Positions 1 to 64,000 of a stretch of DNA of 64,000 nucleotides are shown here, in pieces. A program made the position numbers and the translations under genes. Numbering within the stretch: the first letter of the stretch is position 1; every line of letters begins with the position of its first letter. Source of the DNA: Octopus sinensis (taxonomy: Eukaryota); the NCBI RefSeq assembly GCF_006345805.1, contig NC_043000.1, forward strand, positions 33,418,001 through 33,482,000, given 5' to 3'. A model generated the notes under the pieces. That model was not told the origin of the DNA and searched no databases. It was given only the letters and a program-made list of their open reading frames with translations.

Positions 1-145
1 AACGTAAAACATTCGATATAAATTCTTATTAACCTAAAGGAAACTGATTTCTCATGATGTAATTGATTTGTTCATAAAAAAATACGTGTTTCAAACGTCT
101 GTAGGGTACCCTAACCCATTTGTGTTTTTACTTATATATATATAT

Positions 146-461
146 TTAGGAGAGGAAAAATTATAATAAGGCAGAATGCTAAATTGAAGGTAAATTTTAA
201 TAAAAATGGGTGTATGGAAAATTAAAAAACAAAAAAATAATAAATCAAACCGGCTTTCATACCAGGCAAATTTTCAAGATTTGGAAGGGGAAAAGAAATT
301 AAAAAAAAAATTCTTTTCCCTTTCCAAATCTTGAAAATTTGCCTTGCAATGAAAACCGGTTTGATTTATTATTTTTTCTTTTTTAATTTTCTATACACCC
401 ATTTTTATTAAAATTTACTTTCAATTTAGCATTCTGCCTTATTATAATTTTTCCTCCCTAA
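146..461. repeat. ~315-bp imperfect palindrome (two ~155-bp inverted arms, A-rich centre) between (TA)n tracts; Penelope pLTR-like fold-back
   Basis: 146-300 (TTAGGAGAGGAAAAATTATAATAAGGCAGAATGC...) is the reverse complement of 309-461 (...GCATTCTGCCTTATTATAATTTTTCCTCCCTAA) with a few mismatches. The Penelope assignment is inferred. Confidence 0.85.
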
Positions 462-504
462 TCATTTCTCCACGTGAGGTTAACACAACCCCATCATTTA
501 CTGA

Positions 505-543
<39 letters not shown>

Positions 544-576
544 GTGTGTGTGGCTGTGTGGTAAGAACTTTGCTTC

Positions 577-973
577 TCAACAACATATATACAAGTTGCA
601 TACAAGGCCAGTATAATGGATCGCAACAGAGTAACAAAGAGTGACGGGCAACTCGTTCAAGGAAAGATACATACAACACCTGGAGTCATTCAGGGACAAA
701 AATAAAAGACATTCAGCATCTCTCTCTAATATGATATGGACATTGAAAGAAGGAAAAATAAGTAACCCCCAGATAAAATGGAATATCATAGCTAAGGCCA
801 GAAAATACAATACTGTGGACGGGGTAGCAAATGTGAATTCTGCATCACTAAAAAACCAAATATACAGTCAAAAGATAACATCCGAAATACTAGGGATGGA
901 ACCTCTCCCTGCGTATACAAGCAATATTTCACACTTAAACACTTCAAGGAAGAGCCACCTTCCGCGCCGCTAA
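577..973 (+). pseudogene. Penelope-like element GIY-YIG endonuclease relic
   Basis: ORF 641-973 reads TGNSFKERYIQHLESFR...SASLSNMIWTLKE...IKWNIIAKARKY, matching the PLE pattern FKxRYxxHxxSF...LSxxIWxLK...IxWxI. A CxxC (TGTGAATTCTGC, ~833-843) follows in another frame. Confidence 0.8.
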
Positions 974-1373
974 CCCAATCAGGACAGTTTCTTTCTCTGA
1001 ACGTGAAAATTGAATGAAAATTCCCCCCTTGACGAACTACCTCAGTACACAAACACACAAACATCACATATACCCAGAATATAATAAAATGCAATGCAAA
1101 CAAATTTTACCATCCAATTTTCCTCCAAAGTCAAATTCAAGGGTGATAACCATTCAAAAGCTGTCACCCAAGAGTAGCGCTCCTTGGTTTATTGTTTTCT
1201 TTACGAGACTTTCCGCGATTTCTCGTGACTTTGGGCTTTCATCCGAAATGGAGACGAACACCATTCTTCCATGTAATTAGCACACACACACAAACACACT
1301 CATATATATTATCTTGTTACATCTCTCTCTAAAATGCATATGAGTGTATCAGATATATGTATCTCTCTCTCTC

Positions 1374-1419
<46 letters not shown>

Positions 1420-1728
1420 TGTACACACACACACAAATATATATATATATATATATACAGATATCTATATCTGTCTACCTATCTATCTATATATCTATCT
1501 ATCCATCTATTTATAGATATACATACACATAGGTGTGTGTATATGTGTATGTGCACTCAGTCTGATGGAAGCTGGTTCGTAATGAAACAGAGAGGAGAGG
1601 GAGGGAGAAAGAAGAGGGAGAGAGGAAGAGGGAGGAAGTGAGAGAGAGAGAAGGGAGAGAGAGTGAGAGAAAGAGTATTATAAGTACTAAAATTTTGAGG
1701 ATGTACCAGTCTCCATATTCTCTATCGT

Positions 1729-1842
<114 letters not shown>

Positions 1843-2078
1843 TACTCTTTTACTCTTATACTTGTTTCAGTCATTTGACTGCGGCCATGCTGGAGCAACG
1901 CCCTTACTCGGGCAGATCGACTCTAGGACTTATTCTTTGGAAGCCTAGTACGTATTCTATCGGTCTCTTTTGCCGAACCGCTAAGTAACGGGGACGTAAA
2001 CACACCACCGCCGTTGTCAAGCGATGTTTGTGGGGAAAAACACAGACCCACAAACCATATACACACATACATATATAT

Positions 2079-2116
<38 letters not shown>

Positions 2117-2197
2117 CCGGAGTAAACACATAAATGTGAAACAAGGTGGAAAAAAGAGTACTCAAATACCAGTGGTAGAGTAATATGCTTTATTAAA

Positions 2198-2242
<45 letters not shown>

Positions 2243-2366
2243 TACGACGTTTCCGTCTGCCAAATCAAGGCTTTGGTCGGCCCGAGGCTATTGTAGAAGA
2301 CACTTGTCCAAGGTGCCATGCAGTGGGAATGAACCTGGAACCATGTGGTTGGTAAGCAAGCTACTT

Positions 2367-4418
2367 TATTTCAAAATTTTGCCATAAAAGCATGACACAG
2401 AGGAGCTGACAAAACAAAACATTGATGAGACGAATGATGAAAAAGAATGATATTAATGAGAGAAGACAAAAAACGCCCGCCGATTTTTGCCTCTCTAAAA
2501 CATTATTCTTTTTTTTTATACACAGAAAAAAGAAAACGAAGTATTAAACCTCTTACTTCAGTTTTTACAATCAATGGACTTAATAGTCCATTACAAACTG
2601 AGGCGCTGAGCCCCTTACACACAATAACATACAATAAACATTTAGGCGCAAAAGCCTCTTTATCCTTCCTCCCCCGCCAGGCTGTATGCTTCCCGTAGGC
2701 AATGCTCCAGCTTCAGGTTGGGGCCCCAGAAGGCGAACCTAAACGGTTCCTTCGGGAAGGAGTCCAACACCCTGAACGCATCGACTTCCGATCTGTCCTC
2801 CGTAGTCACCTGCGGAGGCCAATCCGGGTCTTCAGTCCAGGGCATGGGCTCCTCCTTCAGGCCCTCTACCTTCCTTAAGAAGCTTTGTATTGCCTCTCCA
2901 TTATGGAAGAAGATAACAAAATTATCTCTCGTCGCGCTGGGAGGATCCACAGAATCCTCTGTCGGTGGCACACTTCCCACCGACAAAGTTTCAGGACATG
3001 CCGGCAGCGTACCATCAATCGCCGGCAATGTCCCGTTCTTTTTCTTTTTTTTCTCCCCTTTGCTACGGGAGGGTGTGGTACCTCCGCTTTATCCGGAGGA
3101 TCTTCCTCCCCTCCCAAGCTTTAGGGTCGTTCTGTGGGCAACCATTGTTTTCCATCATCTTTCTTTTCTTTCCTCTTTTTGAGGAGGTCTCCACCTCCTC
3201 GACTGCTTCCATCTCTCCCTCCAATGGGGGATCTGGGGGCGCTACTTTTATTAACTGCTCCAGGACCTTACCTTGGTCCTGGGAGAAGTTTTCTTAATGT
3301 AGCCCGGTTCCAGGCACAGGTGACACTTGGGTGGGGGCGTCCCTCAAGAATCATCGGATACCTAGAACTGGCCATCCTAAAAAACTCTGGAAACAACAGA
3401 TCATTGGCTGATTGGGTCCACAGGGTGAAAACTGCTTTCGACCCCACCCAATCAGCCGCAGGCAGAATTTTAACATTTAGGAGCTTGGCTCCGTTGCCAC
3501 CCATACCCTGGCGGATAGCGTCTTCTATCCACTCGGGTTCTATCCCGGGTGGTAGCCCACAGACTCAAGCTCTTGTTAATTTCTTCCCACCATATGTGGG
3601 AAGAAACAGAATTTTTTTCGCAAAATTGCGAGCCTCCTCAGGGGTGTCAAATAACAACCATACCGTTGCATATTTGACACTCCTTGCAATAAACTTAATA
3701 GTTGGCAGATATTCTGCCAACTCTTTCTCTATCTCAATTTAAGAGAACACAGTGATGGTGTCGAGGGACTTGCAATATATATCCTCAACAACACCGTTCT
3801 CCTGTTGAAGTCTTTTACCCAGTACTTGGGGGTACAATCTCCCACTTCATCGCAGTGTTTATCTTTTTTGCCATGCTTGCAGAAAAGAAAGGTCAGTCCA
3901 AAAAATATTCAAACAAAAAGTGCAAACAAAGTTCAAAAACACAAAAAAAGAACAGAAAGACAGAGCAGAGAAAAAGAATGAAGGAAGACAGTTCAAGCCA
4001 CGGCAACACAATTCCGGCTACTCGGTAATCCTGGCCCACAGGTATTCCAAAAAAATGGTACTTCACACAGGTACTCCAGGTCACAGTAGCAGCAGGAACA
4101 CACAAAAAATCCACCGCGAATTGGTCGAATTTTCAAAATTTTCACAAATTTTGGTTGCGAGACACGCCCACCAAACAACAATTCTCATAGATTAGTGAGT
4201 CACTTAGCGCGACTGCAGCAGACAAATGTCCGGGACCCAGTGAGGGTTTCTTATTCGAAAAAAGAAAAACAATGTAAAACAACAAAACCCCCACTGAATC
4301 CGCCCCAAAACAGATGCCTAACTTACAGTCGCGCCTTCAGTAATTCCTCAGTTCAGGACGGCTACAAAAGCCCGTCCTGACAGTATTCCGTGTGGAAGCA
4401 ACTAACAACCGCATGCGC
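2367..4418 (-). mobile_element. ORF1-only (HAL1-like) L1/Tx1-type non-autonomous retroelement with 16-bp TSD
   Basis: TSD GGTAAGC(A/G)AGCTACTT at 2351-2366 and 4419-4434. Contains a ~540-bp 5' region, one decayed ORF1 and a ~290-bp 3' region. No EN or RT motifs seen. Confidence 0.8.
2660..3874 (-). pseudogene. Disrupted L1/Tx1-type ORF1 (RRM-like region plus degenerate CCHC knuckle)
   Basis: ATG at 3874 (MAKKINTAMKWE). Segments VWLLFDTPEEARNFA, VCGLPPGIEPEWIEDAI and, across a frameshift, EGRP-PKCHLCLEPGYIKKTSP (CX2CX4HX4C-like). Stops and frameshifts present; ends at the 2660 stop. Confidence 0.75.
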
Positions 4419-4457
4419 GGTAAGCGAGCTACTTACCACACAGCCACTCCTGCCTGC

Positions 4458-4490
<33 letters not shown>

Positions 4491-4555
4491 TGTATGTATG
4501 TATGTATGTGTGGATGTATGTAGTATGCATGTATGTATGTATGTTATTCTCATTA

Positions 4556-4948
4556 GTGGAGGCGCAATGGCCCAGTGGTTAGGGCAGCGGACTCGCGGTC
4601 ATAGGATCGCGGTTTCGATTCCCAGACCGGGCGTTGTGAGTGTTTATTGAGCGAAAACACCTAAAGCTCCACGAGGCTCCGGCAGGGGATGGTGGTGATC
4701 CCTGCTGTACTCTTTCACCACAACTTTCTCTCACTCTTACTTCCTGTTTCTGTTGTACCTGTATTTCAAAGGGCCGGCCTTGTCACTCTCTGTGTCACGC
4801 TGAATATCCCCGAGAACTACGTTAAGGGTACACGTGTCTGTGGAGTCGTCAGCCACTTACACGTTAATTTCACGAGCAGGATGTTCCGTTGATTCGGATC
4901 AACCGGAACCCTCATCGTCGTAACCGACGGAGTGCTTCCATCATCATC
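4556..4948 (+). mobile_element. tRNA-derived SINE family C, full length
   Basis: A box TGGCCCAGTGG, B box GGTTTCGATTCC, (CAT)n tail, 13-bp TSD TATTCTCATTAGT (4545-4557 / 4949-4961). Confidence 0.9.
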
Positions 4949-5039
4949 TATTCTCATTAGTCATCTGATGATTGCTAATATTTTACCGAAAACACACAGG
5001 TCTGTCAAGAAATCATGAAACTTTCTGGGCATCCTTATT

Positions 5040-5260
5040 CAAGCTTCTCCTCTGATCGTCGTAAATATCCTAAATTCCCCAATATAAAACATTGTTTAAA
5101 TGCCAGCTGGCATTGGAGGACCTCGAATAGCTTTCTTCACCACATTATTCTGTTGGCATGGAAGGAAATACTACGTTGATGACCCTTACAGATTCTCCGA
5201 AACCGACTGCCCGATCGCCATGATTAACGTTCCTCTTGACCAACTTCAAGGTGACGTGTA
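5040..5260 (-). pseudogene. Possible decayed MULE transposase fragment
   Basis: Minus-strand pieces GFGESVRVINVVFP and FHANRIMW*RK loosely fit DFExA...FP...CxFHxxQxxWRK. Weak. Confidence 0.25.
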
Positions 5261-5671
5261 AACAAAGCCAACGTTAAATTATGTTTATTTTCCGTTGTGT
5301 AATAAAAAAAATCAATAGAAGCCTCGACTCTGTAACTGTGACATGTTTCTCTTTGCTGGAATCTATCGTGGTTTGTGATGGTGTTTTTTGAGGGGAACAA
5401 ACACCCACGACCTCTCGAATTTATACGCAGCAATTAGTTTGTTAGGAACAAAATAATGAGTGTGTGTGTGTGTGTTTGTGTGTGTGTAAAGGCATGCAAT
5501 TAGTCTGTGTGGTTGTTAATTACTTTTGTTAATTGCATTTTTAATCATTAGCAATAAGTACTATCATGCCATTATTCTCCTCTTCCTCCTCATCATCATA
5601 TCACCACCCCCGTCATCCCCACATATATCATGAACAATACTTTTACATCCAAAACTGTCATGTTAACAATT

Positions 5672-5872
5672 ACCACCACCACAACCACCACCACCACCAC
5701 CACACCACCACCACCACCACCACCACCACACCACCACCACCACCACCACCACCACCACCACCACCACCACCACCACCTCCACCACCACTATAACCGTTGT
5801 CTCTTCATAATCATCGTCATTATTATCGCTGTAATCGCCACAACCATCACCATAACCACTAACACCACCACC

Positions 5873-5910
<38 letters not shown>

Positions 5911-6128
5911 CCACCTTCCTTTGGTGTGAAAAGTGGGGAGGTGCAGTTCATTGCTGTAGACAAGAGAATAGAATCGACGTGTAACGTCAGGCCTCGCAGT
6001 CTACAAACTATGCAACGTCTTCTCGAAAGACGAATTTCGCCCTACAAAGCTCCAGCCTGAACTGCTACACACATACATTCACTTCTATACATGTCCCCCT
6101 GCCAGTCTACCTATCTATCTATCTATCT

Positions 6129-6189
<61 letters not shown>

Positions 6190-6376
6190 TCTTCTTTTTT
6201 TGTTCTTTTTTCCCTTTTACGATCCCTTTTGATCGAAAACCTACGCCACCTTTTTTTTTCTTCCCCAAAAGAAAAGCTCTACCTTGTAACTTGTCCCATC
6301 TGTGTGCAGCCCTGTGTGGCCAATAAAGAAACTTATCTATCTATCTATCTATTTCTCTCTCTCTCTCTCTTTCTCT

Positions 6377-6434
<58 letters not shown>

Positions 6435-6560
6435 CTGTGTCTATCTATCTATCTGTTTCTGTCTGTTTGTCTGTCTGTCTGTCTCACAATCTGTTTGTCT
6501 TTCTGTCTGCCTGTCTCTGTCACTGTCTCTCTCTCAATCTCACCCTCTCTCCCTATCTCA
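5672..6560. repeat. Microsatellite cluster (CAC)n, (CAT)n, (CTAT)n, (CT)n
   Basis: Directly visible. Explains the poly-H/P/T and YLSI ORFs. Confidence 0.95.
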
Positions 6561-8415
6561 AGCAACACAATCCTTCGTCTTTCAGTAGATTCCTCTCTCT
6601 CGTTACGTAACCTACGTACCTCTCATCTCAACAACAACAAAAAAGATGTTTAATATTTAAAGTTATAGACATCAATTTTTACTTTAAAATATATTGAATA
6701 AAAAACTGTTATATATATTGAAATTTTATTTATATATTTACAATAAATCTTATTTCTATTGATATTTTTTTTTTGAGTTCACAATAGAAGCAAATTTATT
6801 AACAACATATTTTTACATGAAGAAAAAAAAGAATAAAAAATATAAAAGATCAAATTCCCGAGAAAAAAAGAACCTATAACTGCCTCACCAAAAAGAAAAA
6901 AAAAAAGAAAAAAGAAAAAAAAACAGAGACAAAATAGAAAAAAGAAAAAGAAAAGCGGAAGGGGAATTATGCAGCAAAGGAGGGGGAGGGTAAGGAGTCA
7001 CGGGTTTAGCTGTGTCTCACAGACATGATTGCAAGGGTGCTGTTGCGAAGAATGGCCAGTGACTCTCGCTGCTACAATCACGCCATATCGTAGGGCCCAT
7101 TTCTCTGACGGACCACAGTTATCCTGATTTTGTGGAGGAAATATTTAGAATATAATGGAAATTATTGAATATCCAGTGTTCGGGCTCCATGAACGTCGTT
7201 TCTCACCCAGAAACACTTACTCCGATTGGAATTGATATTATAATGCATTGTTTAGTTTAACAGAACTAAATGGTAAAGTTGGTGCTAATTATTGGTGAAC
7301 AGAAGCCATTAAAAGAAAGAAATCTCTTGTTTTCTATGATGTCCCGACGAAAACAGACGACTGTGATTTATGTTTCTTTAAGCTTTTATTTGCTGAAACA
7401 TTCTTTGCGGTTTTGGTGGGGAAGAATCGATTCTGCTGTTTTATTTTATTCTTAGACACCATGAAGTACTCTTGAAGAAATCACAGAGAAGAATCAACCA
7501 GTTATCTAACTCTAGACTATACATACCCCCGCCACAAACATATACAGTAAATATTGTATGCATCTAAGCTATTTACCCATCAATCAAACATACACCGGAC
7601 AAACCTACTCTATATACGCCTATAACGTACATTCGGTGAATATTGCATAAATCTAGACTGTTCACCCATTCAACAAACATTCAATAAATATATCAGAGAC
7701 AGTTGAATATTAGGTCCAGTTCTATGACCCTCTTCCCCTAACCCAGTCAAATGGAATCGTCAATGTGTGGCATTTGTCATTCTAAGAAAGAACAGTTTGT
7801 TTAGTTGTAAGGAAAATGTGAATCAGAGTTCTGAGTCCCTTCTGGCACTTAGTTTTATTGTCTCCCCCGAGAAGAAATCGTTCCTCAAACAATTCTTATC
7901 AGCGTTCACGTGTTTGACTCGTTTCATATTCCACCAGGATGCTTGTAAAAGTCTCAGCTAATAGCAGATTATATTTTATGCAAGACAATTCCCTAACATC
8001 GTTATATCAATCGTTTAGGACAACTGAGGAATGCCTTTTTGGTGCTATGAGCTTCCATGATGCTTCAGGAGAGGCCGGATCTCACTTAACTAAAGTGAAA
8101 AACCGGCTTCTCTCTTAATCAAATCTGCTGTTTAGGATAGAAAATATTCATACTTTTTTCAGTTGAACATTGTTGAGAATTCATTATTGACAGACGTTTA
8201 ATTATTTGCTGTCGACAATATTTACTGTATATATATGTTGTAAGTATATATGGACTATGTGTGTGTGTGTGTGTGTGTGTATGTGTGTGTGTGTGTGTGT
8301 GTATATTATTGTATTTCGGGACGGTCATTTTTTTGGTCGAATAAACACACGCACTATATATATTTTCTTCACTCGTTTATTACTGTTCTTATTTTATTAT
8401 TCTAGCTCATGTCCA

Positions 8416-8462
8416 TTGTCCGGAAATGTTTCGTCACGCATCTGTGACCTCTTCAGCGACAT
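8416..8462 (-). ncRNA. Minimal type I hammerhead ribozyme motif
   Basis: Minus strand: TGTCG-CTGAAGA-G-GTCAC AGATGC GTGAC-GAAA-CATTTC-CGGACA. Intact core, stem II, TGTC/GACA stem I. Confidence 0.7.
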
Positions 8463-8771
8463 TTCTTTTCCGTGTGTGTTCTTGCTCCTCTTATTCCATT
8501 CTGTTCTTCTAAGATGTGTATCCTTGTGTGTGCATGTGTTTGTGTGCATGTGTTTGTGTATGTGTGTGTGTCATAGTTTTTAGCAGCAGTGTGGCCTGCC
8601 CCTCACCCCCATCCTCTCACGCCATTTTGCTGCTGCTGTCCTAAGACCCCTCCCCCTAAAAAGTAAAAAAAAATAAATATAGTACAGTTCCTGTATGCGC
8701 ACACAACGATACACATCTTAGAAGAACAGAATGGTTTGTAAGTGGAGCAAGAACACACACGAAAACGAAAA

Positions 8772-8818
8772 GTGTCACTGAAGAGGTCACAGATGTGTGA
8801 CGAAAGATTTCCAGACAA
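8772..8818 (+). ncRNA. Minimal type I hammerhead ribozyme motif
   Basis: TGTCA-CTGAAGA(8778-8784)-G-GTCACA GATG TGTGAC-GAAA(8802-8805)-GATTTC-CAGACA. Confidence 0.7.
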
Positions 8819-9011
8819 TGGACACGAATTAGAATAATAAAATATGTAAAATAATAAACGAGCGAAGAAAAAGTTTATAGTTTGTGTGTTTATTTGACAA
8901 AAAAAAAAAGAAAAAAGAAAGAAAGAAATGACAATCCTGAAATACAACAATATCTTTTTCAACACACGATTTCACATCTTGCAAAATGAATTGATATATA
9001 TATATATGTAT

Positions 9012-9090
<79 letters not shown>

Positions 9091-9348
9091 TAATATTCCC
9101 TGTATGTTCTAAGGGTACATAGTTTAGAGCTATACAATTTTCATTGTACGTTTGTTGCATGGGTGTATACATTTTCACTGTATGTATGTATGCATTTTGT
9201 AGGAGTATATAGTCTTCAATATAGACATCATATTTCTTTTTAATCATAAGATGCTGCCTTATGCGAATGTAAGAAACCGTTATTGACTCTGAGAGACCTT
9301 ATTTTCACGGAGACTAATAACATACTTGTAGAATTCCTCTTTGAAACT

Positions 9349-9402
<54 letters not shown>

Positions 9403-9414
9403 GAGACAAGGGAG

Positions 9415-9473
<59 letters not shown>

Positions 9474-9623
9474 AAGATAGATAGATAGATAGATAGATGG
9501 ATAGATAAATAGAGAGAGAGTTTTCGAAACCAATTATTAGTTCCCAAGCAACATTCCACCAACTTCAGTCCGAAATACAATTATAATCACTTCTCTTTCT
9601 TTCTTTCTTTCTTTCTTTCTTTT

Positions 9624-9689
<66 letters not shown>

Positions 9690-9699
9690 GTACGTATAT

Positions 9700-10680
9700 A
9701 CGTAAGATTAAGCAGTTTCTTTTCACTTCGATATAGACATGAACTTGTAACCTCTGGGTTTCTTCTATTCCAGAGACGACAGCTTAGCCAAACAGTTCAA
9801 GTCCTGCAACGACTCTGTCTTTGGATCCTCAAGGTGAATGCATTCCACTAATAACCACTTCTTAGAATAACGGAAATACATTTGCTACATCACAATCTGC
9901 GAGTTGAATTTTAATTAGCTCAAAGTAAAATTAAATCAAATTAAAATATGTAAATTAATAGTTTGTTTCGGTTGGTGCTTATACATTTTATTTTAGTTCC
10001 ATCCTCAGTGGGGAAACAGGATGAAAACCCGTCAGGAATTTTGTAATCTCAGCAAGTCTTGGAGAACTGAACTAATCGAAGATTCATGTTGACATCGTTA
10101 ATATTGAGCATGAGGATCAATATCCTTGATATTCTGCAAGTAACGAGAATTTCGGTATCACAAGTCATTGGAATCAAGAAATAAATCGAATGTCGATAAT
10201 ACGAGGCCATTCGGTGGATGTAGTAGAGATATTTGGGTAGTTTATAGATTTTATCCATCCTGGTAATTTCACTGGATTCTTTGATCGATAGAATAATGTA
10301 TTATGGGTCAATAATATGGCTAAGAGGGAGTAGAAACTTCCTTCTCAAAACCATCTGCAATATTTTATTGAAGGAGGTAACAAACTCTCTTTCCTCTATA
10401 TCAAATTCCTCAAGACTTCTACATCTTTCTAAGTTAATAAAAAAATCTAATCGCATTTGAAGAGCTACTGAGACAGCTTTCAACATTAGACAGCCCCAAA
10501 AGAAATGTTGTGACACGAGTGTGATAAATTTTCATTACGTGGTTTGAAAAGGGGAATGCGAATTCTTGATAAAAGTACTATTTAATAAGTCGTTTTGGTT
10601 ATCTTAGAAGAGTCTCTCGAAATCTCCTTCTGGAGAAGAGATTCTACACACAACGACAAACAGGCAGGCATTCCTGAACA
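9700..10680 (-). pseudogene. Highly decayed LINE RT region (CR1/Jockey-like)
   Basis: Minus-strand remnants resemble SVALDxxKAF (~10460), GxVLSxxLFLI (~10190) and the C-terminal RRxVA region (~9890). Confidence 0.45.
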
Positions 10681-11099
10681 TGTTTCGATGATCAAAATAC
10701 AGTGTTTGAATGCATTATATTCACTCTTAATGTATATGTCAATGTGTATATTAATAAATATATGTCATTGTATATATTAACGAATATATATTAATGTATA
10801 TTTTTTAAAATTAATTTTTGGCAGAAACAACAGAATGATTGAAGGGCCTAGAGTTTCGTAGGTCAGCACTTAGCAAACTTATCGCCAAACTTGTATGTTA
10901 ATGAATACATATCAATGTATATAAATAAATATTCACTTTTTATGATGGAAACATTGTCACTAGTCATGTGTTCTACACATTTAAGTCCTTTTTTTCTATT
11001 AGAAATTGTATTACATTGTTTCAAATTCTCGTTTGTGACAAGTTGGAGAAATAACTTATAAACATCGTCTGTTTAACGTTTCTATAAAACATTTAGACA

Positions 11100-11640
11100 T
11101 GCAATTAATCAATAACTATGAAAATGTTTGTTATTTGAAGCAAGACCTGATCATGTTACGACACGACAGAGGTTGTCGATTTAACGTTTTGTAGCAACCC
11201 ATAATTCCAACAACAGAGACATGTCAAATTTTAGCGTACTTTGAGACTATTCCACACATCCACCACAATTCAAAAGATGACTGTGTGGAGTGCCGTGCGG
11301 AATTTGAGTCATCTCTCCGTATATAATTGGGAAGGTGGAAAAGATGTCCACAGTGCAGAGACTCATAGTGGACAGAGTCATGTGTATTGATCTCCATTGT
11401 TTAGAAACCCCTTAAGTGGTTTCTGTTTATTTCTGTCACACTATCAAGGTATTCCTCTATAATTCCAACAAAAGTCTTCAAAATGGTAATGACATGCTTC
11501 ATTCTCTGAAAAAGTAAATCTCTGACAAAAGAGGCCATCGATTCGTGACAGACCTCGATCGACGCCATTTTCTTGTCTGAGAGTTCACTCGAGTCAAAGA
11601 AATTCATTAATAAATACAAATACAAAGTCTTTGAACATGT
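11100..11640 (-). pseudogene. Highly decayed LINE RT fragment
   Basis: Minus-strand remnants resemble YGFRxxRST (~11560) and IYxYADDS (~11310). Confidence 0.35.
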
Positions 11641-11652
11641 CAAAACATATAG

Positions 11653-11800
11653 GCTGCATGCTAAGAAGTATGTTTCCCAACTACATGGTTCCGGGTTCAG
11701 TCCCACAGCGTGGCATCTTGGGCAAGTATCTTCTACTATAGCCTAGGGTCGACCAAAGCTTTGTGAGTGGATTTGATGGAGGGAAGTTGCAAGAATCCGT

Positions 11801-11803
<3 letters not shown>
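11653..11803 (+). mobile_element. SINE family A, 5' half
   Basis: CATGGTTCCGGGTTCAGTCCCAC...GTGAGTGGATTTG followed by (TA)n(TG)n. Confidence 0.85.
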
Positions 11804-11884
<81 letters not shown>

Positions 11885-11925
11885 GAGTGTATGTATGTAT
11901 ATATGTATGTATATATGTATGTATA

Positions 11926-11966
<41 letters not shown>

Positions 11967-12180
11967 CTATATATATACATATATACATACATACACACAC
12001 ACACAAACACACACACACACACACACACACACCACACACACACACACACACACAAAGATTGTATTTGTTATGTGTGAGTTGGTTGATTTCTTTTTCTGAA
12101 AATCCAAACTTATCCAAATTGTCACTTAGGCATTTGCTCACAAAATGAAAGGCACCAATCATTGTTGCTATACATATGAA

Positions 12181-12866
<686 letters not shown>

Positions 12867-13037
12867 TCCTCATCTCTGAAATATAGAACTGAATTATAGG
12901 AATTTATAATCAGCATATAGTAGCTGCAAGTTCCGAAACAATTGTTCATAGTTATGTATGTATGTATGTATATATACATGTGTGCGTGTGTTATATATGT
13001 ATGTATATATAGATGTATGCATATATAGACACACATA

Positions 13038-13210
13038 GGCGCAGGAGTGGCTGTGTGGTAAGTAGCTTGGTTACCAACCACATGGTTCCGGGTTCAGTCC
13101 CACTGCGTGGCACTTTGGACAAGTGTCTTCTACTATAGCCTCGGGCCGATCAAAGCCTTGTGAGTGGATTTGGTAGACGGAAGCTGAAAGAAGCCTCGTT
13201 ATATATATAT

Positions 13211-13283
<73 letters not shown>

Positions 13284-13443
13284 TCTGTGTGTTCATGTCC
13301 CCGTAACATTAGCGGTTCAGCAAAAGAGACCGATAGAATAAGTACTAGGCTTACAAAGTCCTGGGGTCGATTTGCTCGACTAAAGGCGGTGCTCTAGCAT
13401 GGCCGCAGTCAAATGACTGAAACAAGTAAAAGAGTAAGAGAGT
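13038..13443 (+). mobile_element. SINE family A, near full length
   Basis: GGCGCAGGAGTGGCTGTGTGGTAAG head, GGTTCAGTCCC B box, internal (TA)n, tail ...GACTGAAACAAGTAAAAGAG. Confidence 0.9.
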
Positions 13444-14064
13444 ATATCAAAACAGGAGATTGGAGAAACGTTTCCGTATTATATATATCTTGTTACACAT
13501 ATTTAATTTGTTAATAGGATTGTACATTTTAGAATTTCTAATAGAAGATATCTTACATGTTTTCTGCTACATGAACAATTTCCCCAATCTTCTGCTTTTA
13601 TATATAATTACTCTGCAAAAAATATTTTTCAGAACTTTCGATGATGTTCCTGTATATGAATTTCAGAAGAAAAGAATCTGGTCTTAAAACTTGACCTCGT
13701 GCAGCTATTTGCTTTTTTGACGACATGGAATCAATTTTGTATCCACGCCATTGTATAGCGGAAACTTCCCGGGATTGGATATATTTTCATGTGGGGCCAG
13801 GTGTGTACATGTTTCTTCATATATGAAATCAATCTCATATATGAGTCAATCTGGATTATAGATTGTGAAGCTAGTTAATCCTGCGCCCTACATTAAACGT
13901 ATAACCTATTAACTTAGTTAACAATAACAACAATATAACAACAACAAATAGACAAAAACAGGTAAAAGAATACCATAAATAAATAAAAATCTATCAATTG
14001 AAAAGTGTAAAAAATAATGCAAAACCAAAACAATAAAGATATAAAAGAAAATTGGAAATCAGTT

Positions 14065-14140
14065 GACACCGTAAGGGGAAGGGACACCGCAAGGTGAGGG
14101 GCTGCCGTGAGGTGAGGGGATGCCTTAAGGTGAGGGTACG
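14065..14140. repeat. Degenerate ~18-bp G-rich tandem repeat, about 4 copies
   Basis: AAGGTGAGGGGCTGCCGT-like units. Confidence 0.7.
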
Positions 14141-14939
14141 CCATATGTGTGTGTGTGAGTATGTATATGCATATAAGTATATGTATATATATATATGTAC
14201 ATATACATGTGCGCTCACGTTTGTGTGTATATATGTACGCATATATGTATGTATATATGTATATGGTGTACGTGTGTGTACATATATGTATATATACATA
14301 TATACATATATACATATAAACTTGTATGTATATATTCATATACATGCATGCGTACACATACACACATACATAGAGAGAGAGAAAGAGAGAGGGAGAAAGA
14401 AAGAGAAGGAGAGAAAGAGGGGAGAGATATATATACTCAGAGACGCATTCACATATATTAATTTTATTATGGAAAGACGTAGAAGGAAAGAATAAGAGAA
14501 CCACTCCTCCCCCCGCCACTACAAGCCCCCTCCTCCTCTGTATCTGTAGAAGAGGTTGGGTGGATAGATGAGGCTGGGTGTAAATATGGGGTTGGGTATG
14601 TGTGTGTGTTTGTGTGGAAGATGAAGAAGTTATCTAAGACAACAATCAGGAGAATGGAGAAAACGATTTCAAGAAAATCTTTTAAAGAAAAGCTTTTAAT
14701 TCTTTTCAAGAATTCACCGATGTTTTTTTTTTAAAACATTAAATCCGCTTCTATGTAAATAACTCTGTGGTATGTGTGTGTGTGTGCGTGCGTGGGTATG
14801 TATATATGCGTGTGTGTATAGTGTGTGTATGTAAATGCGTGCACATATACTAAGTTGTATGTAGGTTTCTATCAATCTAAATAGGTGCATGTATATATAT
14901 ATATATATATATACACATACACATATATATATATATCAT

Positions 14940-14971
<32 letters not shown>

Positions 14972-15167
14972 ATATATATTATATAATATTATATATATAT
15001 ATAATATATATATATATATATACATATATATACATGGATATACGCATTTATCTCTACACACAAATATTACATATAGTGAAGTATGTGTATGATATGCATA
15101 TCAATATAAACATAACTACACACATATCTAAACATATATATGTATAAATATGTGTGTGAGTGCACTT

Positions 15168-15320
15168 GCGTGGCTGTGTGGTGAGTAACTTGCTTCCCAA
15201 CCACATGGTTCCGGGTTCAGTCCCACTGCGTAGCATCTTGGGTAAGTGTCTTCTACTATTGTCTAATGCCGACCAAAGCCTCGTGAGCGGATTTGGTAGA
15301 CGGAAACTGAAAAAGCCGTC

Positions 15321-15354
<34 letters not shown>

Positions 15355-15629
15355 CTGTGTGTGTCTGTGTGTGTGTTTGTGTTTGTGTGTGTCTGAGTGT
15401 GTGTGTTTAAATATGTTTGTGTGTCGGTGTTTGACCCCCCCCACCATCGCTTGAAACCGACGTTGTAGTGTTTATGTTCCCGTAACTTAGCGGTTCGGCA
15501 AAAGATACCGATGGGATAGGTACTAGGCTTACAAAACATAAGTCCTAGGGTCAATTTCTTCGACTAAAGGCGGTGCTCCAGCATTGCCTCAATCAAATGA
15601 CTGAAACAAATAAAAGAATGAAAGAATAA
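15168..15629 (+). mobile_element. SINE family A, full length
   Basis: Head, internal (TG)n and tail align with the 13038 copy. Confidence 0.9.
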
Positions 15630-15638
15630 GTCTGTCTG

Positions 15639-15704
<66 letters not shown>

Positions 15705-15745
15705 AATCTATCTGCCCTCTTTCAGTTTCTTCAATAATAATAATG

Positions 15746-15797
<52 letters not shown>

Positions 15798-15811
15798 TGA
15801 TGATGATGATG

Positions 15812-15865
<54 letters not shown>

Positions 15866-15899
15866 GTGTTTTCTTATTAACCACTAAAGGTTGACACCC

Positions 15900-17330
15900 A
15901 TTGAGCATAAGAAAGGACGATGCAATGTGAGATTACAAGAAAATAAGAAAACAAACCACAAATCCCACCCTATGACATCTCTGTTGACTGGCTTAGAGAA
16001 TACGTTGCCTGGATGCGATCTAGAAGACACATTGTCGTTTGTTCAGGTCCGCATTGGTACATTCTGGAAATCCATAGATACCTATCAGACACTTGGAAAC
16101 GTTTGAGTAGGTTCATGAGGCTTTTTCTCACTAATCTCCTAATCAGATAATCCCCACATAATCCCACTGGGCATCCAAAATACTGTTCCAGTCTCCCATC
16201 AGTATTAAAGAGCGGGGCGTTCCTTGAAACTCTCCTTATTGGTTTAAAGCACTTCTCAAACGAGTTTGTGTTTCTTGCTCCTACTGTCTGGACTTCATTT
16301 CTATATATAGGGTGTTCGGGATAAATTTGATGCTTTTTTTTGTCCTTTTTTTGGGAAACAGTTTGATGTATTAGTAAAGAGTCAACAGCGTTGGAGAGCA
16401 TAAAGGTTAAATTTGTAGTTGAGGAAAAGTTAGCTGACATGGAAGCCTGGAAGCCATCTGAATATTGGAAAAGAGTCACCGGTATCATGATGATTCGCAC
16501 TGGATAGCAAAATGCTGACATCATGACTGCTGCTATTGTTGTTGTTGTTGTTGAGCGTAGCGGTCTTCGTCCCAGAGCTCGCAAGATGGAAGAAGTCCGA
16601 AACGTGGTCCTTTGCTATTCGTAAGACCCGCAGAAGAGAAAGCGGGTAAACCCTCGACACCGAGAGCATCGACGGATGGATGAATGCGCATCCAGGCTCA
16701 GCGGTTGCGTAGGAAGTCGGGGACAAGAAACAGGAAGAAAGAGGGAGAGAAAGTTGGGGCGAAAGAGTACGACAGGGGTCGCCACCACCCCCTGCCGGAG
16801 CCTCGTGGAGCTTTTAGGTGTTTTCGCTCAATAAACATATACAACGCGCAGTCTGCGAATCGAAACCGCGATCCTTCGACCGCGAGTCCGCTGTCCTAAC
16901 TATTGGGCCATGACTGCTGCTCTATGCTCTGTGAACACTGTGAAAGTTGTAAGATCTGACACGGAAGCTGCAACGGAGACTACGAAGCCGTGACCAGCAG
17001 GAAGGGACAAATCAAGAGTTCTGACTGCGTCCGCAAACCGGGATTTGTCCAACAAATTATGAACAGAAACTTAGGCTTAATTCAGACGGCTATGTGAAAC
17101 TTCTGGAGACTGGTCACATCCTGGCTGGAGAGGGTCACTGATGGAAGGCCATATGTGTGGCAGCAGGATTTGGCTCATTGTCATACCTCTGGAAAGAGTC
17201 AGAAGCAGTTGTCGGAGAATTTCTACGACTTCACCCAATTTGGGCCTCCTAATTACCTTGATTGTAATACCAAGAATTACTATATGCGGGTTGAGGTTGA
17301 GAAAGATACTAACCGTTTTTAACAAGGTGA
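15900..17330 (-). pseudogene. Decayed non-LTR retrotransposon, possibly CRE clade, interrupted by a SINE
   Basis: Minus-strand remnants IFLNLNPH (GLxLNPxK-like), PKFLFII-TNP (PKLLYxLRxxP-like) and GFQASM (AFLAS-like). Lies next to a (TAA)n tract. Confidence 0.4.
16535..16908 (-). mobile_element. SINE with family C head and a different 3' tail
   Basis: Head matches 4556-4750 while the tail is unrelated and ends in (CAA)n. 13-bp TSD CATGACTGCTGCT (16522-16534 / 16909-16921). Confidence 0.85.
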
Positions 17331-17629
17331 GGACAAATATCTTTCAAATGTAAACTGATACACCTGTTTGTTGTTTATACACCTGTCTTCGTCTTTTGCT
17401 TCTCTGTAAATTCCAACTGTATATATTTATTTATTTATAATACTTGTTTTTGCGTGTTCTCTGGACCTGCTATGGTATGTTTAAGGATGTTGTTCTTCCA
17501 ATCTTGTCAGGAGATGCTTGGCATTTTTTCGAATGTGGTCATGGAGATATTGATTGTAGCGTTCGTTAGCAAAACCGTTAATAAATGGTTTACTAACCGT
17601 GGTATTGGAATTTGTATTAGCGTTAGTGT

Positions 17630-17820
17630 TCGGCAGTGAGCTGGCAGAATCGCGAGGACTCCGGACAAAATGCTTAGCAGCATTCCTTAAGGCTTTTTTA
17701 CATTCTGGGTTCAAATTCCGCAGAGGTCGGTTCTGCTTTTCTTCCTTTCAGTGTTGACAAATGAAGTACCGAAATTTCCCTCACCCAAATTTCAAGCCTC
17801 AAGTATATTGTAGAAAGAAT
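17630..17820 (+). mobile_element. SINE family B, diverged monomer
   Basis: GAGCTGGCAGAATCG...GGGTTCAAATTCCG...AAGTACC. Confidence 0.75.
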
Positions 17821-18046
17821 CGACGGTGGCGGTGATTGTGGGGGGAGGTGGTAGTAGTAGTAGTAGTAGTGGTGATGGTGATAGCTTTGGTTGCTGCTGC
17901 TGCTGCGGCTGCTAGTTTTCTTATTTTCGTTGTCAATGTTACTTTCGTTGTTGCTGTTCTTTCTATTTATCATCGTCGTCGTCGTCGTCGCTAGTAATGC
18001 TAGAGCTGGGCGAGTGACTGATGGTGGTGGTAGTGGTGGTGTCAGA

Positions 18047-18645
18047 AGGTGGTGAGCTGGCAGAACCGTTAGCACGCCGGGCGAAATGCGTAGCCGTATT
18101 TCGTCTGCCGCTACGTTCTGAGTTCAAATTCCGCTGAGGTCGACTTTGTCTTTCATCATTTCGGGGTCGATTAAATAAGTACCAGTTACGCACTGGGGTC
18201 GATATAATCGACTTAATCCGTTTGTCTGTCCTTGTTTGTTCTGTCTGTGTTTAGCCCCTTGTGGGTAGTAAAGAAATAGGTATTTCGTCTGCCGCTACGT
18301 TATGAGTTCAAATACCTCCGAGGTTGACTTTGCCTTTCATCCTTTCGGGGCCGATTAAATAAGTACCAGTTACGCACTGAGGTCGATATAATCGACTTAA
18401 TCCGTTTGTCTGTCCTTGTTTGTTCTCTCTGTGTTTAGCCCCTTGTGGGTAGTAAAGAAATAGGTATTTCGTCTGCTGCTACGTTCTGAGTTCAAATACC
18501 TCCGAGGTTGACTTTGCCTTTCATCCTTTCGGGGTCGATTAAATAAGTACCAGTTACGCACTGAGGTCGATATAATCGACTTAATCCGTTTGTCTGTCCT
18601 TGTTTGTCCCCTCTATGTTTAGCCCCTTGTGGGTAATACAGAAAT
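18047..18645 (+). mobile_element. SINE family B trimer (one head plus three 184-bp bodies)
   Basis: GTATTTCGTCTG restarts at 18096, 18280 and 18464. Confidence 0.9.
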
Positions 18646-19066
18646 TGGTAGTGATGGTGTCACAGACGCCGTATCCTTGGTATCATTGTTGTTATTTTTG
18701 TTGCTCCCACCATAGAATGTGTTGTGTCGGCGTTGGTGGTGGCGGCGTTGGTGGTGCTTTGGCTTAAGATGGTGAAAGCAGCGTCAAGACTGCTGTTCCA
18801 AATATTATTTACCTCCCTCCGTGACCTTATCAAAATCTTTGACGCTAAAGTTTGGTAGATTTTAAATGTTTAGGTTCCAGAAAAAGAAAATAACGAATCC
18901 TGACCCCATTCAAAAGGGCGAAAACAAAACGGAACTGACCAGTTCCTCTGGATCCTCGTCAGTTTAGCAACAAAACAAGAACAGTTTTTACCGTAGGCTT
19001 AAAACAGTTGAAATAAAGAGAACTAACGAGCGATTTGAAGGGGCGTTCTACAGAAACACCACCACC

Positions 19067-19098
<32 letters not shown>

Positions 19099-19197
19099 CA
19101 ATATAAATAATTATTATTATAGCCATCAATCAGCATAATCATCATGATCATTGTCATATCATCATCATCATCATCATCATCACCATCATCATCGTCG

Positions 19198-19249
<52 letters not shown>

Positions 19250-19813
19250 TCGTCGTCGTCGTCGTCGTCGTCGTCATCGTCGTTGTCAAATGATAATGAA
19301 GATCAAATAAAATCGATATCAACTTCCGAAGAAAACTAATCAGCTTGGTTCACCTTTATTGACATATTGATGCTGACCTTTGACCTGTGTATGTCCAATG
19401 CTGTGTGTGTGTGTGTGTGTGTGTGAGTGAGAATGAGAGAAAGAGAAAGAGAAAGTGAAGGAGAGAGAACGTGGAGAGAGAAAGAGAAGGAGAGTGAGAG
19501 ACAGAGAAAGAGAAACATTGAGAGAGAAAGAAAGAGATAGCTATTGTAAAGATGAAATGATGTGAGCGAACGAGAGAGAGAAAGAGAGAGAGAAGGACAA
19601 AGAGTGGGAGGGACAGAAGTACTGAGCGTGAGGCAATGAAGTTATGACGTCATCGGGTTCGATTAAACATTAACTCTATGTAAGTCTACGAGATAATTAG
19701 ATAATCGTTGCTCAAGATGGAGTTTTATTAGACATCTTGGAAAGGGAAGCGTGTTTGGGTGACGACAACAGCGTCGTTAGGGAAATTGTTATTGTATGTT
19801 GAAGAACTTACGG

Positions 19814-19868
<55 letters not shown>

Positions 19869-20058
19869 ACACATAACTCATACAGACACGTTCATATATA
19901 CACATACACACACACACACTAATAGAGCACACACACATACTAATGCAACGCACACATTCATATATACATATCTACATCCACATACACACTCAAACACACT
20001 AATGCAAAACACACACATATACACACACACACTAATGCAACACACACACATTCATATA

Positions 20059-20476
20059 TATTTCTTTACTACCCACAAGGGGCTAAACATAGAGTGGACA
20101 AACAAGGACGGACAAAGGGATTAAGTCGATTACATCGACCCCAGTGCGAAACTGGTACTTTATTTGTCGACCCTGAAAGGATGAAATGCAAAGTCGACCT
20201 CGGCTGAATTTGAACTCAGAACGTAACGACAGACGAAATACCTATTTCTTTATTACCCACAAGGGGCTAAAGACAGAGGGGACAAACAAGGACAGACATA
20301 GGTATTAAGTCGATTACATCGACCTCAGTGCGTAACTGGTACTTAATTTATCGACCACGAAAGGATGAAAGGCAAAGTCGACCTCGGCGGAATTTGAACT
20401 CACAACGTAACGGCAGCCGAAATACTCCTAAGCATTTCGTCCGGCGCGCTAGCGTTTCTGCCAGCTCGCCACCTTT
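20059..20476 (-). mobile_element. SINE family B dimer
   Basis: Two bodies joined at GAAATACCTATTTC; one head ending GCCAGCTCGCCACCTT. Confidence 0.9.
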
Positions 20477-20509
<33 letters not shown>

Positions 20510-20587
20510 TCATATATACATATCTACATTCACACACACACACACACACATACACACACACACACACACATAGTAATGCAACACACA

Positions 20588-20624
<37 letters not shown>

Positions 20625-21377
20625 ACTTCCATATATATACATTTACACACACGTACACAATATTATCTTCGCTTAAGTAGGTTCGCTGGCAATGGTCTTC
20701 TTTAATGCGTAGTACTCAATACATGATAGAAATGTAAATCTTTTTTTAACATTCTGTATTTAAAACTTGTTATTTTAACGGTTACAGTATTATTGTCATG
20801 GAATTACATGCAAACCCACACACATACACGCATAAGCACACACACACGTCAGAAAACATTTATACTCACGCACATATAGATGAATTACGTGGCTGCGCAC
20901 ACACATGCATATACACATGTACACACACACACACACACACACACACCACACACACACACACACACATACACACACACTCACTCACACGCACACACACACA
21001 CGCACACACACACACACACATACACACACACACACACACGCACACATTTGAAATTTTAGCGACATCACTTCTCTGAGAAAAACTTCCGGGTGAAAATGAC
21101 GGCATTTCGCTTCTGTCTTCTCTTTCAAACTCCCTGTTAAAACCATTATAACCCCTGCGCATGCGTTGTAGAATCGGGTGGAAGTGCTGAACATGGTATC
21201 TAGACAGTTCTTGCTTTTCATATACATTTTAAACACCTGTAATGGGAGCTTTTGCCCCATTATAGATAACCTTCAATTGATTCAAGTTCATCCTCTCACT
21301 CACTTTATTACTCTATCCTATGAGAGACCGTACCTTATGTATATTTAGCATGCAGAAGGGGCCCCTGGGACAATACC

Positions 21378-21614
21378 TATTTCTTTACTACCCACAAGGG
21401 GCTAAACACAGAGAGGACAAACAAGGACAGACAAACGGATTTAGTTGATTATATCGACCTCAGTGCGTAACTGGTACTTAATTTATAGACCCCGAAAGGA
21501 TAAAAGGCAAAGTCGACCTCGGTGGAATTTGAACTCAGAACGTAGCGGCAGATGAAATACCACTAAGCATTTCGCCCGGCGTGCTAACGTTCTGGCAGCT
21601 CGCCGCCTTATTGT
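21378..21614 (-). mobile_element. SINE family B monomer with TSD
   Basis: TSD CCCCTGGG(A/G)CAATACC at 21362-21377 / 21615-21630. Confidence 0.9.
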
Positions 21615-21729
21615 CCCCTGGGGCAATACCGCCTCAGCCTTAGCGTGCGTGTGTGTCTACATATATTCATACATACACATACATATTAATATACATCCAT
21701 CCACACACACACACACACACACACACACG

Positions 21730-22500
21730 CGCGCGCGCGCCATGATATCGATGTTTTAATGTTAAACAACTGAAAGATGACGACTGCAGTAAAGAAAACC
21801 TGAAAGGGAGAGAATTCCGACGGGAAGTCATTCGGCGGAGGAAGGATTGGGATTTGTTTGTGTGAAACCTGAGAAATGGGTAACAATAGGGGTGGATGGT
21901 GGAGGGGTGAGGTGACAGAAGAGGCAGAGTGAAGAGCATCTTGGAGAAGAGATTGGAATATATTGGTGAGTTCCTGGCAATGTGTCAGATACGGTGTACA
22001 ATGTTTATATAGGAGTAGCTCCGCGTCACATATGGCAGCTATATTCCATGGTGGACGTCACTTCATCTTTGTAAAGATCTATTAGTGGCTGTCGCTTGCT
22101 GCAATATTTTATGACTCTGACCACGAAGAGCAGGATTTGGGGTGAAGTTGTTATGTTTAGGACGTGCGGTCACCAGACGAGATTACCAAGAATGTGTGAG
22201 CGGATGTCGACTTTGAAGGTTCGAGTTGGGTTATGTTTATCTTTGAAGGATTGTGGGATACGACAAGGGTTGCTGGTGTGAGCAGCGATGGTGTTGGTGA
22301 AGGAGACAAGATCAATATTGTGGAGTTTTCGGGAATGTTTTCGAGGTGTATGATGAAGAGGGCAGTGAAGGAGTGATGTCAGATATGTTTGGCAGAATGT
22401 GATGGTTCTCAAGTGTGGAATACTTTGGAAGAGTGAAGAGGGTAGCATCCGTGTAGGGGGTGATTGCAAGTAGAACCATCCTGACTGAGATGTCTGTGGA
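21730..22500 (-). pseudogene. Decayed LINE ORF2 3' region (CR1/Jockey-like)
   Basis: Minus strand LIDLYKDEVTSTMEYSCHM*RGA matches the LLxLYKxxVRPxMEYCSHIWxGA motif. Confidence 0.6.
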
Positions 22501-22706
22501 GATCTTTCTGGAAAGGGATATTAAACAACAAAAACATCTAAAAAAAAAAACAACTAAAAAAAAAAAAAAACAAAACAAAAACGATCGGTTGCAGTTTGAG
22601 AAACGATAGATTAGCAAGATGTGTGATGCATGGAGATATTGGTATTCCTGCAGGAGTTCAGTAAAAGACAACCAGTTTGTAGGGGTGCTGGTGGTGAAGG
22701 TGATAT

Positions 22707-23092
22707 TGCAGCTAATTACAAAAATGAAAGGCAAAGTAAATTCCGAAGGCGTTTGAACTCAGAAAATAATGCCGGACGAAATGCCGATAAGCATTTTGTC
22801 CGGCGCGGTGACGATCCTGCCAGCCAATTGCCTTAGATGAACAATATATCGAAAGATAATTCAATATATGTTGTTTTAAAGGCGGCGAGCTGGCAGAGAC
22901 GTTAGCACACCGGGCGAAATGCTTATCGGTATTTCGTCTGTCTTTACGTTCTGAGTTCAAATTCCGCCGAGGTCAACTTTGCTTTTTATCCTTTCGGGGT
23001 CGATAAATTAAGTACCAGTTGCGTACTGGGATCGATATAATCGACAGGTCCCCTCCCACTTTATTTCGAGCCTTGTGCCCTGAGTAGAAAAG
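22707..23092. mobile_element. Two divergent SINE B copies (22707-22834 minus, partial; 22879-23092 plus, with tail type 2)
   Basis: The plus copy has TSD AATATATG(T/C)TGTTTTA (22863-22878 / 23093-23108). Confidence 0.85.
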
Positions 23093-23859
23093 AATATATG
23101 CTGTTTTAGTGGTTGTGTAGTCCTGCTTTAATTGTGACTGAGAAGATCTATGATCAAAAGTAGGTTGTTATCCTGAGTAGATTTATGATAAAAACAAACG
23201 CCCTCCAGTCTTGCCCATCCTGTTATTTGCAAGACAAAATGTCTCTAAAACTAAATATCAAATATAATTTTAGAAATAATCTTTTTTCAAGATCCTAATG
23301 TGTGTATGTGTGTGTTTAATGGTAACGTGGCTGTAATCTCTGATACTTTGACGTCTTACGTTGAACTTCTCTCGTTAGAGCGACATATCTAAATTAATAA
23401 TTGCTAAAATATTCCTAATTCACTTTTTAATATGTTTAACAAATTACTAAATAAGATTTACTGGACATGTCGATATACAGGAGACATACGCAATTTACAG
23501 CTACAACCATTAAAGAACGCACACACACACACACACACACGTACAATACACACACATTCACACACTCATACACATACAGCACACACACACACATTCACAC
23601 ACACATACACATACAGCACACACACACACATTCACACACATACACACATACATACATACACACAACACACAAATGTCATATTTATGTAATGTGTAAAAGC
23701 GTTCTATAAAGATTGACGTCATCAAACTTTCTTTCCTTCTTTCTTTCTGAGTAGGATGGGTGGGTGGAGTGGGTGGGGTGGGGTGGGATGAGGAATACCA
23801 TTAACATTGATAGCATAACAAATATAAATGGAATTGTTGTTTGGAAGCAGCACCGGCAA

Positions 23860-24006
23860 CGCCGCCGCCACCACCACCACCACCACCATCACCACCACCA
23901 CCACCACCACCACCACCACCATCACCACCACCACCACCACCACCACCACCACCAAAACGACGACGACGACGACGACCACCACCACCACCACTACTACTAC
24001 TACTAT

Positions 24007-24047
<41 letters not shown>
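23860..24047. repeat. Compound trinucleotide microsatellite (CAC)n(GAC)n(TAC)n
   Basis: Directly visible. Confidence 0.95.
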
Positions 24048-24249
24048 AACCAGCCAAGCAAGAAACCTGCCTCGAGTCGATCGACCAGCTGGAAATAGCT
24101 GGCAAATCATGTCGGATAATGTTGTCCTGAATTCAATGGAACTCGGTGGGGTGGCCACAGCTGGAATAATTGTGATAATATTTTTGCACGTTCATATTTG
24201 ACCGAGGAAAAAACCACCTCACGATAACTATCCATATTACTTCTGCAAC

Positions 24250-24400
24250 AATTTCCGCCGAGGTCGACTTTGCCTTTCATCCTTTCGGTGATCGATAAAA
24301 TAAACAGCAGTTAAGCACTGGGGGGGGATGGGGATCGATGTAATCGACTAGTTACCCTCCTCCGAAATTGTAGGCCTTGTACCAAGGAGGTTTAAAACCA
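24250..24400 (+). mobile_element. SINE B, 5'-truncated
   Basis: CCGCCGAGGTCGACTTTGCCTTTCATCCTTTCGG with tail type 2. Confidence 0.8.
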
Positions 24401-24927
24401 ATATTTTTACTACAACAATCACAAAAATACAATAACAACAACAATAGCAACAACAATGAGAAAAACAACGACGAAAAGAAAAGCAAGGAAAAGGGCAAAA
24501 AAAAAAAAAGGTTCCACTCGACTCGCGCCATCTTTTCCTTGTTATCGTCACAGACTGTGAGTTGCCAAAGTGACAACTGCAGCTTTCAACCAATGTTTTG
24601 GCCTGAAGCCATACATCAAATTCGATAGATTCCTTATCAACTACGATTCCAGCCAATTATCTAACCTTAACTAATCACTTCAGCCACTTCCAACAGAGTT
24701 AATCAACAATGATCAGGTAAAATTTGAAGAGGCATCTTCCATGCTCCTTATGTCTGCTGCTGCTGCTGTCATCAATTTGGCAATCTTCGGGACTGGTTCT
24801 TTAACTTCATTAAATCATCGAATTCCACGAGTTTATCTCATCGAAGTTAATGTCTTGTGGCTGGTGTGGAAACCATTGGCATGAAGGGATACATTAACAT
24901 ATATATGAGGAAAGACAGATAGATAAA

Positions 24928-24958
<31 letters not shown>

Positions 24959-25691
24959 TAAGGAGGAGAGAAAGGTAGAGGGAGAGCAAGAGAGTGAATT
25001 ACGGTGACATCTTGAAGTAAGATATATTCCAGTGGTCTGTGCGTGTTATTTCATTGTGCGTGTGTGTATGTGTGTGAACATGCGTATGTATACACACACA
25101 CACACTATATCCACACATACCGATATGTATACATACATGTATATATATGTATGTGTATGTGTGTATATACATATATATGTATATGTATATATGTGTGTAT
25201 GTATATTCATATATATATACACACACATGCGAACTATATACATCCATATTTATATACATGCATACAAATATGTATTATATATATACATATAATGTTATGT
25301 ATGTATGTATGTGTGTATATTACATATATATATGTGTATGTATATATATATTATATATATATATATATATAATATATATTATATATATATATATATATAT
25401 ACATACATATATATTATATATGTATATGTATGTGTATATATATATGAATACACATACACACGCATGCGTACAAACAGATATTCAGAAACATGCACACACA
25501 TTCAAAGACGTAAGTGTTCATTTCTATATTCATTGGCCAAACTGCATTGACAAGGGACGTCATCTCCCGCCTTCGGCAGTTTGTCGAACCGTTTCAGCAA
25601 AGCCCTGAAGTAAGAAATCTCAACCCCCTGTGAAATCCATTTCATCTAAAGGTTTTGCTTTACAAAATGTATAAAGCACATTAGGTAGAGG

Positions 25692-26150
25692 AATGGTTGT
25701 GCGGTGAGAAGCTTGCTTCCTAACGGGTTCGGTCCTACTGCGTGGCATCTTGGGCAGGTGTCCTCTGCCGAGGTCGACTTTGCCTTTCATCCTTTCGGGG
25801 TCGATAAATTAAGTACCAATTACGCACTGGGGTTGATATAATCGACTTAATCCGTTTGTCTGTCCTTGTTTGTCCCCTCTATGTTTAGCCCCTTGTGGGT
25901 AATAAACATATATATATATATGTGTGTGTGTGTATTGACCCCACCACCAGCACCAGTACCACCAGCACCACCAGCACCAGCACCACCACCACCACCACCA
26001 CTGGACAACCGGTGTTGGTTTGTTTACGTCCCCATAACTTAGCGGTTCGGCAAAGGCAACCGATATAACTAGTACCAGGCTTTAAAAAGTTGTGGTATCG
26101 ATTCGTTCGAATAAAATATGGCCTGCAGTCTAATGACTGAAACAAATAGA

Positions 26151-26189
<39 letters not shown>

Positions 26190-26372
26190 TCAGTCATTTG
26201 ACTACGGTCATGCTGGATCAATGTCTTTAATCGAACGAATCGAACCCAGGACTTATTCTTTGTAAGCCTAGTACTTATTCTATCGGTCGCTTTTGCCGAA
26301 CCGCTAAGTTAGGGGGACGTAGACACACCAACATCGGTTGTAAAGCGATGGTGGTGGGACAAACACAGACAA
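25692..26372. mobile_element. SINE mosaic: A head, B body (25767-25906), A 3' half, then an inverted A 3' half (26185-26372)
   Basis: Each segment aligns to other copies in the window. Confidence 0.8.
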
Positions 26373-26387
26373 TATGCAATATGATTC

Positions 26388-26989
26388 TTATTTTTTTACT
26401 GTCCACAAGGGACTACACACAGAGAGGGCAAACAAGGACAGACAAACGGATTAAGTCGATTATATCGACCCCAGTGCGTAACTGGTACTTATTTAATCGA
26501 CCCCGAAAGGATAAAAGGGAAAGACGACCTCGGCGGAATTTTAACTCAGAGCGTAGCGGCAGACGAAATACCTATTTCTTTACTACCCACAAGGGGCTAA
26601 ACACAGAGAGGACAAACAAGGACAGACAAACGGATTAAGTCGACTATATCGACCCCAGTACGTAACTGGTACTTATTTAATCGACCCCGAAAGGATGAAA
26701 GGTAAAGTCGACCTCGGCGAAATTTGGACTCAGAACGTAGCATCAGACGAAATATCTATTTCTTTATTACCCACAAGGGGCTAAACACAGAGGGGACAAA
26801 CAAGGACAGACATAGGTATTAAGTCGATTACATCGACCCCAGTGCGTAACTGGTACTTAATTTATCGACCCCGAAAGGATGAAAGGCAAAGTCGACCTCG
26901 GCGGAATTTGAACTCACAACGTAACGCAGACGAAATACCGTTAAGCATTTCGCCCGGTGTGCTAACGTTTCTGCCGACTCGCCGCCTTA
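26388..26989 (-). mobile_element. SINE family B trimer
   Basis: Three bodies, one head at ~26935-26989. Confidence 0.9.
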
Positions 26990-27197
26990 AATGTAATAAG
27001 TTTCTTCCTTTTAAAAAATGCTAGAATGTGATTTGCGGGACGTTTAACTACTGTTTCTAGTAGGTGGAGTAACCAGGTAGAGATTCCCTACTTTCAGTAT
27101 TTTTTTTCAGGATTGTTTTCTTTGTTTTTAGATAAGGAAAGCTGGAGCTAAATTGTAAATTGATGGAAAATTCCTTATTCCCACAAACAGGAATATC

Positions 27198-27774
27198 CTT
27201 TCTACTATAGGTACAAGACCTGAAATTTTGGGGAGGGGGACGACTCAATTACATCGAACCCAGTACTCAACTGGTACTTTATTTATCGACTCCGAAAGGA
27301 TGAAAGGCAAAGTTGACCTCGGCAGAATTTGAATTCAGAACGTACGGCGGGCGAAATACCTATTTCTTTACTACCCACAAGGGGCTAACCACAGGGAGGA
27401 CAAACAAGGACAGACAAACGGATTAAGTCGATTATATCGACCCCAGTGTTAACTGGTACTCATTTAATCGACCCCGAAAGGATGAAAGGCAAAGTTGACC
27501 TCGGCGGAATTTGAACTCAGAACGTAACGGCGGGCGAAATACCTATTTCTTTACTACCCACAAGGGGCTAACCACAGGGAGGACAAACAAGGACAGACAA
27601 ACGGATTAAGTCGATTATATCGACCCCAGTGTTAACTGGTACTCGTTTAATCGACCCCGAAAGGATGAAAGGCAAAGTGGACCTCGCAGAATTTGAACTC
27701 AGAACGTAACGGCAGGCGAAATACCGCTAAGCATTTCGCCCGGCGTGCTAACGATTCTGTCAGCTCGCTGCCTT
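27198..27774 (-). mobile_element. SINE family B trimer with terminal type-2 tail and 17-bp TSD
   Basis: TSD CCACAAACAGGAATATC at 27181-27197 / 27775-27791. Confidence 0.9.
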
Positions 27775-28465
27775 CCACAAACAGGAATATCATTAAAGAA
27801 TATTGGTAAAATTTCGGAAAAACTATCGACAAGGAAATGTATATTCTTTCTTAAGTCTTTTATTATTTATGAAAAGTGTCAAATATGTAAAAGACAAAAT
27901 TATGCGCAATTGAATATCAAAAAAAAAAAAAAAAGTCTGAGCACATTTTTTATGGAAAATATCGTGATTCCATTTTCGAAAGAGATATTCTTTCATAAGA
28001 ACTGTCAATCTTTACAGTTGCTATCGCACTCGCAGGAAAATCTAAAGAATCTGCAAATTCTTTGTCTCAGTGAAGAATATTAATACATGTCTTGTTGTCC
28101 CAGACTAGATTTGATTGTAATTCTTCACTGGCACCAACAGATCAGACATCGATAAATTACCACGTGTTTGGAATAATGCTGTAAGTTGTCTTCGAGTCAG
28201 GTTTCCCAATCCGTAAAATATTGTTATGGAAATCTAAACTGGCAAAATATTGATCGGAGAATAGCATCCGATATTACATCAATAGCAGCAATACAAACGT
28301 ACATACATACATACATACATACATACATACATACATACATACATACATACATACATACACTAATATGTGTGTATGTGTATGTGAACGCATGTGTGTGTGT
28401 ATGTATACTTATATATGTGTATACATACATATACACACACACATATATAAGTATATATGTTACAA

Positions 28466-28496
<31 letters not shown>

Positions 28497-29367
28497 CGTA
28501 TGATGCCTTCCTTCCATTGCATTGCTTCTATTACTTTTTCTAATCCCCTTAAGATTAAGAACTTACGCAAATTTACCATAATTCCTAAGAGCCAAACATA
28601 AGCTAAGAGATCTTTTTGTCTAGATTTGGGATATTTCTGAAAATTATTGTAAAAGTTGCTGTTAGAAAGTGTTGGGAAGGAATTAATGAGAAATAGAAGA
28701 AAGCGCGAATGTGTGCAACAACTGGAATTCTGTGAATGGTGGTGTATAAGACTCGCATATAACGGACAGGATAATGAATGTGTGCGTGTACGCGAGAGTG
28801 TATGTTATACAGCGGCGAATATGGTATATTTTAATTTCGTTTTAATCTGTCTGCGGCGTTGGAGAAGTTAGAACGATTATTGTAATAAAGAGAATTGCCA
28901 TTCACAGAATCTTAGAAGTCAGGAGAAATTAATTTCAGTAAATATTTTTAAGATTGACAAATACAAACCGAATCAGTAGCGTTACTGTGTAAATTTGGGC
29001 GTATCTTTAGCTCTAAACCAGTTTAGTGTTGGCTTTGCTCGACCGTTGTAGTGCCTGACATTCTACCATCAAGTGAACTGGTTGAAGAATATCCCATACC
29101 ATTATGGGAAGCAACTGATCGAAAGCTGCTCATTCAATATCCTTTCTATGTATGGCCTCACCAATGTCGAAATAGAAAAGACACAACAATTATTCTTTGA
29201 TTGAAAATAAATTATGCGATTGTCTGCTTCTGTGGCCTAAAATGTGGTAGGAATCCGTTGGATAGTCTTCATAGAAACCCGACCCTCTCCACACTAACGG
29301 CCAAACTGTATTAATGTCTTCATTAGAATTCGGATAGAGAATTGATTACCATTGTCAGAGCATCATA

Positions 29368-29588
29368 ATAATGGTTTCAAGTTTTAGCACAAGGCCAGCA
29401 ATTTAGGGTGCCGGGGTAAGTCGGTTACATGAGCCCCAGTGATCGACTGATCCTTATTTTATCGGCCCCGAAAAGATGAAAGGCAAAGTCGACCTCGGCG
29501 GAATTTGAACTCAGAACGTTAAAATGGACGCAATGCCGCTAAGCATTTTGCCCGGCGCGCTAACGATTCTGCTAGTTCGATACCTTAA
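29368..29588 (-). mobile_element. SINE family B monomer (tail type 2)
   Basis: GATGAAAGGCAAAGTCGACCTCGGCGGAATTTGAACTCAGAACG. Confidence 0.85.
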
Positions 29589-29724
29589 AGAGCAACAAAC
29601 TAACACTCAGACAAATCTAATCAATCATCATTGGAATTAACTGATTACTAAAAAACTCAGAGGCAAGTTTACAAACTAACCACCGACAATTAATTAAATG
29701 ATCTCTCATCAATAATTAAATGTT

Positions 29725-30033
29725 GTTGTTGCTGTTTGTTCCTTCTCGAGCCATACCTGGCACATATAAGGGCCGGTTTCCTGGTTTTGTTGGCGTATAG
29801 GTTCCCCCACTTGGACAGGACGCCAGTCGTCACAAGTGAGCTACTAGATGCAAAAGGAAAGAGTGAAAGTTGTGGCGAAAGAGTCAGCAGAAGTTCACCA
29901 TTACCTTCTGCCGGAGCTGCGTGGAGCTTAGGTGTTTCGCTCATAAACATACACATCTCCCGGTCTGAGATTCGAACCCGCGATCCCTCCACCGCTAGTC
30001 CGTTGCTCTAACCACTAGGCCATGTGCCTCCAC
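29725..30033 (-). mobile_element. SINE with C-like head and a third tail
   Basis: Minus strand TGGCCTAGTGG A box and GGTTCGAATC B box. Tail GACTGGCGTCCTGTCCA...GAAACCGGCCCT, then (CAA)n. Confidence 0.85.
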
Positions 30034-30104
30034 AACTCTTCACAATTAGCAGGAATTTTTTGTTAACAATTCAATTTATAATCACTTGAAGAAGAATATT
30101 ATGA

Positions 30105-30142
<38 letters not shown>

Positions 30143-30221
30143 TAATAATAATTATGATGATGATAATAATAATAATAATAATGATGATGATGATGATGAT
30201 GATGATGTGATGATGATGATG

Positions 30222-30266
<45 letters not shown>

Positions 30267-30267
<1 letters not shown>

Positions 30268-33147
30268 GGCCAGGCATGTCAATGAACCTCCTAAGTGGAA
30301 AGTAGCGATACAAAAAGAGATTGAATCTCTGCGGGCGGATGTTTCAGTTCTCGATGAGCTTGCTAGAGGAGTGAATATTAAGTCGAGGAAAGCTAGAAAA
30401 ATCAAGCAAAAATATAAAATCAAAGATCTCATAAACCACCCTGCAACTAAGGAACTGTTGAAACAACGGATACAGTTGAAAGCCCAACGGCTTAGAAGGT
30501 ATGACAAAAGAAACAAATTTTATCGACAAAATAAATTTTTTAAGACAGATGCAAAGAAATTTTATAGGGAAATTGGCAAAAATAAAATACACATAGAAGA
30601 TCCACCTAAGATTGAGGAAGTGGAGGAGTTCTGGAAGAAGGTATGGAGCAACGAAAAAGAGTTTAATGCTGAGGCTGACTGGATAGAACGTGAGATGAAC
30701 TTGAAGAACAGAAATGGGAAGCAATAGGAATAGAGGAGCTAAGGTGTGTCCTTAGGAAGGCTCATAAATGGAAAACTCCAGGACTAGATCGGATCCCTAA
30801 CTTCTGGCTGAATTGTTTGACAGAGGTACACGAAAATCTCGCTGCATCTCTGTCTGATGTCATTCATAACCCAGAGCAAATACCTGCTTGGCTGACTGAA
30901 GGAACCACCTACCTATTACCTAAAACCGAAGACACAAAAAACCCAAAGAATTACCGGCCAATAACATGTCTCAACACCACCTACAAAATCCTCACATCCA
31001 TAATAACGGAGAGAATGTACGCTTTCCTTGAACAAAACTCTATCCTTCCACAAGCTCAAAAAGGTTGTAAAAGAAACTTTATGGGTGCAAAGACCAATTG
31101 CTCATAAACAGAATGATTGTAGAGAATTGCCGGAGCAAAAAAAAAAAACCTGAGTATGGCATGGATAGACTACAGGAAAGCGTATGACAGTGTCCCACAT
31201 AAATGGATACTCAAGGCCTTGAGATACAAGATCTCTCCTGTCGTCTCAAAATTCTAGTAATGGGATGAGCCAGTCCAACAGCATCAACATCAAACGAGGC
31301 ATCTTTCAAGGTGACTCCCTCTCTCCATTACTTTTTTGCATGGCACTGATCCCACTCTCAAACGAATTGGATAGTACCAGATATGGGTACAAAGTTTTTA
31401 GTAAGTTAATAAACCACCTTTTCTATATGGACGACCTAAAGCTGTTTGCCAGGAATGAGCAAGAGCGCTAGAAGGGCTGCTAACAACTGTTAAAGAGTTT
31501 AGCAATGATATCGGAATGGATTTTGGCCTTGATAAGTGTGCTAAAGCAACTTTTGTAAGAGGCAAGCTCAGGCAAACAGCTTCTGTTAAATTAGATATTG
31601 ACACTACCATCAAGGAACTTGACCCACAAGAAAGTTACAAATACCTAGGAATCAACGAAGGAGATGGTATACATCATGCTACTATGAAGGAAAAAAATAG
31701 AAAGGAATACTATAGGAGAATAAGGCTTGTACTGAAGACTGAACTCAACTCCAAAAATTGCATTGAGGCCATTAACACCCTGGCGCTTCCAGTAGTCCAG
31801 TACAGTTTTAACATCATTAACTGGAACCTTACGAAACTCCAACGCTTGGACAGGAAGACAAGAAAATTACTGACAACCAAGAGCATGCACCACCCTAAGG
31901 CAGATGTAGACCGCCTGTACCTACCTAGAAGCAACGGGGGGAGAGGAATGATGCAATTAGAGCTGTGCTATAAGACCTCTACTGTAGGAATGAACAGGTA
32001 CCTATCTAGTACAAAGGACTGGATGCTGCGACTTGTGTGCGAACACGAAAGCAGCAAAAAGCTGCATTCTATTGTCAAGGAAGCCTATAAGTTCGAAAGG
32101 GAACTAGACATTAACCTTGAATCAGATGAAGAGCCGGAAACCACTGCTACCAAGCAAGCAAAGCGAATCAAGCAGACTGCAAAAAGAACGGGCAGCAAAA
32201 TCAAATTGAGAAGCGGTGGAGCCAGAAGCCCCTGCATGGACAACAATATATTCTCCGAAGCCAAAATGCTGATGTAGACCAAGCAACAACCCATCAGTGG
32301 CTGAAGAGTTCTGGATTGAAAGCAGAGACTGAAGGCTTCATAATGGCAGCACAAGATCAAAGCTTCTTTACCAGAAATTACCAGGCTAACGTTCTCCGAA
32401 ACGGTACTGACCCTAAATGCAGATTCTGTGACACATTTGACGAAACGATAGACCATCTCGTTTCAGGATGTCCTGTGCTGACACCAAACGAATACAAAAA
32501 TCGCCACGATAGGGTAGGACAGTATATACATTGGAAGATATGTAAATACTACAAATTCGACACTCCTGCTAACTGGTATGAACACATCCTCAGCCAGTTG
32601 TTGAAGGTAAGGATGTCACCATCCTCTGGGATTTTCAGTCAACACTGGACAGAACGATCAAGGCTAATCGACCAGACATAATGGTAAAGACAGAAGGAAA
32701 AATACCTGCAGACTAATAGAGGTAAGCGTCCCCACTGATAAAAATGTATCTGTAAAGGAATTGACAAACTTAGTAATATAAGGACCTGGAAATCGAAATA
32801 CAAAAGATGTGGAATCTTAAAACAAAAACTGTTCCTGTTATTGTAGGTGCCCTAGGTATGATAAAAAAGGGATGTCAGAAACACCTAGACAATATCCCTG
32901 GAGAACCATGTCTCAAGGAAATCCAAAAGATTGGTGCTAACAAGTACTGCCCACATCCTTAGAAAAACCCTATCAATGTAAATGTTTGTGTTTGTATACA
33001 TGGAGATATTTCTCTACTTCCCCCCCCAAGCTTTCAACTATATTTCAACAACTCTTAACCTTCACTTGCCCTAGGCGCTGCGGGTGTGCCCGGCAGTGAT
33101 TGCATCAAACATGCAGATAATAAAAGTAAATGACAATGATGATAAAA
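30267..33147 (+). mobile_element. R4/Dong-clade non-LTR retrotransposon (RT plus restriction-like endonuclease), 5'-truncated and frameshifted
   Basis: RT motifs NYRPITCL, WIDYRKAYDSVPH, GIFQGDSLSPLLF, YMDDLKL, YKYLGI, GGRG. Then CRFC...ETIDHLVSGC, RHDRV and RPDI; stop at 32981. (TAA)n on both sides. Confidence 0.93.
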
Positions 33148-33174
33148 TATAATAATAATAATAATAATAATAAC

Positions 33175-33256
<82 letters not shown>

Positions 33257-33292
33257 TACCTGGAAATCAATTTGGTAATATTAAAGTCACAC

Positions 33293-33497
33293 CTAAGACA
33301 GCTAGCCGGCAGAATCTTTAGCACTCCGCATTTCGTCTGTCTTTGTGCTTTGAGTTCAAATTCTGCCGAGTTCGATTTTGCCATTCATCTTTTCGAGGTC
33401 GATAAGATAAGTAGCAGTTAAACAGTGGGATCGATGTAATCTACTAGTCCTTCCCCTCAAAGCTGATGGCCTTGTGGAAAAATTTGAAACCATTATT
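33293..33497 (+). mobile_element. SINE family B, diverged
   Basis: GAGTTCAAATTCTGCCGAG...GGTCGATAAGATAAGTAGCAG. Confidence 0.8.
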
Positions 33498-33499
33498 AA

Positions 33500-34170
33500 A
33501 GTCACACATGGACATAATGACCGTATTAGACGGTGATCGATGGGAAGGGAATCAATCAGATAATTTCTGTCCATCGATTAACAGAATTTACCCCCATTCA
33601 AGGAGATTGCTATGAAGCAATAAGATGGAATCAAACAGACGATATTGTCTGATGAATGGATCGCATGGTAGTTTCAACGATTCCTCTGATTTCGACAATG
33701 GTAACATCTCACTGAAAGATTGATTTCGACAATGGTAACATCTCACTGAAAGATACCGTAAGTGACTGAGTATCCCTACGACGTTTGTAATTTCTGGGTA
33801 GAATCTTTGTAGCACAATGTTCAATAAAAGTGCTGCATTAAATTATGGATAGGCTCCACTCAATTTTACTTTCTAAGTTTGGGACGATGAAAGGCGTAAG
33901 TAGGAGTTTGCTTTTAGAATTATTTATAAAAAAATTCTAAGTTTCAAAATTCCAATTGTAAAATGATCTGCAACTGGACTTCAACGTTGAATGTAAAAGA
34001 ACCTAATCCACCACTGACCTACCATACACCTCTCAGAAGATAATAATATCAAAACCCATTGGATCAATGTGAGACATTTGTAAGCTACAAGTCGGATTTG
34101 TTATGAACTGCAGGAAGGAAGAACTCTGCTGGAAGGAAGAACTCACAGTATGCTAGATAGAATCTAAATA
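33500..34170 (-). pseudogene. Highly decayed LINE RT fragment with an internal 34-bp tandem duplication (33687-33754)
   Basis: Minus-strand remnants resemble YRPISIL (~34160), QxGF...RS (~34050) and LxEWG (~33600). Confidence 0.4.
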
Positions 34171-34651
34171 TTGTGTGGCATTTTGGCTTTCAGTGTGTCG
34201 TTTTTGCCACTTGACAATCTTCGCTATGTAAATAAGAGTAACAAACCAACAGCAGAATCAACGCCATCGTTAATATCAGCCAAAAGACATGAACAAACAT
34301 CTCGTCTCGTCTTTACAAATGTCAGTGAAAAGAAAACCCAAAAAAACTTACAACCAGATGTGCATGTGGTGTGTGTGTGTGTTAAGGTCATTCAGTACAG
34401 TGTGTTAGCAAGATGGTAGCCATCATCATCGTTCCCTTCAACACGGTTCGTCTTTAAATCTTTGCTATGCAGACGCACCTTAAAATGATATTTACTAACA
34501 TGTTGCTGAAACCAGAATTGAATGTAATAAACGATTTACGATACGGAACCGGTCGTAAAACGAGACAAACTTAGACGTTCAGTACAAATATACATTCAAA
34601 ATAAATATTCTTAGTATTTAAATAAGCATTGACGTGCAAAGGCTTATATAT

Positions 34652-34729
<78 letters not shown>

Positions 34730-35740
34730 ACACACACACACACACGCACACACACACATTCACACGTACATATACGTTTTATTAAATGCACGACTATGTT
34801 CAAGTTTTAACTTTTTTATTGCATATTTTACACATAGTCCCAGCTTTGCACAGGTGGTTTGGAGCAGTAAAGTTTCTCAATCCATTTCCAACGTTTGTTG
34901 ACAATCCTTTTTCTCATTATCGAGAACGGAATTGAATAACGCCAAATACATAGACACTTCAAGAGAGCAGCGCGGACAGTTCCTATATAAATTGGAGTAG
35001 CATAGCTAAAGCCAGCAAATATAGGGGACGAGGTGGTAGATGCATAACACCTAAAGGGAACATTTTGAATATTAGGGAAGAAACAATCCAAACTTCAAAG
35101 TTTTAAGCATCTCTCTTCACCCACCCTGCCACCCGTCTAACCAAGATAAATTACTGGATATCGGTTATATACCCAATATGCATTACATACTCCTGGTCAC
35201 TCTTGTTGCTATTCTGCACAAATGTGTATCACATATACGTAACCCACATTCATGACGTCACACGATTCACAGGTAATATGTCTATATAAAGATTCTTAAG
35301 ATCTTTGAGTATGCACATATTCAAATACCAATCAAAGGTATACCGGATACGTATTCCTGTTTATATATGTAGATGAGCGTGAACGTTCTCGCATAACGTA
35401 ATTAAGGAATTAATAGATCTATGGTGAACGCACGTCTCGCAAAAATCTAGGGCTAACGTAAAGGAGATAAAAATTAAGAAATCTTTAAGTTGCCGTTCCT
35501 GTTCAGTGGATTCATTTTGAAGTCCCGCGCTTGCAACTTCGTATATTCTTATCGAAAATAGATTTTTAAGTCGACCGCTTGAAGTTATTGTGGATATTCT
35601 TTCCACATGAAACCATTGGTAGCTTTGTTATCCTACAGATAAAAAAATATTCATTCACTGAATAGACTGTTGAGCTCCCATTCCCACTTTTCGATACTAT
35701 CGCACAAACACACACACACACACAGACACACACACGCACT

Positions 35741-35772
<32 letters not shown>

Positions 35773-36433
35773 CACTCACACACACACACACGTACACACA
35801 CACAGACACAGAAACACACAGACAGACACACATGCGCACTCACATACACACACACAGATACAGACACAGACACACACACACACACACACACATGCATTTA
35901 TGTGCAGAACAATTACAATAATCTCAGGATATCCAGCAGGAGGACATTCGCTGATCGATACCAATACATCAATAAATAAGGCAGTTGATATGTTAAATGG
36001 GTTTTAAACCATTCTAAGGGATTTTCCCTTTTACAATATGTTCCGTTAGAATTTCCTTTCCATTTCCATCACAGCGGGGAAGCAATATGCAACATGGCGG
36101 ATTTAAATTCTCTACACCATTTTCAGCTCCTCGTAAATCAGTAAACTATGATTTTTTATGGAATTGGCGATAATCAGCAGCGTTTTAAAAGCAAATAATT
36201 CAAACCAAAGCCGAGTAGCGTAATGTGTGACGGGAATCTAAAATGGCAGTTCAGTTCCCTGTCATTTTATTGACACCTTCACGAACAATAACTTATACAT
36301 ATTTCATACAATATATATATATATATATATACAACACACATACATATACGTATATATATATATAATATATATATAAGATATATATTATATATATATAATA
36401 TATATATATTATATATACATATACGTATATATA

Positions 36434-36484
<51 letters not shown>

Positions 36485-36759
36485 TATGTATATATATATG
36501 TATATCTATCTATCCATCTAACTATCTATTTATCTATCTATACGTATATACACACACACACATTATATACATATACATGCATACAAATATGGGTATGTAT
36601 ATATGAATTATATATGTGTATATATATGTAAATACATACTACATACATACATACATACACATACATACATAATCATTCATACATATATAGGTGCGTATAT
36701 ATGTATATATATATATATAATATATATATATTATATATATATATATACACACACACATA

Positions 36760-36944
36760 CACATGTGCATGCATACATATACAGGTATATATATATATAT
36801 ATATATATGTTTATATGTATTTATGTCTGTATGTACACACACACACACGTATATAAACACTCAGAACGTTTTACTTCGTATATATATATATATTATATAT
36901 ATATTATATATATATATATGTATATGTATATATATGTATATATA

Positions 36945-37031
<87 letters not shown>

Positions 37032-37074
37032 CACATACACATGTGCATGCATACATATACAGGTATATATATAT

Positions 37075-37129
<55 letters not shown>

Positions 37130-37193
37130 TACACATGTGCATGCATACATATACAGGTATATATATATATATGTATATATATGTATATATATG

Positions 37194-37262
<69 letters not shown>

Positions 37263-37554
37263 ATATGTATATGTATATATATGTATATGTATATATATGT
37301 ATATATATATATATTATATATATATATATGTTTATATGTATTTATGTCTGTATGTACACACACACACACGTATATAAACACTCAGAACGTTTTACTTCGT
37401 ATATATATATATATACACACACACACACGTATATAAACACTCAGAACGTTTTACTTCGTATATATATATATATATATGTTTATATGTATTTATGTCTGTA
37501 TGTACACACACACACACGTATATAAACACTCAGAACGTTTTACTTCGTATATAT

Positions 37555-37649
<95 letters not shown>

Positions 37650-37664
37650 ATATGTATATATATG

Positions 37665-37696
<32 letters not shown>

Positions 37697-37831
37697 CACA
37701 CACACACACGTATATAAACACTCAGAACGTTTTACTTCGTATATATATATATATGTTTATATGTATTTATGTCTGTATGTACACACACACACACGTATAT
37801 AAACACTCAGAACGTTTTACTTCGTATATAT

Positions 37832-37891
<60 letters not shown>

Positions 37892-38041
37892 AATATATAT
37901 ATATATATACACACACACACACGTATATAAACACTCAGAACGTTTTACTTCGTATATATATATATATATATGTTTATATGTATTTATGTCTGTATGTACA
38001 CACACACACACGTATATAAACACTCAGAACGTTTTACTTCG

Positions 38042-38076
<35 letters not shown>

Positions 38077-38295
38077 GTATATAAACACTCAGAACGTTTT
38101 ACTTCGTATATATATATATATGTTTATATGTATTTATGTCTGTATGTACACACACACACACGTATATAAACACTCAGAACGTTTTACTTCGTATATATAT
38201 ATATATTATATATATATATATATATGTTTATATGTATTTATGTCTGTATGTACACACACACACACGTATATAAACACTCAGAACGTTTTACTTCG

Positions 38296-38326
<31 letters not shown>

Positions 38327-38370
38327 GTATATAAACACTCAGAACGTTTTACTTCGTATATATATATATA
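36760..38370. repeat. Compound VNTR: 12 identical cores AAACACTCAGAACGTTTTACTTCG separated by variable (TA)n/(CA)n
   Basis: Cores near 36855, 37376, 37435, 37524, 37716, 37801, 37929, 38018, 38083, 38168, 38272 and 38333. Confidence 0.92.
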
Positions 38371-38754
38371 TAATATATATATATATATGTGTGTGTGTGT
38401 GAGTGTGTTTGTGTGTGTATTTGGTGTGCGCAATATTGGAACAACGCTAAATTAAAATAGCTATCTATGTATCATACTTAGCGAATAAACACACACCACT
38501 GAAAGGCACAATACTGTGGTTTTTGCCTGAGGGAGAATCTCTTTGTATTTGTGCTGTGTTAGTCAAAGCAATGACTCACGAGAAGGCCAGACGCTTTCAT
38601 CCTTCTTGGATCTTGCTATTGACGTGTACTCGCTTGACGTATTCTTAGTCGAAATTTGTCCCCTTTGATATAAAGGAAACAGAGGACAATACTCTAAATA
38701 TTATCCGGTGGTCACACCTTGATTTTCCATTAACAATGAAGTCTCTACCTCTTC

Positions 38755-38905
38755 CTTTGACTTACGAGAAATAGCAGCTAAATCTCTCTCAATTCACACC
38801 CTGTCTGATAAAGTGAGAGATACACGAGATAAGATGACTCTGGCTGGAATGCTTTTGATCGTGGCTCTACTCGATTAGGGCTGATTAGGAGTTAAACACC
38901 AATAA
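38755..38905 (+). mobile_element. Old interspersed repeat (relatives at ~56425-56545 and ~62745-62910)
   Basis: Shared AGCAGCxAAAT...GG(C/T)TGGAATGCTTTTGAT...TAA(A)CA pattern. Confidence 0.6.
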
Positions 38906-39293
38906 GAACAACTAAAACCTGTAAAGAACCAGCTTCAGTGAGATCCAAACTAGTTTATGTTCTCTGTCATGGTTACTGTTCAGGATCGAACTAGCTTTGT
39001 TTATTCATCAGAAAGCCTCTAAATCTCTGAATCATCGCAATTATCGATTTCAAGATTACAATTGGGATTACTTTGAACCAAACTTTGACTTCTGGATCAG
39101 ACGGTAACAAACAAATTAAGGAGACGAGATAATTTCCAAAGTAAGGAGTCTCACTCATCATAGGAAAGACATCTATTGACTTCACACGTCACAATCCTAT
39201 ATTGAGGCACGATTTAGCAGAAAAAGGTTTTGTTCTTTTTGCGAGAAATATTTCCATATAAAAGAAATGGAGACTAATCTTATGGATTGCTGT

Positions 39294-39500
39294 AAGGCGG
39301 CGACTTGGCAGAATCGTTAACACGCTGGACAAAATATTCGGTGGCATTTCGTCCATTCTCTACGTTCTGAGTTCGAACTTCGCCGAGGTCGACTTGCCTT
39401 TCATCCTTTCAGGGTAGATAAAATAAGTACCAGTTGAACACTGGGGTCGATGTAATCGACTAGCACTCTTCCCCTGAAATTGCTGGCCTTGTGCTAAAAA
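39294..39500 (+). mobile_element. SINE family B monomer (tail type 2)
   Basis: AAGGCGGCGACTTGGCAGAATCG...GGCCTTGTGCT. Confidence 0.85.
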
Positions 39501-40140
39501 TCAATTTTTTAGGTTGATGTAGAATTATCAGTGGCTGCAGTCTACAAGCAATGAATGCCAACAGCACACGCTTGTTCCCTACTTATCCTAGTCGTTGGTA
39601 TCAGTCGAGAGTGCAGGAAGTGTGTTCATTCTACATTTCATCCATCGAGGGGCTCTTCCCAGGTAGCAAGACTATCGAAGTTCAGTTTAATGGCCACTTG
39701 GACAAGTTGTCACATCCACTCATGGTATTACGATAAGCACCTGCGCACAGATTTGACTGGAAAAACTGGAAATCTGTGAATAGGCAGCACCAGCTTGATC
39801 CGAAATAATTAGTTAGAGTCGACAGAGAATGAATGGGAACATATTTGAATAAACTCTGTCGTAACTTCTTAAATGTCAAACTCTTACGCTCACGTCGGCA
39901 CACAACTGTGGTCGGACATCTGTGGCTCGTAGAAGCGGTGAACGCGAAAGAACTAAAAGAAGTAAAACAAGCACTAGTAATACTGTTAGTAGTTGTACTA
40001 AAGTACAAGAGTAGAAATAAATTTAGCTTCGTGCTTATTAAATTTTACATTTTATGTATGTATAATACACACACACACACATACACACACGTACACACAC
40101 AATATGAATATTTATATTTATCTGTTGTATTTATTTGTTA

Positions 40141-40211
<71 letters not shown>

Positions 40212-40257
40212 CATCATCTATGTATTATGTGTGTATGTATGTATGTATGTATGTATC

Positions 40258-40445
<188 letters not shown>

Positions 40446-41399
40446 AGTCTATCTAATTATCTCTCTCTATCTATTCTGTCTATTTCTGTGCCTCTCTTCC
40501 GCCAGTCTGTCTAATTATATACCTACCTCCCTTCAGTTACGTTAGTTCTCTTTTATCCATCCACACACCCACCTTTCTTACACACACACCACCCAAACAT
40601 ATGCGAAGCAGCTTCCTTCAGTTTCTTCCTCGTCTTCTTCCTCTTGCTCCATTTCTTTATCTAAGAAACACAACATATTCATTCTGTTATATTTCAAGCC
40701 AAGATAGAAATCAAATAAAAGCATAGAATTCTTTTTGTAATTGATCATGATTCCAAGTAAGTGTATCAGCCAGATTTATGGTTTCACTTGTTGCCATCAA
40801 CACTATTTAATTAGAAGCAAAGAACAGAACAGTTCCTTGTTGTTGTTGTTGTTGTTGTTGTTCATTTATAAATGTTGTTGGTGTTATATAGTGAAGCTCA
40901 TATCGAGGACAGCAACAGTTATCTTTTAGAATATCATTACAGAAAAAACTGAATTATAATACGATAGATGTATGTAATACAATAACCAAGGTAAAATACG
41001 CAGGGACGCCTACTGCAGGAAAAGCTATAGACAAATAAGGGCTACCTTGCGAATGTAGTGAGCCCCAAAATGTTAATAGAATTTAATTAGAGCCAGATGC
41101 ATCAAGTGAATTCCTGACGACTGCGTTGTAAGATCGAACGCCGGTCAGTTACAGGTAAAACTTGGAGAAGATTTATGGCTTATTTCTCGTAGCTACGGAA
41201 AGGCAAGACGTATAAACGTTCTGGTTAATAACTCAATATCACTTTAGTTGCGAAACACTTCGTACATTGTTACCACTAAACAATATCCGCTTCCTCTGAT
41301 TTTTTACCTAAAAGCGTAGCAGACATGTTGATATCTGAATAATGATTTATAACAAAGAAACAACAACAGACTAGACATCTAAACAAACATCTTCAATTT

Positions 41400-41830
41400 G
41401 TAACAGAGCGAAAAGAGGAGCCAAGAAAGGGCAGTCTTTAACCAAACACAAAATACGCGTAACACTAATAGACTACTATGAGAACTTCGTCACAAACCCT
41501 AAATGTAGGTTAATAAATCCAGTTAAGAATGAGCTTGAGAAAGTTAGCAAGCACATTAATAATGTCACTAAATTATGGCAATTGAGTTGAAGACTGGTAT
41601 AATATCAGTTTATTGATGGTAGCGATTTAGGCATCAAACAAGCCAAAGAGACATTGCTTTTAGACAAGAATTTTGCATGACTCAGAAATCATAATGATCC
41701 AGTTAGTGTCATAATACTCTGCTTTGATGGAGTTAAGCTGAGATCTGGTTGGGTCATTCGTGCTTGATTAATGTAAATCGGGATTGGGTTTCTACAGAGA
41801 CGATGGTCTAGCTATTTCCAAAAACTTAAA
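41400..41830 (+). pseudogene. Penelope-like reverse transcriptase relic
   Basis: VTLIDYYENFVTNPKCRLINPVKNELEKVSKHI matches the PLE pattern TLKDHKxNFxxxPxCRLINPxK. GFYRDDGLAISK at ~41787-41823. Confidence 0.8.
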
Positions 41831-41939
41831 TGCGCATTTCTTTTAACAAGAATAGTATTGACAGTGACTTTGAAGTTTCACCCAGCCAAGCCATCATCGG
41901 ACTGTAATTCATTTAAATTTGTCTGTGCCAACGAATCTT

Positions 41940-43200
41940 GCCACATTCTTACATTGAAGAACCAAACCCTGAACCGAAACTCCGAATTAGACTCCTCATG
42001 CAAGCTCAACGTCTTAAAAACTTTAAAAGACTTTAAACCAAAAGATTTTTTCCTAATGGCTAAATATGAAACCTCTTCACCATATATATATATATGTATA
42101 TCTTCTTCATTAACTATCTCCAAAACTAATATTGCAAATCTACACTATACAAGCTATGCAGAAATTATCTAAGAGTTCTCAAATTTTCCCACAAAATTTC
42201 TAGAACAATTCGAAACACCTAAAAAAAACCCAAAAAAACAAACAAAAAAAGAAAAACAAACAAAATACATCACCACAAACATAAAAAACAAACAAAATCT
42301 TACAAAAGCCACACATATATTTATGCAAGGAGAAATAACCTGAATCGGAAATTTTTATAATACTCACTTTTTTTCATATTTTAATAAATACAAAAAAACA
42401 CTACATTTTATATAGTATGTACTCATATACATGAAACCGAATATAAGAAATAATTATAAAAAACAGCCTACAAACTTCGCCTCCTTTCATACGTACATCA
42501 AAACATATAAATTGTAACCAAATACTTTCCAGAACAATGATTCCAAATATGCTGAGCGACGACTTTTAATCCTGCCTACATACTCTTGTAAACATTAAAA
42601 CATTTGATGAACACATTTTCCATACCAATATCACCGTGACATGCTTAACTAATAACCATCAGAGGAAGGAATAGAATCAAAGGAAAAACCATAAATACTT
42701 CCAACCTTCCGACTAAACAAGCCTTACCATAGACTTCTTGTTTTTTTTTTCTGAACCCTTAAATATCAATCGTTTAAAAGGTGATACACCAAATAACACA
42801 CCTAAATGGAAAAGTCGCTGGACCGAACCCTGAGATTTAACTTTCACATTCTCAAAGCAAAAGGTAAATATCCAATTAGTGTCTAAATAAAACCAACAAC
42901 AATCCAGCAACATTCTCTTGTGAAACCCTATGACCTGAAGATGACACACCTAAAAATACACACCTAATTACAAAACTCTGCATGCATGGATAAATTCTAA
43001 CAATTAGCACTTCTCCATATTTAATCAATGAAAAATTCTCCATGTCACATTGCCACCACAACCAACCAAACCGCATAATTACCAGCCAACGGAACTCAGG
43101 TTACTCAAGAACATTTAAAATTTAACAGAGGCGATATAAAGTCAAGATGAACTTAAATAAATTACACTCCAATGCTGGCTTAGCTGGTCGAAACTTTGAA
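41940..43200 (+). pseudogene. Further heavily decayed PLE-like RT sequence
   Basis: A-rich coding-like texture; a YxxDDxFI-like remnant near 42550. Weak. Confidence 0.3.
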
Positions 43201-43303
43201 GTCACTGTCATTACTATTCCAGTTAAATAATATACATATGTGCATATATTACATACACAAGTACACAGAAACACGCTTATATATATGTATATCCACTTAC
43301 ACG

Positions 43304-43408
<105 letters not shown>

Positions 43409-43883
43409 TATGTATATGTAATCAACAAATACCAGTAACACAAGTAAGGTTAAGAGGCAAAGAAGAAATATACAAAACAAATAATATAGTTGCACAAACA
43501 AAGATCCGTGACTGAAAAAAAAGTAGAATTATAAAGTGACAAAATAATAATCAAAGAGGTGTGCAATAAAAATACATACAAATAACACACATAGACATAC
43601 ATAAGCATAGGCATACGTTCACATGACATTTTAAAAAACGAGAGAAGACATGAAAAGAGACTGGAAAGAAAGAAACGCACACGAAACGAAAAATTCGCCA
43701 GTTTCAAATTTTGAAGCTGAAAATAAATGTAGAAAAAAGTAAAGAAAAAAAATGTGAAGATCAAACTAGAAATAAAAACGAAGAGCGCTTTATCGATCAA
43801 CAAAAATGGTAGCGAGACAGAAAGATAAATATGAACGTCGTTGTTTTTCCATGAAACGATGCATCCATGCGCACCTACGCACA

Positions 43884-44103
43884 CTCTTTTTACTCTTTTA
43901 CTAGTTTCAGTCATATGGCTGCGGCCATGCTGGAGCACCGCCTTTAGTCGAGAAAATCGACGCCAGAGCTTATTCTTTGTAAGCCTCTTACTTATTCTAT
44001 CGGTTTCTTTTGTCGAAGCGCTAAGCATAGGTTGTCAAGCGATATTGGGGGAAAAACACAGACACAAAAACATACACACACACACACACCACATATATAT
44101 ATG

Positions 44104-44193
<90 letters not shown>

Positions 44194-44328
44194 TATACGA
44201 CAGGAATTTTCCAGTTTCCGCCCACCAAATCCACTCACAAGGCTTGCCCAAGGTGCCACGCAGTGGGACTGAACCCGGAACAATGTAATTGGTAAGCAAG
44301 CTACTTACCACACAGCCACTCCTGCGCC
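43884..44328 (-). mobile_element. SINE family A, full length with internal deletions
   Basis: CTCTTTTTACTCTTTTACTAGTTTCAGTCA...CTTACCACACAGCCACTCCTGCGCC. Confidence 0.9.
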
Positions 44329-45107
44329 TAAACAGCCACCCCTGCACCTCACACACACACGCACGCATATATATATATGGGGAGAGAGAGAGTAGAGAGG
44401 GGAAGGCAGAGGGAGAAAGAGGGGCTGAGCTACATTGTATTTGTCTTAGTCTTTCTAATACTCGCTGTTTAGGTGTAAGATATTTATTCAATATTTGAAC
44501 ATATCACCGACAAATGCACATTATAGAACTTAGTCTAGCCATTTCACCTAAGTCTGGTTTGTGTTTGATTTCAATAGCGATTATTATCAAATTATCTTTG
44601 TGGGTTGATCAATGAAAAATATTTATTCCCTAAAGAGTGGCTAAATAAACCTGAAGCACATCAGGATATCACTTTATCTGTATGAGCAGAGCAAGACGCT
44701 TAAGTCTGGTTCCATTTAAAATGAGAGAACAAGGAACCATGTTGGTCCTACGGAGGGCATTTTTTTCTCAATCGTCTATTTTATTGTTTTCCACTATGGC
44801 CACCAACAATTGCGGAATTCATAGCAACACAACATTATTAAATCAAGCTTGATTCTCTGAGGTGGATTAGTTATTAGAAACGAAATCAAAACTAAATCTC
44901 TGTTCTCTGTAGTGAGGAAGGAAAAAACGCGCTGCGCTGCGACATCTTTGCTACCATCAGTATTTTTTTATTTTGACAACAGTTTAGTTTCTGTTTCTTA
45001 TAAAGTCATGCAGCTACTTCGCTTTTTGCCTAATTCTATCGACTTCACGTTTGTAGCATTGCATTATGTTATCAACTTCATAAACTGCCTAGGTAAAGTC
45101 GAAATAA

Positions 45108-45186
45108 CATCCACCGGCCTGAACATCCACCGGCCTGGAAACCCACCGGCCTGACATTCACCGGCCTGACATTCACCGGCCTGACA
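45108..45186. repeat. 15-16-bp tandem repeat CATTCACCGGCCTGA, 5 copies
   Basis: Directly visible. Confidence 0.9.
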
Positions 45187-45514
45187 ACGTTTTTGTCTAT
45201 TACTCTCAAACAATGCTCCGCAGTTTTAGCCTTCACACTCACTAAACACCCCAACCTTTCCTTCACTTCTAATTCATCTCTTTCTCCCTTTCTTTCACTC
45301 TTTCTCTCATCCTCTCCTGTGTTCTAACTCGATCTTTGGACATACATTGCAATGCATTCACTTCTCATAGAGGACGACACCTCTGGCCTTGTCAACTGTC
45401 TTATTATTGCACTCACTTTCAATGTCTCAAAAGTGATGGAAATGACCCTTAAGAATAACGTTCTTCATTAAATCTCTCTCTCTCTCTCTCTTTCTTTGTC
45501 TTCTTAAAGGCCTC

Positions 45515-45960
45515 ATCTACGATATTTCTAAGGCAAGACCTATTAGCGAGAAACTCTCCTATATTAATCATCAGAAGCTCAAACTTCGAGAAATTTGATG
45601 CCTTTAGTATTGATAAAAGCTTTCGACCGGGTGTAGCATGTGCATATCCTGCCGAAAGTATTCGCCTCTGCGCTCCCCCAGCTTTCCGTATCTTCGATCG
45701 GTAGCTTGCTGTTACATCCAAGACATGCGCTGTGCTGACTGATCCAGACATTAAATGCAGACGTTCTTCATTGTTCGGTTTGTATCCTGCATTCATTCTC
45801 CCACACATTAATAACCTACTTGCCGTCATCTCCTATGAAGAAGTCACCTCTCTTCGTTCCTTCCAAATTTTTCGTACGTAAGCTTCCTCCACATACAACC
45901 CAGAAACCTCACATCATTTCTCCAGTGACTCCAGGAAGGGAGACCTCGAAAACAGCCTCC
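45515..45960 (+). pseudogene. Decayed LINE RT (CR1/Jockey-like)
   Basis: AAAGCTTTCGACCGGGTGTAGCAT = KAFDRV*H. LNADVLHCSV...FLPHINNL resembles INAGVPQGSV...LLHINDL. Confidence 0.65.
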
Positions 45961-46613
45961 ACTGATTTATGACAATCTTCTTTCCTTCGGCATCAAATAA
46001 AACAAATTCACAATCAACTCATCTATTGGCACAAATATCTTCAGGCAGGGACTTGTGTGTCAATTTAATGGACTCCGCTACCTCTTAACCTACAACCTTA
46101 CAACAATGTTGCCTTGTGTCGATTTGAGAAATAAATATTCCTATTTAATTTATCTGAGATTGATTGATGAAAAACGAAATCTATCTCGACAAAATTTCAA
46201 ATCCCAAGGGAAGTCTAGAAACAAATTGTGATGTTTCTGTTTTCCCCATTTGTCGTAAATTATATCTCATGTGTTTTCCTTCCATTTTATTCGTAGTTTT
46301 CGGCCAAAACGAAGTAAATATATTTTTTAATAAGTTCGCCGTGGATTAGAAAAGCTATTAATATCTCTACGATCAATGGCAGCATATTTTGTGAGTCCTC
46401 AAGAGACATTAACAACCAGAGTAAAATAAAACAGTCACAAGAACTGTCAATGAATTTCTCCATGTTTTATAAAGTCTTTTATGGGGAATCAAGAATGCTT
46501 CAATGGCGTTGTGGGATATTGCTTTGGTTTATAGACTTGGAGATGAAGACAAATGCTTTAGTAATTAATACAAGGCCTGCGCAACGTTTATTTAGACTTC
46601 TGTAGGTTAAGGT

Positions 46614-47107
46614 GTGGCGTTATGGTAAGAAGTTTGCTCTCCGACCGCATAGTTGCGAGTTCCTTGGGCAAATATCTTCTGTCTCGGGTTGACCAAAATC
46701 TTGTGAGTGGATTTGGTGAAGGAAAACTGAAACAAGCCACACACAGATACACACACACGCACATACACACGCACGCACACACACGCACGCACGCATGTAC
46801 ACACACACATACACACTCACACACGCGCGCACACACACACACATATGTATATATAATATGTATATATTTGTGTGTGCGAGTGTGTGCGTCTTCGTGTCTG
46901 TCCTCTCACTGCTTGATAACCAATGTTGGTTTGCTTACGTCCTCGTAACTTAGCGATTCGGCAAAAAAGACTGATAGGATAAGTACTAGGCTTAAAAAAA
47001 AAGAAAGAAAAACAAATACTGGGGTCGACTCATTCGACTAAAATCTCGGCAAGGCACTGCCCCAGCAACGCTGCAGCCGAACGACTGAGACAAGCAGAAG
47101 ATAAAAG
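46614..47107 (+). mobile_element. SINE family A, diverged
   Basis: Head, internal (CA)/(TG) tract, CGTAACTTAGCGATTCGGC and tail. Confidence 0.85.
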
Positions 47108-47801
47108 CTAAAAGAAATGATTGCTACAGCTGGGGCGGTGCACATTATTTAGTAAACATCCGTTTTCAACGTCGCAGTGTAGCGTAGACATGGCACTTAA
47201 AATCGCATAGTTTTCTCTTTGTAACAACAAAAGGAAGCCCGGCCTTTCACAGCAAAAAACTAAAACTGTATTTTTGCTGAAACCACACATTCGAAGGCAA
47301 GAAGCCCGGCCAAAGCAATACATTACGGCCCCTACTTTCACAACGACGCCTTACATTGATGAGCATTGGTTCCCTTAGATACGAGCAACTCTCGAGCAAC
47401 GGCCAAATGTGTCCATGCTTTAGGACGGCACCAGCTGTAGTTCTGGTTTGTACATCTCTTTAACTTACATCTCTATGTTTTAGTACTTGCCTGTATTTAT
47501 CAGTGGAAGAGTTGTCGAGGTATCAGATTAGAAAGAATAAATCGACTTTGGTAGATATATATATTTTTGCAATAATTGGAATTATATAGAAACTGGTGTT
47601 TTGTAGCCTACAATTTCTTAACAGCTGGAAGAGATTAGAAACTGCCAAAGGAGATCAATAAAATAACTTAGCGGTTCACACAAATTGTCAGAGTTGCCTT
47701 AAAGACTGGTTCTTCATCTTCAATGAGTAGCAGAGATGATATAACGTCACAAAATGTTGCTGTGTGGTAAGTAGCTTGCTTCCCAACCATATGGTTACGG
47801 G

Positions 47802-48648
47802 TTATTTTGTCGATATCCTTTGGCGGACCGCTATTTTATTTTATCGCTCACGTTGGCGAAGCGCTAATTTATTTTATCGATCGCCTTTGGCGAACCACTA
47901 GTTTATTCACTCGATCTCCTTTGGCGAACTGCTAAATTATTTTATCGAACTCGTGTGGCGAACCGATTGTATTATTTTATCGAACACCTTTGGCGAAACG
48001 CTATGTTATTGTATCGATTACATTTGGCGAACCGCTACATTATTTTATCGATCTCGTTTGGCGAACCACTATGTTATTTTATCGATCTGCTTTCGCGAAC
48101 CGCTAAGTTATTTTATTGATCTTCCTTGGCAAAGCGCTAAGTTATTTTATCGATCTCGATTGGCGTACCGCTATAGTATCTTATCGAACACGTTTGGCGA
48201 ACCGCTAAGTTAATTTATCGATCTCTTTTGGCGAACCGCTAGTTGGTTTTATCAATCTCCTTTGGCAAAGCGCTAAGTTATTTTATGGACCTGCTTTGGC
48301 GAACCGCTAAGTTGTTTTATTGATGACCATTGGCGAACCGTTTGGTGAACACGTTTGGCGAACTGCAAAGTTAATTTATCGATCTCGTTTGGCGAACCGC
48401 TAAGTTATTTTATCGATCTTGTTTGGCGGACCGCTAAGTTATTTTATTTATCTCCTTTGGCGAAGAGTTATGTTATTTTATCGACCCCCTTTGGCGAACC
48501 GCTAAGTTATTTTATCGAATTCTTTTGGCGAGCCGCTAAGTTATTTTATCGATCTCCTTTGGTGAACTGCTAATTATTTTATAGAACACCTTTGGCGAAC
48601 CGCTAAGTTATTTTATCGATCTGAATTGGCGAACTGCTAAGTTATTTA
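47802..48648. repeat. 34-bp minisatellite (~25 copies) derived from SINE A
   Basis: Unit TTATTTTATCGATCTCCTTTGGCGAACCGCTAAG versus SINE A minus strand TATTCTATCGGTCTCTTTTGCCGAACCGCTAAG (1953-1985). Confidence 0.9.
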
Positions 48649-48649
48649 A

Positions 48650-48946
48650 AGATTGGACACCTTTTGCCCGATTTCAATCTAATTTTGAACATGGTAAAGT
48701 GGAAGCGGATTAGCAATTTAAGCGCGGAAATCTAATTTTTATAAATGGGAGAGAGACAGAGAAAGATAGAGAGTAAGCAATAATACGGGAGAGTCCGAGA
48801 GAAAGGAAGAGTAAGAGAGTGTGAAAGTGAAAGAGAAAGGAGAGAGAAACAAAGAGGGAGAATGTGGCAATAAGAAACAGAAAGGAAGCAACAGAAGGTA
48901 ACAACCACACCCTCACCCGCGTGTAGAGCGGGTCACTTTAAACTAG
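48650..48946 (+). mobile_element. Helitron-like 3' end
   Basis: Hairpin ACCCGC-GTGTAGA-GCGGGT then CTAG (48943-48946). The last ~200 bp are duplicated at 49890-50102. Confidence 0.7.
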
Positions 48947-50101
48947 TCAATATCTATAAAGCTGAAATGCGAAAAGTTTGGGTCATTTTAGGATTGGAAC
49001 GGGTTATGGGGCATTAGATGGGACATATAAAAAGAGGCGAGAAAGTAAGTGGACTAGGTTAGAAATCCCCATCTGAAAAGCTGTGGTTACTAGGGCAACA
49101 AAACCCACACTTTGACAGCTGTTTGTCGCTTCTCTCTTTCGCATATCAGCCTGTCTTCCTCTGTCTCTCTCTTTCCTTCCTTCCTTCCTTCCACTTTCTC
49201 TCTATAACGACGTTTGGCAGCTTCGTCTTTCTGTCACTCTTTCTTCCACCACCTCTCTCACTGTACGTCTGTCTGTATCTATAGAGAGAAAGCGTTGACA
49301 GCCGCAAAAGTTTAAATATTCCTGCCACTGGTATTTTAGAACGGTGAATTATTACGCTGATACAAATTGGATTTTTATGTGAAAAGGGGTCTAAATGGGG
49401 CTGGAAGGGGATTAAAATTTACAGGAGCGGGTGTTTTTATGAATTCTCTGTTATATCAAGCTAAAAAATTTGTGCCAGCCTTTAAATCGTCAATGTGTTT
49501 CTGACCGTCATGAAGAAATTTTGAATGCCTGCCATGGTGAGTCTACTGTCGTGAGAAAGAATCACTTCAAAACTTGGTGTTTAGGAATTTTCTTTTACAT
49601 CAAGTTCAAAAGTTTGCGCCAGCCGTTAAACTGCCAGTACGTTGCTGTCCGTCGTTAAGAAGTTTTGAATTCCAGCCAAGGTGAGTCTACTATCCTCAGA
49701 TTCTATCCCTTCAGACTTTGGTTTCCAATATTTTTTTATTTTTATTCAGCTCGCTAGTTCGTCTGTCCCTTTTAAATGTTAGTGTTTCGCTGTCTGCCTT
49801 GAAGCAGACCTTTCCGTTGTCACTGCCTGATATTTATAATTGATCTTTCAAAATATTTTCTTTTTCAACTTACTCAAGATCTTTTGTTCTTTATAAATGA
49901 GAAAGAGATAGATAGAGAAAGATAGAGAGTAAGAGAAAGCGAGGGAGAGTCCGAGAGAAAGGAAGAGTAAGAGAGTGAGAAAGTGAGAGAGAAAGGAGAG
50001 ATAATCAAAGAGGGAGAATGTGGCGATAAGAAACAGAAAGGTAGCAACAGAAAGTAACAACCACACTCTCACCCGCGCGTAGAGCGGGTCATCTTAAGCT
50101 A

Positions 50102-50102
<1 letters not shown>
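48947..50102 (+). mobile_element. Non-autonomous Helitron-like element
   Basis: 5' TC(AATATCTATAAAG), 3' hairpin ACCCGC/GCGGGT plus CTAG|T, no TSD, internal ~140-bp diverged repeat (49460-49760). Confidence 0.75.
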
Positions 50103-50160
<58 letters not shown>

Positions 50161-50163
<3 letters not shown>

Positions 50164-50370
50164 GTTTTTGGATTATTTATATGAGTTCGTGTGTTGAAGC
50201 ATATTCTGTTGTGTCTTGAGAGAGTCATTTTCTTTTTGTGCCTGAAAAGGTTGCAAGACGCAACGAAAATTTTAGGAAAATAAAAACACGAAATAAGTGG
50301 AAATTTTACCGGTGAGTGTGTTAAATTATAAGGCAAAAAAAGAAAATGACTCTCCCCAGACACAACAGTG
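50161..50370. mobile_element. Short element in (TA)n with 38-bp inverted arms and a hammerhead-like motif
   Basis: Arms 50206-50243 / 50331-50368. CTGAAAA-G-GTTGC AAGAC GCAAC-GAAA-ATTTTA at 50242-50274. Confidence 0.65.
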
Positions 50371-50378
50371 TATATATA

Positions 50379-50407
<29 letters not shown>

Positions 50408-50416
<9 letters not shown>

Positions 50417-50507
50417 GGGTTAATTGCAACAAGTTGCTCAAAACCACAAACCGAAAATATTAGGTATGTGGTTTTGAGCAACTTGTTGCAATTAACCCTT
50501 AATTATA
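50408..50507. repeat. Near-perfect ~100-bp palindrome in (TA)n
   Basis: TATAATTAAGGGTTAATTGCAACAAGTTGCTCAAAACCACA ... TGTGGTTTTGAGCAACTTGTTGCAATTAACCCTTAATTATA. Confidence 0.9.
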
Positions 50508-50606
50508 ATTATTATAACCCTTACCAAATATGGTCTTTTCCATACCGATAAATCTACTAGGTGAAATTTATTAATTTTATTTAATTAATTATATTCCACC
50601 CTTTTT

Positions 50607-50648
<42 letters not shown>

Positions 50649-51491
50649 AATATGTATATATATATATGTGCAGGAAATTGTCCTAAAAGTGTGAGATCCA
50701 CGAGAAATTTCTGTAAGGGGACCATTGAAATAGGGTGTTTGTATGTAGGCCTTCCATGAAAGTGAAGAGCGGGTCACCCTGCTGCATTAAAAAAAATCAA
50801 ACTTTGATAACAGTCAAATCTTAAGCGAATGGAAAATATACGAATTAAAATCGGTGGAGCAAATAGGGAGACAAATGAGCACTTTTATCCGGGGCTTATT
50901 TATCTGGGGCAACACTGGGACACATCGAAATGAGTTCGTACCTGCCCACAATGATTTACTTTATTATTTTTTAGTTTTTTGGCTCGAATAAACAAGACGT
51001 AGCAGAAACAATAGTACCCAGTCACCAGTTTGTTCTGTATGACTGTTGTTGTTGTTGTTGCTGTTGTTGTAGTTGTTGTGGTTACTAACTTACTATATCA
51101 AATTCCAATCCTCAAAACAATAACACTGCACACCAACATTCTACTACGCCGCCACCGCTTCACTTCACTTCACGGGAGTATCAAATGCTCAGAGGGCACC
51201 ATATTTATCCCTCCTCCTCCTCTGCTTCCTCCTACTTTTCCTACTGCCCCCCTCCAGTTCACTATTCCTGTAACACGTTACTCCCCCGCCCACTTACGGC
51301 CCGCCCTCCCCCCACCTCCCCAAATTCCACAGTTATGCTTCTGTGCAGATTTTGGAGGATTCCGCAAAATTGCAATCGATATCATCAAATTATGATGGCG
51401 GACAAACAGAAATCTAATTTAAAATGAAATTAGTAATGAGCTTGCAGGTGTTATTGTGCTTGTTGTTCTCTTGCCAGTATTGCTGTGTAAC

Positions 51492-51525
<34 letters not shown>

Positions 51526-51628
51526 ACAACAACAAAAACAACAGCAGTAATAATAATAAAAACAACAATAATCATTGTAACAAAAGTAATAATAATAATA
51601 ATAATAATAACACTAAAAATAGTAGTAA

Positions 51629-52190
51629 TCATTTCTGCTATAGGCACAAAGCCTGAAATTTGGTGGGGTGGACTGGTCGATGAGATCAACCCCAGTGCGT
51701 AACTGGTACTTAATTTATCGGCCCCGAATTGATGAAAGGTGAAGTCGACGTCGGTGGAATGTGAACTCAGAAAGTAGCTGCAGACGAAATACCTATTTCT
51801 TTATTGTCCACAAGGGGCTAAACACAGAGAGGACAAACGGATTAAGTCGATTATATCGACCCCAGTGCGTAACTGGTATTTATTCAATCGACCCCGAAAG
51901 GATGAAAGGCAAAGTCGACCTCGGCGGAATTTGAACTCAGAACGTAGCGGCAGACGAAATACCAATTTCTTTACTACCCACAAGGGGCTAGACACAGAGA
52001 GGACAAAGAAGGACAGACAAACGGATCAAGTCGATTATATCGACCCTAGTGCGTAACTGGTACTTATTTAATCGACCCCGAAAGGATGAAAGGTAAAGTC
52101 GACCTCGGCGGAATTTGAACGTAGTAGCAGACGACATACCGCTAAGCATTTCGCCCGGCGTGCTAAAGTTTCTGCCAGCTCACCGCCTTA
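51629..52190 (-). mobile_element. SINE family B trimer with terminal type-2 tail
   Basis: Same head-B1-B1-B2 layout as 27198-27774. Confidence 0.9.
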
Positions 52191-52277
52191 ATAATAATAG
52201 TAACAATAATAATAATAATAACGGTAACAACAACATTAAGAACATCAACAATAACTAATAACAACAACAACAATAGC

Positions 52278-52535
52278 CCCACGAGGCTCCGGCAGGGGTG
52301 GTGGTGAACCCTGCTGTACATTTTCACCACGACTTTCTCTCACGCTTTCTTCCTGTTTCTGTTGTATCTGTCTTTTAAAGGGGCCAACCTGTGTCACAGC
52401 TAAATCTCCCCGGGAACTACGTTAATGGTAAACGTGTCTGTGGAGTGCTCAGCCACTTGCACATTAATTTCACGAGCAGACTGTTCCGTTGATCAGATCA
52501 ACTGGAACCCTCGTCGTCGCAACCGACGGAGTACC
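52278..52535 (+). mobile_element. SINE family C, 5'-truncated
   Basis: Aligns with 4669-4933. Confidence 0.88.
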
Positions 52536-52829
52536 GCGACATAAATATATAATAATGTATTTATTATTGTATAAAATGTAATAATATAAAATATAATTAA
52601 ACAATGATAGTGATGCTATAATGCAATATATCGTTAATATATTATGGTTACTAGTAGCAGTAGTAGTAGTGTTGTTTGTGTTGCTGCTAGTGTTGCTATC
52701 AATTTTATGCCCCAGTGATTTCTGCGAGATTGTAATGTTTGTTTTGGTATTTTCTGGAACACTGATTGGTGCGATCTAATGCAATAGTGCGTAGAATTTA
52801 GTGAGTATATCAACAGAACTTAGACAATA

Positions 52830-53040
52830 TAGAATCCATAATATAGTGTATTCGGTTTCGATTCGCGAACCGGGCGATGCATTATGTCTCTGAGTAAAAG
52901 ACTTTCACGTTGCTACAGTCCACTCGGCCGTAAATGACTAACCTTGCAATGGACCGGTGTCACGTTGAGGGACAATGCTGTGACCTTGGTTACTTATAAG
53001 CTAAGGAGACCGGATATCCGGTCCTATGAATTCTAGGAAA
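52830..53040 (+). mobile_element. Old SINE, related in its middle part to family D
   Basis: GGTTTCGATTC B box; TGAGTAAAAGACTTTCACGTTGCTACAGTCCAC resembles 55927-55963. Confidence 0.6.
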
Positions 53041-53221
53041 TCAAGACAATCCATTATTTAAAATGATGTATACAAGGGCGTATTATATTATAGTGCGTAT
53101 TTTACTTAGCATGGATTATAGTGTTTAGTATCGATAACACTATGGTGTATATAACAGTTTATATAATGTTGACAGTGTGACGGTGTATATAATATTACGA
53201 CCGAGGATGGAATAGCATTTA

Positions 53222-53880
53222 CAGAAATCCCTCGACTATCGCGGGCGTTACGTTCCAAAACCACTCGCGCCAGGTGAAAATCTGTGAAGTAGAAACAGTA
53301 CAGTATATATTTTTTATATCATTTTAATAATTTGTATATATTTATTTTATTATAAATGCAAAGCACCAGCACGGAGGAATCGACGTGAGCTTAAATAATT
53401 GTAACGGGACGAAAGGTCTGTAACACTGGAGGGGTGCAGCTCTCATCCTTTACATTAAATTATTAATCGAAAGAAAAGCCAAGACTTCTGAATATCTTCA
53501 ACAGCATAAATATTTTAGTTCTGGATTCGCAATATATACATTCTTCTTCAGGGCGAATCGGTTGCCTAGGAGCTCGTCGCAGTAGTCAAATGGAGTGAGC
53601 CAAATCCTGTCCGTTCAAGCACTGTGTAGCAACGCCACGAGGTGGCAGCTTGGGAGAGCTGTTAAAACACGTCCTTCCTGCTAGGCTGTCAGCATTCGAG
53701 AGAGCATGCGCATGAGGGAACTTCCGGCAGGCCTGCCGGAAGAATTCAACTCTGCACATGCGCGCTGAAAACCTCCAAAATGGCGTCACTACATAATAAA
53801 CCGTGATAGGCAAACCGTGATAGGTGAACCGCGATAGGTGAACCGCGGTAGATGAACCGCAATATGGTGCGGTATTACAG
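53222..53880. mobile_element. pogo/Tigger-like MITE
   Basis: TA|CAGAAATCCCTCGACTATCGCGG ... CCGCAATATGGTGCGGTATTACAG|TA: degenerate ~24-bp TIRs with TA flanks. Subterminal 14-bp repeats AACCGCGATAGGTG x5. Confidence 0.7.
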
Positions 53881-54019
53881 TAATGAAAATGACGGTAATT
53901 ATGACATGCGCATAACAATCTATCTCAGAACTTTACGATCGTGAACAGAATAACGTAACCACTAAGCCACGCGCCTTCGCTGGTGTATATAAGAGGTATG
54001 TATAATCGTACACACAGAA

Positions 54020-54572
54020 CTGTCATCCGGTCGGTTGCAGCGACGAATGCTCCAGCTGGTCTGATCAACGGAAAAGCTGGCTTGTGAAATTAAGATGCAA
54101 GTGGCTGAGTATACCTATTTCTTTACTACCCACAAGGGGCTAAACACAGAGAGGACAAACAAGGACAGACAAACGGATTAAGTCGATTATATCGACCCCA
54201 GTGCGAAACTAGTACTTAATTTATCGACCCCGGAAGGATGAAAGGCAATGTCGACCTCGGCGGAATTTGAACTCAGAACATAACGGCAGACGAAATACAG
54301 CTATGCATTTCGCCCGGCGTGCTAACGGTTCTGCCAGCTCGCCGCCTTAAGGTGGCTGAGTATACCCTTAATGTAGTTCTCAGGGAGATTCAACTTGACA
54401 CAGAGTGTGACAAAGATGACCTTGGGAATTACTGGTACAACACATTTTTGCCAGCTGACTGGACTGGAGCAACGTGAAATAAAGTGTGTTGCTCAACGAC
54501 GACACAATGCGAACTCAAAACCTTACGATCGTGAACCAAATAACGTAACCACTAAGCCACGCTCCTTCACTG
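54020..54572 (-). mobile_element. SINE family D interrupted by a SINE B monomer (54116-54351)
   Basis: TSD GTGGCTGAGTATACC at 54101-54115 / 54352-54366. A second D head lies at ~53925-53985. Confidence 0.88.
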
Positions 54573-54589
54573 GTATATATATTCGTACT

Positions 54590-55130
54590 CACACACACAC
54601 ACACACCAGTACACACACACACACACACCCGTACACACACACACACACGTACACACATACACGCGCGCACACACACCCGTACATACACGCATACACGCGT
54701 ACACATATGCACACATACACGCACACACAGGTACACACACGCCTACACACTCGCACACCCACACACACACACACACACGTACACACATACACGAGCGTAC
54801 ATACACCCGTACATACACGCATACACACGTATACATATGGACACACATACACGCACACACACGTACACACACACGCCTACACACACACACGTACACACAT
54901 ACATACGCGTACACACACCCGTACATACACGCATACACACGTACACATATGCACACACATACACGCTCGCACACATACACACACGCGCCTACACACACGC
55001 ACACACACACACGTACACACATACACGCGCGCACACACACCCGTACATACACGCATACACACGTACACATATGCACACATACACGCACACACACGTACAC
55101 ACACACACACACACACACGTACACACACAT
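54590..55130. repeat. (CA)-rich higher-order repeat, ~110-130-bp period, about 4 copies
   Basis: Recurrent ACACCCGTACATACACGCATACAC..CATATG. Confidence 0.8.
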
Positions 55131-55524
55131 ATGTAACAATATAATTCAGAGTTTATTTTATTTTTTAGCTGCAAAAAAAAGGGGGCCGTGTCTATGACTC
55201 CTCGCGGAGCCTTTGGGGCCACCGGCAGTTTTGGACAAAGCAGATTAGGATTTTTATTGTACATCGACTTCATGTCATTAGCTATAACCACCGGTGCTAT
55301 TGTCCACTAATTGTCTTTGAAAATAAATAAATAAAACTTGCATGGTTGGCAGTGAAGCACTGTTGCCTTTGATTCGTTTAAATGTTTTAGACATGTTTAG
55401 TCTTCAAAAAGGCCATTTTTACTGCGGGTTGTCATGGAGAAAAGTTATCGTTTTATGCAAAAGGTGTGAAACACTACTTGATTTCTAGTTATTTCGGAGT
55501 TGTCCCTCTTGGTAATAATAATAA

Positions 55525-55742
55525 TTATTTCTACTTTAGGTACAAGGCTCTAAAGATTGGGGGGGGGGGGCTAGCTGATTATATCGACCCTTGTGCGTAA
55601 CTGGTACTTATTTCATCGATCCCGAATAGATGAAAGGCAAAGTTGACCTCGGTGGAATTTGAACTCAGAACGTATTGGCAGACGAAACACTGCTAAGCAT
55701 TTCGCCCAGCGCGCTGACGATTCCGTCAACTTGCTGCCTTGG
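55525..55742 (-). mobile_element. SINE family B monomer (tail type 2)
   Basis: Aligns with the 22879 copy. Confidence 0.85.
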
Positions 55743-55842
55743 TGTGCAATAATAACGAGAACAAAAGCAGCCCGAAGTGCATATATTAGTGCATTGGGGG
55801 TGTTCCGAAATGGCTTTGGCGTTTTATTACATTTTTGGCTAG

Positions 55843-56163
55843 TGAAGGAGCGTGGCTTAGTGGTTAGGATCATTCGACTTAAGATCGTAAGGTCGTGAGT
55901 TCAATCCTGGCAACGCGTTGCGTCCTTGAGTAAGACACTTTATTTCACGTTGCTCCAGTCCACTTACCCGACCAAATGAATAGTACCTGTAATTCAAAGA
56001 AGCAGCCTTGTCACATTCTGTGACAAACTGAATCTCACTGAGAATTACATTAAGGATATGCACGTCTGTGGAGTACTCGGCCACTTGTACGTTTATTTCA
56101 CGAGCAGGCTGTTCCGTTGATCGGGTCAACTGGAACCCTCGTCGTCGTAACCGACGGAATGCC
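55843..56163 (+). mobile_element. SINE family D (tRNA head, CORE-like middle, tail shared with family C)
   Basis: TGGCTTAGTGG A box, GAGTTCAATCC B box, GTCCTTGAGTAAGACACTT; 3' half aligns with 4755-4935. Confidence 0.88.
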
Positions 56164-56882
56164 ATTAATTACATCCTTTGGTTAAAGAGAGAATGGTCAT
56201 TTCACTGGTCAAATGATTGGCCCAAGTATAATTTGAAATGACCAGAAAATTAGAAATACATTATAACAGATTAATAAGATAGAAGAAAATTCCTGGGAAG
56301 GCATCGGTGCCAGCGGTCACCCCCGCCACCACCATTTGGAAATCATCAAGTCTACCGAACTGACCCAGCAAATGAAATTGAAGAACCAATAATTTCATCT
56401 CCATTAAATGCGGCACAACCCACCCCTGCGAGAGAAACAGTAACCAGATCTCCCTCACAGTGCACCCTCAACAACATGTGTAAATAAAAGACGGAATGGT
56501 CACGGCTGGAATTAGTTTAGTCATAAGTATGCTCAATTAGAACTAGCAACCCGTGAGTAAATTAACCAAGAGGCAGGTTTTGTTGTAATAATGATATTAG
56601 TTTCGCCTGGAGAGGAAGTACTCGACACAGTATATATCTGGTATATTGATTATCAAACCTCCGAAGATGAAAGGTGAAGTCAGTCAAAGTACGATTTGAA
56701 CCTAAAACGTGAAGTACGTAATTCAGTTGTGTTACTCTATTTCGTCTGACTGTCTACCGATTCTACCTGTAGGCCGCCCACCTGCCTCAACCACGATGAC
56801 GACGACGACAACGACGACCAGTAGCCCCCCCCCCACCGCTGCCGCCACAACCAGCACCAGCACCAGCACCACCAGCACCAGC

Positions 56883-56913
<31 letters not shown>

Positions 56914-57204
56914 GTACAAAAAAAAAACATGAATGAATTTCTAGCATCGACAGAAGATGGTAGAAAAAAGTTGATTACTCACCAACGCTTGCATTTAATT
57001 GGTACAAATTTTATCGATCCTGGGACGATGAAAGTAAAGTCGGCTCCAGCAGGATTTGAAGTTAGTATGCAAAAAACCAGCAGCACCATCACCACCACCA
57101 CTACCGCCACCGCCGCCACCACCGTTACCACTTTCGCCGCCACCGCCACCACCACCGCCGCTGCCGACGCCGCCGCCGCCAACGCAAGGTCATGCGCTGT
57201 TTAT

Positions 57205-57340
57205 CTTGATAATGTGATGCATGTGCCTGGTGTACCCTTATCAGACGGGTAGTCATGATGGGTATACTGGGCTTCGTATATTTTACCCCAGTGTCACTTG
57301 GATTGCATGCACTGTTCTCTCACTCAATAATAATAATATT
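57205..57340 (+). mobile_element. Probable retroposon 3' tail ending in (AAT)n
   Basis: GTACCCTTATCAGACGGGTAGTCATGATGGG...CTCTCACTCAATAATAAT. Recognised from memory only; single copy in this window. Confidence 0.45.
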
Positions 57341-57346
57341 AATAAT

Positions 57347-58080
57347 GATTTCATTTATTTGCCGCAAGGGTGAAGGTTGAGGAGGACAATACGGAGAGAG
57401 ACTTGAAGTATGAGGATTTAATATAATAATGAAATGATAAAAAAAAAATAAAGCATACACGGTATACGCTGGAAAAGAAGGGACATATGCATAACATACA
57501 AAGGGGAAAAGAAGGAGGGGGTACGATGATAGAGATGTGGCCCTCTTGATAGAGGAACGCCTCTAGGGATAATCGAGGAACCCCACTGTCCGAGATTTCC
57601 CTGAAGTCCTATGAGCAAGTGCTCTCCCCAATTCCTTCTCCCCGGCTCACAGGTCTACACTTAGAGAGGTACCATCCACTCTTGCCATTTTCGCATCTTT
57701 CTCCCACTTTTCAGTAAACTCACTCGAGGACAGCACTTCACTCTCCACTCTCATTTTCCTTTTCAAGTGAAACTTGAAAAAGTCAATGAGAGTTCTACCA
57801 AAGAGGAATGGATCTGTCCTCATGCCTTTCAGCCTTGTCCACCAAACAACCTCTTTCGCCACAGCCACCAGGCAAAGGAAAATTGCCTTGCCTGTCTATT
57901 TGAAGGAGGGCGGCGGTGCAATCATCACTACAGACTCGGCCGACAGTCGGGTCCGTGCTACACGTAGCAGTAGCTGTTCGACATAACCCCACAAGTCAGC
58001 AATGCTCGGACATTGAACGAGGGCGTGCAGGACGGTTTCGTCACTCTGCGCGCACCTCGGACAAGTCCGTCTGACAGCGC
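57347..58080 (-). mobile_element. L1/Tx1-type LINE, 5'-truncated (zf-RVT, ORF2 C-terminus and 3' UTR)
   Basis: Minus strand TCPRCAQSDETVLHALVQCP...LWGYV...AVAKEVVWWTR...FTEKW; stop at 57647; AATAAA at the 3' end; microsatellite flanks. Confidence 0.88.
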
Positions 58081-58909
58081 ATCAATGATGATGATAACAA
58101 TAATAACAACAACAACAACGACGACGACGACGACGACGACGACGATGATGATGATGATGATGGTAATGGTGGGAGGGGGAGAGACAGGAAAAATCTAGGG
58201 AAAGAAGAATCTGAAGAAGAAAAGGGAAAAGAAGGTAACTATCACAGAGAGTCCTGATATAATTATTTCTGAAAAACAACAACATCAACAACAACATCAT
58301 TTAATGTTTCCAAGTTGAAAACATCCTTTAGCTAAAAGTTGTTTGAAAAACAAGAAATGGAAGTCAGCAATAAACTGTTCTTTTGACTCTAAATCGAATG
58401 AATTCAATAAAACGATGTATCGAAGGGAGGGTAGGGGTGGGGGTAGGAGAGGCGAAGTAGGAGAAAGGGACAGATCAAACAGTTTGGAAAGAAATATTTG
58501 AATAGAGGAATAAGAATTCCTGGTAAATATCCAGGAATATATCCACCACCTGGTGCTGTTCGCTGTTGTGTGTGTGTGTGTGTGTTTGTGAGTGTCTCTG
58601 TATTTTATTTGTTGAGTTTAATGTTGTATAATGTGGCATACGCTGATCATTACTACAACTAAACACCACCACCACCACCACCACCACCACCATTCTGCCG
58701 TCATAAACGAAGATCAAATCTGAAAGACACTCGCAGACATTGGTTAAAGTCTAAAAGCCAACAAGTGATGTCATGCTTACTCCTGATACATAAGTGAAGG
58801 TCATGTAGAATACAGTGCTCTGCTGAGGTATGGCTGCAGTGGTTTTAGAAGCTCGCTTTGTAACTCCTATACCAGTGAACTAAGTGAACTAACACCCCTT
58901 ATTTTTCGA

Positions 58910-59313
58910 GCAGCTTCCGGAGTATTCGAGCGGTTCCAATCAGTGCTGTTTTCCGCAAGTGCTCCACCCTTATTGCTGACCCGATTTGTCACCATCCCTT
59001 TTCCACACGCACATACATACTCTCTTATACACACGCACGCGCACCTTCATTTTGGGATCGCCATTACTTTATTATACCTCCCCTTCTTCGTAGCTCACCT
59101 GTGTGACCCTTCTGTCCGGCATTCGCCATAATAGATAGCTAGCCACTACACATTCTTTATTTTCTCTCCTTGTTTCCTTCTGTGTTCCTTTCCGTGGAAG
59201 AGCATAGGCTCGAAACGTTAAAGACTTTTTCACTTCCCGAGCGTTAAACTAATACATCTCTTTGTTGTCTACACCACCTGACTTCATCTTTTGTTTTTTG
59301 TGAATTCTCCCTA
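58910..59313 (+). mobile_element. Penelope-like 3'/pLTR relic with degenerate hammerhead (related tail at ~17350-17420)
   Basis: CTTT-CCGTGGA-A-GAGC ATAG GCTC-GAAA-CGTT-AAAG at 59188-59223. Confidence 0.55.
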
Positions 59314-59659
59314 ACTCCTAGCATTTCAAAATAAATGGCTACTGTGGTAATTTAACCAACTTCTTAATTACTTCAGGTCTCTCTCTCCCTTCTCAAGAAG
59401 CACCATTAGATTCCAAGAGCAAGACTAGTGGAAATCTATGCCACAAAATGAAGAATTCTATGAAATCAATGACGTCACGCTCACATCATGAAATATTTCT
59501 TAAGTCCAATAAAATTTTCTTCCAGACTTCTCCCATCAATCGTCGTATTCGTTGTGAAGGGTCCACTATGTTGTCAATACTTTTTATCTCTGTACATTTT
59601 TGCTAAAACTTATTCACAGCAACCTATTCCTCTCGCACCAAGTTGCCATGCTGTCATCA

Positions 59660-59877
59660 GAAACGTTAGCACGTCGGGCGAAATGCGTAGCCGTATTTCG
59701 TCTGCCGTTACGTTCTGAGTTCAAATTCCGCCGAGGTCGACTTTGCCTTTCATACTTTCGGGGTCGATAAATAAAGTACCAGTTTCGCACTGGGGTCGAT
59801 GTAATCGACTTAATCACTTTGTCTGTCCTTGTTTGTCCCCTCTGTGTTTAGCCCCTTGTGGGTAATAAAGAAATAGA
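59660..59877 (+). mobile_element. SINE family B monomer (tail type 1)
   Basis: Ends ...GCCCCTTGTGGGTAATAAAGAAATAG. Confidence 0.9.
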
Positions 59878-61625
59878 TACTGTTCCGAGACAGACATGAT
59901 ATTCCCTCCTTCGACAAGCATCAACACAGACATTCACTTCGCATCATAGGAACCATCATGTGTTCTCTAAGCAGGAATATCTTCAGCTCAAACACCCAAA
60001 GACTTTCACAATAGTTGTTGTCTTTTACAGAAAAAACATTGCCAAAATTGTGTGGCCAAAACACTAACGTAACTCATTAGGGGCCAAAAATACTTCAGTC
60101 CTTAATTGCTGGCGGATCTTTTATGATGCATAGATGCAATTTACTTTAGGGTGTTAACTACATATTTAGGGGACACACATACACACACACACAGAAACAC
60201 ACACGTATGCACGCATACACACATACATATACACACAAGCATACGCACACACGCACGCACACACACATACACACACAACCACACACATACGCACGCGCAC
60301 ACACACATAAACACAAACATACACGCACAGATACATACACACATACACACACACGTACACACACACACTTCATCTATAAAAGACCTATCGGCTGCTGGGC
60401 CAAAATCCTTCTCATCAATACGCTACACAACGAGGCCTGACAAGCTCTGCCTCATTTTCTATTCCTCATTAATATTTTAATTTCTGGTTGTTCCAAACAG
60501 TCTAGGAAACCGACTATCCCCTCCATTCAAGCCCACTTCATTTGTCACCATTTCCATATCTCATCCGCGCCCTAAATACTGCAGAAAGTACTTTTAGCAA
60601 TTAAAAAAAAAAAATAAAACCTTGTTTTTCAAAACCAAGAACAACAATCTTTTAAAATTCGGTTTCTTCCAGACAAAACAGAGAAACTGAAGATGGACAT
60701 CAACCCAAAAGATTGGGACGAAATGAGAGAAAAACTATTCAAATTTATTCCATTAAATATTAAATACTAAAATGGATTATGCACAGATCACACTCACTCA
60801 ATCACGTCCTCTCTCTCTCTCTCACACACACACACACTGAAGATTCTTACTCCTTAATATTTCATTATTATCGATTCCTTAGACTCTCTTTCGCAACCTC
60901 AAACAATTCTGTCTATAGAATCCGTTGATGACCAAATGTGGCCCTCCTAAATAAATCACGTTTTCAAATATAATCAATAACGGCGAAATGTTTTCATTTT
61001 TAACAGAAAAAAATCTTAGAAAACTTTAAAAACTTTCTTTTTGAGATAAAACCAACAAAAAATATTTCAAATCTGTAATAGAGAAGTTTTTAGTAATTTT
61101 AGACTGTCTGCATATTGTTTTAAATAGGCCAACTTTCCCTTCAAGGGGGACAGGCTGTGACGTCTGGTGGGGATATACTGTGTTCATGTGAACACCGTTT
61201 AACTCTCACTACCTCAATGCTATCCGGCAATAAAACAAGTACAATATACATTATTTAACAGGATATTATATAACCCATTAGGTTATATAACAGCATGTGA
61301 CCGCTCATGCTGAATGTATGTGTCTTGTTTGTTCACCGGTTCACTGTGCTATAGCGCTCTGGAGACGACTTTCTCTTTGCGCTGGGCTTGAAACACCCAA
61401 AACTCATCGAAAGGCAAGATAACAGTGCTAAGAGGGAGTCGTCACATGAGCGTCGTTCGGCAGCGAACCGGCGAACAAGCAAATCACATACATTGAGTGT
61501 GCGCGGTCGATAATGTTTACAACACTTGCGCTGCTTTTACGTTTCGTATTCGAATACGTTTGTGTAAACAATGCGATCGAAAATAGAAAGAACACACAAA
61601 CAAACAAGCTATATAACTAGTACAA

Positions 61626-61991
61626 TCTCTCTATATATAAACGGCAAAATGTCTGTCTGTGTGTGTATCCTTTATACAAATCCACTATTTTTCAGTTAGA
61701 GGGCTCGCACTATCTATGATCATTGAAAACCGCCCAAGGGTGGTCGTGCACATCTTTACATTTCCCCAGTCACCTCGCAAAGCCATTAAAAATCAATAGA
61801 AGTGACTTTTTGTGAATTTTCTATCCAAAACCCAATCAAAATGCCCGAAACTTGATACGCCAATTGAATGCCAGTTAGCTGTATGTGATTGGTCGGAGAT
61901 TTGGACAGTACTCGCGTGTATGTGCGCACGCACGCAGCTGTATATGCATGCACTAGCACTATGACCTGGCAACGCCGGGTCATAGTGCTAG
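61626..61991 (+). mobile_element. Short non-autonomous Helitron-like element
   Basis: A|TCTCTCTATATATAAA ... hairpin ... CTAG|T, with an AT insertion site. Confidence 0.75.
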
Positions 61992-63604
61992 TGTACAATA
62001 TAACGACAATAAGATTGTACAAGGAATGTCTGAGCTCGCAGTGGTCATATCAAGTTCTCCTATTTCAAATAAGTGAATCCAACAAGAAATCCTGAACCTA
62101 ATAGAACCGCCACCCCCAACTCCATAAAAAAATGTGCACCGATTTTATGTCTTTGGTTTGCATCGAGAATATAAAATGGGAGAAAGAAATGCAACAATAT
62201 AAGTAACAACGACGATGAAGACGACGGCGGCAGCAGTGATTACAAAAGCCTGAAGAGCAAATGTGTGACTCCATGTTTAAAATGTGTGACTCCATGGATT
62301 AAAATTAGAATAAAAATTTAGAATCAAAAAAGTAAGTGCTGTCCATTTTTGCCACCGACGAACCTGTAATGCATCGAGATGGAAAGTTATGAGGATGGAT
62401 GAAAGTCAATCTAACAGATCACTGATGAAAATGTCTAAAGAGGAAGAAGAGACGGAAATGTCATTTCGACACACAGACAGAGACAATGGAGAATGGCAAA
62501 AAAAAAAAGAATGAAAAACAAGAATCAACAAAACCTAACAACACTTTATATGAAAATCTGATTTAATTAAATTAAGTCAACATAATATTAATTTAATTTC
62601 TCACAGACGAAACAACATACCGAGGGCATATATTAATTATTTAGTTTGATTTATCGTCGTGACCAAGGAAGACCATATTGGAGCAATACCAAAAACAAAC
62701 AAAACACAACACAATGAGCTAAAATGAATGTCTCTAACTGATCGTTCGACCAGGTAGAAGAAGCAGCGAAATACTCCTTAAATCGCACCACACCATCTCA
62801 AATAAGTAAAGGCCACGATGAAATATTTTTGAAAAGGCAGAGTTTCCACGGTTGGAATGCTTTTGATAACAGGTTAGTTTCATTGGGGCCGGCATGCGAT
62901 TAACAACAACGTCTGATAAATATTTTATGACATTGAATAAAAAAAAAAAACTGCGAGAATTGTAGAGGGGGAAAACAGTTACGCCATTAAGGCAAGACTG
63001 AAAGTTTACATTGGAGCAGAAAAACTAACACACGACAGAAACATCAAATAGAATTTAAATGCTGAAATAGTTTCCGTCTATTATAATCAGAGAATGGAGA
63101 ATGTAATCTTTATTGTCGATAAATTAATTTGGTTGCAGCAAGTCTGGTCGACAAAGGTATAATTATTAGATTATTAAAACGGATAACAAAGGTAGAACTA
63201 TTAAATTATTATTACTTATAACATACGCTATGATTTTAAAATCAATTTAAAATATTGAATTCAAAAATACAGTTCCACAGAGATACATACATACATGCGT
63301 ACATACATACATACATACATACATACATACATACATACATACATACATACATACATACATACACACACATGTATACATATATATGTACATATATGTATAT
63401 TATGCACGTGTATGTGTATGTATGTATATCTGCAATTCTGTAATATATACATATATATATTAATGTGTATATATAATCATATATATGTATATATGTATGT
63501 ATATATATCTACATATATATGTATATATATGTATATACATACATATATACCTTGTATAAGTATGATCAATATTGTGTACATATATATATACGCATATATA
63601 TATG

Positions 63605-63646
<42 letters not shown>

Positions 63647-63904
63647 CACATTTATATTTATACTACTAACAAATATATGACAACACATAAAGTTACAAAT
63701 ATTTAACCAATATTTACCTGCTATTATTTATAGCTTTATGTGATTCGAGATCCTCTGTTCGAATAATTTCTTGAAAATATATATATATATATATATTTGT
63801 GTATGTGTGTGTGTGTGTGTGTGTGTGTATGTAACCGGTCTCCTTAGTTTCCATGCTTCGGTTAGAACATATTTGGGGAAATACTTATATGCATGGAAAC
63901 AAAC

Positions 63905-64000
63905 ATGGGTTGGCAACAAGAACGGCACCCGGCAGTAGGAAATCTGCACCAACGAATTTCATCTGACCTGTGCAAGTATGGGAAAATTGACGTTACAACG
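63905..64000 (+). mobile_element. Probable SINE/RTE-related 3' segment
   Basis: GGGTTGGCAACAAGAACGGCACCCGGCAGTAGGAAA resembles the widespread GGGTTGGCGxCAGGAAGGGCATCCGGCCGTA motif (from memory). Confidence 0.5.

What the first reader, a model, noticed from the sequence alone, without database searches (positions are those of the whole stretch)
8303..8953. Second, unrelated inverted element with two intact hammerhead cores
Seen: two diverged inverted arms both keep CTGAAGA, the GTCAC/GTGAC stem II and GAAA unchanged while flanking bases differ. TGTC/GACA can form stem I. Stem III (CATTTC / GATTTC) is one or two changes away from the palindromic CATGTC type. Inference: a solo pLTR/retrozyme-like family, and the best candidate here for residual self-cleavage. 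Read-through transcription would also give a ~230-bp dsRNA.
Basis: partly seen in the sequence, partly recalled or inferred. Interest (0 to 1): 0.72.

Follow-up and report, generated by a model that had tools for sequence, protein, structure and literature searches.

The report
Decayed head-to-head Penelope retrotransposon ends
This is an ordinary old insertion: two back-to-back, truncated ends of a Penelope-type jumping gene with hundreds of near-identical relatives in this genome, each carrying a hammerhead ribozyme motif with a damaged stem that likely no longer cuts RNA here.

Summary
The two inverted arms and both hammerhead cores are real. They are two 5'-truncated 3' ends (pLTRs) of a Penelope-like retrotransposon, joined head-to-head at a 2-bp overlap (8695-8696), with the family tail on the right end only, between microsatellites. 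Longer copies elsewhere run into a decayed RT plus GIY-YIG ORF, so this is neither a solo-only family nor a retrozyme. The arrangement is common: 33 of 89 sampled loci have a head-to-head partner. The family motif fits the published minimal type I hammerhead. Its helix III is GAUU, self-complementary through G.U pairs, not a decayed CAUG. The core is better conserved than the flanks across copies (4.4% vs 8.6%), which points to selection while the family was active. This locus is a poor candidate for cleavage. The left arm breaks helix III, the right arm breaks helix I, and read-through on either strand is predicted to bury the ribozyme in a long duplex. The genome holds 34 unmutated copies of the ribozyme. 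No expression evidence was obtained. Side finding: a younger sister family (at least 2,594 copies) carries C at the conserved A9.

The parts
8303..8696 (-). Left copy: 5'-truncated 3' end of the Penelope-like element (about 390 bp of 3' UTR/pLTR), without tail
   Evidence: BLAST to family copy L024 covers 8303-8696; 5.7% non-CpG divergence from the family majority
8695..8995 (+). Right copy: shorter 5'-truncated 3' end, with the family tail (about 8953-8995)
   Evidence: BLAST to L002, L014, L024 covers 8695 to 8996-9011; 8.2% non-CpG divergence; end placed by eye before the TA run
8695..8696 (.). Head-to-head junction; the two bases AT belong to both copies (microhomology)
   Evidence: Overlap of the two L024 alignments and sequence
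8417..8461 (-). Left minimal type I hammerhead: C3 at 8456, GAAA 8432-8429, loop CAUU, predicted cut between 8423 and 8422. Helix I as in the family; G15.2>C at 8428 breaks the helix III self-complement; helix II 5 bp (change at 8438)
   Evidence: helix III self-duplex +2.8 vs 0.0 kcal/mol for the family type
8773..8817 (+). Right minimal type I hammerhead: C3 at 8778, GAAA 8802-8805, loop GAUU, predicted cut between 8811 and 8812. Helices II and III as in the family; two CpG-type changes (8777, 8813) break helix I next to the cleavage site
8258..8302 (.). (TG)n microsatellite at the left boundary
   Evidence: sequence
8996..9091 (.). (TA)n then (GATA)n microsatellite at the right boundary; no target-site duplication discernible
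   Evidence: sequence

Best explanation
The feature is a head-to-head pair of 5'-truncated 3' ends of a Penelope-like retrotransposon, likely laid down in one insertion event and since decaying, whose minimal hammerheads are predicted not to cleave at this locus. Shown: family identity, linkage to an RT plus GIY-YIG ORF in longer copies, junction, tail, frequency of the arrangement, stem lesions in each arm. Inferred: the element's RT/endonuclease primed reverse transcription at a microsatellite and made a second, inverted, truncated copy in the same event; the ribozyme was under selection in source elements, where it would work as a dimer through the A-GAUU-U wobble palindrome, perhaps with protein help; after insertion both arms drifted. 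Predicted: a read-through RNA of either strand makes the antisense arm first and traps the ribozyme in a duplex; only transcripts starting between the two ribozymes would carry a free, single, damaged one.
For: Family: 3,075 first-look candidates, 40 scored, 46 matches at 75-88% besides the self hit; 401 exact core-plus-helix II matches. Linkage: of 16 long regions fetched, 7 hold both ORF remnants (tblastn with the sister ORF, up to E 8e-179) and this pLTR; Pfam RVT_1 E 1.4e-5, GIY-YIG E 0.017, both below cut-off; CX4CXXC linker in L047. Arrangement: 33 of 89 loci have a head-to-head partner, 20 of 89 with both arms over the ribozyme, 5 of those 20 with both cores complete; published as typical of PLEs (PMC8557442, PMC3846280, PMC4209133). 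Decay: arms differ at 24 of 193 with only 2 shared derived bases, matching their separate distances (5.7%, 8.2%) from the family majority; CpG sites in the ribozyme decay like flank CpGs (G12 13/84, C11.1 23/85, helix I 91/331; flanks 164/712). Selection in sources: of 12 linked subfamily alleles none is at a core base and the one in the ribozyme is N7; helix I pair 2.1-1.1 is G-C here and A-U in the sister family. Trapping: P(paired to the other arm) 0.93 and 0.95.
Against: Core conservation across copies (4.4% vs 8.6%; still 4.4% vs 7.7%, P 0.0003, after removing linked alleles) is stronger than pure neutral decay predicts, and the two explanations (selection in many source lineages; selection after insertion) are not cleanly separated. 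The rare-allele test (14/836 vs 89/4173, P 0.5) is weak because common transitions exceed its threshold. Core and free ribozyme positions do not differ significantly (37/836 vs 34/501, P 0.08), so a local mutation-rate effect is possible. Pfam scores are below curated cut-offs. No cleavage was measured, and folding is an equilibrium prediction.
Confidence: 0.9

Rival explanations
1. One or both arms keep residual self-cleavage, for example from divergent transcripts starting near the junction that pair as trans-dimers with RNA of other copies, with or without the element's protein.
For: All 11 core bases and C17 are intact in both arms. The left arm keeps helix I; the right arm keeps helices II and III. 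Bidirectional promoter motifs have been suggested for pLTRs (PMC3846280 passages). A PLE hammerhead was shown to be protein-assisted (PMC11167929 passages).
Against: Each arm has a lesion in a helix adjoining the core. Even unmutated minimal hammerheads gave no monomer cleavage and low dimer cleavage in vitro (PMC4209133). Intact cores are common in this family (47 of 89).
Confidence: 0.07
2. A non-autonomous retrozyme-like family that moves as hammerhead-bounded tandem units.
For: Most copies are short and non-coding; animal retrozymes are proposed to derive from PLE pLTRs (bioRxiv 10.64898/2026.07.22.740005).
Against: Two same-strand ribozymes within 3 kb in only 2 of 89 loci, against 18 with opposite-strand pairs. 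Copies share a 3' end and extend 5' to variable lengths into an RT-EN ORF.
Confidence: 0.02
3. The locus is a selected, co-opted source of double-stranded RNA (editing substrate or small-RNA precursor).
For: Very stable predicted hairpin.
Against: The arms have diverged as expected for independent decay, with no sign of homogenisation. The structure is common in the family. No host gene was identified: 4 of 47 long ORFs of the window had a Pfam match, 2 of them RT-related, none near the locus.
Confidence: 0.03

Closest known systems
EN+ Penelope-like elements with a zinc-finger-like linker (Neptune/Nematis clades), as described in PMC8557442 and PMC3846280
   Same: RT followed by CX2-5CXXC linker and C-terminal GIY-YIG in longer copies; heavy 5' truncation; inverted 5'-truncated copy adjacent at the 5' end; tail at one end only; insertion in microsatellites; hammerhead in the pLTR.
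   Different: This locus holds no coding sequence (tblastn of the sister ORF on the window found nothing). The tail is about 40-45 bp. Neptune versus Nematis was not resolved.
Minimal type I hammerheads of metazoan PLEs (PMC4209133)
   Same: CUGANGA and GAAA boxes, extra nucleotide between 9 and 10.1, G10.1-C11.1 pair, long helix II (6 bp), short helix I, tiny self-complementary helix III, opposite-strand pairs 100-700 bp apart (322 bp here).
   Different: Helix III is palindromic only through G.U pairs (A-GAUU-U); 9 of 89 copies have the strict palindrome AAUU. Both arms at this locus carry helix lesions.
Animal non-LTR retrozymes (bioRxiv 10.64898/2026.07.22.740005)
   Same: Type I hammerhead in a short non-coding repeat related to PLE pLTRs.
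   Different: No tandem arrays; the family has its own ORF-bearing copies.

Membership tests
EN+ Penelope-like element | RT domain in the same element | tested here: met
   In family copies, not at this locus: L049 ORF hits RVT_1, E 1.4e-5, 25.4 bits (cut-off 29.6), has a YVDD motif and lies upstream of the same pLTR.
EN+ Penelope-like element | C-terminal GIY-YIG endonuclease after RT | tested here: met
   L008 ORF upstream of the pLTR: Pfam GIY-YIG E 0.017, below cut-off; motif VVYSLRC..YIGETAR..H seen directly; order RT-EN-pLTR from tblastn.
EN+ Penelope-like element | pLTR with hammerhead, 5' truncation, inverted 5' copy, tail at one end | tested here: met
Neptune/Nematis clades | CX2-5CXXC linker between RT and EN | tested here: met
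   CTKNNCIVC in L047; CTDNYCTVC in the sister family; definition from PMC8557442 passages.
Neptune (versus Nematis) | RT phylogeny with reference elements | not tested
   No reference sequences were fetched.
Minimal type I hammerhead of PLEs | Core boxes CUGANGA, GAAA, UH; extra base 9/10.1; G10.1-C11.1 | tested here: met
   Both arms.
Minimal type I hammerhead of PLEs | Self-complementary 15.2-16.2 and loop 3 | tested here: inconclusive
   Met for the family majority and right arm with G.U pairs; not met for the left arm (CAUU).
Minimal type I hammerhead of PLEs | Helix I closed next to the cleavage site | tested here: inconclusive
   Met for the family majority and left arm; not met for the right arm (A.C at 2.1-1.1).
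Minimal type I hammerhead of PLEs | Site-specific self-cleavage as a dimer | not testable with these tools
   Needs an in vitro assay.
Non-LTR retrozyme | Tandem units each with a hammerhead | tested here: not met
   2 of 89 loci have two same-strand ribozymes within 3 kb; the window holds only the two inverted copies.
Non-LTR retrozyme | No coding capacity in the family | tested here: not met

The most novel reading that the evidence does not exclude
This family (canonical A9, wobble-palindrome helix III) and its younger sister family (C at position 9 in 97 of 100 listed copies, at least 2,594 copies) form a natural experiment: the A9 ribozyme cleaves as a G.U-paired dimer, while the C9 ribozyme keeps its helices yet cannot cleave, showing that Penelope elements conserve the hammerhead fold for a role other than catalysis.
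Probability: 0.2. Interest if true: 0.5.

Novelty: new member of a known kind. Interest (0 to 1): 0.15.

Why it matters
The locus itself matters little: it is a fossil example of a published Penelope insertion pattern and ribozyme type. The family comparison has modest value. What PLE hammerheads are for is described as unclear (PMC8557442 passages), and catalytic mutants did not affect insertion in vitro (PMC11167929 passages). A pair of related families, one with a canonical core and one with a nearly fixed change at A9, offers a cheap test of whether cleavage is needed.

Tried and rejected
Rfam scan of the window: no hammerhead among the 150 rows shown of 251; hits were microsatellite-driven miRNA models. 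CATGTC ancestry of helix III: rejected. DNA-transposon/MITE reading of the inverted arms: rejected, since the arms are unequal 3' ends of a retroelement. First core-versus-flank estimate (6.4% vs 16.7%) was discarded because non-homologous ends inflated the flanks; redone with local alignments. RNA: no RNA holder listed; this says nothing on expression. Contigs of 4 runs laid on 8575-8895 came mostly from other family copies; none spans the stretch, and 8652-8684 has no cover in any run, so neither transcription, editing nor orthology of this locus could be read from them. The A>G differences there are at the two CpG-type sites where this copy departs from the family and occur in all four runs; they are not editing evidence. 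Host-gene search by Pfam on 47 of 77 long ORFs found nothing near the locus. tblastn of the sister ORF on the window: no hit. Earlier findings near this place: none. The paper on dimer-cleaving PLE hammerhead variants (Lunse, Weinberg, Breaker; cited in PMC6765202) could not be read. Search 'hammerhead' + 'A9C' gave 0 papers; 'Penelope' + 'hammerhead' + 'mollusc' gave 7 listed, none on this family by title or abstract start (the taxon word was my guess and rests on no call).

Full report
Observation. The window lies at G000:C4:33418001-33482000 of a 2.72-Gb genome. The arms align at 85.8% over 212 columns (8328-8535 against 8695-8906) and extend to about 8303 and 8957. The 651-nt stretch folds at -329 kcal/mol, z -35.9. 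Both arms read CTGAAGA-G-GTCAC...GTGAC-GAAA, C3 at 8778 (+) and 8456 (-). The arms differ at 24 of 193 positions, so keeping 11 given bases identical has a chance of about 0.23: the pair alone does not show selection.

What it is. A search with the right arm gave 3,075 first-look candidates, of which 40 were scored. Copies share the 3' end and extend 5' to variable lengths. Longer copies run into a decayed ORF. L008 has a GIY-YIG-like segment (Pfam E 0.017), L049 an RT segment (RVT_1 E 1.4e-5); both are below Pfam cut-offs. Searching with the L008 segment found a younger sister family with open frames of up to 914 aa in the order RT, CX4CXXC linker, GIY-YIG. Of 16 long regions fetched, 7 (L046-L049, L052, L053, L058) hold both ORF remnants and this pLTR. 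The linker places the family with Neptune/Nematis by the definition in PMC8557442 (passages); no tree was built. At the locus the left copy spans 8303-8696 on the minus strand and the right copy 8695 to about 8995 on the plus strand. They overlap by the two bases AT, the tail is on the right only, and the flanks are (TG)n and (TA)n/(GATA)n. An inverted 5'-truncated copy at the 5' end, a one-sided tail and microsatellite targets are described as typical (PMC8557442 and PMC3846280, passages). Opposite-strand minimal hammerheads 100-700 bp apart are reported in PMC4209133 (parts 1-2 of 4 read).

Sample. To avoid selecting on the core I took copies by exact flank anchors: 29 loci (first 30 of 44 matches, the window's own dropped) and 60 of the 106 matches (taken in listed order, skipping 8 places already held, the window's two arms and 3 second members of close pairs). 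Anchors were excluded from counts. Exact anchors favour less decayed copies; skipping loci works the other way. Of these 89 loci, 33 have a head-to-head partner, 20 with both arms covering the ribozyme, and 5 of the 20 have both cores complete. Two same-strand ribozymes within 3 kb occur in 2 of 89. So the architecture is routine and the family is not retrozyme-like in the sense of bioRxiv 10.64898/2026.07.22.740005 (part 1 of 5 read).

The ribozyme. The family form has the extra base between 9 and 10.1, G10.1-C11.1, a 6-bp helix II and a short helix I, as in the published minimal hammerhead. Helix III/loop 3 is GATT in 63 of 89, AATT in 9 and CATT in none. A-GAUU-U is self-complementary with two G.U pairs (direct reading; duplex energy only 0.0 kcal/mol), so it need not be a decayed CAUG. 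The sister family keeps G15.2 with C16.2 and has A-U where this family has G-C at pair 2.1-1.1; this is one compensatory event, not many. Among 30 loci picked on the core alone, several have divergent upstream flanks, so subfamilies share the ribozyme.

Core against flanks. Non-CpG divergence is 37/836 (4.4%) in the core and 756/8741 (8.6%) in the flanks; base-matched P 0.0004; the 29 loci with a 3' anchor alone give 3.0% vs 8.9%. For selection in source elements rather than after insertion: none of 12 linked subfamily alleles is at a core base and the only one inside the ribozyme is N7; CpG sites in the ribozyme decay about as flank CpGs do; rare alleles are about equally frequent (1.7% vs 2.1%, P 0.5, a weak test). 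Against a clean reading: the gap persists after linked alleles are removed (4.4% vs 7.7%), and free positions in the ribozyme are not significantly more variable than the core (P 0.08).

This locus. All core bases plus H17 are present in 47 of 89 copies, and 24 of 89 also pass a helix screen; neither arm passes. The left arm has C for G15.2 (helix III self-duplex +2.8 kcal/mol) and a 5-bp helix II. The right arm has two CpG-type changes that open helix I beside the cleavage site. The genome holds 34 exact unmutated 45-nt ribozymes, two of them as an opposite-strand pair 774 bp apart on C23, and 401 exact core-plus-helix II matches. Because the copies are head-to-head, read-through on either strand makes the antisense arm first; ribozyme bases pair with the other arm with mean probability 0.93 (+) and 0.95 (-). 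The duplex and the ribozyme are thus alternatives, not additive features. The two arms also lie on opposite strands and cannot supply each other's dimer partner in one RNA. Published minimal hammerheads show no monomer and low dimer cleavage, and one PLE hammerhead needed protein and was dispensable for insertion in vitro (PMC11167929, passages). Further background came from passages of PMC6765202 and PMC6155905. No supplements were read; those of PMC4209133 and PMC8557442 may already list this family.

Verdict. An old, ordinary Penelope-like insertion (median family divergence 7.6%, arms 5.7% and 8.2%); new member of a known kind; interest 0.15. The best lead is outside the finding: the sister family has at least 2,594 anchor-matched copies and C at position 9 in 97 of the 100 listed (counted by eye; 28 of 30 by script). 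That A9 is a conserved core base follows from the CUGANGA descriptor; that changing it impairs cleavage is recalled, not taken from a call. One search for it in print found nothing, but the most relevant paper on PLE hammerhead variants could not be read.

Noticed in passing
L043, L044, L054-L057, L149-L178 (G000): Younger sister PLE family with near-intact ORFs (to 914 aa) and at least 2,594 hammerhead copies reading CUGAUG-C-G: C at the conserved A9 in 97 of 100 listed; loop 3 GAAC.
   Followed up: partly
   Followed up: no
window 50106-50270: Match to the sister family's 3' end (80% over 107 bp) next to a degenerate hammerhead-like motif at 50242 (+).
   Followed up: no
window 52496 (-) and 54061 (+): Two related CTGATCA...GAAA motifs on opposite strands about 1.5 kb apart, possibly another head-to-head pair.
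   Followed up: no
window 18280-20425, 21444-23045, 25764-26905: Inverted pairs of a very common short repeat found in 43-48 of the other fetched loci.
   Followed up: partly
window 152-456: AT-rich near-perfect hairpin (149-nt arms, 7-nt loop, 86%) with no match in the other fetched loci; MITE-like.
   Followed up: no
window 30694-32678 (+): Fragments of a LINE-like element (RVT_1 and zf-RVT, below cut-off).
   Followed up: no
G000:C23:16169222-16170040: Opposite-strand pair with two unmutated ribozymes of this family: a better test locus than the one in the window.
   Followed up: no
L044:160-1440 (-): A second, asparagine-rich 427-aa ORF ending in a GIY-YIG-like segment next to the sister element; likely another PLE.
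   Followed up: no
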